64,000 nucleotides of DNA, taken from assembly GCA_963812015.1 (NCBI GenBank), contig CAWETI010000003.1, forward strand, positions 928,001-992,000. The letters run 5' to 3'. This stretch comes from an uncultured delta proteobacterium (lineage in GTDB: Bacteria; Desulfobacterota; Desulfobaccia; Desulfobaccales; 0-14-0-80-60-11). The notes below the pieces were generated by a model that saw only the letters and a program-made list of their open reading frames with translations, had not been told where the DNA came from and searched no databases. This document shows positions 1-64,000 of the stretch, piece by piece (the first letter of the stretch is position 1; the number at the start of each line of letters is the position of its first letter). A program made the translations under genes and the position numbers.

Positions 1-166
1 GCCTGGCGGGATGGGACCGGCTGGCGCGGCGCGCCGGGGCCTTGCCGCCAGAAGGGGTAGGACTGCGGGTTGCCCCGGGAAACCGGTGACTAGGGAGGTT
101 AAGGCGGGGCCGGCCGGGAATCGGACCGGCTCCGGTTTAGTTTGACGGCTTTCCGGGGCGCGGTTC

Positions 167-195
167 TTGACAAGTCTCTCCTCATTGGTTAATAA
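167..195 (+). promoter_or_regulatory. sigma70-type promoter of the tRNA pair
   Basis: TTGACA (167-172), 17 nt spacer, TAATAA, ending about 10 nt before tRNA-Lys. Confidence 0.7.
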
Positions 196-205
196 TAATC
201 CGTTC

Positions 206-278
206 GGGCCGTTAACTCAGTCGGTAGAGTATCTGCCTTTTAAGCAGAGAGTCGTTGGTTCGAATCCAACACGGCCCA
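206..278 (+). tRNA. tRNA-Lys (anticodon TTT), CCA not encoded
   Basis: Acceptor stem GGGCCGT/ACGGCCC, D-arm ACTCAGTCGGTAGAGT, anticodon arm TCTGC-CTTTTAA-GCAGA, T-loop GTTCGAATC. Confidence 0.96.
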
Positions 279-286
279 TAAAAAAC

Positions 287-364
287 GTCCCCATCGTCTA
301 GCCTGGTCCAGGACACCGGCCTTTCACGCCGGCGACCGGGGTTCAAATCCCCGTGGGGACGCCA
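287..364 (+). tRNA. tRNA-Glu (anticodon TTC), CCA encoded
   Basis: Acceptor stem GTCCCCA/TGGGGAC, anticodon arm CCGGC-CTTTCAC-GCCGG, T-loop GTTCAAATC, ends in GCCA. Confidence 0.96.
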
Positions 365-374
365 AATGAAATCA

Positions 375-408
375 AAGGGTTAGCCAAAATGGGCTAACCC
401 TTCTTTTT
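375..408 (+). terminator. Rho-independent terminator after the tRNAs
   Basis: Perfect stem AAGGGTTAGCC-n6-GGCTAACCCTT followed by CTTTTT. Confidence 0.8.
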
Positions 409-494
409 CATTTTCCCCGCTATTTTCCACCTTCCACCGGAATATGGGCTTTTCCCCTGGTTAGAGTACGGATGGTCGAATCCCCGCGGTTTCT

Positions 495-542
495 TGTCGA
501 CTTATGCCCCAGAACCCCAAGCCATTGTTGCAATATCCAACA
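495..542. promoter_or_regulatory. Pair of putative sigma54 enhancer-binding-protein sites (UAS)
   Basis: TGTCGACTTATGCCCCA (495-511) and palindromic TGTTGCAATATCCAACA (526-542), 31 bp apart, 160-210 bp upstream of a -24/-12 promoter. Confidence 0.5.
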
Positions 543-703
543 ATAAATTACTTATAAAAATTAGTAAGTTAACCATTTCGCCGATTATTTGTGGTATTAT
601 TAGACATAAGTTCAGCTCCATGGCGGGGTAAGATGTGCCGCCCTGAGGACATGGATGGGTTTTATATAAGTTATTTCAAATATATATGGCTCAGGCCCGG
701 AGC

Positions 704-719
704 TGGCACATCCCTTGCT
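704..719 (+). promoter_or_regulatory. sigma54 (-24/-12) promoter upstream of the histidine kinase
   Basis: TGGCACATCCCTTGCT matches TGGCAC-N5-TTGCW with exact GG-N10-GC spacing. Confidence 0.8.
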
Positions 720-1062
720 TTACGGCTAGATGGGCATAAAAGGCTTAGTGGGCCGCTTTTGGGTCATCCCTCTCCGCCTCGGATGTGGCATGCGGCCGCA
801 ACCTGGGAGGCGTTGGGGGCAAGCCTGTTGCCGCATCCAGGTCAGGAAAATCTTGCCAAGGTGTTCCGGCGGTGGGACAGTTATGCAGGGCTTCCTGGAT
901 ATTGTCCGGATCAGCGCTGATTGATGACGATGGTGTAACCCTCTCTTGCGTAGATTTCGTTTATTTCGTTGAACCTCAAGACCTCCGGGCAAATCTCCAG
1001 ACAAGAGCCCCGGGCCATGCCTTCGGAGGAAAAGCCGTTCAACTCCTTTCCGGGAGTTCTTT

Positions 1063-3357
1063 ATGAGTCCTGGCAAACAGCTCTATCATTTAGGTATTGT
1101 GGGGGCAGGCCGGCAAGGCATGGCCATCCTGGAGGCCTTGGTTCCTCCTCGGCGAGATGATCAAGCCTTGCAGGTGGTGGGGGTGGCGGATCTGAACCCG
1201 GAAGCTCCCGGTATTATCTATGCCTACCGGCATAATCTCTTTGTGACGGTCAATTTTGATGATTTACTGCAACTGCCTGCATTAGACATCGTCGTCAACG
1301 CCACCGGCCGCCCGGAAGTTTCTCACCAATTGCAAGAGCATCGACCTGAGGGGTTAATAGTCCTCAGTGTCGATCGCCCCTATTCTTGGGAGGACTTCTG
1401 GGACCTCATTTCTATGGATCTCTCTCCGATCCAAGAAGTTGGCCCCTTGAAAATCGGCATTGTGGGGGGAGGCAAAGGAGGTCATGAGGTTCTCCAGCTC
1501 ATAGCCGGAGATCAGCGTTACCGGCGAAAATTTGAAATCCTCGGGGTAGCTGATCCTAATCCCCAGGCCCAGGGCATGATCCTGGCAAAAAGTTTGGGTA
1601 TTCCGACCTTTCACAAATGCACGCTCCTCCTGAAGGAAAAACCGGACCTGATCTTGGAACTCACCGGGGACCCGGAAGTGCGGGAAAGAATCATCCAGCA
1701 AAAGGACCCCCATACCCAGATTATCGACCACACCAAGGCCCGGCTCTTTTGGGATCTCTTATACCGAGAGGAGGACCGGCTGCGCAGCAAGGTGGAGAGC
1801 GAAATCAGATTAGCCGGCCAGCGCAATCGTTTCCAAAGCATTTTCGATCACTTGCCTGATCCGGTGCTCGTGATCAAACCTAACTACCTGGTGGAGGAGG
1901 CCAACCGCACCTTTCTCAACCGCTTTCAGAAAAGTGGGGCAGAAGTCATTGGGAGACCCTGTTTTGAGGTATTTCATCAGTTTGATAGGCCTTGCGATAG
2001 CAAAGGCCTGGCCTGTCCCTTGCCGAGCGTCCTGGAGAAATCTGAGGCGCTCCAAGTTTTACAGCGCTACGTAGATACCGATGGCACGATGCGCTATGAC
2101 GAAATTACTATGTCGCCTCTGTGTCCGCCGGAAGGGACCCGAAAGCGGGTAATCGAAGTCATCAAGGATATCACCCCCCGCAAGCAGCTCGAAGAGGCGC
2201 TGCAGGGTTCGGAAGAAAAAACCCGGCAGCTGCTCCGACAGACGAATAAGAGCAAAGCCTTTTTGGAGACGATCGTCAATGGCATTGAAGATCACATGAT
2301 GGTGATCGATCTTGATTACCGCATTATCGAGGTCAATCGGGCCTTGTTGGAAATGGTGGGGTTGAATCGGAAAGACGTGGTGGGCAAGCACTGTTATGAG
2401 GTATCGCACCATCTGGAGAAGCCGTGCGCCAGTCCCGATCACCCGTGTCCCTTGAAAGACGCGGTGGCCACGGGCAAGGCGGCCTCCGCCACCCATGTGC
2501 ACTTCGACAAGGACAGCCGGGAGCATTACATTCACGTGGTCTGTCACCCGTTGTTTGACGAGCAAGGATGGGTCCACCGAGTGATTGACTTGTCCCGGGA
2601 CATCACCGAGGAAATCACTGATCGCACCCGGGTGCTGCACGATGACAAAATGACGTCTTTGGGAAAATTGTCCGCCAGCGTGGTGCACGAGATCAACAAC
2701 CCGCTGACCGGCATCCTCAACTTCACCAAATTGGCGCAACGCATACTGGGCAAGGAGGCCACCGGCGACGAAGAATTGGGTAAGATACGTAATTATCTCG
2801 ATATGATCTACAACGAGACCTCCCGAGTCAGTCGCACGGTGTCCAACCTGCTGGCCTTTTCCCACAAGACCAGGCCGGAATCCAAGCCGGTGGATCTCAA
2901 TGCAGTGCTGGCGGAGACCGTATCACTGACCGAGTACCAGATGCGGCTGCAGGGGATCACGGTGGAACGCCAATTGGCTTCGGATCTGCTCCCGGTCATG
3001 GCGGATGAGGGAGCTCTGAAACAGGTTTTTTTGAATCTCGTGTTGAATGCCACAGACGCCATGCCGAAGGGTGGGACTCTGACCTTGACGACCAAGAATT
3101 CCCGGGGCCGAGAAGTGGTGGTACAGGTTTCCGACACGGGGGTGGGCATCCCCAAGGATTGTTTTTCCCAGATATTCGAACCCTTCTATACCACCAAGAA
3201 GGCCGGCTCCGGGGTGGGGCTGGGGCTCTCCGTGGTGTACGGGATCGTCCGGGACCACAAGGGCAACATCAAAGTGGACAGCGTCGTGGGGCAGGGGACC
3301 ACATTCACTATCCGTCTGCCGGCCTTTAAACCGTTAGAGGAGCCTGCCGCCACTTGA
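1063..3357 (+). CDS. Soluble NtrB-type sensor histidine kinase with two N-terminal Rossmann-like domains and two PAS domains
   Basis: GIVGAGRQG and GIVGGGKGG repeats, each followed by VAD(L/P)NP; two PAS domains with CxEV/CP motifs; H-box VVHEINNPL, N-box NLVLNA, G1 DTGVGI, F FEPFYTTK, G2 GVGLGL; no TM segment seen. Confidence 0.9.
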   Translation: MSPGKQLYHLGIVGAGRQGMAILEALVPPRRDDQALQVVGVADLNPEAPGIIYAYRHNLFVTVNFDDLLQLPALDIVVNATGRPEVSHQLQEHRPEGLIVLSVDRPYSWEDFWDLISMDLSPIQEVGPLKIGIVGGGKGGHEVLQLIAGDQRYRRKFEILGVADPNPQAQGMILAKSLGIPTFHKCTLLLKEKPDLILELTGDPEVRERIIQQKDPHTQIIDHTKARLFWDLLYREEDRLRSKVESEIRLAGQRNRFQSIFDHLPDPVLVIKPNYLVEEANRTFLNRFQKSGAEVIGRPCFEVFHQFDRPCDSKGLACPLPSVLEKSEALQVLQRYVDTDGTMRYDEITMSPLCPPEGTRKRVIEVIKDITPRKQLEEALQGSEEKTRQLLRQTNKSKAFLETIVNGIEDHMMVIDLDYRIIEVNRALLEMVGLNRKDVVGKHCYEVSHHLEKPCASPDHPCPLKDAVATGKAASATHVHFDKDSREHYIHVVCHPLFDEQGWVHRVIDLSRDITEEITDRTRVLHDDKMTSLGKLSASVVHEINNPLTGILNFTKLAQRILGKEATGDEELGKIRNYLDMIYNETSRVSRTVSNLLAFSHKTRPESKPVDLNAVLAETVSLTEYQMRLQGITVERQLASDLLPVMADEGALKQVFLNLVLNATDAMPKGGTLTLTTKNSRGREVVVQVSDTGVGIPKDCFSQIFEPFYTTKKAGSGVGLGLSVVYGIVRDHKGNIKVDSVVGQGTTFTIRLPAFKPLEEPAAT

Positions 3358-3455
3358 GAAGATTAAGATCCTGGGGGTGGATGACGAGCTCAGCAGCCGC
3401 GCATCTTTAAGCGGCTGGCGGTCTCATGGGTATTCCCGCTAGCCGGGAAAAATTG

Positions 3456-3503
3456 GGCCGGAAGGTTTTGGCGTTTTGCGACCATCGCCAAATCCTTCCG
3501 GCC
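3456..3503. terminator. Hairpin between convergent genes (possible bidirectional terminator)
   Basis: GGCCGGAAGG-TTTTGGCG ... CGCCAAAT-CCTTCCGGCC inverted repeat. Confidence 0.5.
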
Positions 3504-3536
3504 GATTACTGAGTGGTTTAGGGGAGAGTGGCCGGC

Positions 3537-6449
3537 TCAGGCGGACCGGAGAAACTCCTTAACCAAGAGCTCCCATCCCAATTTGGGGTAGTGACCGTAG
3601 ACGTCATCGATGATCGTGCCGCCGGATTGGAGGGTGGCGCCCACCGAGGGTTCCAGCATCGCGACCAGCCTGTTGGATTCATCTTCGATCCAGGCAAGGT
3701 TGTCCTCGCCCAAGGCCAGGTTTTCCAGGTCCGGCTGCAGATTGGTGGAGGCGATGACCATCAGCCAGCCGTCGCCGTAAGGGTCGTCATGGGCCAGCCC
3801 CGCTCTTTTCAGGACCTTGGGATTCACCGCTTCGACGATGCCATCCAGAGGCGCCAGGACCGCCGCCTGGTTGCCCCGGCGGGTTAGCGTCAGGGCCACC
3901 TCTTCACGGCGAATTTCCTGCCCGATTTCAGGCAGCCTGATTGCATCGGCGCGGCCCAGGAGCTTCTGGGAAAAGTCATCCAGGCCGATGCGCACCCGAC
4001 CGCCCTGCTCCAAGGACACCCAGGTATGACCCCGGTGGAGGTAGCTGGAAGTCGGCACCTTAAAGCCGAAGACTTCCTGAAGCTGACCGACTAACTTACC
4101 GAAATTAACGGCGCACCCCTGGTATTCCGGCAGCTTGGTGATGGGGTCCAGAACCGCACTGATGAGCCGGTTAACCGGGTCGTCCAGGAAGTGCATGGGA
4201 ATGAAGGCCGTGCCCGGCCTGACCCGATCGGTCAACAGGGCTTTGGCCGCGAGGGTTCCCCGGCGGCTGCTGGTCCTGATTAGTTCTCCAGGTTGAATTC
4301 CCCGTTGCCGGGCATCGTGGGGATTGATTTCGATGAAGACATCCAGGTTTTCATGGTAGAGGGAGGGGTAGCGGTGGGTCATGGTGCCGGTGGTCAGCCA
4401 GAAAGGATATTCCGCATCCGGTTCAGCAGCCGGGCGGCTGAGGTTGGCGACCAACTGATCAACCGCGTTTAAAAAGTCCCCGGGGGCATTGGCGGCCAAG
4501 GACTGAAAGAGGAGGCGGTTGGGATCAATGCCGGCTTCGGCCAGAAGCTCCTGCACCTGCTCCACCCGCCACTGGGCGCACAGGTTGCCGTGGGAAGATT
4601 TGCAGTTGTCTTGGGGGCATGAAAGGACCAGCACGCCATCGGCGCCGGAGTTAAAGGCCTGGAGCAAATAATCCACGTCAACCTTGCCGGCACAGGGCAT
4701 TTTTACGGGGGTGAAGCCCAGGGGCAGGGCGGCATAATTGAGCTTCAAGGCGGTTTGATAGGCCTCCCAGGCGGAGTTGCGGCACATGAAGGCCACGATC
4801 CGGGGGCTTAATTCGGGGTTCAAGGCCCCAAAGAGAGCAGTCATTTGCTCGTCGGTGCAATTCCGGATCTGAATGGCCTCATTGGGACACTGGCTGGCGC
4901 AAATGCCGCAGCCCTGGCAGGCCAGCTCATTAATAAAGGCCCGATTGTCCCAGGTTATGGCGCCGTGAGGACAGAGGCGGTGGCAGGTCAGGCAGAGCAC
5001 GCACCGGCCACGGTCCACCACGGCCCGCCCCTGGGGCGCGACAGCCTGGCCCTGGCCCAAGAGGCCCTGAATCTCATTGACTGCAACACTTATATCAGTG
5101 CCGGTCTCTTCCCGGCCCATGATCCCCCGGCCTGGCCCGACGACATAAATGCCCCGTCGGGTGGTGGACACCGGGATATGGTGGACATTGTCAGACTGGA
5201 GGAAACCCCTGGAGCCTAAGGGCAGGCGGAGCAATTCGGCCAGCTCGGCGTTTTCGGCGGCGGCCTGGTATTGTTCCTCATAAACTGCCAGGTCAACTGC
5301 CAGGCTCAGTTCCTCGCGCATCGTCGGCTCGAAGAAGGTTACCCGCAGACCTTCGCCCTTGACGCTGACGGTGGGGCATTCTCTCAGTTTGAAGAGCAGC
5401 ATGCCGGCCTCCTGGTTGGCCCGCATGGCCCGCTCCAGGCCCGGGCCCGCCAGCTTGGCGTTACCCACCAACAGGTAAACCCGGCTGCCGACCTCCAGCA
5501 GACGGGACGCCGCCCTCAAGGCCCGACCTAGGGCCAGGGGATTGCTCTCCCCGTCCAGGCCCACCAGGATAGCCGCGGTTTCTGGAATTTTCTGTCCGGA
5601 ACCGCCGGCCAGAAGCTCTTCAACCCAGGTTTGGGATACCACTCCCGGATATTTTGAGGCGTCGTCACTGGGGAGGGCGTCTCGCAGATGCAACTCAGGG
5701 GCCAGAAGCACCGCGCCCACCGGCTCGGTCAAAGGTCCTTGGGGCGTATCCAGCCGCAGGGTGAAATTGCCGGTGGCGCCGTCAAAACCACTCAGCTTGG
5801 CGGCAAAAACCGTGCTAATGAGGCGATGTCCCTGGACCTGCCGGACAAGCCGGGCGGCAGAGTCGGACTCAGCCGCGTCCCCGGCATCCACCAAGGCGAG
5901 GGGCTTGAGCTCAGGGTTGGGGCTTGCCAAAATAACCGGGTAGCCCAACTGCGCCAATTGCCAGGCGGCTTCCAGACCGGCCGAGGAATCCCCCCAGACC
6001 AGAACTTGACGGCTGACGGGGATAGCTTGAGGGACAATGGGCCAGGCCCGGGTGACTTGCGAGGCCGCCAGGCGAATCATTTCCAGGCCTTTGGCGGTCC
6101 GGGAGGGTTGGTCCGGGTGTTCCAGGGCGGCGGTCAGGTCCACGAGCTTAAGGCGTTCCGGATTCAGCCCCAGCTCGCCCGTTAACAGGCGGGCCATCCC
6201 GGCCCCCCGATACTCCGGGTCTTTGGCCACCAGGACCACCGGATTGATCTCCTGGTCCTGGCTGAGGAAGGTGCGCACCCGCTCCTCTTGCTGGGCAGTC
6301 GGCAGGGCCGGATCCGCCAGCAACACCCGGCAGTTCGGCAGGTCCGCCACCGCCCGGGAAAAGTCCTGGGGATCAAGTCCCGCCAGGCCCAACTCCGGGC
6401 CATGCATCACCAAAACATTCAGCGGTTTCGCAGGAAGGGATAGATTCAC
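3537..6449 (-). CDS. Multidomain fusion (about 970 aa): degenerate HdrA/QmoB-like flavoprotein + 2x[4Fe-4S] + MvhD + molybdopterin-dinucleotide-binding domain + GcvH-like domain
   Basis: GTG start overlaps the upstream stop (GTGA at 6449-6446); CVLCLTCHRLCP and CQGCGICASQCP; MvhD motifs FMCRNS, PCAGKVD, GADGVLVLSCPQDNC; EYPFWLTTG..IEINPHDA..SRRG..PEYQGCAV; HRGHTWV..VRIGLDDF..APLDG..DPYGDGW. Confidence 0.85.
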   Translation of the reverse strand: MNLSLPAKPLNVLVMHGPELGLAGLDPQDFSRAVADLPNCRVLLADPALPTAQQEERVRTFLSQDQEINPVVLVAKDPEYRGAGMARLLTGELGLNPERLKLVDLTAALEHPDQPSRTAKGLEMIRLAASQVTRAWPIVPQAIPVSRQVLVWGDSSAGLEAAWQLAQLGYPVILASPNPELKPLALVDAGDAAESDSAARLVRQVQGHRLISTVFAAKLSGFDGATGNFTLRLDTPQGPLTEPVGAVLLAPELHLRDALPSDDASKYPGVVSQTWVEELLAGGSGQKIPETAAILVGLDGESNPLALGRALRAASRLLEVGSRVYLLVGNAKLAGPGLERAMRANQEAGMLLFKLRECPTVSVKGEGLRVTFFEPTMREELSLAVDLAVYEEQYQAAAENAELAELLRLPLGSRGFLQSDNVHHIPVSTTRRGIYVVGPGRGIMGREETGTDISVAVNEIQGLLGQGQAVAPQGRAVVDRGRCVLCLTCHRLCPHGAITWDNRAFINELACQGCGICASQCPNEAIQIRNCTDEQMTALFGALNPELSPRIVAFMCRNSAWEAYQTALKLNYAALPLGFTPVKMPCAGKVDVDYLLQAFNSGADGVLVLSCPQDNCKSSHGNLCAQWRVEQVQELLAEAGIDPNRLLFQSLAANAPGDFLNAVDQLVANLSRPAAEPDAEYPFWLTTGTMTHRYPSLYHENLDVFIEINPHDARQRGIQPGELIRTSSRRGTLAAKALLTDRVRPGTAFIPMHFLDDPVNRLISAVLDPITKLPEYQGCAVNFGKLVGQLQEVFGFKVPTSSYLHRGHTWVSLEQGGRVRIGLDDFSQKLLGRADAIRLPEIGQEIRREEVALTLTRRGNQAAVLAPLDGIVEAVNPKVLKRAGLAHDDPYGDGWLMVIASTNLQPDLENLALGEDNLAWIEDESNRLVAMLEPSVGATLQSGGTIIDDVYGHYPKLGWELLVKEFLRSA

Positions 6450-7693
6450 GTCCGTGCCTCCAGATATTGACGCACCCGCCTCACCGACTGGGTCGCCTGG
6501 GCGATGCATTCCAAGATGCTTTGGGGGCCGGTGGCGGTGCCGGCCAGAAAAATGCCCGGGGCCTCGGCCCGAGTGCCGTCCAGGCCGTCCCTAAAGAAGC
6601 CGTCCAGATTCAGCTCCAGGTGCAGCATTTCAGCCAGCTTGGCATTGTCCGGCCCCGGAGCAATACCCACCGCCAGGACCAAGAGATCAACCTCTTTGGC
6701 CAGGGCCCGGCCGCTGGACTCGTCCAAATACCGCAGCCTCAGACTCTCGTCTGCCGTGGCGGCCACGTCGCCGGGGAGGGCTCGGATCAACTCCAATTCC
6801 TGCCTGGCGGCTGCCTCGAAATTCTCGGGGTCCGAGCCGACATTTTGCAGGTCCATGTAGAAAGTGGTCACTTCGCACTCCGGCCAGCGATGGCGGATCA
6901 GCCGGGCCAGGCGCAACCCATAGGCGCAGCAGACCCGGGAGCAATAGGCATGCTCCTGATCCCGGCTACCCACGCACTGGATGAAGGCCAGACGCCGTAC
7001 CGGCCGGCCGTCGCCAGGTCTGACCAGAGGCCCGCCCTGACGCATCATCTCCTCCAATTCCCCGCCGGTGATGACGTGGGGTAAACGCGCATTGGCATAA
7101 ACCGCCCGGCAGGAAGGCTTCGCAGGTTCATAACCGGTGGCCAGGATGAGGGTCGAGGTCTCCAGTTCAACCACGGTCTCGGGCCGGTCCAGGTCGATGG
7201 CCCCGGTGACGCAGAGGTCCTGGCAGACATGGCAGGAGCCGTCTTGAAAATAGAGGCAGGCAGCCGGATTCACGGCGACGCGGGGATGGTTCTCGACTGA
7301 GGCCGCGTTCACCAATGCTCCCAGGGCGGGGCACTTTTCCAGACAGATGCCGCAATCAATGCAGCGCTGAGGGTCGATGATCTGGGGCTGGGACTTCAGG
7401 GTGAGGCGCAGCAGGCCGTTCTCAGACCGGCTTTTCACCAGTTCCGTGTGCCCATAAAGGGTGAGGCCCGGCGCCGCAAACAGGTCCCGCAGACCCTGTT
7501 CGACCCGGCAAGCGCCACATTTCTGGCAGACATCAGTGGCCTTGCAGCCAAAGCTGGCGGCCCGGCCGCCGAAGAAGGGGCTCTTTTCCACCAGGGCCAC
7601 CGGCAGCCCCGCCTGGCTTAACTCCAAGGCCGCAGTAATGCCGGCGATGCCGCCGCCCAGGACTACCACCGGATTTATTTTATCGCTTCTCAT
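6446..7693 (-). CDS. Short HdrA/QmoA-like FAD and [4Fe-4S] protein
   Basis: VVLGGGIAG FAD motif, CIDCGICLEKCP, AFIQCVGSRD..YCSRVCC HdrA cluster motif. Confidence 0.88.
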   Translation of the reverse strand: MRSDKINPVVVLGGGIAGITAALELSQAGLPVALVEKSPFFGGRAASFGCKATDVCQKCGACRVEQGLRDLFAAPGLTLYGHTELVKSRSENGLLRLTLKSQPQIIDPQRCIDCGICLEKCPALGALVNAASVENHPRVAVNPAACLYFQDGSCHVCQDLCVTGAIDLDRPETVVELETSTLILATGYEPAKPSCRAVYANARLPHVITGGELEEMMRQGGPLVRPGDGRPVRRLAFIQCVGSRDQEHAYCSRVCCAYGLRLARLIRHRWPECEVTTFYMDLQNVGSDPENFEAAARQELELIRALPGDVAATADESLRLRYLDESSGRALAKEVDLLVLAVGIAPGPDNAKLAEMLHLELNLDGFFRDGLDGTRAEAPGIFLAGTATGPQSILECIAQATQSVRRVRQYLEART

Positions 7694-7776
7694 AGGGGTT
7701 TCCGATTTTCAGTTTTCGGTTAAGCACTAGCCCAAATAAGGTAATTTTCAAGCCAATCAACGGCGCCAGGTCCGGC

Positions 7777-8670
7777 TCATACCCCCGCCGCATCCAGAAG
7801 CAGGGTCATGAGGTCGCTTCGGCCCTGGACTTTCACGTAGGCGCCGTCAGCGAGTTTCTCCTCCCTGATCTTCTTGAGCAAGCGCCCGGCCACGGCGGCG
7901 CCCTTCTGCACAACTGCTTCGGGGTCAGTCCCCGCCATTTCCTTGACCACCTCCGGCGGCAGGGAATATACCTTCCGGTGCTGGCCCAGTACAGCCTGGT
8001 CCACTTCCGAAGCCTTAGGCACCTTGATGCAGGCCAAAATCTTCACGTCCGGATCACCCAGGGATTGCCTGAATTGGCGAAACTTCCCCAGGGCGAAAAT
8101 GGGGGCGGTGATAAAAAATTGGGCTCCCGCGGCCTGCTTTTTCTTGAACTTGAGTAGTTGCGGGTTCATGGGGTCGGCCTCGGGGATGAGGACCGCGCCC
8201 AAGTAAAACTGTGGGTTCCCGTCCAGGGGCAGATCGGCGCTATCGTGTCCCGCCATCAGCCCCCGGGCGATTTGCAGGAGCTGCACCGAGTCGGCGTCAA
8301 AGACCGGTTTAGCGTCGGGATGATCCCCCAGGGTGACGTAATCTCCACTTACCGCCAGGATATTTTCCAGACCCAGGGCGCCGGCGCCCAGCAAATCACT
8401 CTCCAGGGCCAGGCGGTTACGATCGCGGCAAGTCAGGTGGAGCAAAGCTTCACCCCCGGCCTCCTTGACCAGCGTGGCCGCGGCCAAGGCCGAGAGTTTC
8501 ATCCGGGCATGCTCGTTGTCCGGAATCCCGAAGGCGGTTACTTTACCCGTGAACGCCTTTATTTGAGCCAGCATCCCCTCCAGGGCGATTCCCTTGGGAG
8601 GTTTAACTTCCATCACCAGGGGGAACTGGCCGGCTGCCAAAGCTTCCTTGAGCTTACTCATGGATGCCAT
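7777..8670 (-). CDS. metF: Methylenetetrahydrofolate reductase, MetV-associated type
   Basis: EVKPPKG, HLTCRDRNRLALESDLLGA, SGD..GDHP..KPVFDADSVQL; adjacent to metV; start could be 8661. Confidence 0.88.
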   Translation of the reverse strand: MASMSKLKEALAAGQFPLVMEVKPPKGIALEGMLAQIKAFTGKVTAFGIPDNEHARMKLSALAAATLVKEAGGEALLHLTCRDRNRLALESDLLGAGALGLENILAVSGDYVTLGDHPDAKPVFDADSVQLLQIARGLMAGHDSADLPLDGNPQFYLGAVLIPEADPMNPQLLKFKKKQAAGAQFFITAPIFALGKFRQFRQSLGDPDVKILACIKVPKASEVDQAVLGQHRKVYSLPPEVVKEMAGTDPEAVVQKGAAVAGRLLKKIREEKLADGAYVKVQGRSDLMTLLLDAAGV

Positions 8671-9334
8671 ATCTCCTCTTATAACCCGGGTGGATCACCG
8701 TGCCTGGGGTGGTGCTCCGGCTGTGAGGATGGAGCGGCAAAATCGGCTCGATCTGCCCCAGCCGCCCTTCCTGTTCCAACCTTTCATAAATCTCGCACCA
8801 GGCGCAGGCCCGGTCCGGATTGACCTCGCACTTGCCTTGGACGTTGCCGCCGCAGGGACCGTTGAGCAACCCTTTGGGGCACATGGTTACCGGGCAAATC
8901 CCCCCGGTCACCCCCAGGTAACAATGGTGGCAGGCCCGGCAGCGCTCGGTATAATAGCCCGCCGCCTCGTTAACCCCGATGAACGTCGTGTTGAGGGCCG
9001 GAAAGATCGGTTTCATCGGGTAGAGCGAGGCCAGAAACTGCACCCCGGCGCCGCAAGCCGTGGAGATGATGGCGTCATGGTCGGCGATGACGTCGCGCAA
9101 GGGCTGGATAAATTCCAGGTCGCACTGGCGTTCCACCGTGATTTCCCCGATCCCCAGGCTCTGGCCTTCTGCCCTCAAGGCGAGCTTCATTTGGGAGGCC
9201 AGCAGCCCCACCTCTTTTTCCCCACCGGCCAGGCAAACCGCCACACACGTGCCGCACCCGACAATGAGGATCTTTTCGAAGGGCGCCACCGCCGCCTTGA
9301 TTTCCGCAAAGGGTTTCCGTTCAGCGATAATCAT
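8654..9334 (-). CDS. metV: MetV, Fe-S subunit of methylene-THF reductase
   Basis: MIIAERKP, GCGTCVAVCLAGG, ERQCD, ACGAGVQ, CRACHHC..ICPVTMCPKGLLNGPCGG..CAW. Confidence 0.9.
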   Translation of the reverse strand: MIIAERKPFAEIKAAVAPFEKILIVGCGTCVAVCLAGGEKEVGLLASQMKLALRAEGQSLGIGEITVERQCDLEFIQPLRDVIADHDAIISTACGAGVQFLASLYPMKPIFPALNTTFIGVNEAAGYYTERCRACHHCYLGVTGGICPVTMCPKGLLNGPCGGNVQGKCEVNPDRACAWCEIYERLEQEGRLGQIEPILPLHPHSRSTTPGTVIHPGYKRRYGIHE

Positions 9335-9792
9335 CTTTGCACCACCGGTTCGGTCTCCTCCGGGGCCACCGCCACCGGTGCCGGTGTCGGGCTCAGGGGA
9401 CTGGGGCCCAGAACTTTAACTTTTTCATTCATTTCTTTCACCGCGGCCACCCACTTGGGGGCGTCCGAGGCGGCAATTTCATACATGACCAGGCGCTCGG
9501 CTCCCAGGCCGCTCTCTTCTATCAATTGCCGGGCATATTCTACCCGTTCCCGAGCTCTAAGATTTCCCTCCAGGAAATGGCAGCTTCCCGCCTCGCAGCC
9601 ACTCACCATGATGGCGTCGGCGCCGGCCTCAAAGCCCTTCAAAATATGGAGGATGTCAATCCGGCCGGTGCACAGGTATTTGACGATACGCACATTGGCC
9701 GGGTACTGCATCCGGGCCGACCCCGCCATATCCGCGGCCGTGTAAGTGCAATAGGTGCAAATATAGGCCAATATCTTAGGAGTAAATTCCAT
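9331..9792 (-). CDS. mvhD: MvhD/FlpD [2Fe-2S] subunit
   Basis: ILAYICTYCTYTAAD, CTGRID, GADAIMVSGCEAGSCHFLEGN; Cys (not Sec) at all ligand positions. Confidence 0.93.
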   Translation of the reverse strand: MEFTPKILAYICTYCTYTAADMAGSARMQYPANVRIVKYLCTGRIDILHILKGFEAGADAIMVSGCEAGSCHFLEGNLRARERVEYARQLIEESGLGAERLVMYEIAASDAPKWVAAVKEMNEKVKVLGPSPLSPTPAPVAVAPEETEPVVQR

Positions 9793-9824
9793 GGCTTATC
9801 CTCTTTTCCGACCGCAGCATGAGG

Positions 9825-12800
9825 TCAACTCCTTGCTGCCAAGCTAACCGTTGGCCAAGGGGAGCCGATGGCCCCAATTTTGGCAATAAATTGCTCGTCC
9901 AGGTTGTGCTTCACCGCAATGGCCTTCCGGGGGCAGGCGCTGGCGCAGTTGCCGCAGCCCTGGCAGGACGCCGGGTCAATGATCACGACCCTTTCGGCCT
10001 CGTCCACCCTCGGGACTCCGTAGGGGCAGGTGCGGACACAGGTCAGGCAGACGACGCACTTGAGGGGGTCCACCTGGGCCACCGCCCCGTCCACATACAT
10101 CTCTTGTTGGGACAGGACCCCCAGGGCCCGGGCTGCCGCCCCCTTGGCCTGGGCGAGGCTTTCATCCAGGAACTTGGGACCGTGGGCCAGGCCGCACAAG
10201 AAAATGCCGGCGGAGGCGAAATCCAGGGGTCGCAGTTTCAGGTGGGCTTCCATGAAGAAGCCGTCGGCATCAAAGGGCAACTTGAAGGTCCGGGCGATTT
10301 CCTGACTCACCGGATGGGGCCGGATGGCCGAGGAGAGGACCACATAATCAGCCGTAAGCTCCAGGTCCGCCTGGAGAGACTGGTCGTAAACCGCCACTCT
10401 GAGGCTCTGGCCCGCCACCGCCACTTCGGGTTTCCGGTCCGGATCAAAGCGCACAAACTGGACCCCCAGGTCCCGGGCCTTCTTATAGTAAATTTCCTTG
10501 AGGCCGTAAGTCCGGATATCCCGGTAGAGGATGAAGACCTGGGCCCGTGGACTGATCTCTTTGATTTTAATGGCGTTTTTGATGGCCTCGCCGCAGCAGG
10601 TGCGGCTGCAATACTGGTGTTCCGGCTCCCGGGAGCCGACGCATTGGATCATCACCACCCTGGGCTCGGAGCTTAAGGCCTCGGGGGTGTCGGCCAGCAG
10701 GTCCTCCATGGCCGATTGGGTGAGGACCCGGGAATCCTGGCCATACAGGTATTCTTCCGGTTTATACTCCTGACCCCCGGTGGCGATGACTACCACGCCG
10801 AATTCCAGGTCCTTGCGGTCGTGGCCTGATTCCACCGTGCCCCGAAATTTGCCGATATGGCCGGAAACGTTCAGGACCTTGGTGTTGGGCCACCAGTCGA
10901 TGCGGGGGTGGTGTTCCACCCGGCGCACCAGCTCCTGAAGAAAAGGCTGAACTTCATAACCTTCCAGGGTGGAGCGCATCCGCTGGGCCAGGCTGCCGAC
11001 GAGCCGGTCCTGGGCTTCCGCCAGGTAGACCTGGTAACCGCCGTCGGCAATGGTCAGGGCCGCGGTCAGGCCGGCCAGGCCGCCTCCCAACACCAGGGCC
11101 TTCTGGCTCACCGGGAAGAGCAGGTCGCTCAAAGGCTCCAGGATGGCGGCCCGGGCCGTTGACATGCGCACCAGTTCCTTGGCCTTTTCGGTGGCCAGCT
11201 CCGGGGACCCCTGGTGGACCCAGGAGTCCTGGTCCCGGATGTTGGCCATCTCAAAGAGGTACTTGTTCAATCCGGCCTTCCGCAGGTTCTCCTGGAACAG
11301 GGGTTCATGGGTCCGGGGGCTGCAGGAGGCCACCACGATCCGGTTAAGGTTTTCGGTTTCGATCACCTGGCGCATGTTGTCCAGAGAATCCGTGGCGCAG
11401 GTGAAGGTATAGTGGTCGGCATAAACCACATTGGGGAGCGTGAGGGCGTACTCGGCCACCGCGACCACGTCCACCACCCCGGCGATGTTGATGCCGCAGT
11501 GGCAAATAAACACACCGATCCGGGGCTTGGCCCCGATGATCTCCTTTTCCGGGGGGTATGCTTCTTTGGTGAGCAGGGTGCCCCGGGCCTCGGCGAGCAA
11601 GGCCGCCGCCGCCCCGGCCGCCCCGGAAGCCTGGCCCACGGTCTCCGGAATATCTTTGGGAGACTGGAAGGCGCCGCAGGTGAAAATCCCTTCCCGGGAG
11701 GTGGACACCATCTCCAGGGGCCGGCTTTCGACAAAGCCCCAGCGGTCCGTGGCGATGTCGCAGTTGGCCGCCAGTTCCCGGGTAGCCGGATGGGGGTTCA
11801 GGCCCACGGAGAGCACTACCATGTCAAAGATCTCGGTCTGAACCTGACCGGCTTCGTCGACGTAACTGAGTTCCAGATTATGGGTGCGGGGGTCTTGGGC
11901 CACCCGGGAGACCATGGCCCGGATATAGCGCACCCCGTGCTCGGTCTTGGCCCGCTCGTAGTACCGGTCAAAGCCCTTCCCCTGGGCCCGAAAATCGATG
12001 AAGAAGATGGTGGGCTCAATATTATGGTCGTGCTCCCGGGCGATGATGGCCTGCTTGGTGGCGTACATGCAGCACACGTACGAACAATATTCCCGGCCAC
12101 AGGAAGCATCCCGGGAGCCCACGCACTGGATCCAGGCCACTTTCCGGGGCGGGTCCCCGTCGCCGGGGCGTAGCACATGCCCGCCATAAGGCCCGGTGGC
12201 GGAGAGCTCTCGCTCGAACTGGAGGGAAGTCACGACGTTGGGGTAGCGGCCGTAACCGTATTCGGGCTTCTGCCCGGCGTCGAAAGGCCTGAAGCCCGGA
12301 GCCAGGATCATGGCCCCCACCTCGATTTGCCGAGTTCGGGGCTGATCTTGGTGGTTAATGGCGCCGGCCTGGCAGGCAGTTACACACTGCATACATTCGG
12401 AGCACCCCCCGCAATTGATGCAGCGGGCCGCTTCGGCTATGGCTTTGGCTTCGGGGTAGCCCAGGTTGATTTCCTGGAAGCCCTTGATCCACTCTGCCTT
12501 GGGCAACTCCGGCATCATGGGCCGGCGCTTTTTGACGCGGTCGGCCGGCACCGGACTCCAGCGGCCGGCTTCCTTGGCAATCGGCCGGAGGGGCATCTCC
12601 CGCCCGGCTTTCAGATCCTGGCCATTGAGATAGCGGTCGATGGACAGCGCGGCTTCCCGGCCCGCGGCCACCGCGGCGATGGCGATGTAAGGACCGGAGA
12701 CCACGTCGCCGCCGGCATAGACACCCGCACGGCTGGTGGCCAGGGTATCCGGGTCCGCCTCGATCAGGCCCCGGGGGGTGAGTTTGATACCATCCGCTTC

Positions 12801-14303
12801 GGTGATAAATTTGAGGTTGGTCTTCTGGCCGATGGCCATGATGACGATATCGGTGTCCCGGCTTGTGGTTTGATCTTCCCGGTAGGTGGGAGCAAAGCGC
12901 CCGTTTTCATCAAAGACCCGTTCTACGGCTTTGAGTTCGAGGCCGGTGACCAGGCCCTTCAGAGCGAGAATCTGCTTGACGCCCCAACGGTGGATGATCT
13001 CGATGCCCTCGTGCTCGGCCTCGGCCACTTCCCAGGAGGAAGCCGGCATCTCTGCACGGGATTCGAGAGAGATGACCGTGATCGCGCCCCCCTGGCGCCG
13101 GGCCGTCCGGGCCACGTCCATGGCCACGTTGCCGCCGCCGATGACCGTTACTTTCTTGCCCGTGAAGTCGAACTCTTGACCGGAAGCTGAGTCTTTCAGG
13201 TATTCGACGCCCCAGAGGACTCCCTGGGCGTCAGCGCCGGGCACCGGCAAACGGAGCGAATCTTGAGCCCCCACCCCCAAGAACACCGCCCGGAAGCCTT
13301 CCTGGGTGAGAAGATCGTTGATGGTGCGGCCGGAGCCGCCCATGGGGGAGTTATAGTTGATCTGCACCCCCAGGCGCTGGATGTAGTCTACTTCGCGCTT
13401 AAGGACTTCCCTGGGCAGGCGGTACTCGGGAATGCCGTACCGCAGCCAGCCGCCGGCCTCCGGCGCCGCTTCGAAGATCACCGCTTGGTAGCCCTTGAGG
13501 GCGAGATGATAGGCGCAGCTTAAACCGGACGGTCCGGCCCCGACAATGGCCACGGCCTCGGACCGCTGGTCCACTTCGGGCATCGGCAGCGTTTTCCAGT
13601 CCACCGAGTCGGCCACAAAACGCTTCAGATTGCAGATGGCCACGGGCTCGTCCACTTCCTGGCGCCGGCAGTCCACTTCGCAGGGATGGGGGCAGATGCG
13701 GCCGATGGTGCCGGGGAGCGGCAGCCGGTCCATGATGAGGGAGAGGGCCTCGGGGAATTTCCCCGCCTTGACGAGCTGCACATAGCCCTGCACGCTCAAA
13801 TTTGCCGGACAGCCCCGGACACAGGGGGCCCGGTCCAGCTTCTTGATGGCAAAGGTGGCCGGAATCGCCTGGGGGAAGTGCCGGTAGGCGGCATGGCGCA
13901 CGCCCAGGCCCTCATCGAAAGCCGAGGGCATTTCCACCGGGCAGGCTTCCGCACAGGCTCCGCAGGCGTTGCACTTGTCACGGTCGATGTAGCGGGGCTC
14001 CTGGCGGAGAGTGACGCGGAAATGGCCCGCCTCACCCTCCACCTTGGCAACCTCCGACTGAGTGATGATCTCGATGTCGGGGTGCCGGGCCACCTCGATG
14101 AGCTTGGGAGAGATTAAACAGGTGGAGCAATCGTTGGTGGGAAAGGTCTTGTCCAACTGGGCCATGACCCCGCCGATGGAGATGTCCTGCTCCACCAGGT
14201 AGACCTTGAAACCCGCATTCGCTGCGTCCAGGGCGGCCTGCATGCCGGCGATGCCGCCCCCCACCACGGTGATGGCGCCGATTTTTGTGTGGTCAGTTGG
14301 CAT
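9825..14303 (-). CDS. hdrA: Large HdrA (HdrL type) with an inserted GltD-like NAD(P)H/FAD oxidoreductase module
   Basis: VVGGGIAG..LDKTFPTNDCSTC; APCVRGCP..GRICPHPCEVDCRR, IVGAGPSG, VIGGGNVAMD (GltD-like); WIQCVGSRD..CSYVCC; FICHCGINI, ASCSPRTHE, NIRDQDSWVH; C-terminal ferredoxin. Confidence 0.92.
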   Translation of the reverse strand: MPTDHTKIGAITVVGGGIAGMQAALDAANAGFKVYLVEQDISIGGVMAQLDKTFPTNDCSTCLISPKLIEVARHPDIEIITQSEVAKVEGEAGHFRVTLRQEPRYIDRDKCNACGACAEACPVEMPSAFDEGLGVRHAAYRHFPQAIPATFAIKKLDRAPCVRGCPANLSVQGYVQLVKAGKFPEALSLIMDRLPLPGTIGRICPHPCEVDCRRQEVDEPVAICNLKRFVADSVDWKTLPMPEVDQRSEAVAIVGAGPSGLSCAYHLALKGYQAVIFEAAPEAGGWLRYGIPEYRLPREVLKREVDYIQRLGVQINYNSPMGGSGRTINDLLTQEGFRAVFLGVGAQDSLRLPVPGADAQGVLWGVEYLKDSASGQEFDFTGKKVTVIGGGNVAMDVARTARRQGGAITVISLESRAEMPASSWEVAEAEHEGIEIIHRWGVKQILALKGLVTGLELKAVERVFDENGRFAPTYREDQTTSRDTDIVIMAIGQKTNLKFITEADGIKLTPRGLIEADPDTLATSRAGVYAGGDVVSGPYIAIAAVAAGREAALSIDRYLNGQDLKAGREMPLRPIAKEAGRWSPVPADRVKKRRPMMPELPKAEWIKGFQEINLGYPEAKAIAEAARCINCGGCSECMQCVTACQAGAINHQDQPRTRQIEVGAMILAPGFRPFDAGQKPEYGYGRYPNVVTSLQFERELSATGPYGGHVLRPGDGDPPRKVAWIQCVGSRDASCGREYCSYVCCMYATKQAIIAREHDHNIEPTIFFIDFRAQGKGFDRYYERAKTEHGVRYIRAMVSRVAQDPRTHNLELSYVDEAGQVQTEIFDMVVLSVGLNPHPATRELAANCDIATDRWGFVESRPLEMVSTSREGIFTCGAFQSPKDIPETVGQASGAAGAAAALLAEARGTLLTKEAYPPEKEIIGAKPRIGVFICHCGINIAGVVDVVAVAEYALTLPNVVYADHYTFTCATDSLDNMRQVIETENLNRIVVASCSPRTHEPLFQENLRKAGLNKYLFEMANIRDQDSWVHQGSPELATEKAKELVRMSTARAAILEPLSDLLFPVSQKALVLGGGLAGLTAALTIADGGYQVYLAEAQDRLVGSLAQRMRSTLEGYEVQPFLQELVRRVEHHPRIDWWPNTKVLNVSGHIGKFRGTVESGHDRKDLEFGVVVIATGGQEYKPEEYLYGQDSRVLTQSAMEDLLADTPEALSSEPRVVMIQCVGSREPEHQYCSRTCCGEAIKNAIKIKEISPRAQVFILYRDIRTYGLKEIYYKKARDLGVQFVRFDPDRKPEVAVAGQSLRVAVYDQSLQADLELTADYVVLSSAIRPHPVSQEIARTFKLPFDADGFFMEAHLKLRPLDFASAGIFLCGLAHGPKFLDESLAQAKGAAARALGVLSQQEMYVDGAVAQVDPLKCVVCLTCVRTCPYGVPRVDEAERVVIIDPASCQGCGNCASACPRKAIAVKHNLDEQFIAKIGAIGSPWPTVSLAARS

Positions 14304-15151
14304 CAGATCAATCCTTTATCCTTCAGCAACGGCCGCGGGTCCACCAGATGGCGGGCGAGCCAGGCCTCGGCCTCGGGGTGCCCCAGGGCCAACCCGATGA
14401 GTTCGGTAAAATAGAACACCGGCAAGTAGTAATCTTGGCCAAACTTTGCCGAGATGCGCGCCTGGGCCAGATCCAGGTTGGCCTGGCACATCTGGCAAGC
14501 GACCACGAAACACTCGGCCCCTGCCGCCATGGCCCGGTCATAGAGGCGGTTCACCAGGGTATCGATAATATCCGGCCGGGCCATCGCTAGGCCAGCGCCG
14601 CAGCAGTCGGTCTTGTAGGACCAATCAAGGGGCTCGGCCTGCAGCACGTGGAGCAATCGCTCCAAATCCTGAGGATTTTCCCAATCGGCTTTGTCGGTGA
14701 TCTCCGGTGGCCGAGATGCCAGGCAGCCGTAATAGCCCACCGCTTTCAGGCCGGTCAGGGGCCGCACCATCTTCTGCTCCAGGTTGGACAGAAATGATTT
14801 CTGGGTGAGGAAGTCCAGCAGGTCCCAGATCTTGACGCCATTTTGGGGAGAAACCGATAAGCCCTCTTCCCGGCGGTGCTGCTCCTTTTCGGCGGCTTTG
14901 AGCCGGTTGAAGCACAGGGCGCAGGGAACCACCACGTCCATTCCGGCCTGCCGGGCCAGGGCCAGGTTGCGGGCCGGAAGCTCAAAGGACAGTTGATGAT
15001 TGAGGCTGTGGGCGGCACTGGCGCCGCAACAGTTCCAATCCTCAAGTTCGGCCAACTCCAGGCCCAGCAGCGGAGTGACGGCGGCGATGGACGCGGCGTA
15101 ATCTGCGGCGGTGCCTTCCAAAGAACAGCCTGGGTAATAGGATACCTTCAT
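14303..15151 (-). CDS. hdrB: Heterodisulfide reductase subunit B (two CCG domains)
   Basis: MKVSYYPGCSL, WNCCGA, PCALCF, YYGC, DCCGAG, ACQMCQANLD. Confidence 0.93.
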   Translation of the reverse strand: MKVSYYPGCSLEGTAADYAASIAAVTPLLGLELAELEDWNCCGASAAHSLNHQLSFELPARNLALARQAGMDVVVPCALCFNRLKAAEKEQHRREEGLSVSPQNGVKIWDLLDFLTQKSFLSNLEQKMVRPLTGLKAVGYYGCLASRPPEITDKADWENPQDLERLLHVLQAEPLDWSYKTDCCGAGLAMARPDIIDTLVNRLYDRAMAAGAECFVVACQMCQANLDLAQARISAKFGQDYYLPVFYFTELIGLALGHPEAEAWLARHLVDPRPLLKDKGLI

Positions 15152-15158
15152 GAGTGCC

Positions 15159-15740
15159 TTAAGCCCCCGAATGTCGAAAGATTTCTTTGATCTCATCGCG
15201 CCCCTTGAGGGCCGGTGGGCCGGCCGGGTGCAACCGGCCGCGTCTTAAGAGGCCCCAGCCAAGCTTGAAATTTTCCCAGAGCTCTCTGATTTGAGGCCGC
15301 CGCCGGAGTTTATACAGGGTAAAGCGTCGCATCAGCGCCACTTCAGGCAAGCGCCCCCCAGCCCGGCGGATGCTTGCCAGGAAGAAGCGATGGAAAACCG
15401 CGACCTCCGGCTGATCGATGGTCTTTCCCTGCCGGATCGCCTCCTCCTTGAGCCAGTCCATGACGCCGGCGATGTCGATGCCATTGGGGCAGCGGGTGCT
15501 GCACGTGACGCAGGCTGCGCAGACCCAGATGGTCCGGCAGCCCAGGAGCGCTTCCGTTTGACCCAGGAGAGCCAGACGGATGACCCGGTCCGGGAGCACA
15601 TCCATAGCAAAAGTCAGGGGACAACCGGCGGAGCACTTTTTACATTGAAAACAGGAGGACAGCGGAGTGGCCATTTCCTTGGCCAGGCGCTCCTGTAAAG
15701 CAAAAGCAGGGACCAGCGGTTGGGTTGGGTTGATTTCCAT
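15159..15740 (-). CDS. hdrC: Heterodisulfide reductase subunit C
   Basis: CFQCKKCSAGCP and IWVCAACVTCSTRCP; ATG at 15740 with GGAG upstream. Confidence 0.9.
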   Translation of the reverse strand: MEINPTQPLVPAFALQERLAKEMATPLSSCFQCKKCSAGCPLTFAMDVLPDRVIRLALLGQTEALLGCRTIWVCAACVTCSTRCPNGIDIAGVMDWLKEEAIRQGKTIDQPEVAVFHRFFLASIRRAGGRLPEVALMRRFTLYKLRRRPQIRELWENFKLGWGLLRRGRLHPAGPPALKGRDEIKEIFRHSGA

Positions 15741-16016
15741 AAAGATTAGCTCCAATGAGAAGATCTGCCTCTCGTGCCGGCTATCCAGGTGAAAGCGTGG
15801 CGACCGGCGGCCTTCTCTGGATATTCTATAAGTAGGATAGCCAGGTTCATGGTAAATTCACCAATCCGGCCGGTATTTCCGAGTATGTCCAAGGTGCCCC
15901 GATGCAATCTTACTGAGCAGAAGATTTATGCCGGCCGGGCCTGGATGGCGGCAACCGGATGCGCCGCAGTACGTTCTCCTGATCATTTTGGCTGGCCTGG
16001 ACATTACCTCTATTCA

Positions 16017-16032
16017 AGCAAAGGATATGCCA
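16017..16032 (-). promoter_or_regulatory. sigma54 promoter of the hdrCBA-mvhD-metVF operon
   Basis: Minus strand TGGCATATCCTTTGCT, GG-N10-GC spacing, about 280 nt upstream of hdrC. Confidence 0.75.
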
Positions 16033-16108
16033 AGTCCCGGCCTGGTCCTTAAGTCGTTACTTTAACGAACATTTATTCATAATTCGGGAAAATCCGGGCT
16101 CTATCAAT

Positions 16109-16193
16109 TGTCGAATAATGCCACAGTAAATCAGGTGAAGTTATATAAGGCATTAATTTTCTTCATACTTTCGAATTGTTGAATATTTAGACA
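16109..16193. promoter_or_regulatory. Putative enhancer (UAS) sites for the hdr operon
   Basis: TGTCGAATAATGCCACA (16109-16125) and TGTTGAATATTTAGACA (16177-16193); same TGTYG-N9-(A/C)CA pattern as 495-542. Confidence 0.5.
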
Positions 16194-16610
16194 GCTGTGG
16201 GGAAATTAGCCAGAACACCTCACTCGGGCTCTCCACAAAATGCCGGATCGAGGGCGTCAGGCAAAACGCAGCCCTCCCCAATGGCCACTTAACTTAGAGG
16301 AATTACACTATAAACAGGATGTGATCGCAAAAAATGCCTCGCCTTCGGACCCTCAGGCTTTTTGTGGCAGGAGGGTTCCGCCGCTTGGGCTTGAAGGGGT
16401 TGGAGGAGTTGGGAGACGCGGTTGTTTTAGTATCCTACCCGCATCCGTGCACTTGGGATTGATTTCAAGGATCAGCGTAAGGAAGGGTAAATCAGCCAGA
16501 GGCAAGGACAACCGAGACTATCCCCAGACTGAGGTATGATAAACCCAGGTAATCCGGGAATAGGGCGCCGGTCCGGCCCCGGGCCTGCTTTTTAAAACCA
16601 TTTACCTCAA

Positions 16611-17420
16611 CTACATAAAATCCGGCTCCGGGAGCGGTTCTTGGCTTGGCTTGACCGGCCTGGGTTTCTTCTTGGGGGGCATGCCCTGGGGGACGATCAC
16701 CGGGAGAGGTTCCAGCTGACGGCTAATGGCCCAGCCCACCGCGCCGCTGGAAGGTTGGCGAACGTTAAGCCAACCCTCGGTTTCCCCGATTTTTTCCACC
16801 TGATCGTTAACGCTCAAAGTTCTCACGACCTCGGAGAGGTTCGAGGGTTTGGCTCGCAAGATAAGTTTTCTGACGGCCACATAGTAATAGGGTTTTTGGG
16901 ACGGCTTTTCCAAAGCTTCCTCGAGGTGCTCCGTCAGGGCCGAGGCCGGCAGCCAGCCGAGGCTGCGGCTTTTCATCACCAAGACCCGCCACCAACCCTG
17001 ATCACCCGCTTCGACTCGTTGCACCTGATCGCCCCGGAAAAGGACCTGTAAGGGCAGGCAATCGCGGCGAGGGCACTCCCGCAGCGGCATGCCGTCCTCT
17101 TTGACAAAGAAAAAAACGGTGGCAACCGACTCAGAACTGAGTAAATCCTTGTGAACCCATCCCGTCTGCCCACTCCGCTGGAGTTCAACCCGCCACCAGG
17201 CAGATTCGCCCCCATCCACCCGTCTCACCTTATCGCCTCGATACAGCGGGCCCACGACATTCTCGCCGTATCCGGGGCTGTCCAGCAAATAGGTGATTTC
17301 CGGGGTAACAAAGAAAGGACCTTCCGGGGGTTTCACCTCCGGAGAGGTTGCACAGGACCCAGCCAGACCCAGAAGCAGGCAAAGGATGATTAATCCGGTT
17401 AAATCAGTGTATGATCGCAT
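16611..17420 (-). CDS. Lipoprotein with three bacterial SH3 (SH3b-like) domains
   Basis: Lipobox-like LAGSC; three repeats of L..GD.V..(W)W.V....GW; Pro/Lys-rich tail. Confidence 0.8.
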   Translation of the reverse strand: MRSYTDLTGLIILCLLLGLAGSCATSPEVKPPEGPFFVTPEITYLLDSPGYGENVVGPLYRGDKVRRVDGGESAWWRVELQRSGQTGWVHKDLLSSESVATVFFFVKEDGMPLRECPRRDCLPLQVLFRGDQVQRVEAGDQGWWRVLVMKSRSLGWLPASALTEHLEEALEKPSQKPYYYVAVRKLILRAKPSNLSEVVRTLSVNDQVEKIGETEGWLNVRQPSSGAVGWAISRQLEPLPVIVPQGMPPKKKPRPVKPSQEPLPEPDFM

Positions 17421-17438
17421 AGCTCATGCAGCACTTTT

Positions 17439-17963
17439 CTAGTTCGCCTTATCCAAGGCCTTGACCCGCCATTGCCCCGATTCTCGGACGAATCTGATCA
17501 AGTAGGTCTTTACAATCGTTTTATTTTGGCGGGTGCGGAGATTTTGCGCCTCAACGTTCCAATTTACCCGAGCCAGGGCAGTCGTGTCATCTAAAAGGCT
17601 GATTTCCTTTATTTGAAAATCCATTTTCGGGTAGTCATAGATTTTCCAGCTTGCTGAGATATGTTGGGCCCGTTGGGACAAGCGGGGGAAGTTTGGCGAG
17701 TAATAGCTTAAAAGTTGGGCTAAATCCTTTTTCTGATTGGCCGCCCCGATCCCGGCAAGTACCTGGGCTAATTGGCCTTTCAGGAGAGCGCTCGGGTCGG
17801 CGGGGACCTGGGCCGGGACCGGTGGGGACACAGGTAAGCCTTTATCCGGCTGGGTTTGAGCTGGCGGGGGCTGCGCCTCTTGGTGGGAGGGCGGTGAGGA
17901 GGGGGTTCCCGTGAGGAAGAACCATACGACAAAACCGATCAGCACACACCCGACGCCCAGCAC
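17439..17963 (-). CDS. Membrane-anchored NTF2/SnoaL-like fold protein; the frame extends to ATG 18026/18029 across an in-frame TGA
   Basis: N-terminal TM, Pro-rich linker, A..KD....SYYS.....W..YD....W.......GQWRV; paralog at 47860-48609. Confidence 0.7.
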   Translation of the reverse strand: MLGVGCVLIGFVVWFFLTGTPSSPPSHQEAQPPPAQTQPDKGLPVSPPVPAQVPADPSALLKGQLAQVLAGIGAANQKKDLAQLLSYYSPNFPRLSQRAQHISASWKIYDYPKMDFQIKEISLLDDTTALARVNWNVEAQNLRTRQNKTIVKTYLIRFVRESGQWRVKALDKAN

Positions 17964-18490
17964 GAAGCCGTGTATCCAGATATGCTTTCAGCTGGGCAGC
18001 GCTTGAGAGGATTTTCGCTGATCCATCATCGTCCCCGGCTCAATCCATCATGTGGCTATATGATACCAAAACCTCCTCCCTTACGAAAGCCTAATCATGA
18101 TGCCAGGCTCCGGGTCCGCCGCCGGTCAGGAAGTTTAAACCTCCCCGCCAATTATGCTTCTCAGCTTCGGACCGCCGGTCACCCCTTAATTAGGTTATAA
18201 TAGGGTTGATTTCGCCGATTTCATCCCCGGTCCGGGCCAGGCGTCCTGGCGTGGCAAATCAGGGTCGGCTACCGGAAGTTTCTTTCCGGGGGGGGTGGCG
18301 GAAAAGTCGCGGCGGCAGGAGGTGGCTCACCCTTGCGCGGCGGTGCTGGCCTGGGCTGCAGGGGCCGACGCCCCACCAAGAATCTGCGAATCAAGGGGAA
18401 GGTTGCCGGGCCGCAACCTTGGGCTTGGTGCAGGCGAGGCGCCATGACTTGGACAGGGACCAGGACGGTTACCAGCTATGAGACGGGAAG

Positions 18491-18613
18491 CTATTTCAAA
18501 AGCGATTTATGGTGTCACCCTGAGCGCCAGCCAAGGGTCTAGAGTATTGGAAAGACAAGATTTTTCGCTTCGCTCAGAATGACAAACCGGCGCAACAAGA
18601 GGTTTTGCAATAG
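18491..18613. repeat. MITE-like palindromic element
   Basis: Terminal IR CTATTTCAAAA / TTTTGCAATAG enclosing TGTCACCCTGAGCG ... CGCTCAGAATGACA; a remnant GCTCAGAATGACA also occurs at 28591-28603. Confidence 0.6.
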
Positions 18614-18646
18614 GTCCTATGAAATTTTAGCCGGGCACTCCACCGG

Positions 18647-19525
18647 CTAGAGTAGCCCCTCCTGACGCAAGCGCACCAAGACCCCCGCCGTTGATTTGCT
18701 CCGGTCCATGGTATAAAAATGCAGCCCCGGGACACCAGCCTGGATCAGCTCTTTGCATTGCTCAAAAGCAAAGTCGATGCCGAAGTAGAGCAGCGCCGAG
18801 GCATCGCCCTCCGGCAAGGCGGCCAATCTTTGCCGTAAATCGTCGCTGATGCTGGCCCCGCAGAGTTTGGCCAGATGGTTCATTATCTTGAGACTGAAAA
18901 TCGGCATGATGCCGGGCACAATGGGGACCTCGATCCCCAGGCCGCGACAGGTGGCGACAAAATCGAAATAATAACGGTTGTCGTAAAAATAATTGGTAAG
19001 GATAAATTCAGCCCCTTTATCCACCTTGAGCTTCAGGTACGCCAGGTCTTTTTGCCGGCTCTCGGCCTCAATGTGGCCCTCCGGATAGCCGGCCGTTCCC
19101 AGACAGAAGGGGTAGCGTGGCCGGATAAACTCCAGCATATCCGAGGCATGGGCCAAACTGGCGGCATGGGGCTTAAAATCAGGTTGCCCGTGGGGGGGAT
19201 CGCCCCGCACCACCAAGATATTATCCACTCCCAGATTCTGATAGGTGTCCATGACCCCCTGGATATCCTCCGGCCCCAGGCCGTAACCGGCAAAGTAGGC
19301 CATAACCTCCAGCTTTAGGTCATTTTTCAGGCGGTCCACCAACTGCCGGGAGCCTTCCCGGGTAGAGCCCCCGGCCCCAAAGGTGACCGAGACAAAATCG
19401 GGTTCCATCAGGGCCAACTGGTGGATCACCCTTTCCAGTTTTTCGGCGGCTTCGGCATTCCTGGCAGGAAAAAATTCAAAAGATATGGTCGGGGTTTTTT
19501 TCTTCCACATCTCGGTCACTTTCAT
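18647..19525 (-). CDS. metF: Stand-alone methylenetetrahydrofolate reductase (E. coli MetF type)
   Basis: ISFEFFP, FVSVTFGAGGS, VRGDPP, AGYPEGH, LKLKVDKGA, PGIMPI, GLHFYTMD. Confidence 0.92.
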   Translation of the reverse strand: MKVTEMWKKKTPTISFEFFPARNAEAAEKLERVIHQLALMEPDFVSVTFGAGGSTREGSRQLVDRLKNDLKLEVMAYFAGYGLGPEDIQGVMDTYQNLGVDNILVVRGDPPHGQPDFKPHAASLAHASDMLEFIRPRYPFCLGTAGYPEGHIEAESRQKDLAYLKLKVDKGAEFILTNYFYDNRYYFDFVATCRGLGIEVPIVPGIMPIFSLKIMNHLAKLCGASISDDLRQRLAALPEGDASALLYFGIDFAFEQCKELIQAGVPGLHFYTMDRSKSTAGVLVRLRQEGLL

Positions 19526-19614
19526 GGGACTGGCTCCTGAGAATCATATTTTTAAAAAAATAACTTATTCCGTGATTATGCGGCGGCCTTGCCCACCGCG
19601 GATAAAAAATTGGT

Positions 19615-19989
19615 TTAGCTGGCCGGACCGGGGCTCTGGGGCGGTTGGGCCCAACCCAGGTTTTTCACGGTGTCGTCCGGGTTAAAGGTCACGGACAACT
19701 CCCGGGTGGTTTCGCTTAAAAGGGGGGTAAAGGCCTTGACCACGGGAATGAACTCGGTGGGTTTGGGGGCCGCGGTGGTATAAAAATAGTGCCAGGTCTC
19801 CTCCCCGGCCCCGCCATAAGAGGCCGTCAGGGGGTAACCCAGGAGGGCGGTGACGTCGGCCCGGGTGGATTTGCCCACTTCGATTTTAGAGACGACGTCG
19901 GCATCGGTGATGGCTTTAGTGCCCGCCGACAGACAGGCGCCGGTCACCAGGAGGAGGAACACGGTCAGAAGTTTAAGCCACGCGTGCAT
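19615..19989 (-). CDS. SmpA/BamE-like outer-membrane lipoprotein
   Basis: Signal peptide ending VTGAC; IEVGKSTRADVTALLGYP..ETWHYFY..LSVTFNPDDTV. Confidence 0.7.
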   Translation of the reverse strand: MHAWLKLLTVFLLLVTGACLSAGTKAITDADVVSKIEVGKSTRADVTALLGYPLTASYGGAGEETWHYFYTTAAPKPTEFIPVVKAFTPLLSETTRELSVTFNPDDTVKNLGWAQPPQSPGPAS

Positions 19990-20372
19990 GGTTCGATCCT
20001 GGACCTCATCTGCCAAGGTGTGGAAAATCGGGAACAACAACCCCCGGATTCGCGGCCGCCCCATGGTCCACCGTCCGAAGTTTGGGTGGCGATTCCTTAC
20101 CATTCTCTCAGATTGCCCCGCGTTTTGCACCCCCAGGATGGTTCCAGGCTGATTTTTCCGGCAAGATAAACCGTTCGGGAGGGAAAATTACCCGGACGCA
20201 ATCAGGTGCGCCTCCCGGAGGCCTTTCCCCCTGCCGGTAGACGCCCCGCCTGATCCGGCCCGGTGACTGAAACAGGTTGATAAGGCTTGGGGCGGAGACC
20301 GCAAGTTGACAGGCGGGTTTCCTTGTGGCATGGTGACAATGGTAAAAAAATAACCGGGAGGCCGCCGCTTGA

Positions 20373-20465
20373 GGCCGTTCCCTGAGAAGACCGACAGCCC
20401 GAGTGTCCCAGACCCAAAAGGGTCTTGACCGCGCTCGGGCTGTGGTGTTTTCAGGCGATCTGGCC
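20373..20465 (+). other. Long irregular hairpin in the parA leader (possible structured RNA)
   Basis: CCTGAGAAGACC/GGTGTTTTCAGG, ACAGCCCGAGTG/CGCTCGGGCTGT, AGACCC-AAAA-GGGTCT; a TTGACA lies upstream at about 20306. Confidence 0.45.
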
Positions 20466-20580
20466 GGCGAGGTGAGTCAAGGCGTTCCGGGGATCAGCCC
20501 GCCCCTAATCCAGGCGCGGGGAACCGTGGCCCGGCGGCGCCTGCCGCCCGGCACCGAGGCATGAGGGAGAAAGGCACGCC

Positions 20581-21342
20581 ATGAGGACTTTTGCCATTGC
20601 AAACCAGAAGGGGGGGAGCGGCAAGACCACCACCAGCGTCAATCTGGCCGCGGCCCTGGGGGAGAAGGGCCGCCGGGTGCTGGTCATCGACCTGGACCCG
20701 CAATATTCCACCACGGCCTGGTTCGGGGTCAAAAATGCCGGCAAGGGAGTGCTGGGGATCTTTGCGGAAAATGGCTCGATGCTGGAGCTGGTGCAGGAGT
20801 CAGGGGTGGCCGGAGTGGACCTGGTGCCGTCTTCCCAATGGCTGATGGGGGCCGAAAAGATGCTGGCCGGGGAGGTGGGGGCCGAAACCATCTTGCGCCG
20901 CAACCTTGGCCGTCTGCCGCCGGACCGCTGGGACTACGTGCTGATCGACTGCCCTCCCACCCTGGGGGTCCTCACCATCAACGCCCTGGTGGCGGTGCAC
21001 GAACTCCTGGTGCCGGTGGAGGCCCACGTCATGGCCCTAAGCGGCTTGGCCCAGCTGCTCCAAACCGTGGAGGTGGTCAGGGAGCGCCTCAATCCCGACC
21101 TGAGGGTCACGGGCATCCTGGCCTGCCGGGTGGATTCCCGCACCCGCCACGCCCGGGAGGTGGTGGAGCAACTGCGCCAGCGTTCCGGCAGCCTGGTTTA
21201 CCACACCATCATCCGGGAGAACATCCGGCTGGCGGAATGTCCCTCTTTCGGCCAGGCCATCACCGAGTATGACGGCAAGAGCGCCGGCGCCGCGGATTAC
21301 CGGGCCCTGGCCGACGAGATCATCAGCCAAGAAGGGAGTTGA
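20581..21342 (+). CDS. ParA/Soj family ATPase (orphan, no parB)
   Basis: Deviant Walker A NQKGGSGKTTT, LVIDLDPQ, YVLIDCPP, IRENIRLAECPS. Confidence 0.92.
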   Translation: MRTFAIANQKGGSGKTTTSVNLAAALGEKGRRVLVIDLDPQYSTTAWFGVKNAGKGVLGIFAENGSMLELVQESGVAGVDLVPSSQWLMGAEKMLAGEVGAETILRRNLGRLPPDRWDYVLIDCPPTLGVLTINALVAVHELLVPVEAHVMALSGLAQLLQTVEVVRERLNPDLRVTGILACRVDSRTRHAREVVEQLRQRSGSLVYHTIIRENIRLAECPSFGQAITEYDGKSAGAADYRALADEIISQEGS

Positions 21343-21347
21343 ACGAC

Positions 21348-21773
21348 ATGGCCAAACGCAGCACCATTGGCGAAAATCCTCTGGATGCGGTTATTCAGCA
21401 AAGTCCGCTGGATACTGTAATGCCCGGCCTCTCGGCGGCGAGCGCCACCGGCCGGGGTCAACCGGCGCCGGGGTTACCCCCCGAGGTCCAGGCCCACTTG
21501 CAGGAACAATCAGCCGGTCTCAAGGCGCTGCGGGCCGAGGTGGCGCAGCTCAAGGCAACGGCGGGGGAAGCGGCCGCCGTGAAGGGCGAGAACGCCAGGT
21601 TGCAAGGGGAGCTGGCCGGACTGCGTCGTGAGGTCGACGCCCTCAAGGCAGAGGCGGCGGCAGTCAAGGCCCTCGGGGGCGAAGTGGGGCAGCTCAAGGA
21701 GGAACTGGCCCGGCTCCGGGCCAGCGCCGGGCCCGGCGACCTCCCCTTCTGGATGCGGGGCAGGAGGAAATAG
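21348..21773 (+). CDS. Small coiled-coil ParA partner protein
   Basis: Basic N-terminal peptide MAKRSTIGENPLD, long heptad region, C-terminal LPFWMRGRRK; starts 5 nt after the parA stop. Confidence 0.75.
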   Translation: MAKRSTIGENPLDAVIQQSPLDTVMPGLSAASATGRGQPAPGLPPEVQAHLQEQSAGLKALRAEVAQLKATAGEAAAVKGENARLQGELAGLRREVDALKAEAAAVKALGGEVGQLKEELARLRASAGPGDLPFWMRGRRK

Positions 21774-22433
21774 GCGTCCCGAACCCCGGCAACTCATCTG
21801 GCTCCCACCGGCTGGCCCCGGGCCGGCGGGAGTTGCAGGTTTATAGCCGGCCCGGCCGGGATTCCGGGCCGGGGGCAAGCTGGCGGCCGCTCTGGCCGGC
21901 GGTCACTGTCCGCCATAATTCATTTTGAACATGGCGGAATGCGTCTGCTCCACCTTGTTCAGCTTTCGTGGTAACCCCAACCGGGTCAAGGAACGTTACC
22001 CTGCGCCGTGCTCATCCCTTCTGGGAACTCTCTCTTCCTGAGCCACCGAAGATTTCGCACCACACCTTTCCCAATAAAACGCGCCATATTTTGTTAGGAA
22101 TTCCATTGACAGGTGCAACCGGGATGCTTAGTTAAATTAAAATCCCAACCACGTAATGACAATACTATAATCAGTCCCCCATAATTATGCACTTTGGTTT
22201 TTAAAAGGATTGCCTGTCAGTTATTAGAATTTGTCTAGGCGCAGGTTCTTGGCCGGCGTTAGCGTTGCTCGGGATGGTTTTAAACGGCACGGAGACGCCG
22301 GGATGCCTGGTAATTATCACGGTGCGGTCCTGGCATAATTTGGCCAAGTATCAGTAATACCTAAGGATAACTATCTGCCATAACTTCGGTAATGTCCTTG
22401 CCCAGAAAGGTTCTGGTCAAAAGGAACCCAAAC

Positions 22434-22835
22434 ATGGCTCCGTATGACATCGTGTTGGCGGACGATCATATTTTGGTGCGCCAGGGTATCAAAAAAATAA
22501 TCCAGGAAAACGACGACATGCGGGTGGTGGGCGAGGCTGGGGATGGGGTAGAACTCTTGGAATTACTTGAGAAAATAACCCCAGACCTGGTCATCCTGGA
22601 TATTACCATGCCACGCCTCAAAGGGCTGGCGGCGGCGAGACAGATTAAGCAGCTCTATCCCGCCATCAAGATGTTGATCCTCAGTATGCATCGGAGTAAA
22701 GAGTATCTGTACCAGGCGTTGGCCGAAGGCGTGAATGGGTATCTTCTGAAAGAAGAAGCAGATTTGGGGCTCTTTTCCGCCATCGAGGCGGTGCGCCAGG
22801 GCAGGACCTTCGTGTCACCCCTGCTGGAAGAATAA
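22434..22835 (+). CDS. NarL-type receiver domain without a DNA-binding HTH
   Basis: LADDH, DLVILDITMP, LSMH, GYLLKE, ends FVSPLLEE* where the linker/HTH would normally follow. Confidence 0.85.
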   Translation: MAPYDIVLADDHILVRQGIKKIIQENDDMRVVGEAGDGVELLELLEKITPDLVILDITMPRLKGLAAARQIKQLYPAIKMLILSMHRSKEYLYQALAEGVNGYLLKEEADLGLFSAIEAVRQGRTFVSPLLEE

Positions 22836-23077
22836 TGATTGGTTGTCATTTGTAAGTTATTCAATAATCTTTAAATAGTATTATTGAAAAATATTTAGTT
22901 GTTGGAGACTCAGCCAGTAACCGTACCCATGGGGTCAGCCTTATATGGCAGGCCCGCCGGTTCTCACTGATAAAAAGCCCAAAACCAACCAAACACCTTA
23001 CCCGGCCCAAGGGCATGCCTGAGTGATGACCCCCGGCCCGGCAGTGCCCCACAGGCAGGTCCGGCCCTCCTGACGCG

Positions 23078-23105
23078 CCGCTCACCAGACGGTGAGCGGT
23101 TTTTT
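23078..23105 (+). terminator. Rho-independent terminator
   Basis: CCGCTCACC-AGAC-GGTGAGCGG followed by TTTTTT. Confidence 0.8.
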
Positions 23106-23257
23106 ATTCGTATTTCCCCCCGAATATGTTATGAAATATAATTTACGCAAATTCTATGGTGCCTGGGCTGCGGGTCGGCAGGGCCACTTCTTTAAGTTCT
23201 TTAAGGGAGCGGCCGGGCCAGGCCCCGGGCCTGGGAAACGGTTCAGGTAGAGACCTT

Positions 23258-25138
23258 ATGGCAGAGTTGTTATCCGGACGAGGGGGGGAGCGGCGGCTTT
23301 TCCTGGGAAATGAGGCCATTGTCCGGGGTGCCTTGGAAGCCGGGGTGGCCCTGGTCACCACTTACCCCGGGACTCCCGCCTCGGAGATCGGCGACCGGTG
23401 TTATGAGATTGCCCGGCAGACCGACCTGCAGTTCGAATTCTCGACCAATGAAAAGGTGGCCCTGGAAGTGGCGGCGGGGGCCGCGGCTTGCGGCTGGCGG
23501 GTGCTCTGCGCCATGAAACATGTGGGCCTCAATGTGGCCGCCGACGCCCTCATGACCCTGGCCTATGTGGGGGTCAAGGGGGGCATGGTCATTGTCAGCG
23601 CCGACGACCCCGCCCTGTTCTCCAGCCAGAATGAGCAGGATAACCGCTATTATGCCAAGATGGCAAACTTGCCCATGCTGGAGCCGGCCACCCCCGAGGA
23701 AGCCCATGCCATGACCCGGGCGGCCTTCGCCCTTTCCGAGGACCTCAAGGTCCCAGTGCTCCTGCGCACCACCACCCGGGTGAACCATACCCGGGGAGCC
23801 GTGACCCTGGGGGAGTTGGCGCCCCGGCCGGGTCTCGGGCGATTTCACAAGGACCCCTTCCGCCAGGTGATGGTGCCGGCGGTGGCCCGCCAGGCCCACG
23901 TGCGGCTTCTGGCTGCGGAAGACCAGGCCCGGGCCCTGGCCGAGACTTCCCCCTTCAACGAGATCAGCGGCCGGGGGAGTTGGGGGGTGGTCACCAGCGG
24001 GGTGAGCAGCACCTATGTGGCGGACGCCCTCAAGGAATTGGGCCTGGCCGATAAAGTCAGGCTGCTCAAGCTGGGATTCACTCACCCGCTGCCGGAGACC
24101 TTGCTGGGAGATTTTCTGGCGCCGCTTTCGAAGGTGCTGGTGGTGGAGGAACTGGAGCCCTACCTGGAGGAAGCCCTCAAGGCCGTGGCCCAGACCCGGG
24201 GGCTCACGGTGAGCATCCGGGGCAAAGGCCCAGGCCTTTTTTCCCGCCTCTACGAGTACCATCCGGCCCTGGTGCGGGAGGTGATCGCCCGGTTTTTTGG
24301 GATATCCTCAGAGGCGTCGAAACCGTTGGTCCCGGAGGCGGTTCTGGGGCAGCCCCTGCCGGACCGTCCCCCCAATCTCTGCGCCGGGTGTCCCCACCGG
24401 GCCACGTATTATGCGGTGAAGATCGCCCTGAAGGACCTGGGGGTGGAAGGGGTCTTCCCCACGGACATCGGCTGCTACACCCTGGGGCTCTTACCGCCCC
24501 TGTCCATGGCGGATTTTCTCATCTGCATGGGTTCGAGCCTCAGCACCGCGGCGGGGATTTCCCGGGCCACGGGCCAGAAGGTGGTGGCCTTCATCGGGGA
24601 TTCCACGTTTTTCCACGCCGGGCTGCCGGCCCTGGTCAACGCCGTGCACCACAAGCACAACTTTTTGCTGGTCATCCTGGATAACGGCACCACGGCCATG
24701 ACCGGACACCAGCCCCACCCTGGGGTCAGCCTGATGCCTCCCGGGTATCCCGGAGAGCACGTGCCCATTGCCCGGGTAGTGAAGGCGTTAGGGGTGGAAC
24801 AGCTTTGGGTGGTGAATCCCTTCAAGTATAAGGAGAGCCTGGCGGCCATGAAGGAGGCCCTGGGGGCTGCCGGCGTCAGGGTGCTCATCTCCCAGGCCCC
24901 TTGCCACCTCTACGCCCAGCGTTTGTCCGGCAAGAAGCGGACGGCGCGCTTTAAGGTGACCCAAGGGTGCGGCGCCTGCCGGGACTGCCTGGATAATTTC
25001 GGCTGCCCGGCCATGTACCTGGAATCCGGGGAAGAGGGCCGCTTGCAGATCGACTCGGACCTGTGCTCCGGCTGCGCCTTCTGCGTCCAATGGTGCGACA
25101 ATATTCGGCCGGTGGGGGCGAGTGAGGGGAAGAAATGA
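23258..25138 (+). CDS. iorA: Indolepyruvate:ferredoxin oxidoreductase alpha subunit
   Basis: LGNEAIVRGA, YPGTPASEI, STNEKVALE, SSQNEQD, RPPNLCAGCPH, DIGCY, IGDSTFFH, DNGTTAMTG, C-terminal ferredoxin. Confidence 0.95.
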   Translation: MAELLSGRGGERRLFLGNEAIVRGALEAGVALVTTYPGTPASEIGDRCYEIARQTDLQFEFSTNEKVALEVAAGAAACGWRVLCAMKHVGLNVAADALMTLAYVGVKGGMVIVSADDPALFSSQNEQDNRYYAKMANLPMLEPATPEEAHAMTRAAFALSEDLKVPVLLRTTTRVNHTRGAVTLGELAPRPGLGRFHKDPFRQVMVPAVARQAHVRLLAAEDQARALAETSPFNEISGRGSWGVVTSGVSSTYVADALKELGLADKVRLLKLGFTHPLPETLLGDFLAPLSKVLVVEELEPYLEEALKAVAQTRGLTVSIRGKGPGLFSRLYEYHPALVREVIARFFGISSEASKPLVPEAVLGQPLPDRPPNLCAGCPHRATYYAVKIALKDLGVEGVFPTDIGCYTLGLLPPLSMADFLICMGSSLSTAAGISRATGQKVVAFIGDSTFFHAGLPALVNAVHHKHNFLLVILDNGTTAMTGHQPHPGVSLMPPGYPGEHVPIARVVKALGVEQLWVVNPFKYKESLAAMKEALGAAGVRVLISQAPCHLYAQRLSGKKRTARFKVTQGCGACRDCLDNFGCPAMYLESGEEGRLQIDSDLCSGCAFCVQWCDNIRPVGASEGKK

Positions 25139-25203
25139 TTTTGGGGGAGGGGCAGGAACTCTTACAAAAAAGTTCCTGCCCTCCCCCTGGCCCCCTCCCA
25201 ACC
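25139..25203. repeat. G-rich intergenic hairpin family, copy 1
   Basis: GGGGGAGGGGCAGGAAC..GTTCCTGCCCTCCCCC followed by CCCCCTCCCAACC; related copies at 33033, 37082, 41906 and 50475. Confidence 0.65.
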
Positions 25204-25240
25204 AGTAGAAGAGTGGCCCGGCGTACCACCCGTGTTTAAA

Positions 25241-25260
25241 GGCGGGAATGCCCGCCCCAC
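25241..25260 (-). repeat. REP-like palindrome
   Basis: Minus strand GTGGGGCGGGCATTCCCGCC. Confidence 0.55.
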
Positions 25261-25282
25261 ATGACGATAAGGCTTTGAAGCA

Positions 25283-25936
<654 letters not shown>

Positions 25937-25940
25937 ATTG

Positions 25941-26399
25941 GTGCATGATCAAAATAAAGCAGAAACTTCTTCCCGGCGGCGGCGCCGCCCTTACCGCCAG
26001 ATGCCCCACACCGCGGACCTGGCCTGGCGCCTGTGGGGGGGGAGTCTGGCGGAGCTCTTTGAAAACGCCGGCCGGGCCCTGAGCGCCACCCTGACCGACC
26101 GCAGGTATCTCAGGCGCCGGAACACCCGGGAGGTGAGGCTGACCTCCAGCGACCGGGAAGCCCTCCTGGTTGATTGGCTCAACCACCTGCTTTACCTTTT
26201 TGATGTAGACGGATTTTTGGGCCGGGACTTTCAGGTGGTGTCGTTGACCCCCGAGCGTCTGGAAGCCAGGGTGAGCGGGGAGAGTTTCGATCCCGCCCGC
26301 CACCCGGAGCGGACCGGGGTCAAGGCCGCGACCTTCCATCAGTTGAGCATCGTGCCGGCCGAAGATGGCTGGCTGGCCACGGTGGTGCTGGATTTGTAA
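25941..26399 (+). CDS. Archease
   Basis: HTAD, LVDWLNHLLY, VKAATFH, VVLDL; directly upstream of rtcB; start uncertain. Confidence 0.9.
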   Translation: MHDQNKAETSSRRRRRPYRQMPHTADLAWRLWGGSLAELFENAGRALSATLTDRRYLRRRNTREVRLTSSDREALLVDWLNHLLYLFDVDGFLGRDFQVVSLTPERLEARVSGESFDPARHPERTGVKAATFHQLSIVPAEDGWLATVVLDL

Positions 26400-26435
26400 T
26401 CATCTTTCCGAGCCGTCAGGTGGCAGGAGTCGGAG

Positions 26436-26471
26436 AACTGACTACTGGCAACTGACTACTGGCAACTGACT
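26436..26471 (+). repeat. Tandem 14-mer (2x7) repeat AACTGACTACTGGC
   Basis: About 2.5 copies between archease and rtcB; a reverse-complement-like copy lies at about 46921. Confidence 0.7.
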
Positions 26472-26473
26472 CT

Positions 26474-27913
26474 ATGGTCAAGCTGCGGCAAATCGACGAA
26501 TACCGTTGGGAGATACCCCGGGAAGGCAAGATGCGCACCCGGGGGCTGATCTTTTGTTCCAGAGAGATGCTCCCGCTCATTGAGGAGGACCAGAGCCTCC
26601 AGCAGGTGGCCAATGTGGCGACCCTGCCGGGGATCGTGGGCCCCTCCCTGGCCATGCCCGACATCCACTGGGGCTACGGCTTCGCCATCGGCGGCGTGGC
26701 GGCCTTCGACCTGGAGGAGGGGGTGGTTTCCCCCGGCGGCGTGGGCTACGACATCAACTGCGGCGTGCGCCTGCTCCGCACCAAGCTGAGCAAAGAGCAG
26801 GTGGAGCCCCAGATGGAAGCCCTGGTGAATGCTTTGTTCACCAACATCCCGTCGGGGGTGGGTTCCCGACGCCAGGATTTCAAGCTCACCGGTTCCGGCC
26901 TGAAGAAGGTGCTCAAGGGGGGGGCGAGCTGGGCGGTGAAGGAGGGCTTCGGGGGGGCTTCTGATCTGGCGCACATCGAGGCCGGGGGCGTCATCGAGGG
27001 GGCCGACCCGGACCTGGTCTCGGAGTTTGCCATGAACCGGGGCAAGGACCAGTTGGGCACCCTGGGTTCGGGCAACCACTTTGTGGAAGTGGGGTATGTC
27101 GATGAGATTTTTGACGCGGCGCTGGCAGCGAAGTTGGGGCTCTTCCCGGGCCAGGTGACGGCCATCGTCCACACCGGCTCCCGGGGGCTGGGGCACCAGG
27201 TGTGCGAGGACTATATCAAGGTGATGCTCAAGGCCAGCGCCAAGTACGGCATCGAGTTGCCGGACCGGCAGCTCTGCTGCGCCCCCCTCACTTCGGCGGA
27301 AGGGAAGAATTACCTGGCGGCCATGGCCGGGGCGGCCAACTTCGCCTTTGCCAACCGACAGCTCATCACCCACTGGGTGCGGGAGAGCTTTGAGCAGGTT
27401 CTGCATATGGGCCCCCGGGATCTGGGGCTGGAACTGATTTACGACGTATGCCACAACATCGCCAAGATCGAGACCCACACGGTGGAGGGCCAGCCCCGGA
27501 AGCTCTGTATCCACCGCAAGGGGGCGACCCGGGCCTTTCCGCCCCACCACCCGGAGGTGCCGGAGGCCTATCGGGAGACCGGACAGCCGGTGCTCATCCC
27601 CGGGGACATGGGCCGGTACTCTTTCGTATTGGTGGGGACCGAAAAAGCCCTTACCGAAACTTTTGGCAGCACCTGTCATGGGGCGGGGCGGAAAATGTCC
27701 CGGCACCAGGCCAAAAAGGTGGCCCGGGGGCGGTCGATCATCCAGGAGTTGGCCGAAAAAGGCATCATCGTCCGGGGCGCCGGGCGGGGCACCATCGACG
27801 AAGAGATTTCCGAGGCCTACAAGGATGTTTCGGGCGTGGTGGACGTGGTCCACGGGGCCGGGATTTCGAAGAAGGTGGCCAAATTAAAGCCGTTGGGAGT
27901 GATTAAAGGATAG
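26474..27913 (+). CDS. rtcB: RNA 3'-phosphate/5'-OH ligase RtcB (archease-associated type)
   Basis: MPDIHWGYGFAIGG, GYDINCG, GTLGSGNHF, HTGSRG, HNIAK, HRKGAT, PGDMG, HGAGR, AYKD. Confidence 0.96.
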   Translation: MVKLRQIDEYRWEIPREGKMRTRGLIFCSREMLPLIEEDQSLQQVANVATLPGIVGPSLAMPDIHWGYGFAIGGVAAFDLEEGVVSPGGVGYDINCGVRLLRTKLSKEQVEPQMEALVNALFTNIPSGVGSRRQDFKLTGSGLKKVLKGGASWAVKEGFGGASDLAHIEAGGVIEGADPDLVSEFAMNRGKDQLGTLGSGNHFVEVGYVDEIFDAALAAKLGLFPGQVTAIVHTGSRGLGHQVCEDYIKVMLKASAKYGIELPDRQLCCAPLTSAEGKNYLAAMAGAANFAFANRQLITHWVRESFEQVLHMGPRDLGLELIYDVCHNIAKIETHTVEGQPRKLCIHRKGATRAFPPHHPEVPEAYRETGQPVLIPGDMGRYSFVLVGTEKALTETFGSTCHGAGRKMSRHQAKKVARGRSIIQELAEKGIIVRGAGRGTIDEEISEAYKDVSGVVDVVHGAGISKKVAKLKPLGVIKG

Positions 27914-27939
27914 TTTTCGGTTTCCGGTTGGCGGTTTTC
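27913..27939 (+). repeat. Heptamer repeat (GTTTTCG-like), inverted partner of 28611-28636
   Basis: GTTTTCG GTTTCCG GTTGGCG GTTTTC. Confidence 0.55.
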
Positions 27940-28013
27940 TGGTATAACAAAGGTACAAATAAGGGGAATGGAGTGGTGCAGGGCGCGAGCACGCCTCGCC
28001 GGGAGGTAAAATC

Positions 28014-28514
28014 ATGGCTAAACTGATGGATTTTATCGAATTAGAAATAAAAAGCTCATTGGAGGAGATTCCAGGGAGGGCACAAACTGAGCAATGGATT
28101 GGTGAAACTCCGTGGACAAAAGGAGTAAAACAAGCCATAGTAAATGTGGGGAGAAAATTTAGTTACCTTACAGCTGCAAGTGGGACCGATTCAGATGAGG
28201 GGCAAGAATGGCTATATGATATAGTTTGGTACCAATCAGATAATGAAAAATATATGACTGATGTTCCTCTTGTTGCTGAATGTGAATGGGGCGGAGAAGG
28301 AGCAATTAAGTATGATTTTGAGAAATTACTAATTTCAAGATCGCCATATAAATTAATGATATTTCAATCTGATTCAGATAAAAATATTAATGATATTATT
28401 AATAAAATGAAGATATGGATTACCAATTTCCGTCAAACGTCGAAAAGGGATAGGTACCTTTTTGCTGGCTGGTCAAAAACCCATTGGATGTTTGAACATT
28501 ACATAGTGGCTTAG
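28014..28514 (+). CDS. AT-rich hypothetical protein, possible restriction-endonuclease-like (PD-(D/E)xK) fold
   Basis: Strong RBS GGAGG; visibly AT-rich compared with its flanks; EWLYDIVWY ... LVAECEW ... DFEKL. Confidence 0.7.
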   Translation: MAKLMDFIELEIKSSLEEIPGRAQTEQWIGETPWTKGVKQAIVNVGRKFSYLTAASGTDSDEGQEWLYDIVWYQSDNEKYMTDVPLVAECEWGGEGAIKYDFEKLLISRSPYKLMIFQSDSDKNINDIINKMKIWITNFRQTSKRDRYLFAGWSKTHWMFEHYIVA

Positions 28515-28524
28515 CATATAAAAT

Positions 28525-28550
28525 GTAGGGCGGGCATTGCGCGCCATCAT
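28525..28550 (+). repeat. REP-like element downstream of the AT-rich gene
   Basis: GTAGGGCGGGCATTGCGCGCCATCAT, closely matching the reverse complement of 40760-40785. Confidence 0.65.
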
Positions 28551-28610
28551 AAAAGATGATTAAGAATTGTGCTGTCCAAGCAGAGCAGCGGCTCAGAATG
28601 ACAGGTTTTT

Positions 28611-28636
28611 AACCGAAAACCGAAAACAGAAAACAG
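28611..28636 (+). repeat. Heptamer tandem repeat (CCGAAAA-like)
   Basis: AACCGAAAACCGAAAACAGAAAACAG. Confidence 0.65.
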
Positions 28637-28645
28637 TCTTCTAAA

Positions 28646-29983
28646 ATGTTTGATCGACTGTCCGACAAATTAAACGCCGTCTTTAAGAAGCTGAAAGGGC
28701 ACGGCAAGCTCACTGAGGCCCAGGTGGGTGAGGCCCTGCGCGAGGTGCGTCTGGCGCTGCTGGAAGCCGACGTCAATTACAAGGTCACCAAGGCTTTTAT
28801 CGAGCGCATCCGGGAGCGGGCCGTGGGGGAAGAGGTCATGCGGTCCCTCACCCCGGCCCAGCAGGTCGTCAAGATCGTCCACGAGGAGCTCACCGGGCTG
28901 TTGGGCGGGGAATCTCCCAAGCTGGACCTGAGCGGCCGGCCCCCGGTGGCCCTGATGCTGGTGGGCCTCCAGGGCTCGGGTAAAACCACCACCGCGGCCA
29001 AGCTGGCGAAGCGCTTGAAGGGGCAAGGCCGGCAGCCGTACTTGGTGCCCGCCGACGTGCAAAGGCCTGCGGCCATCGAGCAGCTCAAGCGCCTGGGGGC
29101 GGACATCGGGGTAACGGTGCATCCCACCGAGGCCAGCCAGAACCCGGTGGCCATAGCCGCCGCGGCCATGGAGGCGGCCTACGCCGCGGGCTTTGATACG
29201 GTGATCCTGGACACCGCCGGGCGGCTCCACATCGACGGACCCCTGATGGAGGAGTTGAAGGCCATCCGGGAGAAGGTCGAGCCCAACGAGATCCTGCTGG
29301 TGGCGGACGCCATGACCGGCCAGGACGCGGTGGCGGTGGGCCAGAGCTTCCATGACCTCCTCAAGCTCACCGGGGTGGTCCTGACCAAGGTGGAAGGCGA
29401 TGCCCGGGGCGGGGCGGCCCTGAGCATGCGGGAGGTGGTGGGCCAGCCCATCAAGTTTCTGGGGGTGGGGGAAAAGCTGGACGCCCTGGAGGTGTTTCAC
29501 CCGGACCGCCTGGCCTCGCGGATTTTGGGGATGGGCGATGTGCTCACCCTGATAGAAAAAGCCCAGGAGGCCTTTGACGCCGACCAGGTCAAGGATCTGG
29601 AAAAGAAGCTGCGCCATGAGGCCTTTACCCTGGATGATTTCCGGGAGCAGCTCAAGCAGATCAAGAAGATGGGCAGTATGGAACAGATTCTGGGCATGAT
29701 TCCGGGGTTGGGCGGCAAGCTCAAGGCTATGAAGGGCATGCAGCCGGACGAGGGGGAGTTGAAACGGGTGGAGGCCATCATCAGCTCCATGACCCCGGGG
29801 GAGCGCAACGACCACACCATAATCAGCGGCAGCCGCCGCCGGCGCATCGCCCTGGGCAGCGGCACCTCGGTCCAGGACGTCAATCGGCTGCTGAAGAATT
29901 TCGCCATGACCCAGAAGATGATCAGACAGGTGGCCAAAGGCGGCAAGAAGGGGAAGGGCGGCTTTCCCATGAATATTTTCTAA
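28646..29983 (+). CDS. ffh: Signal recognition particle protein
   Basis: LLEADV, GLQGSGKTT, DTAGR, DARGGAALS, RILGMGD, Met-rich M domain. Confidence 0.98.
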   Translation: MFDRLSDKLNAVFKKLKGHGKLTEAQVGEALREVRLALLEADVNYKVTKAFIERIRERAVGEEVMRSLTPAQQVVKIVHEELTGLLGGESPKLDLSGRPPVALMLVGLQGSGKTTTAAKLAKRLKGQGRQPYLVPADVQRPAAIEQLKRLGADIGVTVHPTEASQNPVAIAAAAMEAAYAAGFDTVILDTAGRLHIDGPLMEELKAIREKVEPNEILLVADAMTGQDAVAVGQSFHDLLKLTGVVLTKVEGDARGGAALSMREVVGQPIKFLGVGEKLDALEVFHPDRLASRILGMGDVLTLIEKAQEAFDADQVKDLEKKLRHEAFTLDDFREQLKQIKKMGSMEQILGMIPGLGGKLKAMKGMQPDEGELKRVEAIISSMTPGERNDHTIISGSRRRRIALGSGTSVQDVNRLLKNFAMTQKMIRQVAKGGKKGKGGFPMNIF

Positions 29984-30001
29984 AGAAATGTGATGGTTGT
30001 C

Positions 30002-30023
30002 GTGGGGCGGTCCGCGAACCGCC
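30002..30023 (+). repeat. REP-like palindrome
   Basis: GTGGGGCGGTCCGCGAACCGCC. Confidence 0.5.
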
Positions 30024-30078
30024 TCTAGAGAAAGCATATCCAAGACGTTATCAAACCTAAGGAGGAGAAAGCAGCGGC

Positions 30079-30336
30079 ATGGCATTACGAATCCGATTGG
30101 CCCGTTACGGCGCCAAAAAGCGCCCATTTTATCGCATCGTGGTGAGCAACAGTGAGGCTCCCCGGGATGGCAGATTTCTGGAAATTATCGGCACCTATGA
30201 CCCGCGCCAGGAACCGGCGGCGGTATCGGTGAAGGAAGACCTGCTCCAGGAGTGGGTGAGCAAGGGCGCCACCTGCACCGATACGGTGGCCAGCTTGCTG
30301 AAGCAGCCCAGAGGAGCAGCCGCACCGGAGGCCTGA
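30079..30336 (+). CDS. rpsP: 30S ribosomal protein S16
   Basis: IRLARYGAKKRPFYRIVV..PRDGRFLEIIGTYDP. Confidence 0.98.
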   Translation: MALRIRLARYGAKKRPFYRIVVSNSEAPRDGRFLEIIGTYDPRQEPAAVSVKEDLLQEWVSKGATCTDTVASLLKQPRGAAAPEA

Positions 30337-30395
30337 GCGCAGTCTAGGCGCAGCAGGGAGGTTGATCGCCCGATCCCCTGACAGAGGTGGCTACT

Positions 30396-30626
30396 ATGAA
30401 GGAATTGGTGAAGTTCATCGCACAGTCACTGGTAGATAACCCTGAACAGGTCCAGGTCAATGAAATCGAAGGGGAGCAGACCTCGGTAATTGAACTGAAG
30501 GTGGCCAAGGAAGATCTGGGAAAGGTGATCGGCAAGCAGGGGCGCACCGCCCGGGCGATGCGCACCATTCTCAGCGCCGCGTCCACCAAAATCCGCAAGC
30601 GGGCGGTCCTGGAGATCCTTGAATAA
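30396..30626 (+). CDS. khpA: KH-domain RNA-binding protein KhpA
   Basis: [25 protein letters not shown]; conserved position after rpsP. Confidence 0.92.
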
Positions 30627-31146
30627 CAGTTCGAAAACCCCTGAGCCGTTGATTGGTTTGGGGCAGATTTCCGGAGTTCAGGGCCTCCGGGGAGCCGTCA
30701 AGGTGCGGCCGGATGCCGAGGCGGCCACGACGGACCCGGAGGTGTTCGCCGCCCTGGGCCAGGTGTGGATCGGCGGCCAGGGCTACGCAGTCCTCGAAGC
30801 CGGGCGCCACAAAAACCAGGTGATCCTCCAGCTCGGCGGCGTCGATACCCGCAGCCAGGCCGAAGCGCTGGTGGGCCGGGCAGTTAAAGGGGACCGACGG
30901 CGGTTTCCGCCGCTGCCGCCCGGGGAGTACTACTGGTTCCAGGTGCTGGGTTTGCCGGTGATCAACGTGGACGACGGCGGCCGCTTGGGATACCTGGACC
31001 ATATCATCGCCACCCCGGGGCATGATGTCTACGTGGTGGTTGAAGGAGAGCGGGAGGTCCTGCTGCCGGCGGTGGAGGACGTGATCGTCGAGATCAACCT
31101 GGAGGAAGGAGTGATCAAGGCCTCGCCTCCCGAGGGACTTTTGTAA
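30619..31146 (+). CDS. rimM: Ribosome maturation factor RimM
   Basis: [37 protein letters not shown]; operon context. Confidence 0.92.
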
Positions 31147-31293
31147 GGGTAGGCAGCCGCCCGATCAGCGATGCGCCGAACCTGTTGATCCGGGCTTTGC
31201 TTCCTGAAGGACTTTTGTAAGGGGCAGGGCAGGCCGCTCGCATCTCCAAGGGTTTCGGTGATCGAGGCCTGTCGTGCCGGGGGATTCTTGTAA
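31111..31293 (+). repeat. Three 36-nt degenerate copies of the rimM 3' end, period 73-74 nt
   Basis: 31111-31146, 31185-31220 and 31258-31293 each read (G/T)TGATC...TTGTAA. Confidence 0.75.
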
Positions 31294-31297
31294 GCTT

Positions 31298-32035
31298 ATG
31301 CAGATTGACCTGTTGACCCTGTTTCCCGAGTTTTTCAGGTCACCCTTAAGCCAGAGCATGCTCCAGCGGGCCCAGGCCCAGGGGGCGGTCACCTACCGGG
31401 TGGTGAACCTGCGGGACTATGCCGGCGACCGGCACCAGGTGACGGACGACCGGCCCTTCGGTGGCGGGCCCGGGATGGTCATGAAGATCGAACCGCTGGC
31501 CGCGGCCATCCGGGCGGCCCGGGAGGACGACCCCCAAGTTCGGGTGATCCTGCTGAGCCCCTCCGGGGCGGTGTTTAACCAGGCCAAGGCCCGGGAATTA
31601 GCCGGCTTCGGCCACCTCCTGCTCATCTGCGGGCATTATGAAGGGGTGGACGAACGGGTTCATTTTTATATTGATGAAGAGCTGTCAATAGGCGATTATA
31701 TTCTAACCGGGGGGGAAATCCCGGCCCTGATCGTGCTGGATGCAGTGACCCGGCTGCTGCCCGGGGTTTTGGGGGGCGAAGGGGCCACCGAGGAAGAGTC
31801 ATTCCAGGAAGGCCTCCTGGAATATCCCCATTACACGCGGCCCCGGGTGTTCGAGGGCCGCGAGGTGCCCCAGGAGCTGCTGGAGGGCGACCACCAGCGT
31901 ATTGCCCGGTGGCGGCGCCGGCAGGCCCTGGCCCGGACGGTGCGGCGGCGACCGGATTTGCTGGCCCAAGCCGTGCTCAGTAAAGAAGACCGAGAATTCA
32001 TCAAATCCCTGGCCCAGACGCCAGGCGAAAGATAG
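31298..32035 (+). CDS. trmD: tRNA (guanine37-N1)-methyltransferase
   Basis: [48 protein letters not shown]. Confidence 0.97.
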
Positions 32036-32043
32036 GTGAGGAT

Positions 32044-32397
32044 ATGGAACGTGTAGATCAATTGGCCCGGGAGCAGATGCGAGGCGACCTGCCCGCGTTT
32101 CGCCCCGGGGATACCGTGGAAGTGCATGTGCGGATCGTGGAAGGCAACCGGGAGCGCATCCAGGTCTTCAAAGGCGTGGTTATCCGGAAGCGGGGCGGCC
32201 TCACCGGGGCCAGCTTTACGGTGCGCAAGGTTTCCTATGGGGTGGGGGTGGAACGCATCTTCCCCATGCATTCCCCTAACATTGACCAGGTGGTGGTCCT
32301 TACCCGGGGCAAAGTCCGGCGCAGCCGCCTCTATTACCTGAGAGATCGGGTGGGCAAGGCGGCCCGGATCAAGGAAAAGCGGTCCCCGGTGCTATGA
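32044..32397 (+). CDS. rplS: 50S ribosomal protein L19
   Basis: [36 protein letters not shown]. Confidence 0.98.
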
Positions 32398-33032
32398 GCC
32401 GCCTTCCGGGCAGCGCCGATGTGCTGGCTGACCCGGAAGGATTCTGGCGTTTTCAGGGATTGACCTTAATTGCCGGTGTGGATGAGGTGGGCCGGGGCCC
32501 CCTGGCGGGGCCGGTGGTGGCTGCGGCCGTAATCCTCCCTGCCGGCTTTGCTTTGCCCGGCCTCAGGGATTCCAAGCGCCTCTCCCCGGAAGTAAGGGTG
32601 GAACTAGATAGCCACATCCGGTGCCAGGCCCTGGCCCTGGCCATCCGGGAAGTGGGACCCCGCCAGATCGAGCGCCAGGGAATCCTGACTGCCTCGCTGC
32701 GAGCCATGGCCCGGGCCATACAAGACCTGTCCCTAGTCCCGGAGATGGTCCTGGTGGACGGCAACCAGCCCCTGCCCCTGACATACCCCCAGCAACCGGT
32801 GATCAAGGGGGACGACCGCTGTCCCTCCATCGCCGCGGCCTCCGTGGTGGCCAAGGTCTATCGGGATCGGCTGATGGAGGCGCTGCACCACCGTTACCCC
32901 CAATACAATTTCGCCCGGCACAAGGGCTACGGCACTGCCGAACACCTGGAGGCCCTGCGCTGCTGGGGCCCCTGCATCCTCCACCGCCGCACCTTCCGGG
33001 GCGTGAAGGAGTGGGTGGGGGGGAAGGAATAG
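32394..33032 (+). CDS. rnhB: Ribonuclease HII
   Basis: [45 protein letters not shown]. Confidence 0.96.
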
Positions 33033-33135
33033 TTTTTGGAAGAGGGGGCCAGAGGCCGACGGCCCCTGCCCCCTCTCCCAAACCCACTCCCCCAACCCCA
33101 TCAGGGGAGGGTGGCACAGGCATCTCGCCTGTGCT
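33033..33135. repeat. G-rich hairpin (copy 2) plus a GGTGGCACAGGC-type REP
   Basis: GAGGGGGCCAGAGGCC..GGCCCCTGCCCCCTC, CCCCCAACCCC, then GGTGGCACAGGCATCTCGCCTGTGC (related to 40697-40722). Confidence 0.6.
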
Positions 33136-33152
33136 AAAAGTGGCTTGATGAG

Positions 33153-33515
33153 GTGGCTTTGAAAGACTTGCGACGCCAACTGGGCGATGCCGGCGAGGAC
33201 CTGGCCGCGGCGGCCTTGAAAAAACAGGGCTACAAGATCCTGGAGCGCAATTACGTGACCCCCCTGGGGGAGATCGACCTCATCGCCCGGCAGGGGCACA
33301 CGGTGGTGGTGGTAGAGGTCAAGACCCGGAAAAGCACCCGGTTCGGCAGCCCCCAAGAGGCGGTGTCCGTCACCAAGCAGCAGCGCTTGCGGCGTCTGGC
33401 CGATTATTACCTGAAGGACAAGCGCCTGGCCGGAACCACGGTGCGCTTCGACGTGGTGGCCGTCAGCCTGGCAGAGGCTGAACCGCAGGTGGAGATTATT
33501 CAGAACGCGTTTTGA
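33153..33515 (+). CDS. YraN family (UPF0102) protein
   Basis: GEDLA, GYKILERN, GEIDLIA, VEVKTR, RFDVV. Confidence 0.93.
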   Translation: MALKDLRRQLGDAGEDLAAAALKKQGYKILERNYVTPLGEIDLIARQGHTVVVVEVKTRKSTRFGSPQEAVSVTKQQRLRRLADYYLKDKRLAGTTVRFDVVAVSLAEAEPQVEIIQNAF

Positions 33516-33516
33516 G

Positions 33517-34365
33517 GTGAGCCCCATCGGCACGCTCTATATCGTCGCCACCCCCATCGGCAATCTGGAGGACATTACCTTAAGGGCCCTTAGGGTGCTG
33601 AAAGAGGTTGACCTCATTGCCGCGGAAGACACCCGTCACACCAAAAAGCTCCTGAATCACTTCGGCATCAGCACGCCGCTCATCAGCTACCACGCCCACA
33701 ACCAGGCGTCCCGGGGGCCGGAGCTGATCCAGCGCCTTGAGAATGGGGAAACGCTGGCCCTGGTGAGCGACGCCGGCACCCCGGGATTTTCGGACCCCGG
33801 CGCCGACCTGGTGGCCCGGGCCTGGGAGGCGGGGGTGAAGGTGGAGGCGGTGCCCGGCCCGGCCGCGGGGGTGGCGGCGCTCTCGCTTTCCGGGTTCAAA
33901 GGGGATATACTCTTCGTGGGTTTTCTGCCCCGGGGCGAGGGCCGGCGGCTGAAAATGCTCCAGGGGCTGGCGCCAGAACACCGGGTGATTATTATCTATG
34001 AGTCACCCCGCCGCCTGCCCCGGACGCTGACGGAAATCGCCGGGGCCATGCCCCATCGCCAAATCATGGTGGGGCGCGAGCTCACCAAGAAATTCGAGGA
34101 GACCTGGCGGGGGCAGGTGGCGGATATCGCCGCCCAGCTTCGAGACGCCGAGATCAGAGGGGAATGCGCCCTGGTGCTCTCCTGCCCCACGTCAGAGGCG
34201 CCGGCATCGCCGGCGGATCTGGAGGAGTTTTTGCTGGAGGCCGCCGGGAAGAGCGGTTTACGAGGGCGGCGTCTGGCGGACCAGGTGGCCGGTGATCTCA
34301 AGGCGCCCCGGCGACAAGTCTACCAGACCTACCTGGCCCTGAAGGAGCAAGGCCGGTTGGAATGA
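33517..34365 (+). CDS. rsmI: 16S rRNA (cytidine1402-2'-O)-methyltransferase
   Basis: LYIVATPIGNLEDIT, AEDTR, VSDAGTP..DPG, YESP, RELTKKFEE. Confidence 0.95.
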   Translation: MSPIGTLYIVATPIGNLEDITLRALRVLKEVDLIAAEDTRHTKKLLNHFGISTPLISYHAHNQASRGPELIQRLENGETLALVSDAGTPGFSDPGADLVARAWEAGVKVEAVPGPAAGVAALSLSGFKGDILFVGFLPRGEGRRLKMLQGLAPEHRVIIIYESPRRLPRTLTEIAGAMPHRQIMVGRELTKKFEETWRGQVADIAAQLRDAEIRGECALVLSCPTSEAPASPADLEEFLLEAAGKSGLRGRRLADQVAGDLKAPRRQVYQTYLALKEQGRLE

Positions 34366-34377
34366 GGCGGTGGGGCC

Positions 34378-34490
34378 GTAGGGGCGGGTTTTAAACCCGC
34401 CCCTACCTCGAAGTGACAGATATGTAGGGTGGGCACTGCCCACCAATTCCTCTGACCCTCTGATTAATTGGTGCGTGGAAAGAACCCTAT
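34378..34490. repeat. Cluster of GTAG-type REP palindromes (REPIN-like)
   Basis: GTAGGGGCGGGTTTTAAACCCGCCCCTAC (34378-34406), GTAGGGTGGGCACTGCCCACC (34424-34444), and a degenerate inverted copy at 34470-34490. Confidence 0.75.
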
Positions 34491-34549
34491 GAAGAACTGA
34501 CAGGGCAAACCTGCGGCTTACCTTATTCCAAACCTGATTTCATGATACA

Positions 34550-34843
34550 ATGGCGACCGACGAAACGAAACTTTGGACGGTAGAAAAGGAACTCTGGGTG
34601 GAAAACCGCCTGGGGCTGCACGCCCGGCCCGCGGCGAAAATCGCCACCGCGGCGCAGCAGTTCGACGCCGACATCAGCCTGGAGAAAGATGGCCTAACGG
34701 TCAACGCCCGGGATTTACTGGACGTCCTGGCGATGGACTGCCCTCAGGGAACCAGGCTGGTGCTGCGGGCCCGGGGCCCCCAGGCCCGGGAGGCGGCCAC
34801 CTCCATTACTTCCTTGTTTGCCCGGAAGTTTGAGGAGTCATGA
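34550..34843 (+). CDS. ptsH: Phosphocarrier protein HPr
   Basis: GLHARPA (His15); the Ser46-equivalent position is Asp (VNARDLL). Confidence 0.92.
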   Translation: MATDETKLWTVEKELWVENRLGLHARPAAKIATAAQQFDADISLEKDGLTVNARDLLDVLAMDCPQGTRLVLRARGPQAREAATSITSLFARKFEES

Positions 34844-36624
34844 CCGAGAAAAATCGCCTACTTGAGGGTATTGCCGCTTCCCCGGGCATTGTCATAGGGC
34901 CGGCCCGTGTCCTGACCCAGGAAGGCCAGGTCTCGACGCGTCTGCTCTACACCGACCAGGAAGTGACCGACGAGTTGGAGCGCTTCAATCGGGCGGTAGA
35001 CCGGACGGAGGAGGAACTCACCCGGCTCAGGCAGGAAATTGCCGCGGATTTGAAAGAGCATGCCCATATCCTGGAGCTGCACCTGCTCATCCTCCGGGAC
35101 CGCATGCTGCTCCTGGAGACCCAGAAGCTCATCAAGGAACAGAACTTCAACGCCGAACGGGCCCTGTACCAGGCGTTCCTGAAGATCAAGGAGGTGTTCC
35201 AGCGCATCGGGGACAAACACATCCGGGGACGCATCCAGGACGTGGAGGCGGTGTACCGCCGCCTGCTGGGACATCTGACCGGCCGGGGCGCCAGCAAAGC
35301 CTTTGAGTTCGACGAGCCGGTGATCATCGTGGCCCGGGACCTGTCCCCCACGGAAACCACCCAGATGTCCAGTGACCAGGTGCTGGGATTTATCACGGAG
35401 CGGGGCGGCAAGACCTCCCACACCGCCATTATCGCCCATTCCCTGGAAATTCCCGCGGTGGTGGGTCTGGACAGCGCCACCCTGGAGATCGCCTCCGGGG
35501 ACGAGGTCATCATCAATGGCCTGACCGGCCGGGTGATCGTCAACCCGGACGAGGCGATGCGCCGGAGTTACCAGGTCCGCCGGGAGGAATTCGAGACCTT
35601 CAAGTTGGAGGTGGCCCAGGGCAGCTCCCTGCCGGCGGTGACCAGCGACGGCCACCCCAACCGGGTGCTGGCTAACATCGAACAGCCGGATGAAGTCTCC
35701 CTGGCCCAAAAATACGGGGCGGATGGGATCGGCCTCTACCGCACCGAGTTCCTCTATCTGCAGCAGCGGCAATTGCCCACGGAGGAGGAGCTGTTCCACC
35801 ATTACCGGCAGGTGGTGGAGGCCATGGCCCCCCTGGAGGTCACCATCCGGACCCTGGACATCGGGGGCGACAAATTTCTTTCTCCCCTGGAGTATGCCCC
35901 TGAGATGAACCCGGCCCTGGGGCTCCGGGCCATCCGCTTTTGCCTCAAGGAGCAAAAAATTTTCCGGACCCAGGTCAAGGCCATCCTCCGGGCCTCGGCC
36001 TTCGGCAAAGTCCGGGTCATGTTCCCCCTGATCTCCAGCCCCCGGGAGTTGCACGAGGCCCGGTTGCTGCTGGAGTCGGTGAAGGGGGAGCTAGCCAGGG
36101 AACATACCGCCTTTGATCAGAAATTGCCGGTGGGGGCCATGATCGAGGTGCCGGCGGCCGTCACCCTGGCGGACCTGTTGACCAAGGAAGCGGATTTTTT
36201 CAGCATCGGCACCAATGACCTGATCCAGTACGCCCTGGCCATCGACCGGAGCAACAAGTCCGTGGCGGACATGTATGAACCCCTGCACCCGGCGGTGATG
36301 CGCATGGTCCGGGAGGTGGTCCAGGTCAGCCGGAAGGCCGGTATCCGGGTGGCCATGTGCGGCGAGATGGCCGGCGACCCGCTCTATATCCCGGTCCTCC
36401 TGGGGCTGGGGGTGGAAGAGCTGTCCATGAACCCCACCTCCATCCCGGTGGTCAAGAAAGTCATTCGCATGACCTCCATGGGCGAGGCCCAGGAAATCGC
36501 CCGCCAGGCCCTGTCCCTGGCCACTGTGGAAGAAGTCAACGAATACGTCAGCCGGGAGATGGATCACCGCTTTCCGGATATTTTTCGGTTCGGCCGCCCC
36601 CTGGCCACCAATCGGATCCTATGA
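34840..36624 (+). CDS. ptsI: PTS enzyme I
   Basis: GIAASPG, GGKTSHTAII, GIGLYRTEF, RTLDIGGDK, NPALGLRAIR, SIGTNDL, MCGEMAGD. Confidence 0.96.
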   Translation: MTEKNRLLEGIAASPGIVIGPARVLTQEGQVSTRLLYTDQEVTDELERFNRAVDRTEEELTRLRQEIAADLKEHAHILELHLLILRDRMLLLETQKLIKEQNFNAERALYQAFLKIKEVFQRIGDKHIRGRIQDVEAVYRRLLGHLTGRGASKAFEFDEPVIIVARDLSPTETTQMSSDQVLGFITERGGKTSHTAIIAHSLEIPAVVGLDSATLEIASGDEVIINGLTGRVIVNPDEAMRRSYQVRREEFETFKLEVAQGSSLPAVTSDGHPNRVLANIEQPDEVSLAQKYGADGIGLYRTEFLYLQQRQLPTEEELFHHYRQVVEAMAPLEVTIRTLDIGGDKFLSPLEYAPEMNPALGLRAIRFCLKEQKIFRTQVKAILRASAFGKVRVMFPLISSPRELHEARLLLESVKGELAREHTAFDQKLPVGAMIEVPAAVTLADLLTKEADFFSIGTNDLIQYALAIDRSNKSVADMYEPLHPAVMRMVREVVQVSRKAGIRVAMCGEMAGDPLYIPVLLGLGVEELSMNPTSIPVVKKVIRMTSMGEAQEIARQALSLATVEEVNEYVSREMDHRFPDIFRFGRPLATNRIL

Positions 36625-37079
36625 AAGAAGACAACCTCAAGATCATCTGCCGCAACCGGAAGGCTTTGTTCGAATACAGCATCGATGCCTTGTATGAAGC
36701 CGGTATGGTGTTGAAAGGGACGGAAGTCAAATCTCTGCGCCAGGGAAAGGCCAGCATCAACGACGCCTACGCCCGCTTCAAAGACGGGGAGATCTACCTG
36801 TACAACGTCCATATCAGCCCCTATACCCATGCCGCCTTGGACAGCCACAACCCGGAACGGCCCCGGAAGCTCCTGCTGCATCGCTGGGAATTGCGGCGCC
36901 TCCTGGGCAAGACCCAGGAGCGGGGCTTCACGCTGATTCCCTTGCGGATGTACTTCAGGAATGAGCACGCCAAGGTGGAGATCGCCCTGGCCCGGGGGAA
37001 AAGAAAATTCGACAAACGGGAGAGCATTCGCAACCGGGAAGAGAAGCGAGACATGGAGCGGGCCCGGAAGCGGCGGTAA
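36621..37079 (+). CDS. smpB: SsrA-binding protein
   Basis: NRKA..Y, EAGMVLKGTEVKSLR, RKLLLH, KVEIALARGK..DKR. Confidence 0.97.
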   Translation: MKEDNLKIICRNRKALFEYSIDALYEAGMVLKGTEVKSLRQGKASINDAYARFKDGEIYLYNVHISPYTHAALDSHNPERPRKLLLHRWELRRLLGKTQERGFTLIPLRMYFRNEHAKVEIALARGKRKFDKRESIRNREEKRDMERARKRR

Positions 37080-37081
37080 AA

Positions 37082-37214
37082 ATTGAGGGGAGGGCCGGGG
37101 GACGAGAGTCCCCCGCCCTCCCCTCAAACTCCCCTCCCATCCCCCTAATAAGGGGTTGGGGGTGGGAGTCTGAGGGAGGGGGCAGGGGCAGGTGCCCCTG
37201 GCCCCCTCTCTCAG
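37082..37214. repeat. G-rich hairpin family, double copy
   Basis: GAGGGGAGGGC..GCCCTCCCCTC, CCCCTAATAAGGGG, GGAGGGGGCAGGGGC..GCCCCTGGCCCCCTC. Confidence 0.65.
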
Positions 37215-37235
37215 AAATAACTGCGAGACCATCGC

Positions 37236-37616
37236 ATGGACTGTTTTGCCAGACTTGCCGAAAATCGTATCCAGGAAGCCATTGAGGCCGGCGAATTCGA
37301 CAACCTCAGTGGCAAGGGCCGACCCCTCAACCTGGAGGATGACAGCCACATTCCCCCTGAGCTGCGCATGGCCTACAAGATCTTGAAAAACGCCGACTGC
37401 CTGCCCCCGGAACTGGAACTGCGTAAAGAAGTGGTGCAGTTGCAGGACCTGGTGGCCACTATGCCGGATACGGCCGAGAAGCTCAAGCAGATGCGGCGCC
37501 TCAATTTTCTGGTGATGAAACTGAATATGATCCGGCCGGTGTCACCCCAGTTGCTGGAGCACGACCTCTACACCCCCAAGGTCCTGGAACGGCTGGCGTC
37601 AGACGGTAATCCTTAG
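37236..37616 (+). CDS. DUF1992 (DnaJ-associated) family protein
   Basis: AENRIQEAIEAGEFDNLSGKGRPL..LRMAYKILKNA..PPE. Confidence 0.85.
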   Translation: MDCFARLAENRIQEAIEAGEFDNLSGKGRPLNLEDDSHIPPELRMAYKILKNADCLPPELELRKEVVQLQDLVATMPDTAEKLKQMRRLNFLVMKLNMIRPVSPQLLEHDLYTPKVLERLASDGNP

Positions 37617-37697
37617 TATGAGCCGGGACTTGGCCAGAACGAGAGGCGCCCCGCCGGGCCCAAATCTTCCCATGCCGAACCGCACCCCGGAACCTGA

Positions 37698-38384
37698 ATG
37701 AAACTTCGCTGGGACCATCCCCTGTGGCGCGGCCAGGCCCCGGTCCTGGTGCGTCGCCTGATCCAGGCCTACCTCCGGACCTGCCCGTCGGAACTGGTGG
37801 CGACGCCGGCGATTAAGCAGCTCATCGTTTCGGGACCGCCGGTTATCTACACCACCTGGCACTGCCACTTGCTGAGCCCCCTGTTCATTGCGGATCGGTA
37901 CCGGGGGGGCCAACTTCCCATGGTGCTCATGGCCAGCCCCAGCCGGGATGGGGAGTTTATCGCGGCGGTGGCCCGGGGTCTGGGGTTCGTGGTTTTTTTG
38001 GGGTCCCGGCGCAAAGGCGGGGTCCAGGCCCTGCGCCAGATGGCCCCATGGTACCGCCGGGGATACAGTTGCGGGATGATTGCCGACGGTTCCCGGGGGC
38101 CGGCCCGGGTGGCCCAGCCCGGCGTCCTCTACCTGGCCCGGGAGACCCAGGGAGTCATCCTCCCCGTGGCCGTGGCCGCCCGCCGCAAACTAACCTTTGA
38201 CACCTGGGACCGGTTTGAACTGCCCCTGCCGTTTGGCCGCCTGGCCGTGCTGGTGGGAGAACCCCTCCGGGTTGGGCGGGAGGATCGGGGGCCGGCCCTG
38301 GAGCCTAAACGCCTGGAATTGGAAGCCTGCCTCAACCGCCTTTTCCTCGAGAGCCAATCGTATTATCTCGCCGGAGAAAAATAA
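37698..38384 (+). CDS. DUF374 / lysophospholipid acyltransferase family protein
   Basis: TWH, ASPSRDGE, GSRRKGG, ADGSRGP, WDRFELPLPF. Confidence 0.82.
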   Translation: MKLRWDHPLWRGQAPVLVRRLIQAYLRTCPSELVATPAIKQLIVSGPPVIYTTWHCHLLSPLFIADRYRGGQLPMVLMASPSRDGEFIAAVARGLGFVVFLGSRRKGGVQALRQMAPWYRRGYSCGMIADGSRGPARVAQPGVLYLARETQGVILPVAVAARRKLTFDTWDRFELPLPFGRLAVLVGEPLRVGREDRGPALEPKRLELEACLNRLFLESQSYYLAGEK

Positions 38385-38477
38385 TTCTCCTAGTCCGACA
38401 AATTGGTCAATAAACGGTTGCCTTGTGCTGCCAATGTGTTAAATTTTAATAAAATAATTAAGGAATTGTGCACTGCT

Positions 38478-39281
38478 ATGCGGTTTGAAGACTTAGACGC
38501 CCAAACGCTGGACCAGATCGGGACGCCGGAGGATAATGACAAGGCTCGGTTGCTGGTCGAGAACCATCAGGTCAAGCATGGATACCGCTTGCCTGACCGT
38601 ATGCGGGGCTTGGTATTGGATGGACAACCTTTTCGGGTAGAGGTCAGGATTCAGGATGACCAGCTCACCTATGTGTGCGCCTGCCCCCAGGAAGAAGGCG
38701 AGGCTCTCTGCACCCACGTGCTGGCATTGCTGCGGGCCTGGAACCAGGAACCGGAGAAATTTCTCAGCCAGACAGAACTGAAAGAACGGTTAAAGAAATA
38801 CTCCAAACGGGAACTGGTGGATATTATCCTGGACGTGGCGGACCGGGTGGATGCAGCCCGGGATGTCCTGAAAGAAGAAGATCAGGGTTTGGACGACATT
38901 CTGGAGTCCATTGACCGGGTGATGGAGGAGGTCTCGGATGAGGCCGCTTCCCTGGCCGAGGCCGAGGTTAAGCTCAGGCGCGCCCAGGCCCGGGCCGACC
39001 GGTTGGCCCAGAGCGGCCGCCTGGCGGAAGCCCGCTCCATATATTTCTACCTCCTGGACAATATCCTCAGCCTGGAGGAGAAGTTCAAGAAGGAGCAACT
39101 CTTCTCCCTTGACCTGAAAAAGGAGCTGTTCGAAGAATATTGCCAGTTTATCCACGAGGACCGGCACCTGGAGAAGGAACTGGTCCAGCAGGAAATCGAG
39201 CAACTGGAATCCCGGGCCCCCATCTCCCTGGGGGAACTGGATCTCTCGGAAGTCAAACGGGAACTGGCGTTGCCGGGTTAA
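38478..39281 (+). CDS. SWIM zinc-finger protein
   Basis: CACPQEEGEALCTHVLALL (CxC-xn-CxH) followed by an acidic helical region. Confidence 0.75.
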   Translation: MRFEDLDAQTLDQIGTPEDNDKARLLVENHQVKHGYRLPDRMRGLVLDGQPFRVEVRIQDDQLTYVCACPQEEGEALCTHVLALLRAWNQEPEKFLSQTELKERLKKYSKRELVDIILDVADRVDAARDVLKEEDQGLDDILESIDRVMEEVSDEAASLAEAEVKLRRAQARADRLAQSGRLAEARSIYFYLLDNILSLEEKFKKEQLFSLDLKKELFEEYCQFIHEDRHLEKELVQQEIEQLESRAPISLGELDLSEVKRELALPG

Positions 39282-39364
39282 CCCGGGGCAGGCGATTGCG
39301 GCCGGGAGGGGTTCAGCCCCGTTCCGGCACGGCGCGAAGTCCCAAGATTATCTGACGAACAATC

Positions 39365-40576
39365 TCAAGACCCATCCCCCACCGCGGGGGTGGGTCTTTT
39401 GCTGTCTCCGGCGGCCGACAGCGGCGCCAGGGCCTGGGGGGACAGGATGGTTTTCTGGTAGATGCGCAGCAGCGACAGGAGAAAGGACAGGATCAGGGGC
39501 CCCAGGATAAAGCCGATCATGCCGAAATAGGTGAGACCGCCCAGGATGCTGAACAGGATGAAGATGCTGGGGGTTTCGCTGCTGCCTTTCACCAGGATAG
39601 GCTTCAGGACGTTGTCGATGACGCTAACCACCACTCCGCCCCAAATGATCAGTCCCACTCCGGCGGCGATGCGCCCGGTCATGAGGAGATAAACTGCGGC
39701 GGGCCCCCAGATGATGGTGCTGCCCACCACCGGGATGACCGAGGCCGGGATCATCACCGTGCCCCAGAAGGCCGGCTGGGGCAGCCCGAAGATCAGGAAG
39801 CCCACCCCTCCCAGGGTCCCCTGGGCGAAGGCCACGATCACCGTGCCCCACAGGGTGGCCTTGATGGTCATTTCCGTCTCCCGGAGGATCTCGTCGTTGT
39901 GGACCGCCTCCAGGGGAGATAGTTGCTTGATCGCCGCGATGAAGTCATCGCCCTGGAGGAACATGAAAAAGGCGATGAACAGCACCAGGAGCAGGTCGAA
40001 AAAGAAAATCGAGAAACCCTTGATCAGGCCGATGGCGTTGGTGTAGACAAAGGCGCTGGCCTTGGACACCACCGTCTGGACGATCTGGGCCAGGTTGATA
40101 TCCCCCGGGGGCACCGGCAGGTTGAGGTGGGTCAGGGAGAGCTTGAAGGCGTCGATCTTGGCGGCGACCCAGCTCCAGAGGTGGCCGCTTTGCATGCCCT
40201 TGGTCACCTGGCTGGAAAATTCCAGGGCCTGGGTGGCGATGATGCTCATCAGGCTGAAGAGGGGAATCAGGATCACCAGGAGCAGGATGAGGCAGGTGAG
40301 GGCCGAGGCCAGGGCTTTCCAGCCTCTGAAGAGCCGGGTGAGGGCCTGGTAGAGGGGCTTGGCAGTGAAAAACAGCACCAGGGCCATGAAGATGTCCAGG
40401 AGATAGGGCTTGATGATGAGGTAGGAAAAGTAGAGCACCGCCAGGGTGATGACCCCGAAAAACAGCCGGGCGAACCGGGTGGGAAAGCCTTCCCGGAACT
40501 CCGGGGGAGGGCAGGGGGGGCAGGTCTCCGCCTGGGGCGGGGCGGCGGTCTCCGTCTGGGGCTCTGGTTCTTTCAT
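39365..40576 (-). CDS. AI-2E family transporter
   Basis: Many TM segments; QGTLGGVGF, IPVVGS, IDNVLKP, GGL..FG..GFILGP. Confidence 0.9.
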   Translation of the reverse strand: MKEPEPQTETAAPPQAETCPPCPPPEFREGFPTRFARLFFGVITLAVLYFSYLIIKPYLLDIFMALVLFFTAKPLYQALTRLFRGWKALASALTCLILLLVILIPLFSLMSIIATQALEFSSQVTKGMQSGHLWSWVAAKIDAFKLSLTHLNLPVPPGDINLAQIVQTVVSKASAFVYTNAIGLIKGFSIFFFDLLLVLFIAFFMFLQGDDFIAAIKQLSPLEAVHNDEILRETEMTIKATLWGTVIVAFAQGTLGGVGFLIFGLPQPAFWGTVMIPASVIPVVGSTIIWGPAAVYLLMTGRIAAGVGLIIWGGVVVSVIDNVLKPILVKGSSETPSIFILFSILGGLTYFGMIGFILGPLILSFLLSLLRIYQKTILSPQALAPLSAAGDSKRPTPAVGDGS

Positions 40577-40696
40577 GGCTCACCTACTCGGTGCGGATTC
40601 ACCAGGCACTATAAGGCAAAAAGCGCGGTTTGGAAAGGGGAAAAGGAGAAGAAAGAATCCCCGGCGGCGCCGGCACCCGGCCGGTGCAAAAAAAAA

Positions 40697-40785
40697 GCAC
40701 AGGCTGGAAAGCCTGTGCCACCAGGCAGGGTGGGCATGGCCCACCGTTTCTTAAGGTTAATGATGGCGGGAAGTGCCCGGCCTAC
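40697..40785. repeat. REP cluster downstream of the AT-rich cyclase gene
   Basis: GCACAGGCTGGAAAGCCTGTGCCACC; GCAGGGTGGGCATGGCCCACC; ATGATGGCGGGAAGTGCCCGGCCTAC. Confidence 0.7.
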
Positions 40786-40793
40786 AAAACTAA

Positions 40794-41813
40794 TTATCCA
40801 AAAAATTCTTTCCAAATATCTGGACAATCATTTTTTAGCTTCGACTTGCCTTTGTCATTGGGAAAGATATAATTGCGGTCACCGTCGTGGCCTTCAAAGC
40901 AGTCATAAAATTTACTTAAGTATCTTTCCGTAATGTCACCGGAAAATTCAGCCAAAACCCAGAAATCTGATTGTTTATAATATTCAAATTGTTCTTCAAT
41001 TGTGCCAGCACCAGGATATCTTGTCCTTACGTAAGGCCGCTTATAAGGAGTCGCTTCTGATGCTTCTTCAGAGTCCCAAGCAAGGAAATAAAGTAATATA
41101 ATCCCTGCATATTCAAACCCTATCACGTTTACTTTTGATAGAAAAAATTCTCGATTTGAAATTGCATGAGCTAAATAATATGCAATCTTTAGTGATAAAC
41201 GCAGAGGTGCTGATTGGCGAGGAGCAAAAATAGAAGGTTTGTCAGTATTGAGTCCAATGTGCTCTGGCTTTATATATTGATACACATTAAAAATCTGGCC
41301 ATGTTTACCTTTGGCAGTAAAAGCTTGAAAGCATTTTATGTACTTTTCGCGGTGCCGTAAGGTTTCATAGACTGTTTCTCCAATCAGAATTTGATTTCCA
41401 TCAGCTTTATCCATAACGCGCTGGGCCATGTTTATTCCTGCACCCGCAACACTTGGTTGGCCATTAAAATCGGTAATTAAATTATCAACATTTGAATTAA
41501 TTCCAATTCTTACAGAAAACCGGCGTTTCTCATCTGTGCATTCTAAATTATAAAGTTGCAGACGTTCAAGGATGCCTAAGCCAAGCAGAAGATGAATATC
41601 GTAATCTCTAAATTCAATGAGAGCAATACAAAGGCCATCACCAGTTGGAAGGACTATTAATTGTTCCTTTGGAATAGAATAATGTGAAATAGTATCATTA
41701 ACAATTTTATTCATATTAATAATAATATCTGATTGAGCTTCAGCGCTGCGATCCTTAGTAAAATCAACAACATCTAAAAAAATATATTTTATAGAAGCTG
41801 TTTCTGCATCCAT
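40794..41813 (-). CDS. AT-rich class III nucleotide cyclase domain protein with an unknown C-terminal domain
   Basis: IFLDVVDFT, PTGDG, VRIGIN, AGAGINMAQRVMD, QILIG; strongly AT-rich compared with its flanks. Confidence 0.8.
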   Translation of the reverse strand: MDAETASIKYIFLDVVDFTKDRSAEAQSDIIINMNKIVNDTISHYSIPKEQLIVLPTGDGLCIALIEFRDYDIHLLLGLGILERLQLYNLECTDEKRRFSVRIGINSNVDNLITDFNGQPSVAGAGINMAQRVMDKADGNQILIGETVYETLRHREKYIKCFQAFTAKGKHGQIFNVYQYIKPEHIGLNTDKPSIFAPRQSAPLRLSLKIAYYLAHAISNREFFLSKVNVIGFEYAGIILLYFLAWDSEEASEATPYKRPYVRTRYPGAGTIEEQFEYYKQSDFWVLAEFSGDITERYLSKFYDCFEGHDGDRNYIFPNDKGKSKLKNDCPDIWKEFFG

Positions 41814-41878
41814 AAAAGATGATCCCCTTTAATTGTTAGCCTCAGCCAAGTGCGTAATATTCATTACATGGTTATAAA

Positions 41879-42022
41879 GGCGACCCAGCGGGTCGCCCCT
41901 ACTTATGGGGGTTGGGAGGGGGGTGTGGGGGGAGGGCAGGGATGAAGTCCCTGGCCCTCCCCCCACAAAACATCTGCATTTCGGCAATAATCCCGTAGGG
42001 GCGCTTCGCGAAGCGCCCCTAC
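41879..42022. repeat. REP cluster plus G-rich hairpin upstream of the cyclase gene
   Basis: GGCGACCCAGCGGGTCGCCCCTAC (41879-41902); G-rich hairpin 41906-41970; GTAGGGGCGCTTCGCGAAGCGCCCCTAC (41995-42022). Confidence 0.75.
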
Positions 42023-42031
42023 AATGGTTCT

Positions 42032-44239
42032 TTAACTACACCGTGAAAAGCCGCAACCGTGGCAGACCAGGCAGCCGCCTTCGTGTTCCACGGTGCCGCC
42101 GCAGTCGGGGCAGGAGCCCATGGTGGCCAGGGTGGGGGCCGGGGGGTCCACATCGGCGACGTGGGCCAGGACCTTGGCGATGGCGTCGGCGCAGGACAGC
42201 ACCTGGCTGCCGTTCTGCCAGTTGGAGCTGGGGCAGCGGATGCCGGTGATCTGCTTGATGATGGAGTCGATCTTGACCCCGGAGCGCAGGGCCAGGGAGA
42301 TGAGGCGGCCGGTGGACTCGATCTGGGAGGAGGCGCAGCCCCCGGTCTTGCCCATCTGGGCAAAGACCTCGCAGAAGCCCAGGTTATCCTGGTTGACGGT
42401 GACGTAGAGCTTGCCGCAGCCGGTGGTGATGAGTTCGGTGACCCCGGTGGTGCGTTCGGGGCGGGGGCGAGGGGTGATGTACTTCATCTTGGGCCGGTCG
42501 CCGCCGAAGCTCAAGACCTGTTCCTCCCGGCTGCCGTCCCGGTAGATGGTCACCCCTTTGAGGCCCAGTTCATAGGCCATGAGATAGGCTTCCCGGACGT
42601 CGTCCGGGGAGGCCTGTTTGGGGAAGTTGACCGTCTTGGACACGGCGTTGTCGGTAAATTTCTGGAAGGCCCCCTGGAGGCGGATGTGCCACTGGGGCGA
42701 GACTTCGTGGGCGGTGACGAAGAGGCGGCGCAGGTCCTGGGGAATTTCCTTGAAATCCCGGATGGAGCCGCTCTGGGCGATTTTCTGCATGAGCTCGGGG
42801 GTGTAAAAGCCCCGGCTTTTGGCCAGTTCTTCGAAGTAGGGGTGGACTTCCACCAGTTCGGTGCCTTCCATCACCCGGCGCACGAAGGAGACCGCAAACA
42901 GGGGCTCGATGCCGCTGGAGCAGCCGGAGATGATGCTGATGGTGCCGGTGGGGGCGATGGTGGTGGTGGTGGCGTTGCGCATGCGGCCCAGGCCGTTGCC
43001 GTCGAATTTGCTGCCGGGGTAGGCGGCGAAGTTGCCCCGCTGGTCGGCGAGGTTGGCGGAGGCCAGCCGGGACTCCTGCTGGATGAAGGCCGCCACCTGC
43101 TCGGCCACCGCCACGGCCTCCTCGGAGTTGTAGGGGATCTCCAGCTTCAGGAGCATGTCGGCAAAGCCCATGACCCCCAGGCCGATCTTCCGGGTTTCCC
43201 TGGTCTTCTGCTGGATGATCTCCAGGGGGAAGCGGTTGGCGTCGATGACGTTATCCAGAAAATGCACGGCGGTGTGGACCATGTCGGCCAAGGCCGGGAA
43301 GTCGATCCGGCCGCCCTTGACGATCTGGCCCAGGTTGAGGGAGCCCAGGTTGCAGGACTCGTAGGGCAACAGGGGTTGCTCGCCGCAGGGGTTGGTGGCT
43401 TCGACCTCGCCCAGGTTTGGGACGGTGTTGCCCCGGTTGAGGGCGTCCAGGAAGATGATGCCGGGCTCGCCGGTGGACCAGGCGCTCTGGACGATGAGGT
43501 CGAAGAGCCGGGCGGCGCTCACCTTTTGGACCTCCCGGCCGGTGCGGGGGTTGACCAGGGGGAAGGGTTGGTCGGCCCGGACCGCCTCCATGAAGGCGTC
43601 GGTGAGGCCCACGGAGATATTGAAGTTGGTGAGGCGCTTGGTGTCGTTCTTACAGGTGATGAAGGCTTCGATATCCGGGTGGTCCACCCGGAGGATCCCC
43701 ATGTTGGCGCCCCGGCGGGTGCCGCCCTGCTTGATGGTTTCGGTGGCCACGTCGAAGATGTTCATAAAGGAAATGGGGCCGGAGGCCACCCCCTTGGTGG
43801 AGAGCACCGGGTCGTTGGCGGGGCGGATGCGGGAAAAGGAGAAGCCGGTGCCGCCGCCGGACTTGTGGATGAGGGCCGTCTGCTTCACCGCTTCGAAGAT
43901 GCTTTCGATGTTATCTTCCACCGGCAAGACGAAGCAGGCGGAAAGCTGGCCCAGCTCCCGACCGGCGTTCATCAGGGTGGGGGAGTTGGGCATGAAGCGC
44001 AGCGACGCCATGTGGTCGTAGAACTTGGCGGCGGTGGCGGCCACGTCCGCCTGGGGATCGTAGCGCCGGTCGATTTCGGCGATGGTATCGGCCACCCGGC
44101 GAAACATATCCGGGGCCGCTTCGGTGGCCTCCCCGGCTTCATCCTTCTTCAGGTAGCGTTTCTTCAGCACTACCAAAGCATTGTGGCTTAACGGCAGCTC
44201 CCCGGCGATTTCCCTGATTTCCCCCTGCGGCGGCATCAT
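42032..44239 (-). CDS. nrdJ: Class II (adenosylcobalamin-dependent) ribonucleotide reductase with TSCPD and Zn-ribbon tail
   Basis: PNSPTLMNAG, QLSACFV, GGGTG, RRGANMG, ATNPCGEQPL, CNLGS, TIAPTGT, SKTVN, YRDGSR, TGCGKLYVT, CPDC..CHGC. Confidence 0.95.
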   Translation of the reverse strand: MMPPQGEIREIAGELPLSHNALVVLKKRYLKKDEAGEATEAAPDMFRRVADTIAEIDRRYDPQADVAATAAKFYDHMASLRFMPNSPTLMNAGRELGQLSACFVLPVEDNIESIFEAVKQTALIHKSGGGTGFSFSRIRPANDPVLSTKGVASGPISFMNIFDVATETIKQGGTRRGANMGILRVDHPDIEAFITCKNDTKRLTNFNISVGLTDAFMEAVRADQPFPLVNPRTGREVQKVSAARLFDLIVQSAWSTGEPGIIFLDALNRGNTVPNLGEVEATNPCGEQPLLPYESCNLGSLNLGQIVKGGRIDFPALADMVHTAVHFLDNVIDANRFPLEIIQQKTRETRKIGLGVMGFADMLLKLEIPYNSEEAVAVAEQVAAFIQQESRLASANLADQRGNFAAYPGSKFDGNGLGRMRNATTTTIAPTGTISIISGCSSGIEPLFAVSFVRRVMEGTELVEVHPYFEELAKSRGFYTPELMQKIAQSGSIRDFKEIPQDLRRLFVTAHEVSPQWHIRLQGAFQKFTDNAVSKTVNFPKQASPDDVREAYLMAYELGLKGVTIYRDGSREEQVLSFGGDRPKMKYITPRPRPERTTGVTELITTGCGKLYVTVNQDNLGFCEVFAQMGKTGGCASSQIESTGRLISLALRSGVKIDSIIKQITGIRCPSSNWQNGSQVLSCADAIAKVLAHVADVDPPAPTLATMGSCPDCGGTVEHEGGCLVCHGCGFSRCS

Positions 44240-44279
44240 TTCCTCCTTGAATTTAAGCGGTTGGCGAAATTCCCTTAAA

Positions 44280-44332
44280 TAGCAACATGTTGTATTAATG
44301 GCTATTTTAAAATACTATATATAGGGTGTCAA
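44280..44332 (-). promoter_or_regulatory. sigma70 promoter overlapped by two tandem NrdR boxes
   Basis: Minus strand TTGACA-17-TAAAAT (44332-44304); palindromes TAGCAACATGTTGTAT (44280-44295) and ATACTATATATAGGGT (44312-44327), 32 bp apart. Confidence 0.8.
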
Positions 44333-44688
44333 GAAAATTTTTTGTAAGGTTTAAATTGGCTGAATGAGCTTATAGGTACTATACATATAGATAGTATATA
44401 ATAAGGCGAGAGAAAAAGATAGTTCAGTCCAATCAGTACCCGGGAAAAATGGGAGAAACTGCGTCGATGGGATGGTCGAGCCTAGCGGCATCGAGAACGG
44501 CACCTATCCGGGCCTGAAAAAAATCCGGTCATCAGGCCGTCACCGCCGGGGCCTTACCGGCAGGTTCAGCAAGAATTATCTTGACAGAAAAAGAGAATCA
44601 GATAGAGGAAAAGAACGTCAAACCGGGAGGAGGCGGGCCTGGCCGGGGATAACGGCGCCGACGGCTCTGACCGGCACAGGGGACTGTC

Positions 44689-45780
44689 GTGAAGCAGATG
44701 CGCAAACAAGTGAGGCTCATCCTGGTGCTTGGCCTGGCCCTGGCGCTGGTGGGCAGCGCCCCGGTCCCCGAGGACTCTGCCTCGCCGAAGGCAAAAATCA
44801 GTCTTGCCGCGGTGGGGGATATCATGATGGGGAACGATTTCCCCTGCCCGGAACTGCCCCCGGAGGATGGGAAGTCATTGTTTGAGGAGGCCAAGGCGAT
44901 TTTCACCCAAGCTGATATCGCCTTCGGCAACCTGGAGGGGGTGTTAGGCGCCGGGGGTTGTCCTGCCAAAGATGTGGACAGCAGTAATGTCTATGTCTTC
45001 CGTACCCCCCCCAGATTTGCCGCTAATCTTCACGAGGCCGGCCTCAAAGTGGTCTCTGTGGCGAACAACCATGCGATGGATTTCGGCTATACCGGGAAAT
45101 TATCCACGAAAAGGGCGTTGGATGACGCGGGGATCAAATATTCCGGCCAGGATGGCGAAGTGGCCGAATTCGACCTCAAGGGCGTGCAACTAGGCGTAAT
45201 CGCCCTTGCCTTCGGACCCCCGCCCAGGTCGATTATCCACCCCAAAAGCGCCTTGCGGGAGATCGAGGCCCTCGCCAAAAAATACGACATTTTGGTGGTA
45301 TCCGTCCATTGGGGGAAAGAAGGCAGGTCGGCCCAGCACACCGCGGATAAAAATGAATATTTCCTGGGGGAGGACCGGGGAAACCTGGTGAGGTTTGCGC
45401 ACGAGGCCATTGACCGGGGGGCTGACTTGATTTTGGGCCATGGCCCGCATGTGCCCAGAGCCATGGAGATCTACCAGGGGAAGCTGATTGCCTATAGCCT
45501 GGGAAATTTCTGTACGTATAAGGGGATGAATCTGGTGGATGAAAGGGGCTATGCTCCTTTATTATGGGTGGAGATGAACGAGAAGGGCGACTTTGTAGAG
45601 GGCAGGGTCCACTCATTTATCCAGCCCCGGCCAGGCGGGCCGCAAAAGGACGACCACGGCATGGCCTTCAATCGCATCAAGACCTTGTCTTTGGAGGACT
45701 TTCCGGAAAGCTGTCCACTCTTCGTCGCCCCCGATAAGATTTTGCCGAGCCAGAGCCAAGATAAGCCGCATGACCAGTAG
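44689..45780 (+). CDS. CapA/PgsA family metallophosphoesterase (exported)
   Basis: Signal peptide; AVGDIM, GNLEG, ANNHAMD, SVHWG, GHGPHV, YSLGNF. Confidence 0.88.
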   Translation: MKQMRKQVRLILVLGLALALVGSAPVPEDSASPKAKISLAAVGDIMMGNDFPCPELPPEDGKSLFEEAKAIFTQADIAFGNLEGVLGAGGCPAKDVDSSNVYVFRTPPRFAANLHEAGLKVVSVANNHAMDFGYTGKLSTKRALDDAGIKYSGQDGEVAEFDLKGVQLGVIALAFGPPPRSIIHPKSALREIEALAKKYDILVVSVHWGKEGRSAQHTADKNEYFLGEDRGNLVRFAHEAIDRGADLILGHGPHVPRAMEIYQGKLIAYSLGNFCTYKGMNLVDERGYAPLLWVEMNEKGDFVEGRVHSFIQPRPGGPQKDDHGMAFNRIKTLSLEDFPESCPLFVAPDKILPSQSQDKPHDQ

Positions 45781-45927
45781 CGCCATAACGTTCCTGCCGA
45801 TGGCTGCGGCGAGCCTGGCCGCCGGTTAATCAACCCGGTTTCTCCTCTCAAAGCTACGGCCCGCCAATTCATTTGCCTTTTTCCCCCTGCTGCGGTATAC
45901 ATTACGCGAATACTCACGCACAGATAG

Positions 45928-46920
45928 GTGGTAACGTTGAGCCAGAAGCAAATCGGCATCCTGGGCACCGGGGTGTATCTGCCGGAAGCGGTCCTGACCA
46001 ATGAGGACCTGGAAAAGATTGTGGAGACCACGGCCCAGTGGATCGTGGAGCGCAGCGGCATCCATGAGCGGCGCATTGCCGCCCCCCACGAGAACACCGT
46101 CACCATGGCGGTGGCAGCGGGTCGCCAGGCCCTGCAGGCTGCTGGGATCGAGCCGGAGCAGTTGAGTTACATTGTCCTGGGCACCAATACTCCGGCACAC
46201 TTTTTCCCGGCCGGGGCCATCCAGGTCCAGGAGGAGTTGGGGATAGGCGGGCAGGCCGCGGCCTTCGACCTCCAGGCGGGCTGCTGCGGCTTTAACTACG
46301 CCCTGTATGTGGGGGAGCGCCTGGTGCTCCCGGAAGGCAAATATGCCCTGATCATCGGCAGTGATGTCTGCTCCCGCTTTACGGACTGGACCAACCGGGC
46401 CACCTGCTTGCTGTTCGGCGACGGGGCGGGGGCGGTGGTCATCGGCCCGAGCACCCGGGGCCGCATCCTCAAATCTTTCATCGCCTCCAAACTGAACGAA
46501 AACCTGTTTTGCGAAAGCGAATTTAATAAAGAGGTGAGCCCCTTTCTCCCGCCCCAAACCCAAACCCAGCGCCATTTTCTCCAGATGGACGGCCCGGAGA
46601 TCTTCAAGTTTGCAGTGAACGCGGTGAAAATGTCCATCCCCCGGATTCTGGAAATGGCCGGCATAACCCGGGAAGACATCGATTATCTCATTATTCACCA
46701 AGGGAATTACCGTATCCTGGAGGCCGGGGCCAAGTTCGCCCGGGTGCCCATGGATAAGGTCTTCGTCAATATCAACCGCTACGGCAATACCTCCGCGGCC
46801 TCGGTGCCCATTGCGCTGCATGAAGCCCTGCAGGAGGGCAAGATCAAGCCGGGGGACAAGGTGGTGCTCATCAGTTTTGGAGCCGGGGCCACCTGGGGAG
46901 CGACGCTGCTGGAATGGTAA
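45928..46920 (+). CDS. fabH: 3-oxoacyl-ACP synthase III
   Basis: DLQAGCCGF (Cys), LFGDGAGA, IHQGN (His), YGNTSAAS (Asn), FGAG.TWG. Confidence 0.93.
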   Translation: MVTLSQKQIGILGTGVYLPEAVLTNEDLEKIVETTAQWIVERSGIHERRIAAPHENTVTMAVAAGRQALQAAGIEPEQLSYIVLGTNTPAHFFPAGAIQVQEELGIGGQAAAFDLQAGCCGFNYALYVGERLVLPEGKYALIIGSDVCSRFTDWTNRATCLLFGDGAGAVVIGPSTRGRILKSFIASKLNENLFCESEFNKEVSPFLPPQTQTQRHFLQMDGPEIFKFAVNAVKMSIPRILEMAGITREDIDYLIIHQGNYRILEAGAKFARVPMDKVFVNINRYGNTSAASVPIALHEALQEGKIKPGDKVVLISFGAGATWGATLLEW

Positions 46921-46990
46921 TCAGTCAGTTGCCAGTTACTATCCTGGAGTTCCCGAATCTCAATAAATCTTAACGCCCGGCATGAGGCCA

Positions 46991-47026
46991 AAAAGAAGGG
47001 GCGGGTTATCCCGCCCCTCTTATTTT
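46991..47026. terminator. Bidirectional terminator between convergent genes
   Basis: AAAAGAAGGGGCGGG-TTAT-CCCGCCCCTCTTATTTT. Confidence 0.75.
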
Positions 47027-47111
47027 GCCTAATTATTTTTTTCCGCACCGGACCTGCAAGGTTCACTAACACTCCGGCCGTTAGTCTTTACCTGACCACT
47101 GGCGACTTGCC

Positions 47112-47852
47112 CTACATAATCCGGATCGGGGAGGGCTTTTCGGGCTCGGGTGTGGCCGGAGCCGCCGGCTTTTCCGGTTTTTCCGGCGGTTCGGGCTTAG
47201 CCGGTTTTTCCGGCTTGGCGGGTTTTTCCGGCGCCGGGGCTCCTTCCTCCGCCGGTTTGGTCGGCTTGACCGGTTTAACCGGTTTGGCGGGCTGAGCCTC
47301 CTCAGGCTTTTTCTTTATGGGTGGGGTGGGGGCTTCCCCGGGCTTGGCGGGTTTGGGTTTTTCCACCGCGGGGGGCTTTTCCACCGCCGGGGGTTTCTCC
47401 ACTGCCGGCCTGGCCTCTTTCGGCTTTTCGGGGAGCGGCGGCGGCGTCACCGCTTCGGGCGGGATGGGCGCCGGCGTGACCTCCGGAGCTGCCGCCACCG
47501 GGGTGGGGGAGAGATACCGGGAGTTCACCCAGCCGATGGTGCCATCCCGTTTGACCCGGATCTGGGTCCAATCTTCGGCATCGCCAACTTTTTCCACATC
47601 GGCATTGCGGTCCAGAACCGCGATCTTGGGGCAATCCATTCCCGGGCAGGCCCGGAGATTGAGGCGGTTGACGGCCACATACAACGTGGGTCGGGCCACC
47701 TGGGGCGGGGGCGGCGGGGGCGCCGGAGCATGAGCCGCCGGCGGTATATATACCGGCTTGGGAAACAGGCCTTGACAGCCTGCCAGACATAAGGTCAACC
47801 CCAACCCCACCCACACGGTGCACCAGGATTTATGCATGGCCGCTAACCCCAT
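47112..47852 (-). CDS. SH3-domain lipoprotein with a long Pro/Lys/Glu-rich tail
   Basis: LAGC lipobox; LNLRACPGMDC..VEKVG..WTQIR..GWV; AVEKPP and KPEKP repeats; start 47852 or 47837. Confidence 0.8.
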   Translation of the reverse strand: MGLAAMHKSWCTVWVGLGLTLCLAGCQGLFPKPVYIPPAAHAPAPPPPPPQVARPTLYVAVNRLNLRACPGMDCPKIAVLDRNADVEKVGDAEDWTQIRVKRDGTIGWVNSRYLSPTPVAAAPEVTPAPIPPEAVTPPPLPEKPKEARPAVEKPPAVEKPPAVEKPKPAKPGEAPTPPIKKKPEEAQPAKPVKPVKPTKPAEEGAPAPEKPAKPEKPAKPEPPEKPEKPAAPATPEPEKPSPIRIM

Positions 47853-47859
47853 GGTAGGC

Positions 47860-48609
47860 TTATCCCCCTGCCACTTCTTTGCTGTCGCGGATTTTCCAGC
47901 CTCCCGGACCCATCTCCAGGATGGTTCTATAATTCTGCCGCACCAGGGTGTAGTCATGGGTGCGGTGATCGTAGAGCTGGATGTTCCAGACGATATCCGC
48001 CGTGGCTTCCGTATCGTTTAACCGCTGCACATTGGAAATGCGATAGGAGACTTCCTTAATATCATAGTTTTTCCACAGCTCCAGCATCTGGTTCTCGACC
48101 CGCCCCAGATTGGGATAAGAGGAGTTGTAACAGCTGAGCCATTTGTTGATATCTTTGTTGAGATGGGCGGAGCGGATCTTTTCGGCAATCTTTTCCACTT
48201 CCGGGCGCAGGGTGTCTTGGGGCGACGACGGGGTGGAAATCGGGGCAACGGGCGCCCGGGATGGGAGATGGCGCCACAGATATATCCCGCCCACGATGAG
48301 AAGGGCCAGGACGATGAGCGACAAAAAACGGCCGGGGCGCCGTTGGCGACGACGAGCCATGGCTTCAGGTCTCCGGGGGTAGAAAAGCGGCGGACGGTTG
48401 GGGGTCTCCTCCTCTTCCTGGTTGACCCGGGCCGTCCTGAGAGGCAGACCGCATTCGGTACAGAATTTTTGTCCGGGATAAGTCGAGGTGGCGCAGCGGG
48501 CGCAAGGCCGGGCCGAGGCATTGGAAGCGCCTTTCAACAGTTGGCCGCAACGCTGACAGAATCGATGTTCCTCTCCATGGATTACCTGGCATTGATTACA
48601 ATACGGCAT
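47860..48609 (-). CDS. Double zinc-ribbon + TM + NTF2-like domain protein
   Basis: CNQC..FCQRCG..CARC..FCTECG, one TM segment, C-terminal domain homologous to 17439-17963. Confidence 0.8.
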   Translation of the reverse strand: MPYCNQCQVIHGEEHRFCQRCGQLLKGASNASARPCARCATSTYPGQKFCTECGLPLRTARVNQEEEETPNRPPLFYPRRPEAMARRRQRRPGRFLSLIVLALLIVGGIYLWRHLPSRAPVAPISTPSSPQDTLRPEVEKIAEKIRSAHLNKDINKWLSCYNSSYPNLGRVENQMLELWKNYDIKEVSYRISNVQRLNDTEATADIVWNIQLYDHRTHDYTLVRQNYRTILEMGPGGWKIRDSKEVAGG

Positions 48610-48821
48610 AGTTTCTCACCAACAGTCGCATAAAATTGTCTAACACATTCTCCCGGCAAAGCAAAGGAAATTAGAGTTCCGGCCCGGGGAAAGGGACCCG
48701 GGAAAGAAGCCGGCCCCGGCCGACTCCCCCGGGACCAGGGGTGGCCGCCGCGAAGGCCGTAGAGGCAAAGTTACCGGCAGTATACCAGCAAGCGCAATTT
48801 TTTGGTCTTATCGACGGAGCG

Positions 48822-49112
48822 CTATTTTTGGAGCTGCTGCATTTGCTGCTCCACTTCCCGCTGTCGCTTCTCGGCATCCCGTTGGCGCTGTTCGGCATCT
48901 TTACGGCGCTGGTAAGTGTTTTCCCGCCGTTTATCCTCCTTTTCCGAATCCTCCCAGTCCTTTTGCCGCTTTTGCTGCAATTCCTGCCACTCCTGATCCG
49001 ATAACTTGCCCGGGCCGCTTTGGGCAAAGGCCCGGGTTGCGAGCCAGCCGGCGCCGGAAATCAGCAGTAAACCTGCCAAGAGCAGTGCTCCAACTCCCAT
49101 TAACTTTTTCAT
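48822..49112 (-). CDS. Small exported coiled-coil protein
   Basis: GGAGG upstream; signal peptide ending AFA; Q/E/K/R-rich mature part. Confidence 0.65.
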   Translation of the reverse strand: MKKLMGVGALLLAGLLLISGAGWLATRAFAQSGPGKLSDQEWQELQQKRQKDWEDSEKEDKRRENTYQRRKDAEQRQRDAEKRQREVEQQMQQLQK

Positions 49113-49449
49113 CTGCCTCGTCCTCCTAACCTCGGGTATTTTCTGATGCTCATTCGAGATCCGGCCGCCGCCGGGCTTGGGACTATCCCTCATCGATGCC
49201 GAAGGCGACTCTTGCCAATGATCCCCCGGTTTCCCGCCGGGGGGTGGGGTTCGAAATTTTCTTAAGAAATACAGCAACATTCGTTTTTTTGGGGGCAGCC
49301 CGGCTTCTTTTAGATATAATAATCCATCATCGTTTGCAAAAGCGAACCCCGGATTTCGGACTCTCCCAGGCCAGAGGTTGAGCACAAGAAAGGATTTGGT
49401 AGCCGCAGCACTCGGGACGGCCCAGAAAATAAATAATATTAACTTCTAT

Positions 49450-49499
49450 TATCAAATAGTTACCCAAATAGCCAGCAAATTTTGTCGAATAATCCGGGA
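49450..49499. promoter_or_regulatory. IHF-like site and UAS-like motif in the divergent intergenic region
   Basis: TATCAAATAGTTA fits WATCAANNNNTTR; TGTCGAATAATCCGGGA shares TGTCGAATAAT with 16109. Confidence 0.4.
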
Positions 49500-49607
49500 A
49501 CATTTTCGGAAAAAACCGGGCAAATTCATGGCAAAACTGTCTGGCCTCTTGACAAGAACCCAGGCAGACCGTTATATATATATGGTTCTGATTCAGGAGT
49601 GTCCCTT

Positions 49608-50069
49608 ATGAATAATATGAATAATATGGAAACCATGAAAAGTTATACCGCCCGGACAGGGGAAGTGCCGCGCCAGTGGTACGTGGTGGACGCCCAGGAC
49701 AAGGTCCTGGGTCGCCTGGCCAGTCGCATTGCCATGGTGCTGCGGGGTAAGACCAAGCCCACCTATACGCCCCACATCGACACCGGGGACTTCGTGGTCG
49801 TGGTCAATGCCGCTCAGGTGCAACTGACCGGCAGGAAGTTAGACAATAAATTCTACTACCGGCATTCCGGCTATCCTGGCGGGATCAAAGAGATTTCCGC
49901 CCGGAAACTCCTCCAGAAGAAACCGGAGGAGATTTTGCGCCATGCCGTCCGGGGCATGTTGCCCAAAAACAGCTTGGGAAGGCACCTGCTGAAAAAATTG
50001 AAGATCTACGTCGGCGGGGAGCATCCGCATGAGTCCCAGAAGCCGGCGCCTCTTCCCTGGGAGGATTAA
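49608..50069 (+). CDS. rplM: 50S ribosomal protein L13
   Basis: [53 protein letters not shown] at 49549. Confidence 0.97.
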
Positions 50070-50464
50070 TGGCGGCGCAAGCAAGCATTCACGCCACGGG
50101 TAAACGCAAGACCGCGATCGCGCGGGTCTATCTGCGTCCCGGCAATGGCCGGATTATCGTGAATCAGCGCGAGTTTGAAGACTACTTCCCCGGGGAGACC
50201 ACCCGGAACCTGGTGCGCAAGCCCCTGCTCCTGGTGAACGTCGGCCCGGAGTTCGACATTCTGGTCAATGTCCGGGGCGGCGGCCTGGAAGGCCAGGCCG
50301 GGGCCGTCAAACACGCCCTGAGCCGGGCCCTGGTGGTGCTCAACCCGGAACTGCGTCCCATCCTGAAAAAGGCCGGTTTTCTCACCCGGGACGCCCGCAT
50401 CAAAGAGCGGAAGAAATACGGCCTCCGGGGCGCCCGCCGCGGCTGTCAGTATTCGAAACGGTAA
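50069..50464 (+). CDS. rpsI: 30S ribosomal protein S9
   Basis: TGKRKTAIARV, GGG..GQAGA, LTRDARIKERKKYG, QYSKR. Confidence 0.98.
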   Translation: MAAQASIHATGKRKTAIARVYLRPGNGRIIVNQREFEDYFPGETTRNLVRKPLLLVNVGPEFDILVNVRGGGLEGQAGAVKHALSRALVVLNPELRPILKKAGFLTRDARIKERKKYGLRGARRGCQYSKR

Positions 50465-50474
50465 TTAATGAGGA

Positions 50475-50612
50475 TTTTGGGGGAGGGGGCTAAGGGCGCC
50501 AGCCCTTACCCCCTCCCCCGAGCCCCCTCCCCCAATCCCTTACAGGGGGTTGGGAGGAGAGGTTGAGGGGAGAGCGGGGGAACTGCCTTCCCCCGGCCCT
50601 CCCCTCAAAGTT
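50475..50612. repeat. G-rich hairpin family, double copy
   Basis: GGGGGAGGGGGCTAAGGGC..GCCCTTACCCCCTCCCCC; GAGGGGAGAGCGGGGGAA..TTCCCCCGGCCCTCCCCTC. Confidence 0.65.
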
Positions 50613-50626
50613 TTATATCCAATACC

Positions 50627-51673
50627 ATGACCAAAATCCGCGTCGCAGTCATCGGGGCTTCCGGTTATGCCGGGTTGGAGTTGGTGCGCCTGTTGGTGCG
50701 GCATCCGGGTTGCGAGCTCGCAGCCCTCACCTCCCTGGAATACCCCGGCCGGCCTTTCTCCCAGATCTTTCCGGCCCTGGCCGGTATTGTCGACTTGCCC
50801 TTCAGCCAGGACCCGACCCCCGAGAAAATTGCGGCTGCCGCCGAAGTGGTCTTCACCGCGGTGCCCCATCAAACCGCCATGGGCATGATCCCTACTTTCC
50901 TGGCCCAGGGGTGCAGAGTGGTGGACCTGAGCGCGGATTTTCGCTTCCGGGATGTCAGCCTCTATGAGAAGTGGTATCAGGCGCATACGGCGCCGGAGTT
51001 GAACGCCGAGGCGGTGTATGGCCTGCCCGAACTGCACCGGGAAGAGGTGCGCCGGACGCGCCTGGTGGGCAACCCCGGCTGCTATCCCACGTGCGTCATC
51101 CTGGGGTTAGCGCCTCTGGCCAAAGCCGGCTTGCTTGCGCCCCATTCGGTGATTGCCGATTGCAAATCCGGGACGAGCGGCGCCGGACGCCAGGCCCTGT
51201 TGGGCATCTCGTTCTGTGAAGTCAATGACGGCTTCCGGGCTTACAAAGTGCTGGAGCACCGGCATACCCCCGAGATGGAGCAGGAGCTGAGCTGGCTGGC
51301 CGGCACAGCGGTTAAAGTCACCTTTACCCCGCATCTCGTTCCCATGAGCCGGGGCATCCTGGGAACGCTGTACGCCAACTTGACGGCGCCCCGGACCGAG
51401 GGGGAACTCCGGGAACTCTACGAAAAATTCTTTCAGGGCCATCCCTTTGTGCGCCTCCATCCGCCGGGGAGTCTTCCCGATACCCGGGACGTACGGGGCG
51501 GGAATTTCTGCGATCTGGCCCTCAGGGTGGATCGGGAAAGCCAGCGGGTCATTGTCATTTCGGCCATCGACAACCTCACCAAGGGGGCGGCCGGCCAGGC
51601 GGTGCACAACTTCAACCTGATGATGGGTTTCCCCGAAACCACCGGGTTGGACGTGGTGCCTTTTGTCCCTTAA
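50627..51673 (+). CDS. argC: N-acetyl-gamma-glutamyl-phosphate reductase
   Basis: GASGYAG, DLSADFR, YGLPE, NPGCYPT, SGTSGAG, HRHTPE, DNLTKGAAGQA. Confidence 0.97.
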   Translation: MTKIRVAVIGASGYAGLELVRLLVRHPGCELAALTSLEYPGRPFSQIFPALAGIVDLPFSQDPTPEKIAAAAEVVFTAVPHQTAMGMIPTFLAQGCRVVDLSADFRFRDVSLYEKWYQAHTAPELNAEAVYGLPELHREEVRRTRLVGNPGCYPTCVILGLAPLAKAGLLAPHSVIADCKSGTSGAGRQALLGISFCEVNDGFRAYKVLEHRHTPEMEQELSWLAGTAVKVTFTPHLVPMSRGILGTLYANLTAPRTEGELRELYEKFFQGHPFVRLHPPGSLPDTRDVRGGNFCDLALRVDRESQRVIVISAIDNLTKGAAGQAVHNFNLMMGFPETTGLDVVPFVP

Positions 51674-51678
51674 AAGGA

Positions 51679-51968
51679 GGGGCGAAAAGGGGAAAAGGGA
51701 AAAAGGCGAAAAGGGGAAAAACCAAAGGAGGTTTTTTTACTAGCGAGTGCCGAAAGTTTTTTCCGTTATGCCGCATGCGCCAGTACCTAAATCCCCCCTA
51801 CCCCCCTTTACCAAAGGGAGGAACTTAGCGGAACCCCTTTTAAAGTCCCCCTTTGAAAAAGGGAGATTTAGGGGGATTTAAAAACCAGCAATCGGACGGA
51901 ATTTTTAGCAAACGCGATAACCTATCCGTTTCGCCTTTTCCCACCTGGCAATTTTCTGATTTTCCCCC
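51679..51968. repeat. Palindromic element nested between inverted purine-rich short repeats
   Basis: AAATCCCCCCTACCCCCCTTT ... AAAGGGAGATTTAGGGGGATTT (51789-51879), flanked by (A/G)GG(G/C)GAAAA-type repeats and TTTCGCCTTTTCCC. Confidence 0.55.
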
Positions 51969-51985
51969 GGGAATAACCATCGCGC

Positions 51986-52732
51986 ATGGACCTTCGAAGA
52001 AACATCCGCCTCCTCCTGGAGTACGACGGCACCCGTTATCACGGGTGGCAGCGCCAGGCGGATACCCTGACGATTCAGGAGGTGCTGGAAGCGGCGGTGG
52101 CGCGGCTGACGGGGGAAGGGATCGCCCTCATCGGCTCGGGGCGCACCGACGCCGGGGTTCACGCCCTGGGCCAGGTGGCCAATTTCCGCACCATAAGCGC
52201 CATCCCCCTCAAGGCTTTTCATCAAGGCTTGAACTCCCTGCTCCCCAAAGACATCGCGGTGCTGGAGGCAAGTGAAGCGCCGCCGGAGTTTCACGCCCGG
52301 AAATCGGCCTGGGCCAAGACCTATGAGTACCGTATCCTCAACCGCCCCACACGCTCACCCCTTTATCACCACTACGCCTGGTGGATCGACCCGCCCCTGG
52401 ACCTGGTCGCCATGGCCGGGGCCGCCGCGGCTCTACCGGGTGAGCATGATTTTACCGCCTTCAGGGCCAGCGGCAGCGACAATCAAAATCCCGTGCGCCG
52501 GGTGCTGGCGGCTGATTGGCGTGACTTTCCCGGGGGGTGGCTGAGTTTTAGCATCACCGGGACCGGGTTCTTACGGGGCATGGTGCGGAGCCTGGTGGGC
52601 ACCATGGCGGATGTCGGCAAGGGCAAGGCGGCTCCGGAGTTGCTGGCGGAGTTGCTCAAGAGCGGCGAGCGCCACCTGGCCGGACCCACGGCGCCGCCCC
52701 AGGGGCTCTATCTGGTGGAAGTGAGGTATTGA
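51986..52732 (+). CDS. truA: tRNA pseudouridine(38-40) synthase
   Basis: YDGTRYHGWQ, SGRTDAGVHA, FHAR, GEHDFTAF, FLRGMVR, TAPPQGLYL. Confidence 0.96.
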   Translation: MDLRRNIRLLLEYDGTRYHGWQRQADTLTIQEVLEAAVARLTGEGIALIGSGRTDAGVHALGQVANFRTISAIPLKAFHQGLNSLLPKDIAVLEASEAPPEFHARKSAWAKTYEYRILNRPTRSPLYHHYAWWIDPPLDLVAMAGAAAALPGEHDFTAFRASGSDNQNPVRRVLAADWRDFPGGWLSFSITGTGFLRGMVRSLVGTMADVGKGKAAPELLAELLKSGERHLAGPTAPPQGLYLVEVRY

Positions 52733-52841
52733 GGTCAGGGGCCTCGGCGCCAGATAGCCGCGCATGCAGGCTCCATGGAATAAATTTAGGTCAAGGCTTC
52801 GCTTGGTCTTCCCTCCCAAAAAGATTGTGATATAATTCGCT

Positions 52842-53762
52842 ATGCCTGGACCGCAGCACGTGGAGCCTGCCCCCGCGGTCCCCAAGGATCATATGGAAGC
52901 CGACCAGCCCCAACCCGACGCCGAATCTAAACCGGAACTGAATATCATTCAGGCCATCGAGCTGGCCATCGCCCATGAGACCGAGGCCCGGAAGAGCTAT
53001 CTGTCCCTGTCCCAGGAGACCGACGATCTAGAGCTCAGGACCCTCCTGAAAGAAATCGCCATGGAAGAGGCCAGCCATGAGGCGTCGCTCCGGAGCCGCC
53101 TGCGCCTCTACCAGGAGCGGCACGTGCTCCGGGACACCTTCTCCCGTTATGTGAGTCCGGAGTTGTGCGAAGAGATCTTGAAGAATCCGGGGCTGCTGGC
53201 CCTGGGGGGGCGGCGCCAGCAGGTGACGGTGCTCTTTGCCGATATCCGCAATTTTACCAGCATGTCGGAATCCCTGGCCCCGGAAGCCGTGGTGGAGGTG
53301 CTCAACACCTATTTTACCGCGATGGTGGATTTGGTATTTCACTATCAGGGGACCCTGGATAAGTTTGTGGGAGATGCCCTGATGGCGGTGTTCGGGGTGC
53401 CGCTGCCCCTCCCCCAGGCCGCGGACCGGGCGGTGGAATGCGCCCTGGCCATGCAGCGCCACCTGAGGCAGATGCAGGCCGCAGGTAAGACCCCCATTCA
53501 GGGCATGCGCATCGGTATCAACACTGGGGAGGCCATCGTGGGCAACATCGGCTCCGCCAAGCGCATGGACTTCACCGTGGTGGGGGACGCGGTCAACGTG
53601 GCCGCCCGGCTTCAGGAACTGGCCAAAGAGCTGGAAGCCGACACCCTCATCAGCGAGGCCACCTTTCGGGAACTGGGGGGGAAGTTTGAGGCGGCCCCCG
53701 AGCCCGCGGTGGTGCTGCGAGGTCGCAAGGAACCGACGCCCATCTATCGCCTCGAAGCTTGA
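52842..53762 (+). CDS. Adenylate cyclase (class III) with an N-terminal rubrerythrin/ferritin-like helical hairpin
   Basis: AIAHETEARKSY..EIAMEEASHE; FSRYVSP, LFADIRNFT, LDKFVGDA, RIGINTG, DFTVVGDAVNVAARLQ. Confidence 0.85.
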   Translation: MPGPQHVEPAPAVPKDHMEADQPQPDAESKPELNIIQAIELAIAHETEARKSYLSLSQETDDLELRTLLKEIAMEEASHEASLRSRLRLYQERHVLRDTFSRYVSPELCEEILKNPGLLALGGRRQQVTVLFADIRNFTSMSESLAPEAVVEVLNTYFTAMVDLVFHYQGTLDKFVGDALMAVFGVPLPLPQAADRAVECALAMQRHLRQMQAAGKTPIQGMRIGINTGEAIVGNIGSAKRMDFTVVGDAVNVAARLQELAKELEADTLISEATFRELGGKFEAAPEPAVVLRGRKEPTPIYRLEA

Positions 53763-53823
53763 GGCAGGAAAAGGCGCGGCTTCCCATGGTTGAGGCAAAA
53801 AAACGGGTTCGTGAAAAATGTTA

Positions 53824-53885
53824 TTGACAAGTGTCGAGAGATGATTTATTGTGAGAATCTGGATAGCATGTGAATTTTTTCACAT
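53824..53885 (+). promoter_or_regulatory. sigma70 promoter and Rex-type operator upstream of sat
   Basis: TTGACA (53824) then a TATTGT -10-like hexamer; palindrome ATGTGAA-TTTT-TTCACAT (53868-53885) matches the Rex consensus TTGTGAANNNNTTCACAA. Confidence 0.75.
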
Positions 53886-53953
53886 TATTCCTGTAACTTA
53901 CCCGTAACTTAAGTTTCTGACAAAAAACTCTTACAGCCCGAGGAGGGAAATAG

Positions 53954-55189
53954 ATGGCTTTGGTAAACCCACACGGTAAAGAGAAGAAGTTAAAACCCTT
54001 ACTGCTTTCGCCGACTCAGATCGCCGAAGAAAAAAAGCGGGCCAAGGAATTGACGGTAGTCACCATGACCTCCCGGGAAACGGCCGACCTCATCATGATG
54101 GGGATCGGCGGCTTCACCCCCCTGGACGGTTTCATGGGCCACGATGACTGGAAAGGCTCCTGCAGCGATGCTATGAAGCTGACGGACGGCACCTTCTGGC
54201 CCATCCCCGTCACCATGTCCGTCAACCAGGGCAAAGCCGACTCCATCAAGGTCGGCCAGGAAGTGCTGCTGGTGGACGAAGAGACGGAAGAGATGATGGG
54301 GACCATGAAGGTCACCGAGAAGTACAAGGTTGACAAAAAGTGGGAATGCAAGCAGGTCTTCACCACCGATGAGATGGACCACCCGGGCGTGCAGATGGTC
54401 ATGGGCCAGGAAGCAGTCAACCTGGCGGGCACCGTCAAGGTCTGGAGTGAAGGCCCCTTTCCGAAACTGTATCCCGGTCTCTATATGCGGCCTTGGGAAA
54501 CCCGGAAGATGTTTGAGGACAAGGGCTGGAACACCATTGCCGCCCTGCAGCTCCGGAACCCCATGCACCGCTCCCACGAGTACCTGGCCAAGATTGCCAT
54601 CGAGGTCTGCGACGGCATTCTGATCCACCAGCTCCTGGGCAAACTGAAACCCGGCGACATCCCCGCGGAAGTGCGCACCGAGGCCATCAACGTCCTCACC
54701 CAGTACTACTTCGTGAAAGACACCAGCATCCAGTCCGGCTATCCCCTGGATATGCGCTATGCCGGTCCCCGGGAAGCGTTGTTCCACGCGGTGTTCCGCC
54801 AGAATTTCGGCTGCTCCCACCTGATCGTCGGCCGTGACCACGCCGGCGTGGGCGAGTACTACGGCCCCTTCGACGCCCAGAAGATCTTCACCACGATCCC
54901 CAAGGACGCCCTGGAGCTGAAACCCCTGAACATCGACTGGACCTTCTATTGCCACAAGTGCGACGGCATGGCCTCCATGCGCACCTGCTGCCACGGCAAG
55001 GAAGACCGCCTGATGCTGTCCGGCACCATGCTGCGCAAGATGCTGTCCGAAGACATGGAAGTGCCGGATCACTTCAGCCGCCCCGAAGTCCTGACCGTCC
55101 TCCGGAAGTATTACCGGGGCCTCACCGAGAAAGTGGAAGTCAAGGTGCACGGCTTCGCCACCGGCGACATCTCGGGGAAGAAAAAGTAG
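53954..55189 (+). CDS. sat: Sulfate adenylyltransferase (dissimilatory)
   Basis: [51 protein letters not shown]. Confidence 0.98.
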
Positions 55190-55295
55190 TGTAGAGTAAG
55201 GTGGTGCAGGGGCGGAAGCACTCTTCCGCCTCTCACCGCATAATGCAGGTATATAACAAGATAACTGCTTAACCCTAATGAGGAGGTTTTACGTT

Positions 55296-55721
55296 ATGCC
55301 GAGTTTCGTAATCGTGGAAAAATGTGACGGCTGTAAAGCCCTGGACAAGACTGCTTGCCAGTACATCTGCCCCAATGACCTGATGGTCCTGGAACCCGAA
55401 CAAAAGAAGGCTTACAACCAGGAACCGGATCAGTGCTGGGAATGCTACAACTGCGTGAAGATCTGCCCCCAGCAGGCCATCGAAGTCCGCCACTATGCGG
55501 ACATCATGCCCCTGGGCTCCAGCACCATCCCGCTGCGCGGCAGCGACAACATCATGTGGACCATCAAATTCCGGGACCAGAAGACCATCAAGCGGTTCAA
55601 GTTCCCCATCCGGACCACGGCGGAAGGGTCCATCGATTGCTTCAAGGGCAAAACCTTGCCCACCGACATGGCCGGCCTGAAGAAACCCGGTTTCTACACC
55701 GGCGCGGCCCGCCCCGAGTAG
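55296..55721 (+). CDS. aprB: APS reductase beta subunit
   Basis: MPSFV..CDGC..ACQYICPNDLM..CWECYNCVKICP..RFKFPIRTT. Confidence 0.98.
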   Translation: MPSFVIVEKCDGCKALDKTACQYICPNDLMVLEPEQKKAYNQEPDQCWECYNCVKICPQQAIEVRHYADIMPLGSSTIPLRGSDNIMWTIKFRDQKTIKRFKFPIRTTAEGSIDCFKGKTLPTDMAGLKKPGFYTGAARPE

Positions 55722-55759
55722 TCTCCACCGCAGCGAAAATTTAAGGAGGACACTGAGAT

Positions 55760-57724
55760 ATGGCTCTGGAAAGAGAATTTTGTAAATGGTCTTTTTGTGC
55801 GAAACCGGAAGTAGTCACTGTTGAAACCGACCTGCTGCTGGTAGGCGGTGGCATGGCTTGCACCGGCGCCGCGGTTGAAGCATCTGCCTGGGCGAAAGCC
55901 GCCGGGCTGAAGGTCACCCTGGTTGACAAAGCCGCCCTGGATCGCTCCGGCGCGGTAGCTATGGGTCTGTCCGCCATCAACACCTACATCGGTTCGGAAA
56001 ACAAAATAGCTGATTATGTGAACATGGTGCGCACCGACCTCATGGGCATCATCCGGGAAGACTTGGTCTACAGCGTGGGCGCCCACGTCGACCAGACCGT
56101 GCATGACTTCCAGGATTGGGGCCTGCCCATCTGGCAGAAAGACAACGAAGGCCACACCGTTGACGGCCAGGTCGCCAGAGACGAGGGCCTGCCCCTCCTG
56201 AAAGACGGCGGTAAGTGCGTCCGCTCCGGCCGTTGGCAGTGCATGATCAACGGTGAGTCCTACAAGGTGATCGTGGCCGAAGCCGCCAAGAACGCCCTGG
56301 GGATGGACAACATTTACGAGCGCGTCTTCATCGTCAAACTGCTCACCGACAAGAACAACAGCAACCGCGTATGCGGGGCCGTGGGTTTTAGCGTGCGTGA
56401 GCACAAGACCTATGTCTTCAAATGCAAGGCCATGATCATCGCCTGCGGCGGTGTGGTCAACGTCTTCCGGCCCCGGTCGGTGGGTGAAGGCCAGGGTCGT
56501 GCCTGGTACCCCGTATGGAACGCCGGCTCCACCTACGCCATGCCCGCCGAAATCGGCGCCAAGATGGTGCTGATGGAAAACCGTTTCGTCCCCGCCCGCT
56601 TTAAGGATGGTTACGGCCCGGTCGGCGCCTGGTTCCTGTTCTTCAAGGCCCAGGCCACCAACGCTTACGGCGAAGATTACATGGCCAAAAACTGGGACCG
56701 GGTCAAGAAAGAGTACCCCGGTTATGCCGATAATCCCGGCACCTGCCTGCGGAACCACGCGGCGATGATCGAAATGCGGGAAGGCCGCGGCCCCATCATG
56801 ATGCACACCGACAAGGCCATGGCGAAGCTGGCCGAAACCCTGAGCAAGAAAGAGCTCAAGCATCTGGAAGCCGAAGCCTGGGAAGACTTTCTGGATATGT
56901 CCATCTCCGCCGCCTGTCTGTGGGCTTCCTTCAACATGGAGCCCGACAAGATGCCGTCGGAAATCATCCCCTCCGAGCCTTACCTGCTCGGTTCGCATGC
57001 CGGCTGCGCCGGTCTGTGGGTCTCCGGTCCCGCCAAGAACTACATGGGCGCGCCCGACAGCTGGTTCTGGGGCTATGACCGCATGACCACCGTTGACGGC
57101 CTGTTCACCGCCGGTGATGGCGTCGGCGCCTCCGGGCACAAGTTCTCCTCCGGGGCCCACGCTGAGGGCCGCATGGCCGCCAAGGGCGCCCTGGCCTTCA
57201 TCCTGGACCACAAGAACGACAAGCTGGAAGCGGCGCAGAACATCGACGAAGTCATCGCCGAGATCTACCTGCCCTTCGAGATCTTCGAGAAGTACAAAGG
57301 CTACACCACCGCCCCGGAGATCAACCCCAACTACCTGATGCCCAAGCAGGTCCAGACCCGCTTGCAGAAGCTGATGGACGAATACGTGGCGGGCTGCTCC
57401 ACCATGTATATGTGTAACAAACCCAGCCTGGAAGAGGGCCTGAAGCGCCTCACCCTGCTGAAAGAAGACGCGACCCGGTTGGCCGCTCGGGACCTGCACG
57501 AACTGATGCGGGCCTGGGAAAATTATCACCGGATCCTCTCCGGTGAGGCCCACCTGCGCCACATCCTGTTCCGGGAAGAGAGCCGTTATCCTGGCTACTA
57601 CTACCGCTCCGACTTCCTGAGCATCGATGACAACAAGTGGAGGGTGTTCACCATCTCCCAGTACGACAAGAACAAGAACGAGTGGAAGTTCGAGACCGAG
57701 CCTTACAAGCAGCTGATTAAGTAA
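55760..57724 (+). CDS. aprA: APS reductase alpha subunit
   Basis: RSGAVAMGLSAINTY, GRWQCMINGESYK, RAWYPVWNAGS, RFKDGYGPVGAWFL, GASGHKFSSG, EESRYPGYYYR. Confidence 0.98.
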   Translation: MALEREFCKWSFCAKPEVVTVETDLLLVGGGMACTGAAVEASAWAKAAGLKVTLVDKAALDRSGAVAMGLSAINTYIGSENKIADYVNMVRTDLMGIIREDLVYSVGAHVDQTVHDFQDWGLPIWQKDNEGHTVDGQVARDEGLPLLKDGGKCVRSGRWQCMINGESYKVIVAEAAKNALGMDNIYERVFIVKLLTDKNNSNRVCGAVGFSVREHKTYVFKCKAMIIACGGVVNVFRPRSVGEGQGRAWYPVWNAGSTYAMPAEIGAKMVLMENRFVPARFKDGYGPVGAWFLFFKAQATNAYGEDYMAKNWDRVKKEYPGYADNPGTCLRNHAAMIEMREGRGPIMMHTDKAMAKLAETLSKKELKHLEAEAWEDFLDMSISAACLWASFNMEPDKMPSEIIPSEPYLLGSHAGCAGLWVSGPAKNYMGAPDSWFWGYDRMTTVDGLFTAGDGVGASGHKFSSGAHAEGRMAAKGALAFILDHKNDKLEAAQNIDEVIAEIYLPFEIFEKYKGYTTAPEINPNYLMPKQVQTRLQKLMDEYVAGCSTMYMCNKPSLEEGLKRLTLLKEDATRLAARDLHELMRAWENYHRILSGEAHLRHILFREESRYPGYYYRSDFLSIDDNKWRVFTISQYDKNKNEWKFETEPYKQLIK

Positions 57725-57737
57725 GAACGGCTAGGTT

Positions 57738-57777
57738 CCGGGGCTTCGGGTGATCCCGAAGCCCCGGGCTGTTTTTT
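57738..57777 (+). terminator. Terminator after aprA
   Basis: CCGGGGCTTCGGG-TGAT-CCCGAAGCCCCGG followed by a T run. Confidence 0.75.
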
Positions 57778-57977
57778 GGCCGTGGTCTCAGGCCCTCCGG
57801 CCAGCCACGGCCAATTTTTTGAGGGATGCATCACCATCCCCCCACCAGAGCGACGTTTTTCCTTGAACCCATATTCACAATGTATTATAGAATGAGAAAG
57901 TGGGTCTCAGGGCCTGGGCCGGAGCCGAGACTCGGCCAATGCTCTGGATCGCTTCAATGTCCCCAAGGAGGACTTGT

Positions 57978-59237
57978 GTGAACGCCGATAACAAAATTCT
58001 GGTCATCGGGGGAGGCATGAGCGGCCTCACCGCAGCCCTGGAGGCGGCGGAAGCCGGGTCTCAGGTGATCATCACCGAGGCGGGCCCGTACCTGGGCGGC
58101 CGGGTTGCCCAACTCCACCGATACTTCCCCAAGCTCTGCCCTCCCACGTGCGGTTTGGAAATCAACTTTCGCCGGATCAAAGAAAATCCCAACATCAGCT
58201 TTTACACCATGGCGGAAGTGACCCAGGTCAGCGGCAGCGCCGGCAATTTCGACGTCACCGTAAAGGTGCACCCCCGCTATGTCAATGATCGCTGTGTGGC
58301 GTGTCATGCCTGTGCGGAAGCGTGTCCCCAGTGGCGGGTAAACGATTTTAACTACGGTCTGGACAAGACCAAAGCGGCCTATCTGCCCTATGATATGGCC
58401 TTCCCCCAGCAATACGTCATCGACAAGAGCGTGTGCAGCGGCGACTGCGGCCAGAAGTGCCTGGAGGCCTGCAAGTACGACGCCATTGAGCTGCACATGA
58501 AACCCCAGACTTTGAATTTCAACGTGGGCGCCATCATCATGTCCAGCGGCTGGGAACTCTACGATGCCACCAAGATGGACAATCTGGGGTTCGGCCAGGT
58601 GGCCAACGTCATCACCAACATGCAGATGGAGCGCCTGGCGGCGTCCAACGGCCCCACCGGCGGCCAGATTCTCAGGCCCAGCGACCAGCAGCCGCCTAAG
58701 AAGGTGGCTTTTGTGCAGTGCGCCGGCTCCCGGGATGAAAACCATCTGCCGTATTGTTCCTATATCTGCTGCATGGCCTCTCTGAAGCAGGCCACCTACG
58801 TGCGGGAAAAGGCCCCGGAGGCCGAGGTTTATATCTTTTATATCGATATCCGGACCCCGGGCCGCTACGAGCAGTTTTACTGGAAGGTCCGGGACGATGA
58901 ACATGTCCATCTGATTAGGGGTAAGGTGGCCAAGATCACCCAGGAACCCGGGACCGACAACGTCGTGGTGGTGGCGGAAAATACCGCCACGGGCGACAAG
59001 CAGAGCATGGTTTTCGATATGGTGGTCCTGGCGGCGGGCATGGTGCCCTCCACCAAAGCCTCCCCCTTCCCCCTGCCGTTGTCTTACACCCCGGATGGCT
59101 TCGTCATTCAGGACCTGTTGCCGCCGGGAGTTTACGCTGTGGGAACTTTGAAGGGCCCCCTGGATGTGACCAAGTCGGTGCAGGATGGCACCGGGGCCGC
59201 CCTTAAGAGTCTCATCGCCCTGGGCAGGAGGTCATGA
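57978..59237 (+). CDS. qmoA: Quinone-interacting membrane oxidoreductase subunit A
   Basis: AAGGAGG RBS with GTG start; GGGMSG, YFPKLCPPTCGLEIN, FVQCAGSRDENHLPYCSYICC; follows aprA. Confidence 0.93.
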   Translation: MNADNKILVIGGGMSGLTAALEAAEAGSQVIITEAGPYLGGRVAQLHRYFPKLCPPTCGLEINFRRIKENPNISFYTMAEVTQVSGSAGNFDVTVKVHPRYVNDRCVACHACAEACPQWRVNDFNYGLDKTKAAYLPYDMAFPQQYVIDKSVCSGDCGQKCLEACKYDAIELHMKPQTLNFNVGAIIMSSGWELYDATKMDNLGFGQVANVITNMQMERLAASNGPTGGQILRPSDQQPPKKVAFVQCAGSRDENHLPYCSYICCMASLKQATYVREKAPEAEVYIFYIDIRTPGRYEQFYWKVRDDEHVHLIRGKVAKITQEPGTDNVVVVAENTATGDKQSMVFDMVVLAAGMVPSTKASPFPLPLSYTPDGFVIQDLLPPGVYAVGTLKGPLDVTKSVQDGTGAALKSLIALGRRS

Positions 59238-61408
59238 TGGAAATCGAAAAGAAATACGGCGTATATTTGTGCAAGGGCTGTGGCATCGCCGAGGCCATAG
59301 ATTTTGAGAGCCTCACCAAGGTGATCAAAAAATCGGGGAAGATCCAGCACATCAAAGAAGCTGACATCCTCTGCAGCCCCGAGGGCCGGGCCCTGATCCT
59401 GGAAGACCTCAAGCCGGAAGGCGAGGGCATCAATGCCATCGTCGTGGCGGCCTGCTCGCCCCGGGTGAAATACGAAGAGTTTGATTTCCCCAATGTCCTG
59501 GTGGAGCGCTGCAACATCCGGGAGCAGGTGGCCTGGACCCAGGAACCCAACAACGAGCATACCCAGGCCCTGGCGGAAGACTATCTGCGCATGGCCTGCG
59601 CCCGCATCAAGAAGGTCGAGATGCCGGAGCCGTACCAGACCGAATGCGACAAGACCATCCTGGTCATCGGCGGCGGCACCGCGGGCTTAAGCGCCGCCCT
59701 GCAAGCGGCCAACAACGGCTACTCGGTGGTCCTGGTGGAGAAAGAGGCCCAGCTGGGCGGGTTCGCCGCCAGGATGTACCGGCAGACGCCTTCCAGCTAC
59801 CCCTACACCACCCTCCAGGAGCCCGTGGTCTTCAAGCAGATCCAGGAAGTCCAGAGTCACCCCAGAATCAAGGTGATGACCGCGGCGACCCTGGAGAAAC
59901 TCGATGGGCAGCCGGGTCTGTTGGACGCCGACATCAAGGTGGGCGGCGACCTGGAGACCCTCAGGGTGGGCACCGTGGTCATGGCGGCCGGTTGGAAGCC
60001 CTATGATGCCACCAAGCTCACCAAGCTGGGCTACGGCTTGTCTAAAGACGTGATCACCAATATCGAGATGGAGGAGATGGCCAAGGCGGGCAAGATCGTG
60101 CGGCCCTCCGACGGCAAAGCCCCCGAATCGGTGGCCTTCATTCAATGCGCCGGTTCCCGGGACCCGGACCATCTCCCCTACTGCTCCGACTTCTGCTGCA
60201 CGGCCTCCCTGAAGCAGGCCCTGTATGTCCGGGAGCAGAACCCCAACGCCATCGCCTATATCCTCTACAAGGATATCCGCACCCCGGGACAGATGGAGCT
60301 GTTCTACAAGCAGGTGCAGAGCGACCCCGGCGTCATGCTCACCAAGGCGGAGATCGCCGAAGTGGGCCTCGGTGACGGCGGCAAACTCCGGATCAGCGCC
60401 ACCGACACCCTGTTGGGGGCAAACGTGATCTTCGAGGCCGATCTGGTGGTCCTGGCCACCGGCATGGTCCCGGCGACTGCGGACGAGGCGGTGCTCAACC
60501 TCGGCTACCGTCAGGGACCGAATTTGCCCGACCTGGAGTTGTTCAGCGGTTTCGCCGACTCCAACTTCATCTGCTTCCCGTACGAAACCCGGCGGACCGG
60601 CATTTTTGCCGCCGGCTGCGTCCACCAGCCCATGAACATGGCCATGGCCGTGGAGGACGGCGTCGGTGCCGCCTGCAAGGCCATTCAGGCCGCGGAGCAC
60701 GTCGCCGCAGGGATGGCGGTGTCTCCCCGGGCCTGGGACATTACCTTCCCGGACCCGTTCATGCAGCGCTGCACTTCCTGTAAGCGGTGCACCGAGGAAT
60801 GTCCCTTCGGCGCCATCGAAGAAGATGAAAAAGGCACGCCCTTTTTCAAGATCAACCGCTGCCGCCGGTGCGCCACCTGCATGGGGGCCTGTCCGGAGCG
60901 CATCGTTTCCTTTAAGGACTACAGCGTTGACCAAATCGGCTCCATGCTCAAGAGTCTGGATGTCCCGGAAATCGAGGATGAGGACGATCCCCTGGCGCCT
61001 CTCCGGGTCATCGGCCTGGTGTGCGAAAACGACGCCTACCCGGCCCTGGACGCCGCGGCCCTGCATAAGCTGCACCTGAACCCGATGATCCGGTTCATCT
61101 CGCTGCGCTGCCTGGGGTCCTTCAACATGGTGTGGGTCTCCGACGCCTTCTCCCGGGGCATTGACGGCATCATTCTCCTGGGCTGCAAGCACGGGGACGA
61201 CTATCAATGCCACTTCGCCAAAGGCAGCGAGCTCTGCGAATACCGTATGAGCAAGTTGTCAGAGACCCTGGATAAATTGGGCCTGGAAGCAGACCGGGTG
61301 ATACAGTACCAGATCGGCCATTCCGACTTCGACCTCCTGCCCAAGCTTCTTGACGACTTTGTGGCCCGGGTGCGAGAGATCGGCCCCAACCCCTTCAAGG
61401 AATTATAG
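59234..61408 (+). CDS. qmoB: QmoB (FAD, Fe-S and MvhD-like domains)
   Basis: YLCKGCGI, NIREQVAW, FIQCAGSRD, SNFICFPYETRRTG, CTSCKRCTEECP, CENDAYP, GCKHGDDYQCHF. Confidence 0.95.
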   Translation: MMEIEKKYGVYLCKGCGIAEAIDFESLTKVIKKSGKIQHIKEADILCSPEGRALILEDLKPEGEGINAIVVAACSPRVKYEEFDFPNVLVERCNIREQVAWTQEPNNEHTQALAEDYLRMACARIKKVEMPEPYQTECDKTILVIGGGTAGLSAALQAANNGYSVVLVEKEAQLGGFAARMYRQTPSSYPYTTLQEPVVFKQIQEVQSHPRIKVMTAATLEKLDGQPGLLDADIKVGGDLETLRVGTVVMAAGWKPYDATKLTKLGYGLSKDVITNIEMEEMAKAGKIVRPSDGKAPESVAFIQCAGSRDPDHLPYCSDFCCTASLKQALYVREQNPNAIAYILYKDIRTPGQMELFYKQVQSDPGVMLTKAEIAEVGLGDGGKLRISATDTLLGANVIFEADLVVLATGMVPATADEAVLNLGYRQGPNLPDLELFSGFADSNFICFPYETRRTGIFAAGCVHQPMNMAMAVEDGVGAACKAIQAAEHVAAGMAVSPRAWDITFPDPFMQRCTSCKRCTEECPFGAIEEDEKGTPFFKINRCRRCATCMGACPERIVSFKDYSVDQIGSMLKSLDVPEIEDEDDPLAPLRVIGLVCENDAYPALDAAALHKLHLNPMIRFISLRCLGSFNMVWVSDAFSRGIDGIILLGCKHGDDYQCHFAKGSELCEYRMSKLSETLDKLGLEADRVIQYQIGHSDFDLLPKLLDDFVARVREIGPNPFKEL

Positions 61409-61420
61409 GAGGTATGATCC

Positions 61421-62536
61421 ATGGCAGGTGAAATTCTCATTAAACCGGACCTCCAATTCGTGAAGCGGGTGATGGCCGCCGGGGGGGACACGGTCAAGAA
61501 GTGTTACCAATGTGATACCTGTTCGGTGGTGTGTAACCTCACCCCCGATCAGAAGCCCTTTCCCCGGAAGGAGATGCTTCAGGCCCAGTGGGGTCTGAAG
61601 GAGGTGCTCCAGGACCCGGATATCTGGCTGTGCCACCAGTGCAGCGACTGCACCGTCTTGTGCCCCCGGGGCGCCAAGCCCGGTGAGGTCTTGGGCGTGC
61701 TCCGGCAGATGACCATCGAGCAGTATGCCACGCCGCCGGTGGTAGCCAAGGCGGTGGGGGACCCCAAGTTCCTGCCGTTGCTCATCGCCTTTCCGATGCT
61801 GCTGCTGCTGCTGGCCCTGAAGGCCACCGGCCACTGGAACATCCCGGAAGGGCCCATCGTTTACTCACACTTTTTCCCCACCCTGCTGGTGGACTTCATC
61901 TTTGTCCCCACCTTCTTCTTTGCCGTGGCGGTGCTGGCCAAAGGCGCCCTGGCCTACTGGCAGGACATCAATGCTCCTCACCCCTGGCGGGTAAAAGTGG
62001 AAGGCAACCTGGTGGGCAACCTGATCGCCACTTTGAAAGATATCTTGTTTCACAACCGCTTCCGGCAATGCGAAGTTACCTATAACCGTTCCACCAACCA
62101 CCTGTTCTTGGTGTTCGGGTTTATCTTTCTGTTAGTGGTAACCACGTGGGGGTTCCTCAATGAGTGGGTGTTACATCACGAATCCCCCTACTTTCTGTTA
62201 TCACCGATAAAACTCCTGGCCATGGCGGGAACCGCGTCCTTGCTCTATGGGATCTGGAACATCATCAAAGAGCGCCAGGCCAACGCCGAAAAGGCGGGAT
62301 ACGGCTCCTACTATGACTGGTTCCTGATCTACGTGATCTTTGTAGTGGGCGCCACCGGATTGCTCTCCTGGCTGTTCCGCCTGGTGGGCCTGCGGGTTCT
62401 GGCCTACCCCACCTACTTCCTGCACCTGACGGCGATCTTCATGCTGTTCTTCTACGCCCCGTACACCAAGCTGGCCCACATCGTCTACCGCACCGTGGCC
62501 ATGCTCCATGCCCGCATGTCGGGCCGGGGCTTCTAA
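61421..62536 (+). CDS. qmoC: QmoC (Fe-S plus membrane heme b domain)
   Basis: CYQCDTCSVVC, WLCHQCSDCTVLCPRGA, multiple TM segments, YFLHL, PYTKLAHIVYR. Confidence 0.95.
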   Translation: MAGEILIKPDLQFVKRVMAAGGDTVKKCYQCDTCSVVCNLTPDQKPFPRKEMLQAQWGLKEVLQDPDIWLCHQCSDCTVLCPRGAKPGEVLGVLRQMTIEQYATPPVVAKAVGDPKFLPLLIAFPMLLLLLALKATGHWNIPEGPIVYSHFFPTLLVDFIFVPTFFFAVAVLAKGALAYWQDINAPHPWRVKVEGNLVGNLIATLKDILFHNRFRQCEVTYNRSTNHLFLVFGFIFLLVVTTWGFLNEWVLHHESPYFLLSPIKLLAMAGTASLLYGIWNIIKERQANAEKAGYGSYYDWFLIYVIFVVGATGLLSWLFRLVGLRVLAYPTYFLHLTAIFMLFFYAPYTKLAHIVYRTVAMLHARMSGRGF

Positions 62537-62562
62537 CCGCCTCAACCGGCACGTGAAACCCA

Positions 62563-62595
62563 GCCGGCCCCCATTGCGGGGGCCGGTTTTTTTTT
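62563..62595 (+). terminator. Terminator after qmoC
   Basis: CCGGCCCCC-ATTGC-GGGGGCCGG followed by T9. Confidence 0.85.
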
Positions 62596-62976
62596 GAACT
62601 GATGGGTGGGCAAATTATTGAAAAACCATGGGAGCGCGGCCCGTTCCTGGGCTAAGAAATTGGTGGGCAATTTGATGGCAGGGTTCACAGCAAGAGAGCC
62701 CACAAACACGATTTCTGATAATTTGTGGGGTATACCTAGTCCACAAACCTGGCCACCCCGGATCGATGCCGCAGGACGGATTTGCCGGGCGGGGTCGGCA
62801 CCCACCTGGTATCTGGCCAGCCCCGACGCCCGCCGGCGATGTCCGGAGCCGGAGCCGGCTCGATGCTCCCAGGGTTTATGACTGGGCCGCCTTCTCTGCC
62901 AAGTGGCGCTTACCGATCCGCAACCGGGATTCGGCCTGCCTTTCCTTGGTCAGAGGGCGTTTTCAGATCGCCGCGG

Positions 62977-63099
62977 TTATCGGGCTAATAAATAAACCAC
63001 GAAGATCAAATTGAGCATGACTAAGGTGGCAATCTGGAGCTGTTTGACCTTGGTTTCCAGTTCGGTTACCTTTTGGGCAAGATCTGTGGGTTCAGACAT
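62977..63099 (-). CDS. 40-aa small protein with a coiled coil and C-terminal TM helix (below the ORF-track length cutoff)
   Basis: AGGGAGG upstream; MSEPTDLAQKVTELETKVKQLQIATLVMLNLIFVVYLLAR. Confidence 0.55.
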   Translation of the reverse strand: MSEPTDLAQKVTELETKVKQLQIATLVMLNLIFVVYLLAR

Positions 63100-63277
63100 G
63101 GCCGCCCCCCCTCCCTAAGAATTTCTTTCCTTATCGGCGTATCGGCATTGATGCTTAAGTAATCATGGGCCGGCGGGCGGGATCAGGGCCTCGGTCCCCA
63201 ACGCATTATAGGATTTTTATTTGGCTGAAATTTTGATAAGATATCAATGAGCCAAGAAAAAACCTAAGGAGTTGAAT

Positions 63278-64000
63278 ATGGTAGATTTGAACATGAAGGT
63301 GGTGGAGCCCCGGAAGCTCACTATGGCGAGCCGCTTTAAGTTCCGTTGTCACCCTGGAGTGTCGTGCTTCACCGAGTGCTGCGGCAAGACCACCATCATC
63401 CTCACCCCCTATGATATCCTGCGCCTCAAAACCCGCCTCAACCTGAAGGCGGCTGACTTTCTGGAAAAATACACCCGGATGGAGGCCCACGACAAATCCG
63501 GCCTGCCCATGGTGATCATGGACATGCCCCGGTTTGAGAACCGCTGCCCCTTTGTGCGGCCGGTCACCGGGTGCACGGTCTACAGCGATCGCCCGGCCAC
63601 CTGCCGCTACTATCCCATCGGCCAGGGCAGCCTGATCACCGAGGAAGGCCTGGATGAGTTCTATTTCTACGTCAGAGAGCCGCACTGCAAGGGCTACGAA
63701 GAGGAGGCCGAATGGACCGTGGCCACCTGGCGGGAAGACCAAGGGGTGGAAAAATACGACGAGATGAACCGTGACTGGAAGGCCATGATGCTGCGCCGGG
63801 CCGAAAATGGCGGGCCGGTCACCGATGAGCGGGGCAACCGGCTCTTTGCCATGGTCTTGTATGATCTGGACGAATTCCGGAGATTCGTTTTCAAGAGCCG
63901 CTTCCTGACCGTCTTCAACGTGGAAGACGAGGTCAAGGAGAGGATCTGGGACGATGATGACGAACTCCTGAAGTTCGGGTATAAATACCTCAAAATGGCT
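63278..64000 (+). CDS. YkgJ family CxxCxxCC cysteine-cluster protein (runs off the window end)
   Basis: AAGGAG RBS; FRCHPGVSCFTECCG..LTPYD..CPF..GCTVYSDRPATCRYYP. Confidence 0.85.
   Translation, partial: MVDLNMKVVEPRKLTMASRFKFRCHPGVSCFTECCGKTTIILTPYDILRLKTRLNLKAADFLEKYTRMEAHDKSGLPMVIMDMPRFENRCPFVRPVTGCTVYSDRPATCRYYPIGQGSLITEEGLDEFYFYVREPHCKGYEEEAEWTVATWREDQGVEKYDEMNRDWKAMMLRRAENGGPVTDERGNRLFAMVLYDLDEFRRFVFKSRFLTVFNVEDEVKERIWDDDDELLKFGYKYLKMA

Follow-up and report, generated by a model that had tools for sequence, protein, structure and literature searches.

A conserved iron-sulfur protein closing a metVF/hdr operon, with a C-terminal tail probably captured from a formate dehydrogenase gene fusion

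Results

Gene X and its operon

The window, by which is meant the whole stretch of 64,000 nucleotides that was analysed, contains an eight-gene operon, hdrC-hdrB-hdrL-mvhD-metV-metF-hdrA'-X, whose last gene, referred to here as X, encodes a protein of five modules (Table 1): an HdrA fold without flavin and cysteine sites, a 2x[4Fe-4S] ferredoxin domain, an MvhD domain, domain IV of the formate dehydrogenase FdhA, and a GcvH fold. The open frame extends without interruption over 3537..6509 of the minus strand (990 aa), and the likely start of the gene is the GTG at 6449, which forms a GTGA overlap with the TGA stop codon of hdrA' and has a ribosome-binding site, GGAGG, 8 nt upstream; X is read from this arrangement as translationally coupled to hdrA'. 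An identical 970-aa protein is on record (P0002). The single continuous five-module frame described in an earlier note on this DNA is borne out in every detail, and the module positions which that note had read from the letters agree with the Pfam matches.

The architecture recurs in 31 protein clusters of 950-980 aa (the “long forms”), in 11 species-representative loci and in 16 of the 83 genomes of the class. All but two of the 11 loci have an intact frame as first translated, the exceptions being L019, for which a wrong start was used, and L032, which is frameshifted. Both fusion junctions, near 4420 and 4085, are bridged by contigs: one from the probable source run spans 3300-6700 with 0 differences, and a 705-nt contig from a different study, 96% identical, covers 3969-4673. 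The possibility that X is an assembly chimera or a mis-joined reading frame, to which a negligible probability is given, is refuted by the recurrence of the architecture in independent loci and by the contig from the second study. X is a real, conserved iron-sulfur protein that closes a metVF/hdr operon. It is always the last gene, and among the 35 loci listed (L013-L047) the gene order is identical in every long-form or short-form locus that extends far enough. The earlier assignment of X to an Hdr/MetVF operon is supported. Literature searches returned no published description of the five-module architecture, in keeping with the earlier statement that no description of it was known.

A pattern search for sigma-54 promoters which allowed one mismatch returned 6 sites in the window, all of them consensus matches only; chance would account for 2.1. 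The match upstream of hdrC was counted for the control reading discussed below. At 704-719, near the PAS kinase gene, a sigma-54-like site fits the pattern without any mismatch.

Table 1. Features of the X operon and its surroundings (residue positions of Pfam matches are in the numbering of the 990-aa open frame)
Feature	Position	Strand	Basis or remark
Gene X, 970-aa five-module protein	3537..6449	minus	stop codon 3537-3539; GTG start 6449
HdrA-fold body: N-domain and pseudo-thioredoxin-reductase domain, without FAD motif, cluster cysteines or inserted ferredoxin	5040..6449	minus	hhalign, Foldseek, phmmer
2x[4Fe-4S] ferredoxin domain	4869..5024	minus	Pfam Fer4 x2, residues 496-547
MvhD domain, [2Fe-2S]-type	4440..4799	minus	PF02662 (FlpD/MvhD), residues 571-690, 100.4 bits
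Orphan FdhA domain IV (Molydop_binding)	4086..4439	minus	PF01568, residues 708-800 (4110-4388), 85.4 bits
GcvH-like module: H-protein fold (3702-4037) and helical extension of ~55 aa	3540..4085	minus	PF01597 (GCV_H), residues 825-936
HdrA', 415 aa, QmoA-like flavoprotein	6446..7693	minus	intact GGGIAG, 16 conserved Cys, inserted ferredoxin
metF	7777-8670	minus	PF02219/PF12225 (metF and metV)
metV	8654-9334	minus	PF02219/PF12225 (metF and metV)
mvhD	9331-9792	minus	Pfam, NCBIfam
hdrL-type HdrA/GltD fusion, 1492 aa	9825-14303	minus	Pfam, NCBIfam
hdrB	14303-15196	minus	Pfam, NCBIfam
hdrC	15159-15755	minus	Pfam, NCBIfam
Sigma-54 promoter-like site, TGGCAT-N5-TTGCT	16017..16032	minus	pattern search; ~260 nt upstream of hdrC
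PAS histidine kinase, convergent with X	1063..3357	plus	Pfam; putative member of the system

The HdrA-like body and its partner

Residues 1-490 of X have no Pfam match, and the identity of the body emerges from profile and structure comparisons. It matches the HdrA' family with a probability of 99% in hhalign and the solved HdrA 9sfi_A in phmmer, while Foldseek aligns about 650-670 columns of the X fold with solved HdrA chains (8rvu_A at E 5.5e-29, 7bkd_A at TM 0.64) and, together with eight invariant cysteines, identifies the C-terminal 2x[4Fe-4S] ferredoxin domain that belongs to the HdrA fold. X lies below the curated HdrA cut-offs, with 205.8, 113.3 and 106.8 bits against 1100, 1300 and 1400 (NF041778, NF041891 and NF040770), its best NCBIfam match being HdrA2 with the first of these scores.

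The motif VWGDSSAG of X aligns opposite GGGIAG of the neighbouring HdrA and GAGIAG of solved HdrA, and in these alignments the FAD-binding GxGxxG dinucleotide motif is absent from X. The IQCVGSRD..CSRVCC and CKATDxCQKCGAC ligands are missing, as is the inserted ferredoxin (hhalign shows gaps or residues other than cysteine), and residues 1-470 contain no conserved cysteine. The broken FAD motif and the missing cluster ligands reported in the earlier note are thus confirmed; its term “degenerate HdrA” holds for the motifs that are gone but not in the sense of decay, since W-G-D-S stands at the former FAD site in all 42 aligned homologues and is kept across the whole family, including the forms of 676 aa that have no tail. 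The ferredoxin and MvhD domains are intact, as had been judged earlier. All 8 ferredoxin cysteines and the MvhD cysteines 556/586/611/616 are present without exception in 31 long and 78 short forms, and the MvhD domain, far above the PF02662 cut-off of 22.3 bits, matches solved MvhD chains. X keeps three clusters, namely the MvhD-type cluster and, in its C-terminal ferredoxin domain, two [4Fe-4S] clusters.

HdrA' retains G13-G18, C50/56/59/62, two CxxCxxCxxxC sets and C240/251/255/256, none of which is found in X, and has neither a C-terminal ferredoxin nor an MvhD domain, so that it forms the complementary half to X. Because HdrA' keeps the FAD motif and all of the core cluster motifs that X lacks, the two proteins can be regarded as a QmoA/QmoB-like pair.

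The C-terminal tail

Domain IV of X exceeds the PF01568 cut-off of 26.8 bits by a wide margin, covers profile positions 13-110 of 110, matches residues 562-683 of the FdhA chain 7bkb_D at E 5e-21, and is placed among true FdhA domain IVs on a tree. Catalytic molybdopterin domains (PF00384) have no match anywhere in X. Compared with P0270, which has the closest true FdhA tail and reads LTTGT[ISSQYLTGT]MT, X carries a deletion of 9 residues that leaves LTTGTMT; the LTTG...TGTMT segment is conserved in true FdhAs and is unrecognisable in most X orthologues.

The GcvH-like module scores 66.4 bits against a Pfam cut-off of 22.2 and matches 1onl_A at E 9e-13. Its predicted model (pLDDT 90-98) superposes on lipoyl-carrier H-protein structures with TM 0.83-0.93 and rmsd 1.3-2.0 A, reaching TM 0.93 and 1.3 A with 3a8j_E. 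The HxW, DDF and DPYGxGW motifs common to H-proteins are retained, and the helical C-extension is conserved and carries GG and W motifs. The NCBIfam cut-offs are not reached (57.9 against 115.85 for TIGR00527, 62.5 against 117 for NF002270, and likewise for TIGR03077 and NF045810). In the alignment to solved GcvH, TRRG of X stands opposite ESVK, so that the lipoyl lysine is replaced by glycine; the residue at this column varies among the 31 long forms, and an arginine lies two residues ahead of it. The earlier descriptions of a stand-alone Molydop_binding-like domain with a shortened LTTGTMT and of a GcvH-like terminus with TRRG in the lipoyl position are both correct, and the proposal that these two modules are non-catalytic is supported by the absence of a catalytic Mo domain and of a lipoyl lysine.

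Origin of the tail

The tail is confined to one clade of the X family, the short forms having 676 aa and no tail. Its fusion junction is also that of P0270, a rare FdhA-GcvH-like protein which consists of the FdhA catalytic domain, domain IV and a GcvH-like module and is 66% identical to X over the final 300 aa. Five clusters of 789-791 aa (the “mid forms”), nested among the long forms, stop right after domain IV, which implies that the GcvH-like module can be lost or split off. In a tree of residues 1-665 the long and mid forms make up one clade (SH-aLRT 100) in which the X of this window is sister to the other 37 (98), and in trees of both the GcvH-like module and domain IV, P0270 branches first, followed by the X of this window and then by the remaining X tails. 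Judged from these trees, the copy in the window is the earliest-branching and most FdhA-like among the X tails, and the tail was probably acquired in a single event from an fdhA-gcvH-like gene. Across 10 long forms, pairwise identity averages 71% in the GcvH-like core, 74% in the C-extension, 62% in the HdrA-like body and 49% in domain IV, the least conserved module.

The GcvH-like family and its regulatory cassette

Sequence comparison places the module in a large family of non-lipoylated proteins with a helical C-extension, of which there are 3910 representatives at E<=1e-3; the lipoyl column in 156 family segments is occupied by G in 74, D in 21, E in 16, S in 12 and K in 8. No glycine-cleavage genes occur beside annotated X operon loci or loci of the stand-alone GcvH-like family, and since this family is a separate, non-lipoylated one, the suggested link to glycine-cleavage partners is unsupported.

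Among 20 loci drawn from across the phylum, 16 have a free GcvH-like gene together with genes for a PAS kinase, a sigma-54 regulator and an M54 peptidase; 8-9 of these cassettes adjoin hdrL/metVF/hdrCB and 5 adjoin Fer4_11/NrfD/cytochrome c genes. A second locus of the same genome (L009) has the cassette with three free GcvH-like copies, all with glycine at the lipoyl column, beside hdrL-hdrA-mvhD-fdhA-hdrCB. Modules of the family are also fused to receiver domains (P0175, P0267), FdhA (P0270, P0271/2), ferredoxin (P0160, P0164) and, in three copies, a GlcD/HdrD-like enzyme (P0178). In this window the cassette does not adjoin the X operon, the 14 kb past the PAS kinase holding unrelated genes. 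It is missing from most long-form loci; L076 has it in full, and among long-form loci a sigma-54 regulator lies downstream at L022 and L023 only.

Comparison with known systems

QmoB, from the QmoABC complex of sulfate reducers, is an HdrA-like protein with its own flavin site, a C-terminal ferredoxin and a fused MvhD, and is found with the membrane partner QmoC in an aprAB context. X resembles it in the ferredoxin, in the fused MvhD and in being encoded directly after a QmoA-like flavoprotein, but it lacks the FAD motif and the core cluster ligands and has a 300-aa extra tail, and the eight genes of its operon include neither a QmoC-like membrane subunit nor aprAB, its neighbours being metVF, mvhD, hdrL and hdrBC. 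Some source annotations already name X homologues “QmoB”. The overall fold and the ferredoxin and MvhD cysteines are as in methanogen HdrA/MvhD (5ODC, 7BKB, 8RVU, 9SFI) and in HdrA2-type fusions, from which X differs in its invariant WGDS and in the absence of the inserted ferredoxin. Moorella thermoacetica has a MetFV-HdrABC-MvhD complex, and the same gene families (metV, metF, mvhD, hdrA-type, hdrB, hdrC) are clustered here, but in a Desulfobaccales-type host and with HdrA replaced by the HdrL-type fusion and the HdrA'/X pair. PMC8760232 has a passage on MetVF and GcvH in acetogens.

The orphan domain IV resembles that of FdhA in its PF01568 and 7bkb_D matches and differs in the 9-aa deletion and the absence of catalytic domains I-III. 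The GcvH-like module shares the barrel-sandwich H-protein fold and motifs with GcvH, LbpA and GcvH-L but has no lipoyl lysine and has the extra helical extension, and the genes around its family are redox and regulatory genes, unlike those of glycine cleavage, sHdr or macrodomain/sirtuin systems. LbpA of sHdr sulfur oxidation carries a lipoylated lysine and lies in a context of sHdr, DsrE and lipoate-ligase genes (PMC6067878); Pfam finds none of these families among the X operon genes, and the analogy to LbpA drawn in the earlier note fails on the defining lysine, which is glycine in X.

Discussion

The favoured reading, which is given a probability of about 0.5, combines a wire-and-flavin pair, a tail captured once, and a GcvH-like module that serves as a control contact. 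X and HdrA' would form a QmoB/QmoA-like pseudo-dimer that mimics the HdrA homodimer and has one active flavin, X acting as an electron wire from the MvhD cluster through the two [4Fe-4S] clusters to the FAD of HdrA', within a MetVF-Hdr complex that may couple methyl-/methylene-THF chemistry to NAD(P)H (HdrL) and disulfide (HdrBC). Domain IV would have come along with the captured tail and survive as a cofactor-less spacer, while the GcvH-like module, a putative cofactor-less protein-binding module, would be the part under selection. The function of the tail is inferred from sequence and gene context: since free relatives occur in PAS-kinase/sigma-54/M54 cassettes that neighbour redox operons, those of the Hdr type among them, the most likely role of the tail is to expose the complex to sensing or control by a system of this kind, substrate carriage not being favoured. 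These cassettes and the receiver-domain fusions lend indirect support to the earlier suggestion of a regulatory subunit. Counting against the control reading are the absence of the cassette beside the X operon, in this window and at most long-form loci, and the mid forms, which end without the GcvH-like module. The suggestion that X docks formate dehydrogenase is right to the extent that the tail derives from an FdhA-GcvH-like fusion, but binding of formate dehydrogenase does not follow.

A possible though doubtful alternative is that the GcvH-like module is a structural, cofactor-less “dockerin” which fixes its carrier (FdhA, ferredoxin or X) to Hdr-type complexes, for example to HdrL; the tail would then tether HdrA'/X to the rest of the MetVF-Hdr complex, and the free copies would be small operon-head subunits. 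The fusions to FdhA, ferredoxins and the GlcD/HdrD-type enzyme fit docking as well as control, the module is highly conserved, and free copies lie co-directionally just ahead of hdrL-mvhD-metVF or hdrCB-hdrL (L139, L141, L142, L144, L145). However, an Hdr gene is absent within ~9 kb in 11 of the 20 sampled loci, 5 of these 11 having Fer4_11/NrfD/cytochrome c neighbours; the constant neighbours of the free genes are the kinase, regulator and peptidase; and the receiver-domain fusions point to signalling. It is unlikely that the whole tail is functionless baggage of an accidental fusion and that X works like the 676-aa forms. The FdhA derivation, the low conservation of domain IV with its deleted or unrecognisable segment, and the mid forms that dispense with the GcvH-like part are consistent with a relic, but the GcvH-like core and extension are better conserved than the HdrA-like body and the frame is intact in most of the loci and in the 31 long-form clusters. 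A relic is plausible for domain IV alone, and not plausible for the GcvH-like module behind it.

Two readings that assign the tail a more direct chemical role are very improbable. FwdD is a free-standing domain IV which caps FwdB, and domain IV of X might similarly complement a molybdopterin enzyme that has none of its own. Candidates are a 442-aa FwdB-like protein (G000:C3:663955-665280; weak PF00384 match, 21 bits), which adjoins HdrA-like genes and is followed by an amidohydrolase, or an FdhA of the P0271 type, FdhA proteins without domain IV being known elsewhere (P0271, P0272). This trans-complementation is disfavoured: each of the 8 full PF00384 domains in the genome is accompanied by a PF01568 domain of its own, leaving no partner without a domain IV; 58 of the 83 class genomes have the FwdB-like gene, including one without X (G009) and one with a short X (G051), but just 8 of the 16 long-X genomes do; the similarity to FwdD is only 2e-3, against 5e-21 for FdhA; and the conserved loop is deleted or degraded. 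Hardly any credence is given to a swinging-arm carrier, in which the GcvH-like domain would bear lipoate or another thiol cofactor to HdrB as LbpA does in sHdr. The fold, the Hdr context and the lysine at the lipoyl column of a minority “YRGK” clade (P0019, P0021, P0033-36) speak for it; against it stand the glycine in X and in the free paralogues of the genome, the rarity of lysine in the family, the absence of a conserved cysteine from the module, and scores far under the GcvH cut-offs.

A broader reading, which is tentative and somewhat improbable as a whole, takes the family to be a class of cofactor-less, H-protein-like signalling adaptors that control redox complexes together with the PAS kinase, sigma-54 activator and M54 cassette and that have been fused repeatedly to enzymes. 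The cassette, with its archaemetzincin-type (M54) peptidase, would be widespread across Thermodesulfobacteriota and would monitor or regulate redox complexes of the cytoplasm and the membrane (HdrL-MetVF, Hdr-Fdh, NrfCD-type), and enzymes such as X and FdhA would have gained the module as a built-in regulatory handle, possibly controlled by proteolysis.

What is new here is the junction shared by the tail and the FdhA-GcvH-like protein, the non-lipoylated GcvH-like family, and the cassette of its free members. The electron partners and control of MetVF-type methylene-THF reductases, like bacterial Hdr-like complexes, bear on the energetics of the Wood-Ljungdahl pathway, and X and HdrA' represent a conserved asymmetric HdrA-type pair of one flavin subunit and one subunit that appears to be a pure iron-sulfur “wire”. 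The formate dehydrogenase tail grafted onto an Hdr subunit, probably in a single event, offers a clean example of domain capture, and through it X links the HdrA-type pair to a very large uncharacterised family of H-protein look-alikes that are unable to carry lipoate. If the module is a docking or signalling device, this would account for hundreds of “glycine cleavage H” annotations unrelated to glycine, and would provide a handle on the regulation of electron-bifurcating complexes in anaerobes.

A conserved five-module fusion

The anatomy and the evolutionary history set out here for protein X, the 970-residue product of the window gene at 3537..6449, are jointly about 90% probable. A single frame of 990 open codons covers 3537..6509 on the minus strand, and translation almost certainly starts at the GTG at 6449, which shares bases with the TGA stop codon of the upstream gene (GTGA) and has a GGAGG 8 nt upstream; this start gives 970 residues, as in the recorded protein P0002. 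The domain positions offered by the earlier note are those of the Pfam hits (see the table) converted to window coordinates, and Pfam finds no PF00384 catalytic domain in X, as that note had also stated. Pfam reports no domain in residues 1-490 (990-residue numbering). Even so, the first 470 residues have an HdrA fold: this body matches solved HdrA chains in a phmmer search (9sfi_A, 7.7e-29), the AlphaFold model of the whole protein has a mean pLDDT of 71.8 and reaches 80-95 in the HdrA-like part, and this model matches HdrA chains over some 650-670 columns (8rvu_A, 5.5e-29; 7bkd_A, TM 0.64). A scan of 3200-3700 found neither a terminator nor a sigma-70 promoter.

Features of X and of related loci in the window's genome (G000). 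Residues follow the 990-residue numbering; identity is the mean among ten long forms
Feature	Position	Source	Mean identity
N-domain			62%
Pseudo-reductase domain			62%
Ferredoxin (2x Fer4)	496-547	Pfam	82%
MvhD/FlpD	571-690	Pfam, 100.4 bits	76%
Domain IV (Molydop_binding)	708-800	Pfam, 85.4 bits	49% (minimum 30%)
GcvH-like core (GCV_H)	825-936	Pfam, 66.4 bits	71%
C-extension			74%
Cassette	L009:106-6826 (G000:C3:2003106-2009826)
Free copy with four-Cys motif	L009:3111-3938 (-)
Canonical-looking GcvH	L010:1224-1718 (-) (G000:C2:1331724-1332218)
Second Peptidase_M54 gene	G000:C3:1114193-1114492
FwdB-like gene and amidohydrolase	L156:2955-5909 (G000:C3:663955-666909)
MetF-like second ORF	window 18647-19525 (-)
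Sigma-54-like element, hdrC side	window 16017-16032 (-)
Sigma-54-like element, kinase side	window 704-719 (+)

The five-module fusion is real and conserved. Among 5.8 billion proteins searched, the homologues fall into three length classes: 31 clusters of 950-980 residues with all five modules (the long form, 51-74% identity), five clusters of 789-791 residues which end after domain IV, the formate dehydrogenase-type cap, and many clusters of about 676 residues which end after MvhD (the short form). The architecture described in the earlier note recurs elsewhere: residues 1-969/970 are matched in 11 of the 80 best loci among one-genome-per-species contigs, all 11 being metagenome-assembled genomes labelled Desulfobaccales, Desulfobacca, Syntrophobacterales or "delta proteobacterium". 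An uninterrupted frame of 970-980 residues is present in nine of these, while L019 was read from the wrong start and L032 is frameshifted. A survey of 83 genomes of the class (E<=1e-120) found the long form in 16, in three of them as fragments, the short form in 20, and neither in 47. That the fusion is an artefact of assembly has a negligible probability: one contig, from what is probably the source run, spans 3300-6700 with 0 differences, and a contig of 705 nt from another study (96% identical, 3969-4673) crosses both of the junctions singled out in the earlier note.

Within the window's own genus (g1) the long form occurs in 1 of 18 genomes, that of the window, and the short form is present in seven, at about 51-52% identity except in G215, which has only a fragment at 68%. 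The closest long forms to the window's X (70-73%) belong to another genus. This distribution suggests replacement or transfer of the operon.

A flavin-less body and its probable partner

The gene order hdrC-hdrB-hdrL-mvhD-metV-metF-hdrA'-X, with X last, is shared by long- and short-form loci alike (35 loci listed, where long enough), and in more distant loci of Desulfobacterales an arrangement metV-metF-hdrA'-X-like is retained at 37-40% identity. HdrA', the 415-residue QmoA-like flavoprotein encoded directly upstream of X (6446..7693, minus strand), has the dinucleotide motif GGGIAG, sixteen conserved cluster cysteines and an inserted ferredoxin, all of which are absent from X, while it is without the N-domain, C-terminal ferredoxin and MvhD that X possesses. 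Pairwise BLASTP of the two proteins gave only fragments, and a profile comparison was used instead, in which residues 145-466 of X align to residues 9-413 of the HdrA' family with 99% probability. In this alignment the FAD motif that was reported as broken, VWGDSSAG, stands opposite GGGIAG, and the ligands reported as missing, IQCVGSRD..CSRVCC, are indeed without counterpart in X, as are CKATDxCQKCGAC and the inserted ferredoxin.

The altered dinucleotide motif is not the product of decay, because W-G-D-S is invariant in 42 of 42 aligned sequences, and the flavin-less state must therefore be older than the tail and under selection. All eight cysteines of the ferredoxin and all four of MvhD are invariant across 31 long, 7 mid-length and 78 short forms, and the HdrA-like body has no conserved cysteine. 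We infer a pairing of HdrA' with X from their complementarity, translational coupling and strict co-occurrence. By its sequence the pair resembles QmoA/QmoB, or else a homodimer of HdrA that has been divided into a catalytic and a wiring subunit, and X would probably act as the flavin-less wiring partner of HdrA' within a MetVF-Hdr complex.

Around the operon, a second open reading frame of 292 residues, about 3 kb beyond hdrC, resembles classical MetF by eye. Sigma-54-like -24/-12 elements, identified by consensus match only, lie about 260 nt upstream of hdrC (one mismatch) and upstream of a convergent PAS kinase gene (perfect match); in the window as a whole 6 such sites were observed against 2.1 expected. 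The 14 kb past this kinase contain unrelated genes, with no sigma-54 activator or M54 gene near X.

Likely origin of the tail

When longer proteins were searched with the C-terminal 300 residues of X, the match was P0270, a 720-residue fragment which begins just past the Sec/Cys position of an FdhA (L150 has a complete Cys-type FdhA for comparison) and in which the FdhA catalytic domain is followed by domain IV and by the same GcvH-like module as in X. It is 66% identical to the tail over 99% of the query, and the two share the linker between domain IV and the GcvH-like part as well as the ending LVKEFLRSA. In the tree of the GcvH-like part the order is P0270, the window's X, a clade of the metagenomic proteins P0271 and P0272, and the 30 other X tails (supports 98/85, 92/69 and 94/85), while the tree of domain IV places the window's X with P0270 and true FdhAs (100/98), separate from the other X tails. 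A tree of residues 1-665, built by a quick method, resolves short forms against long and mid-length forms as two clean clades (100 each), with the window's X as sister of the 37 other tail-bearing forms (98).

The simplest reading of these sequence comparisons is that the 3' end of a fused fdhA-gcvH-like gene was captured once, at the base of the long clade, and that the window's lineage is the earliest-branching one, with the least diverged tail; the trees have no inferred root, and the direction of capture relies on P0270 lying between the true FdhAs and the X tails. The 789-791-residue forms are secondary losses or splits, because they are nested among the long forms (adjoining P0007). No FdhA catalytic match lies downstream of short-form X in 80 loci. 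FdhA-GcvH-like fusions are rare: P0270-like FdhAs are common in genomes of the class (73-80% identity) but end after domain IV, as in L150, and a fragment at a contig end (G255) is the one case in the 83 class genomes that reaches into the module. In P0271 and P0272 (597-598 residues) an FdhA-type catalytic domain is joined straight to the module, without domain IV; their modules are 73-74% identical to the window's.

The GcvH-like module and its cassette

Folded with a deep alignment, the module reaches pLDDT 90-98 and superposes on solved H-proteins with TM 0.83-0.93 and rmsd 1.3-2.0 A at about 26% identity, and for the helical extension, some 55 residues in length, there is no structural match. 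TRRG stands opposite ESVK of solved GcvH proteins, with Gly in place of the lipoyl Lys, in agreement with the non-lipoylated state proposed earlier. An exhaustive profile search gave 3910 representatives, of which 1555 reach E<=1e-10; the top 150 are free-standing proteins of 210-330 residues that mostly span all 182 residues of the module. In 156 segments from 148 representatives the lipoyl column holds G 74, D 21, E 16, S 12, K 8, A 8 and others 17, usually with Arg two positions before it. By its sequences this is a non-lipoylated family, and the module would be a binding module without a cofactor. Neither X nor the module has a dedicated family in NCBIfam; against the "GcvH-related, Desulfo" model (cut-off 150) the module scores 28-38 bits, and ESM Atlas labels its clusters only "hypothetical" or "putative GcvH".

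An N-terminal four-Cys motif, C-x-[WH]-M-x2-G-x5-K-x-C-x5-C-x2-C-x-[FY]-D, occurs in 35 of the 148 representatives (for example in the N-terminal 60 residues of a free copy in L009); it corresponds to no Pfam family and could serve in metal binding or redox activity. Other proteins fuse the module to response-regulator receiver domains (P0175, P0267) or to 2x[4Fe-4S] ferredoxins (P0160, P0164), and P0178 (1391 residues) has three tandem modules ahead of an enzyme with FAD-oxidase (GlcD-like) and Fer4_8/CCG (HdrD-like) parts. The only canonical-looking GcvH of G000 scores 121 bits against NF002270 (cut-off 117) and falls below the TIGR00527 cut-off; by hand count its IEAKNG, at the expected ESVK, has the Lys one position off.

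The three free copies of the module in G000, 51-62% identical to the tail, lie in one locus (L009), in the order PAS kinase, sigma-54 activator, M54 peptidase, two copies, third copy and hdrL-hdrA-mvhD-fdhA(Sec)-hdrC-hdrB. The M54 protein is of archaemetzincin type with an intact HExxHxxGxxH, and a second M54 gene of G000 lies outside the X and L009 loci. Matches at E<=1e-15 were found in 71 of 201 genomes sampled across the phylum, often as tandem arrays, some being ordinary GcvH aligned only to about residue 140. In a context sample of the best match per genome from 20 genomes outside the window's order (about 19 kb each, L129-L148), 16 of 20 loci combine kinase, sigma-54 activator (response regulator), M54 and 1-3 GcvH-like genes, and 8-9 of these 16 directly adjoin hdrL-mvhD-metV-metF or hdrC-hdrB-hdrL; five loci adjoin Fer4_11/NrfD/cytochrome c genes, and M54 is missing from L129, L134 and L137. 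The regulatory genes are thus the constant partners and the redox genes the variable ones.

Domain IV and the role of the tail

Conservation of the modules was measured as mean pairwise amino-acid identity among ten long forms, dN/dS having been set aside (implausibly low dS, short segments). The odd LTTGTMT pointed out in the earlier note is a nine-residue deletion relative to P0270, LTTGT[ISSQYLTGT]MT, with a TGT repeat at its flanks, and the segment typical of FdhA past LTTG is unrecognisable in most orthologues. Domain IV is likely to be a relic spacer, and the GcvH-like module behind it is best seen as the functional cargo. It was also considered that domain IV might complement a separate molybdopterin protein in trans, an idea prompted by a weak FwdB-like protein (442 residues; PF00384, 21 bits) beside a FwdA-like amidohydrolase in G000; this is highly improbable, given that the FwdB-like gene occurs in 58 of the 83 class genomes, some with no X or a short X, but in only 8 of the 16 with long X. 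All eight full molybdopterin catalytic domains of G000 have their own domain IV, and G000 has no free FwdD. The FwdB-like pair adjoins three HdrA-type genes, one encoding an 819-residue HdrA-MvhD fusion.

As to what the cargo does, the reading slightly favoured, and only tentatively, is that the module would serve in regulatory coupling to a kinase/sigma-54/M54 system, such as the one that accompanies its free relatives. Pure structural docking on a partner is nearly as probable, and a module devoid of function, which would have to be reconciled with the identities of its core and C-extension, is improbable. A cofactor arm is very unlikely, with Lys in only 8 of the 156 segments at the lipoyl column.

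Relation to known systems

The system closest to the HdrA'/X pair is QmoA/QmoB, the solved structures closest to X are those of methanogen HdrA/MvhD, and we take the Moorella MetFV-HdrABC-MvhD operon to be the nearest characterised one. To our knowledge, a flavin-less HdrA, an orphan formate dehydrogenase cap and an H-protein-like tail are all absent from these systems. The literature searched (titles, abstracts and some passages) yielded no published description of the fusion or the cassette, in keeping with the earlier statement that no description of this architecture was known. A passage of PMC8760232 deals with lipoylated GcvH and MetVF in acetogens, PMC2702500 has passages on HdrL, and the main text of PMC4641369 mentions neither GcvH, glycine cleavage, metzincin nor hdr.

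X is an odd and conserved architecture in an important pathway, whose origin is now clear, and its tail is a lead into a large uncharacterised family of modules.
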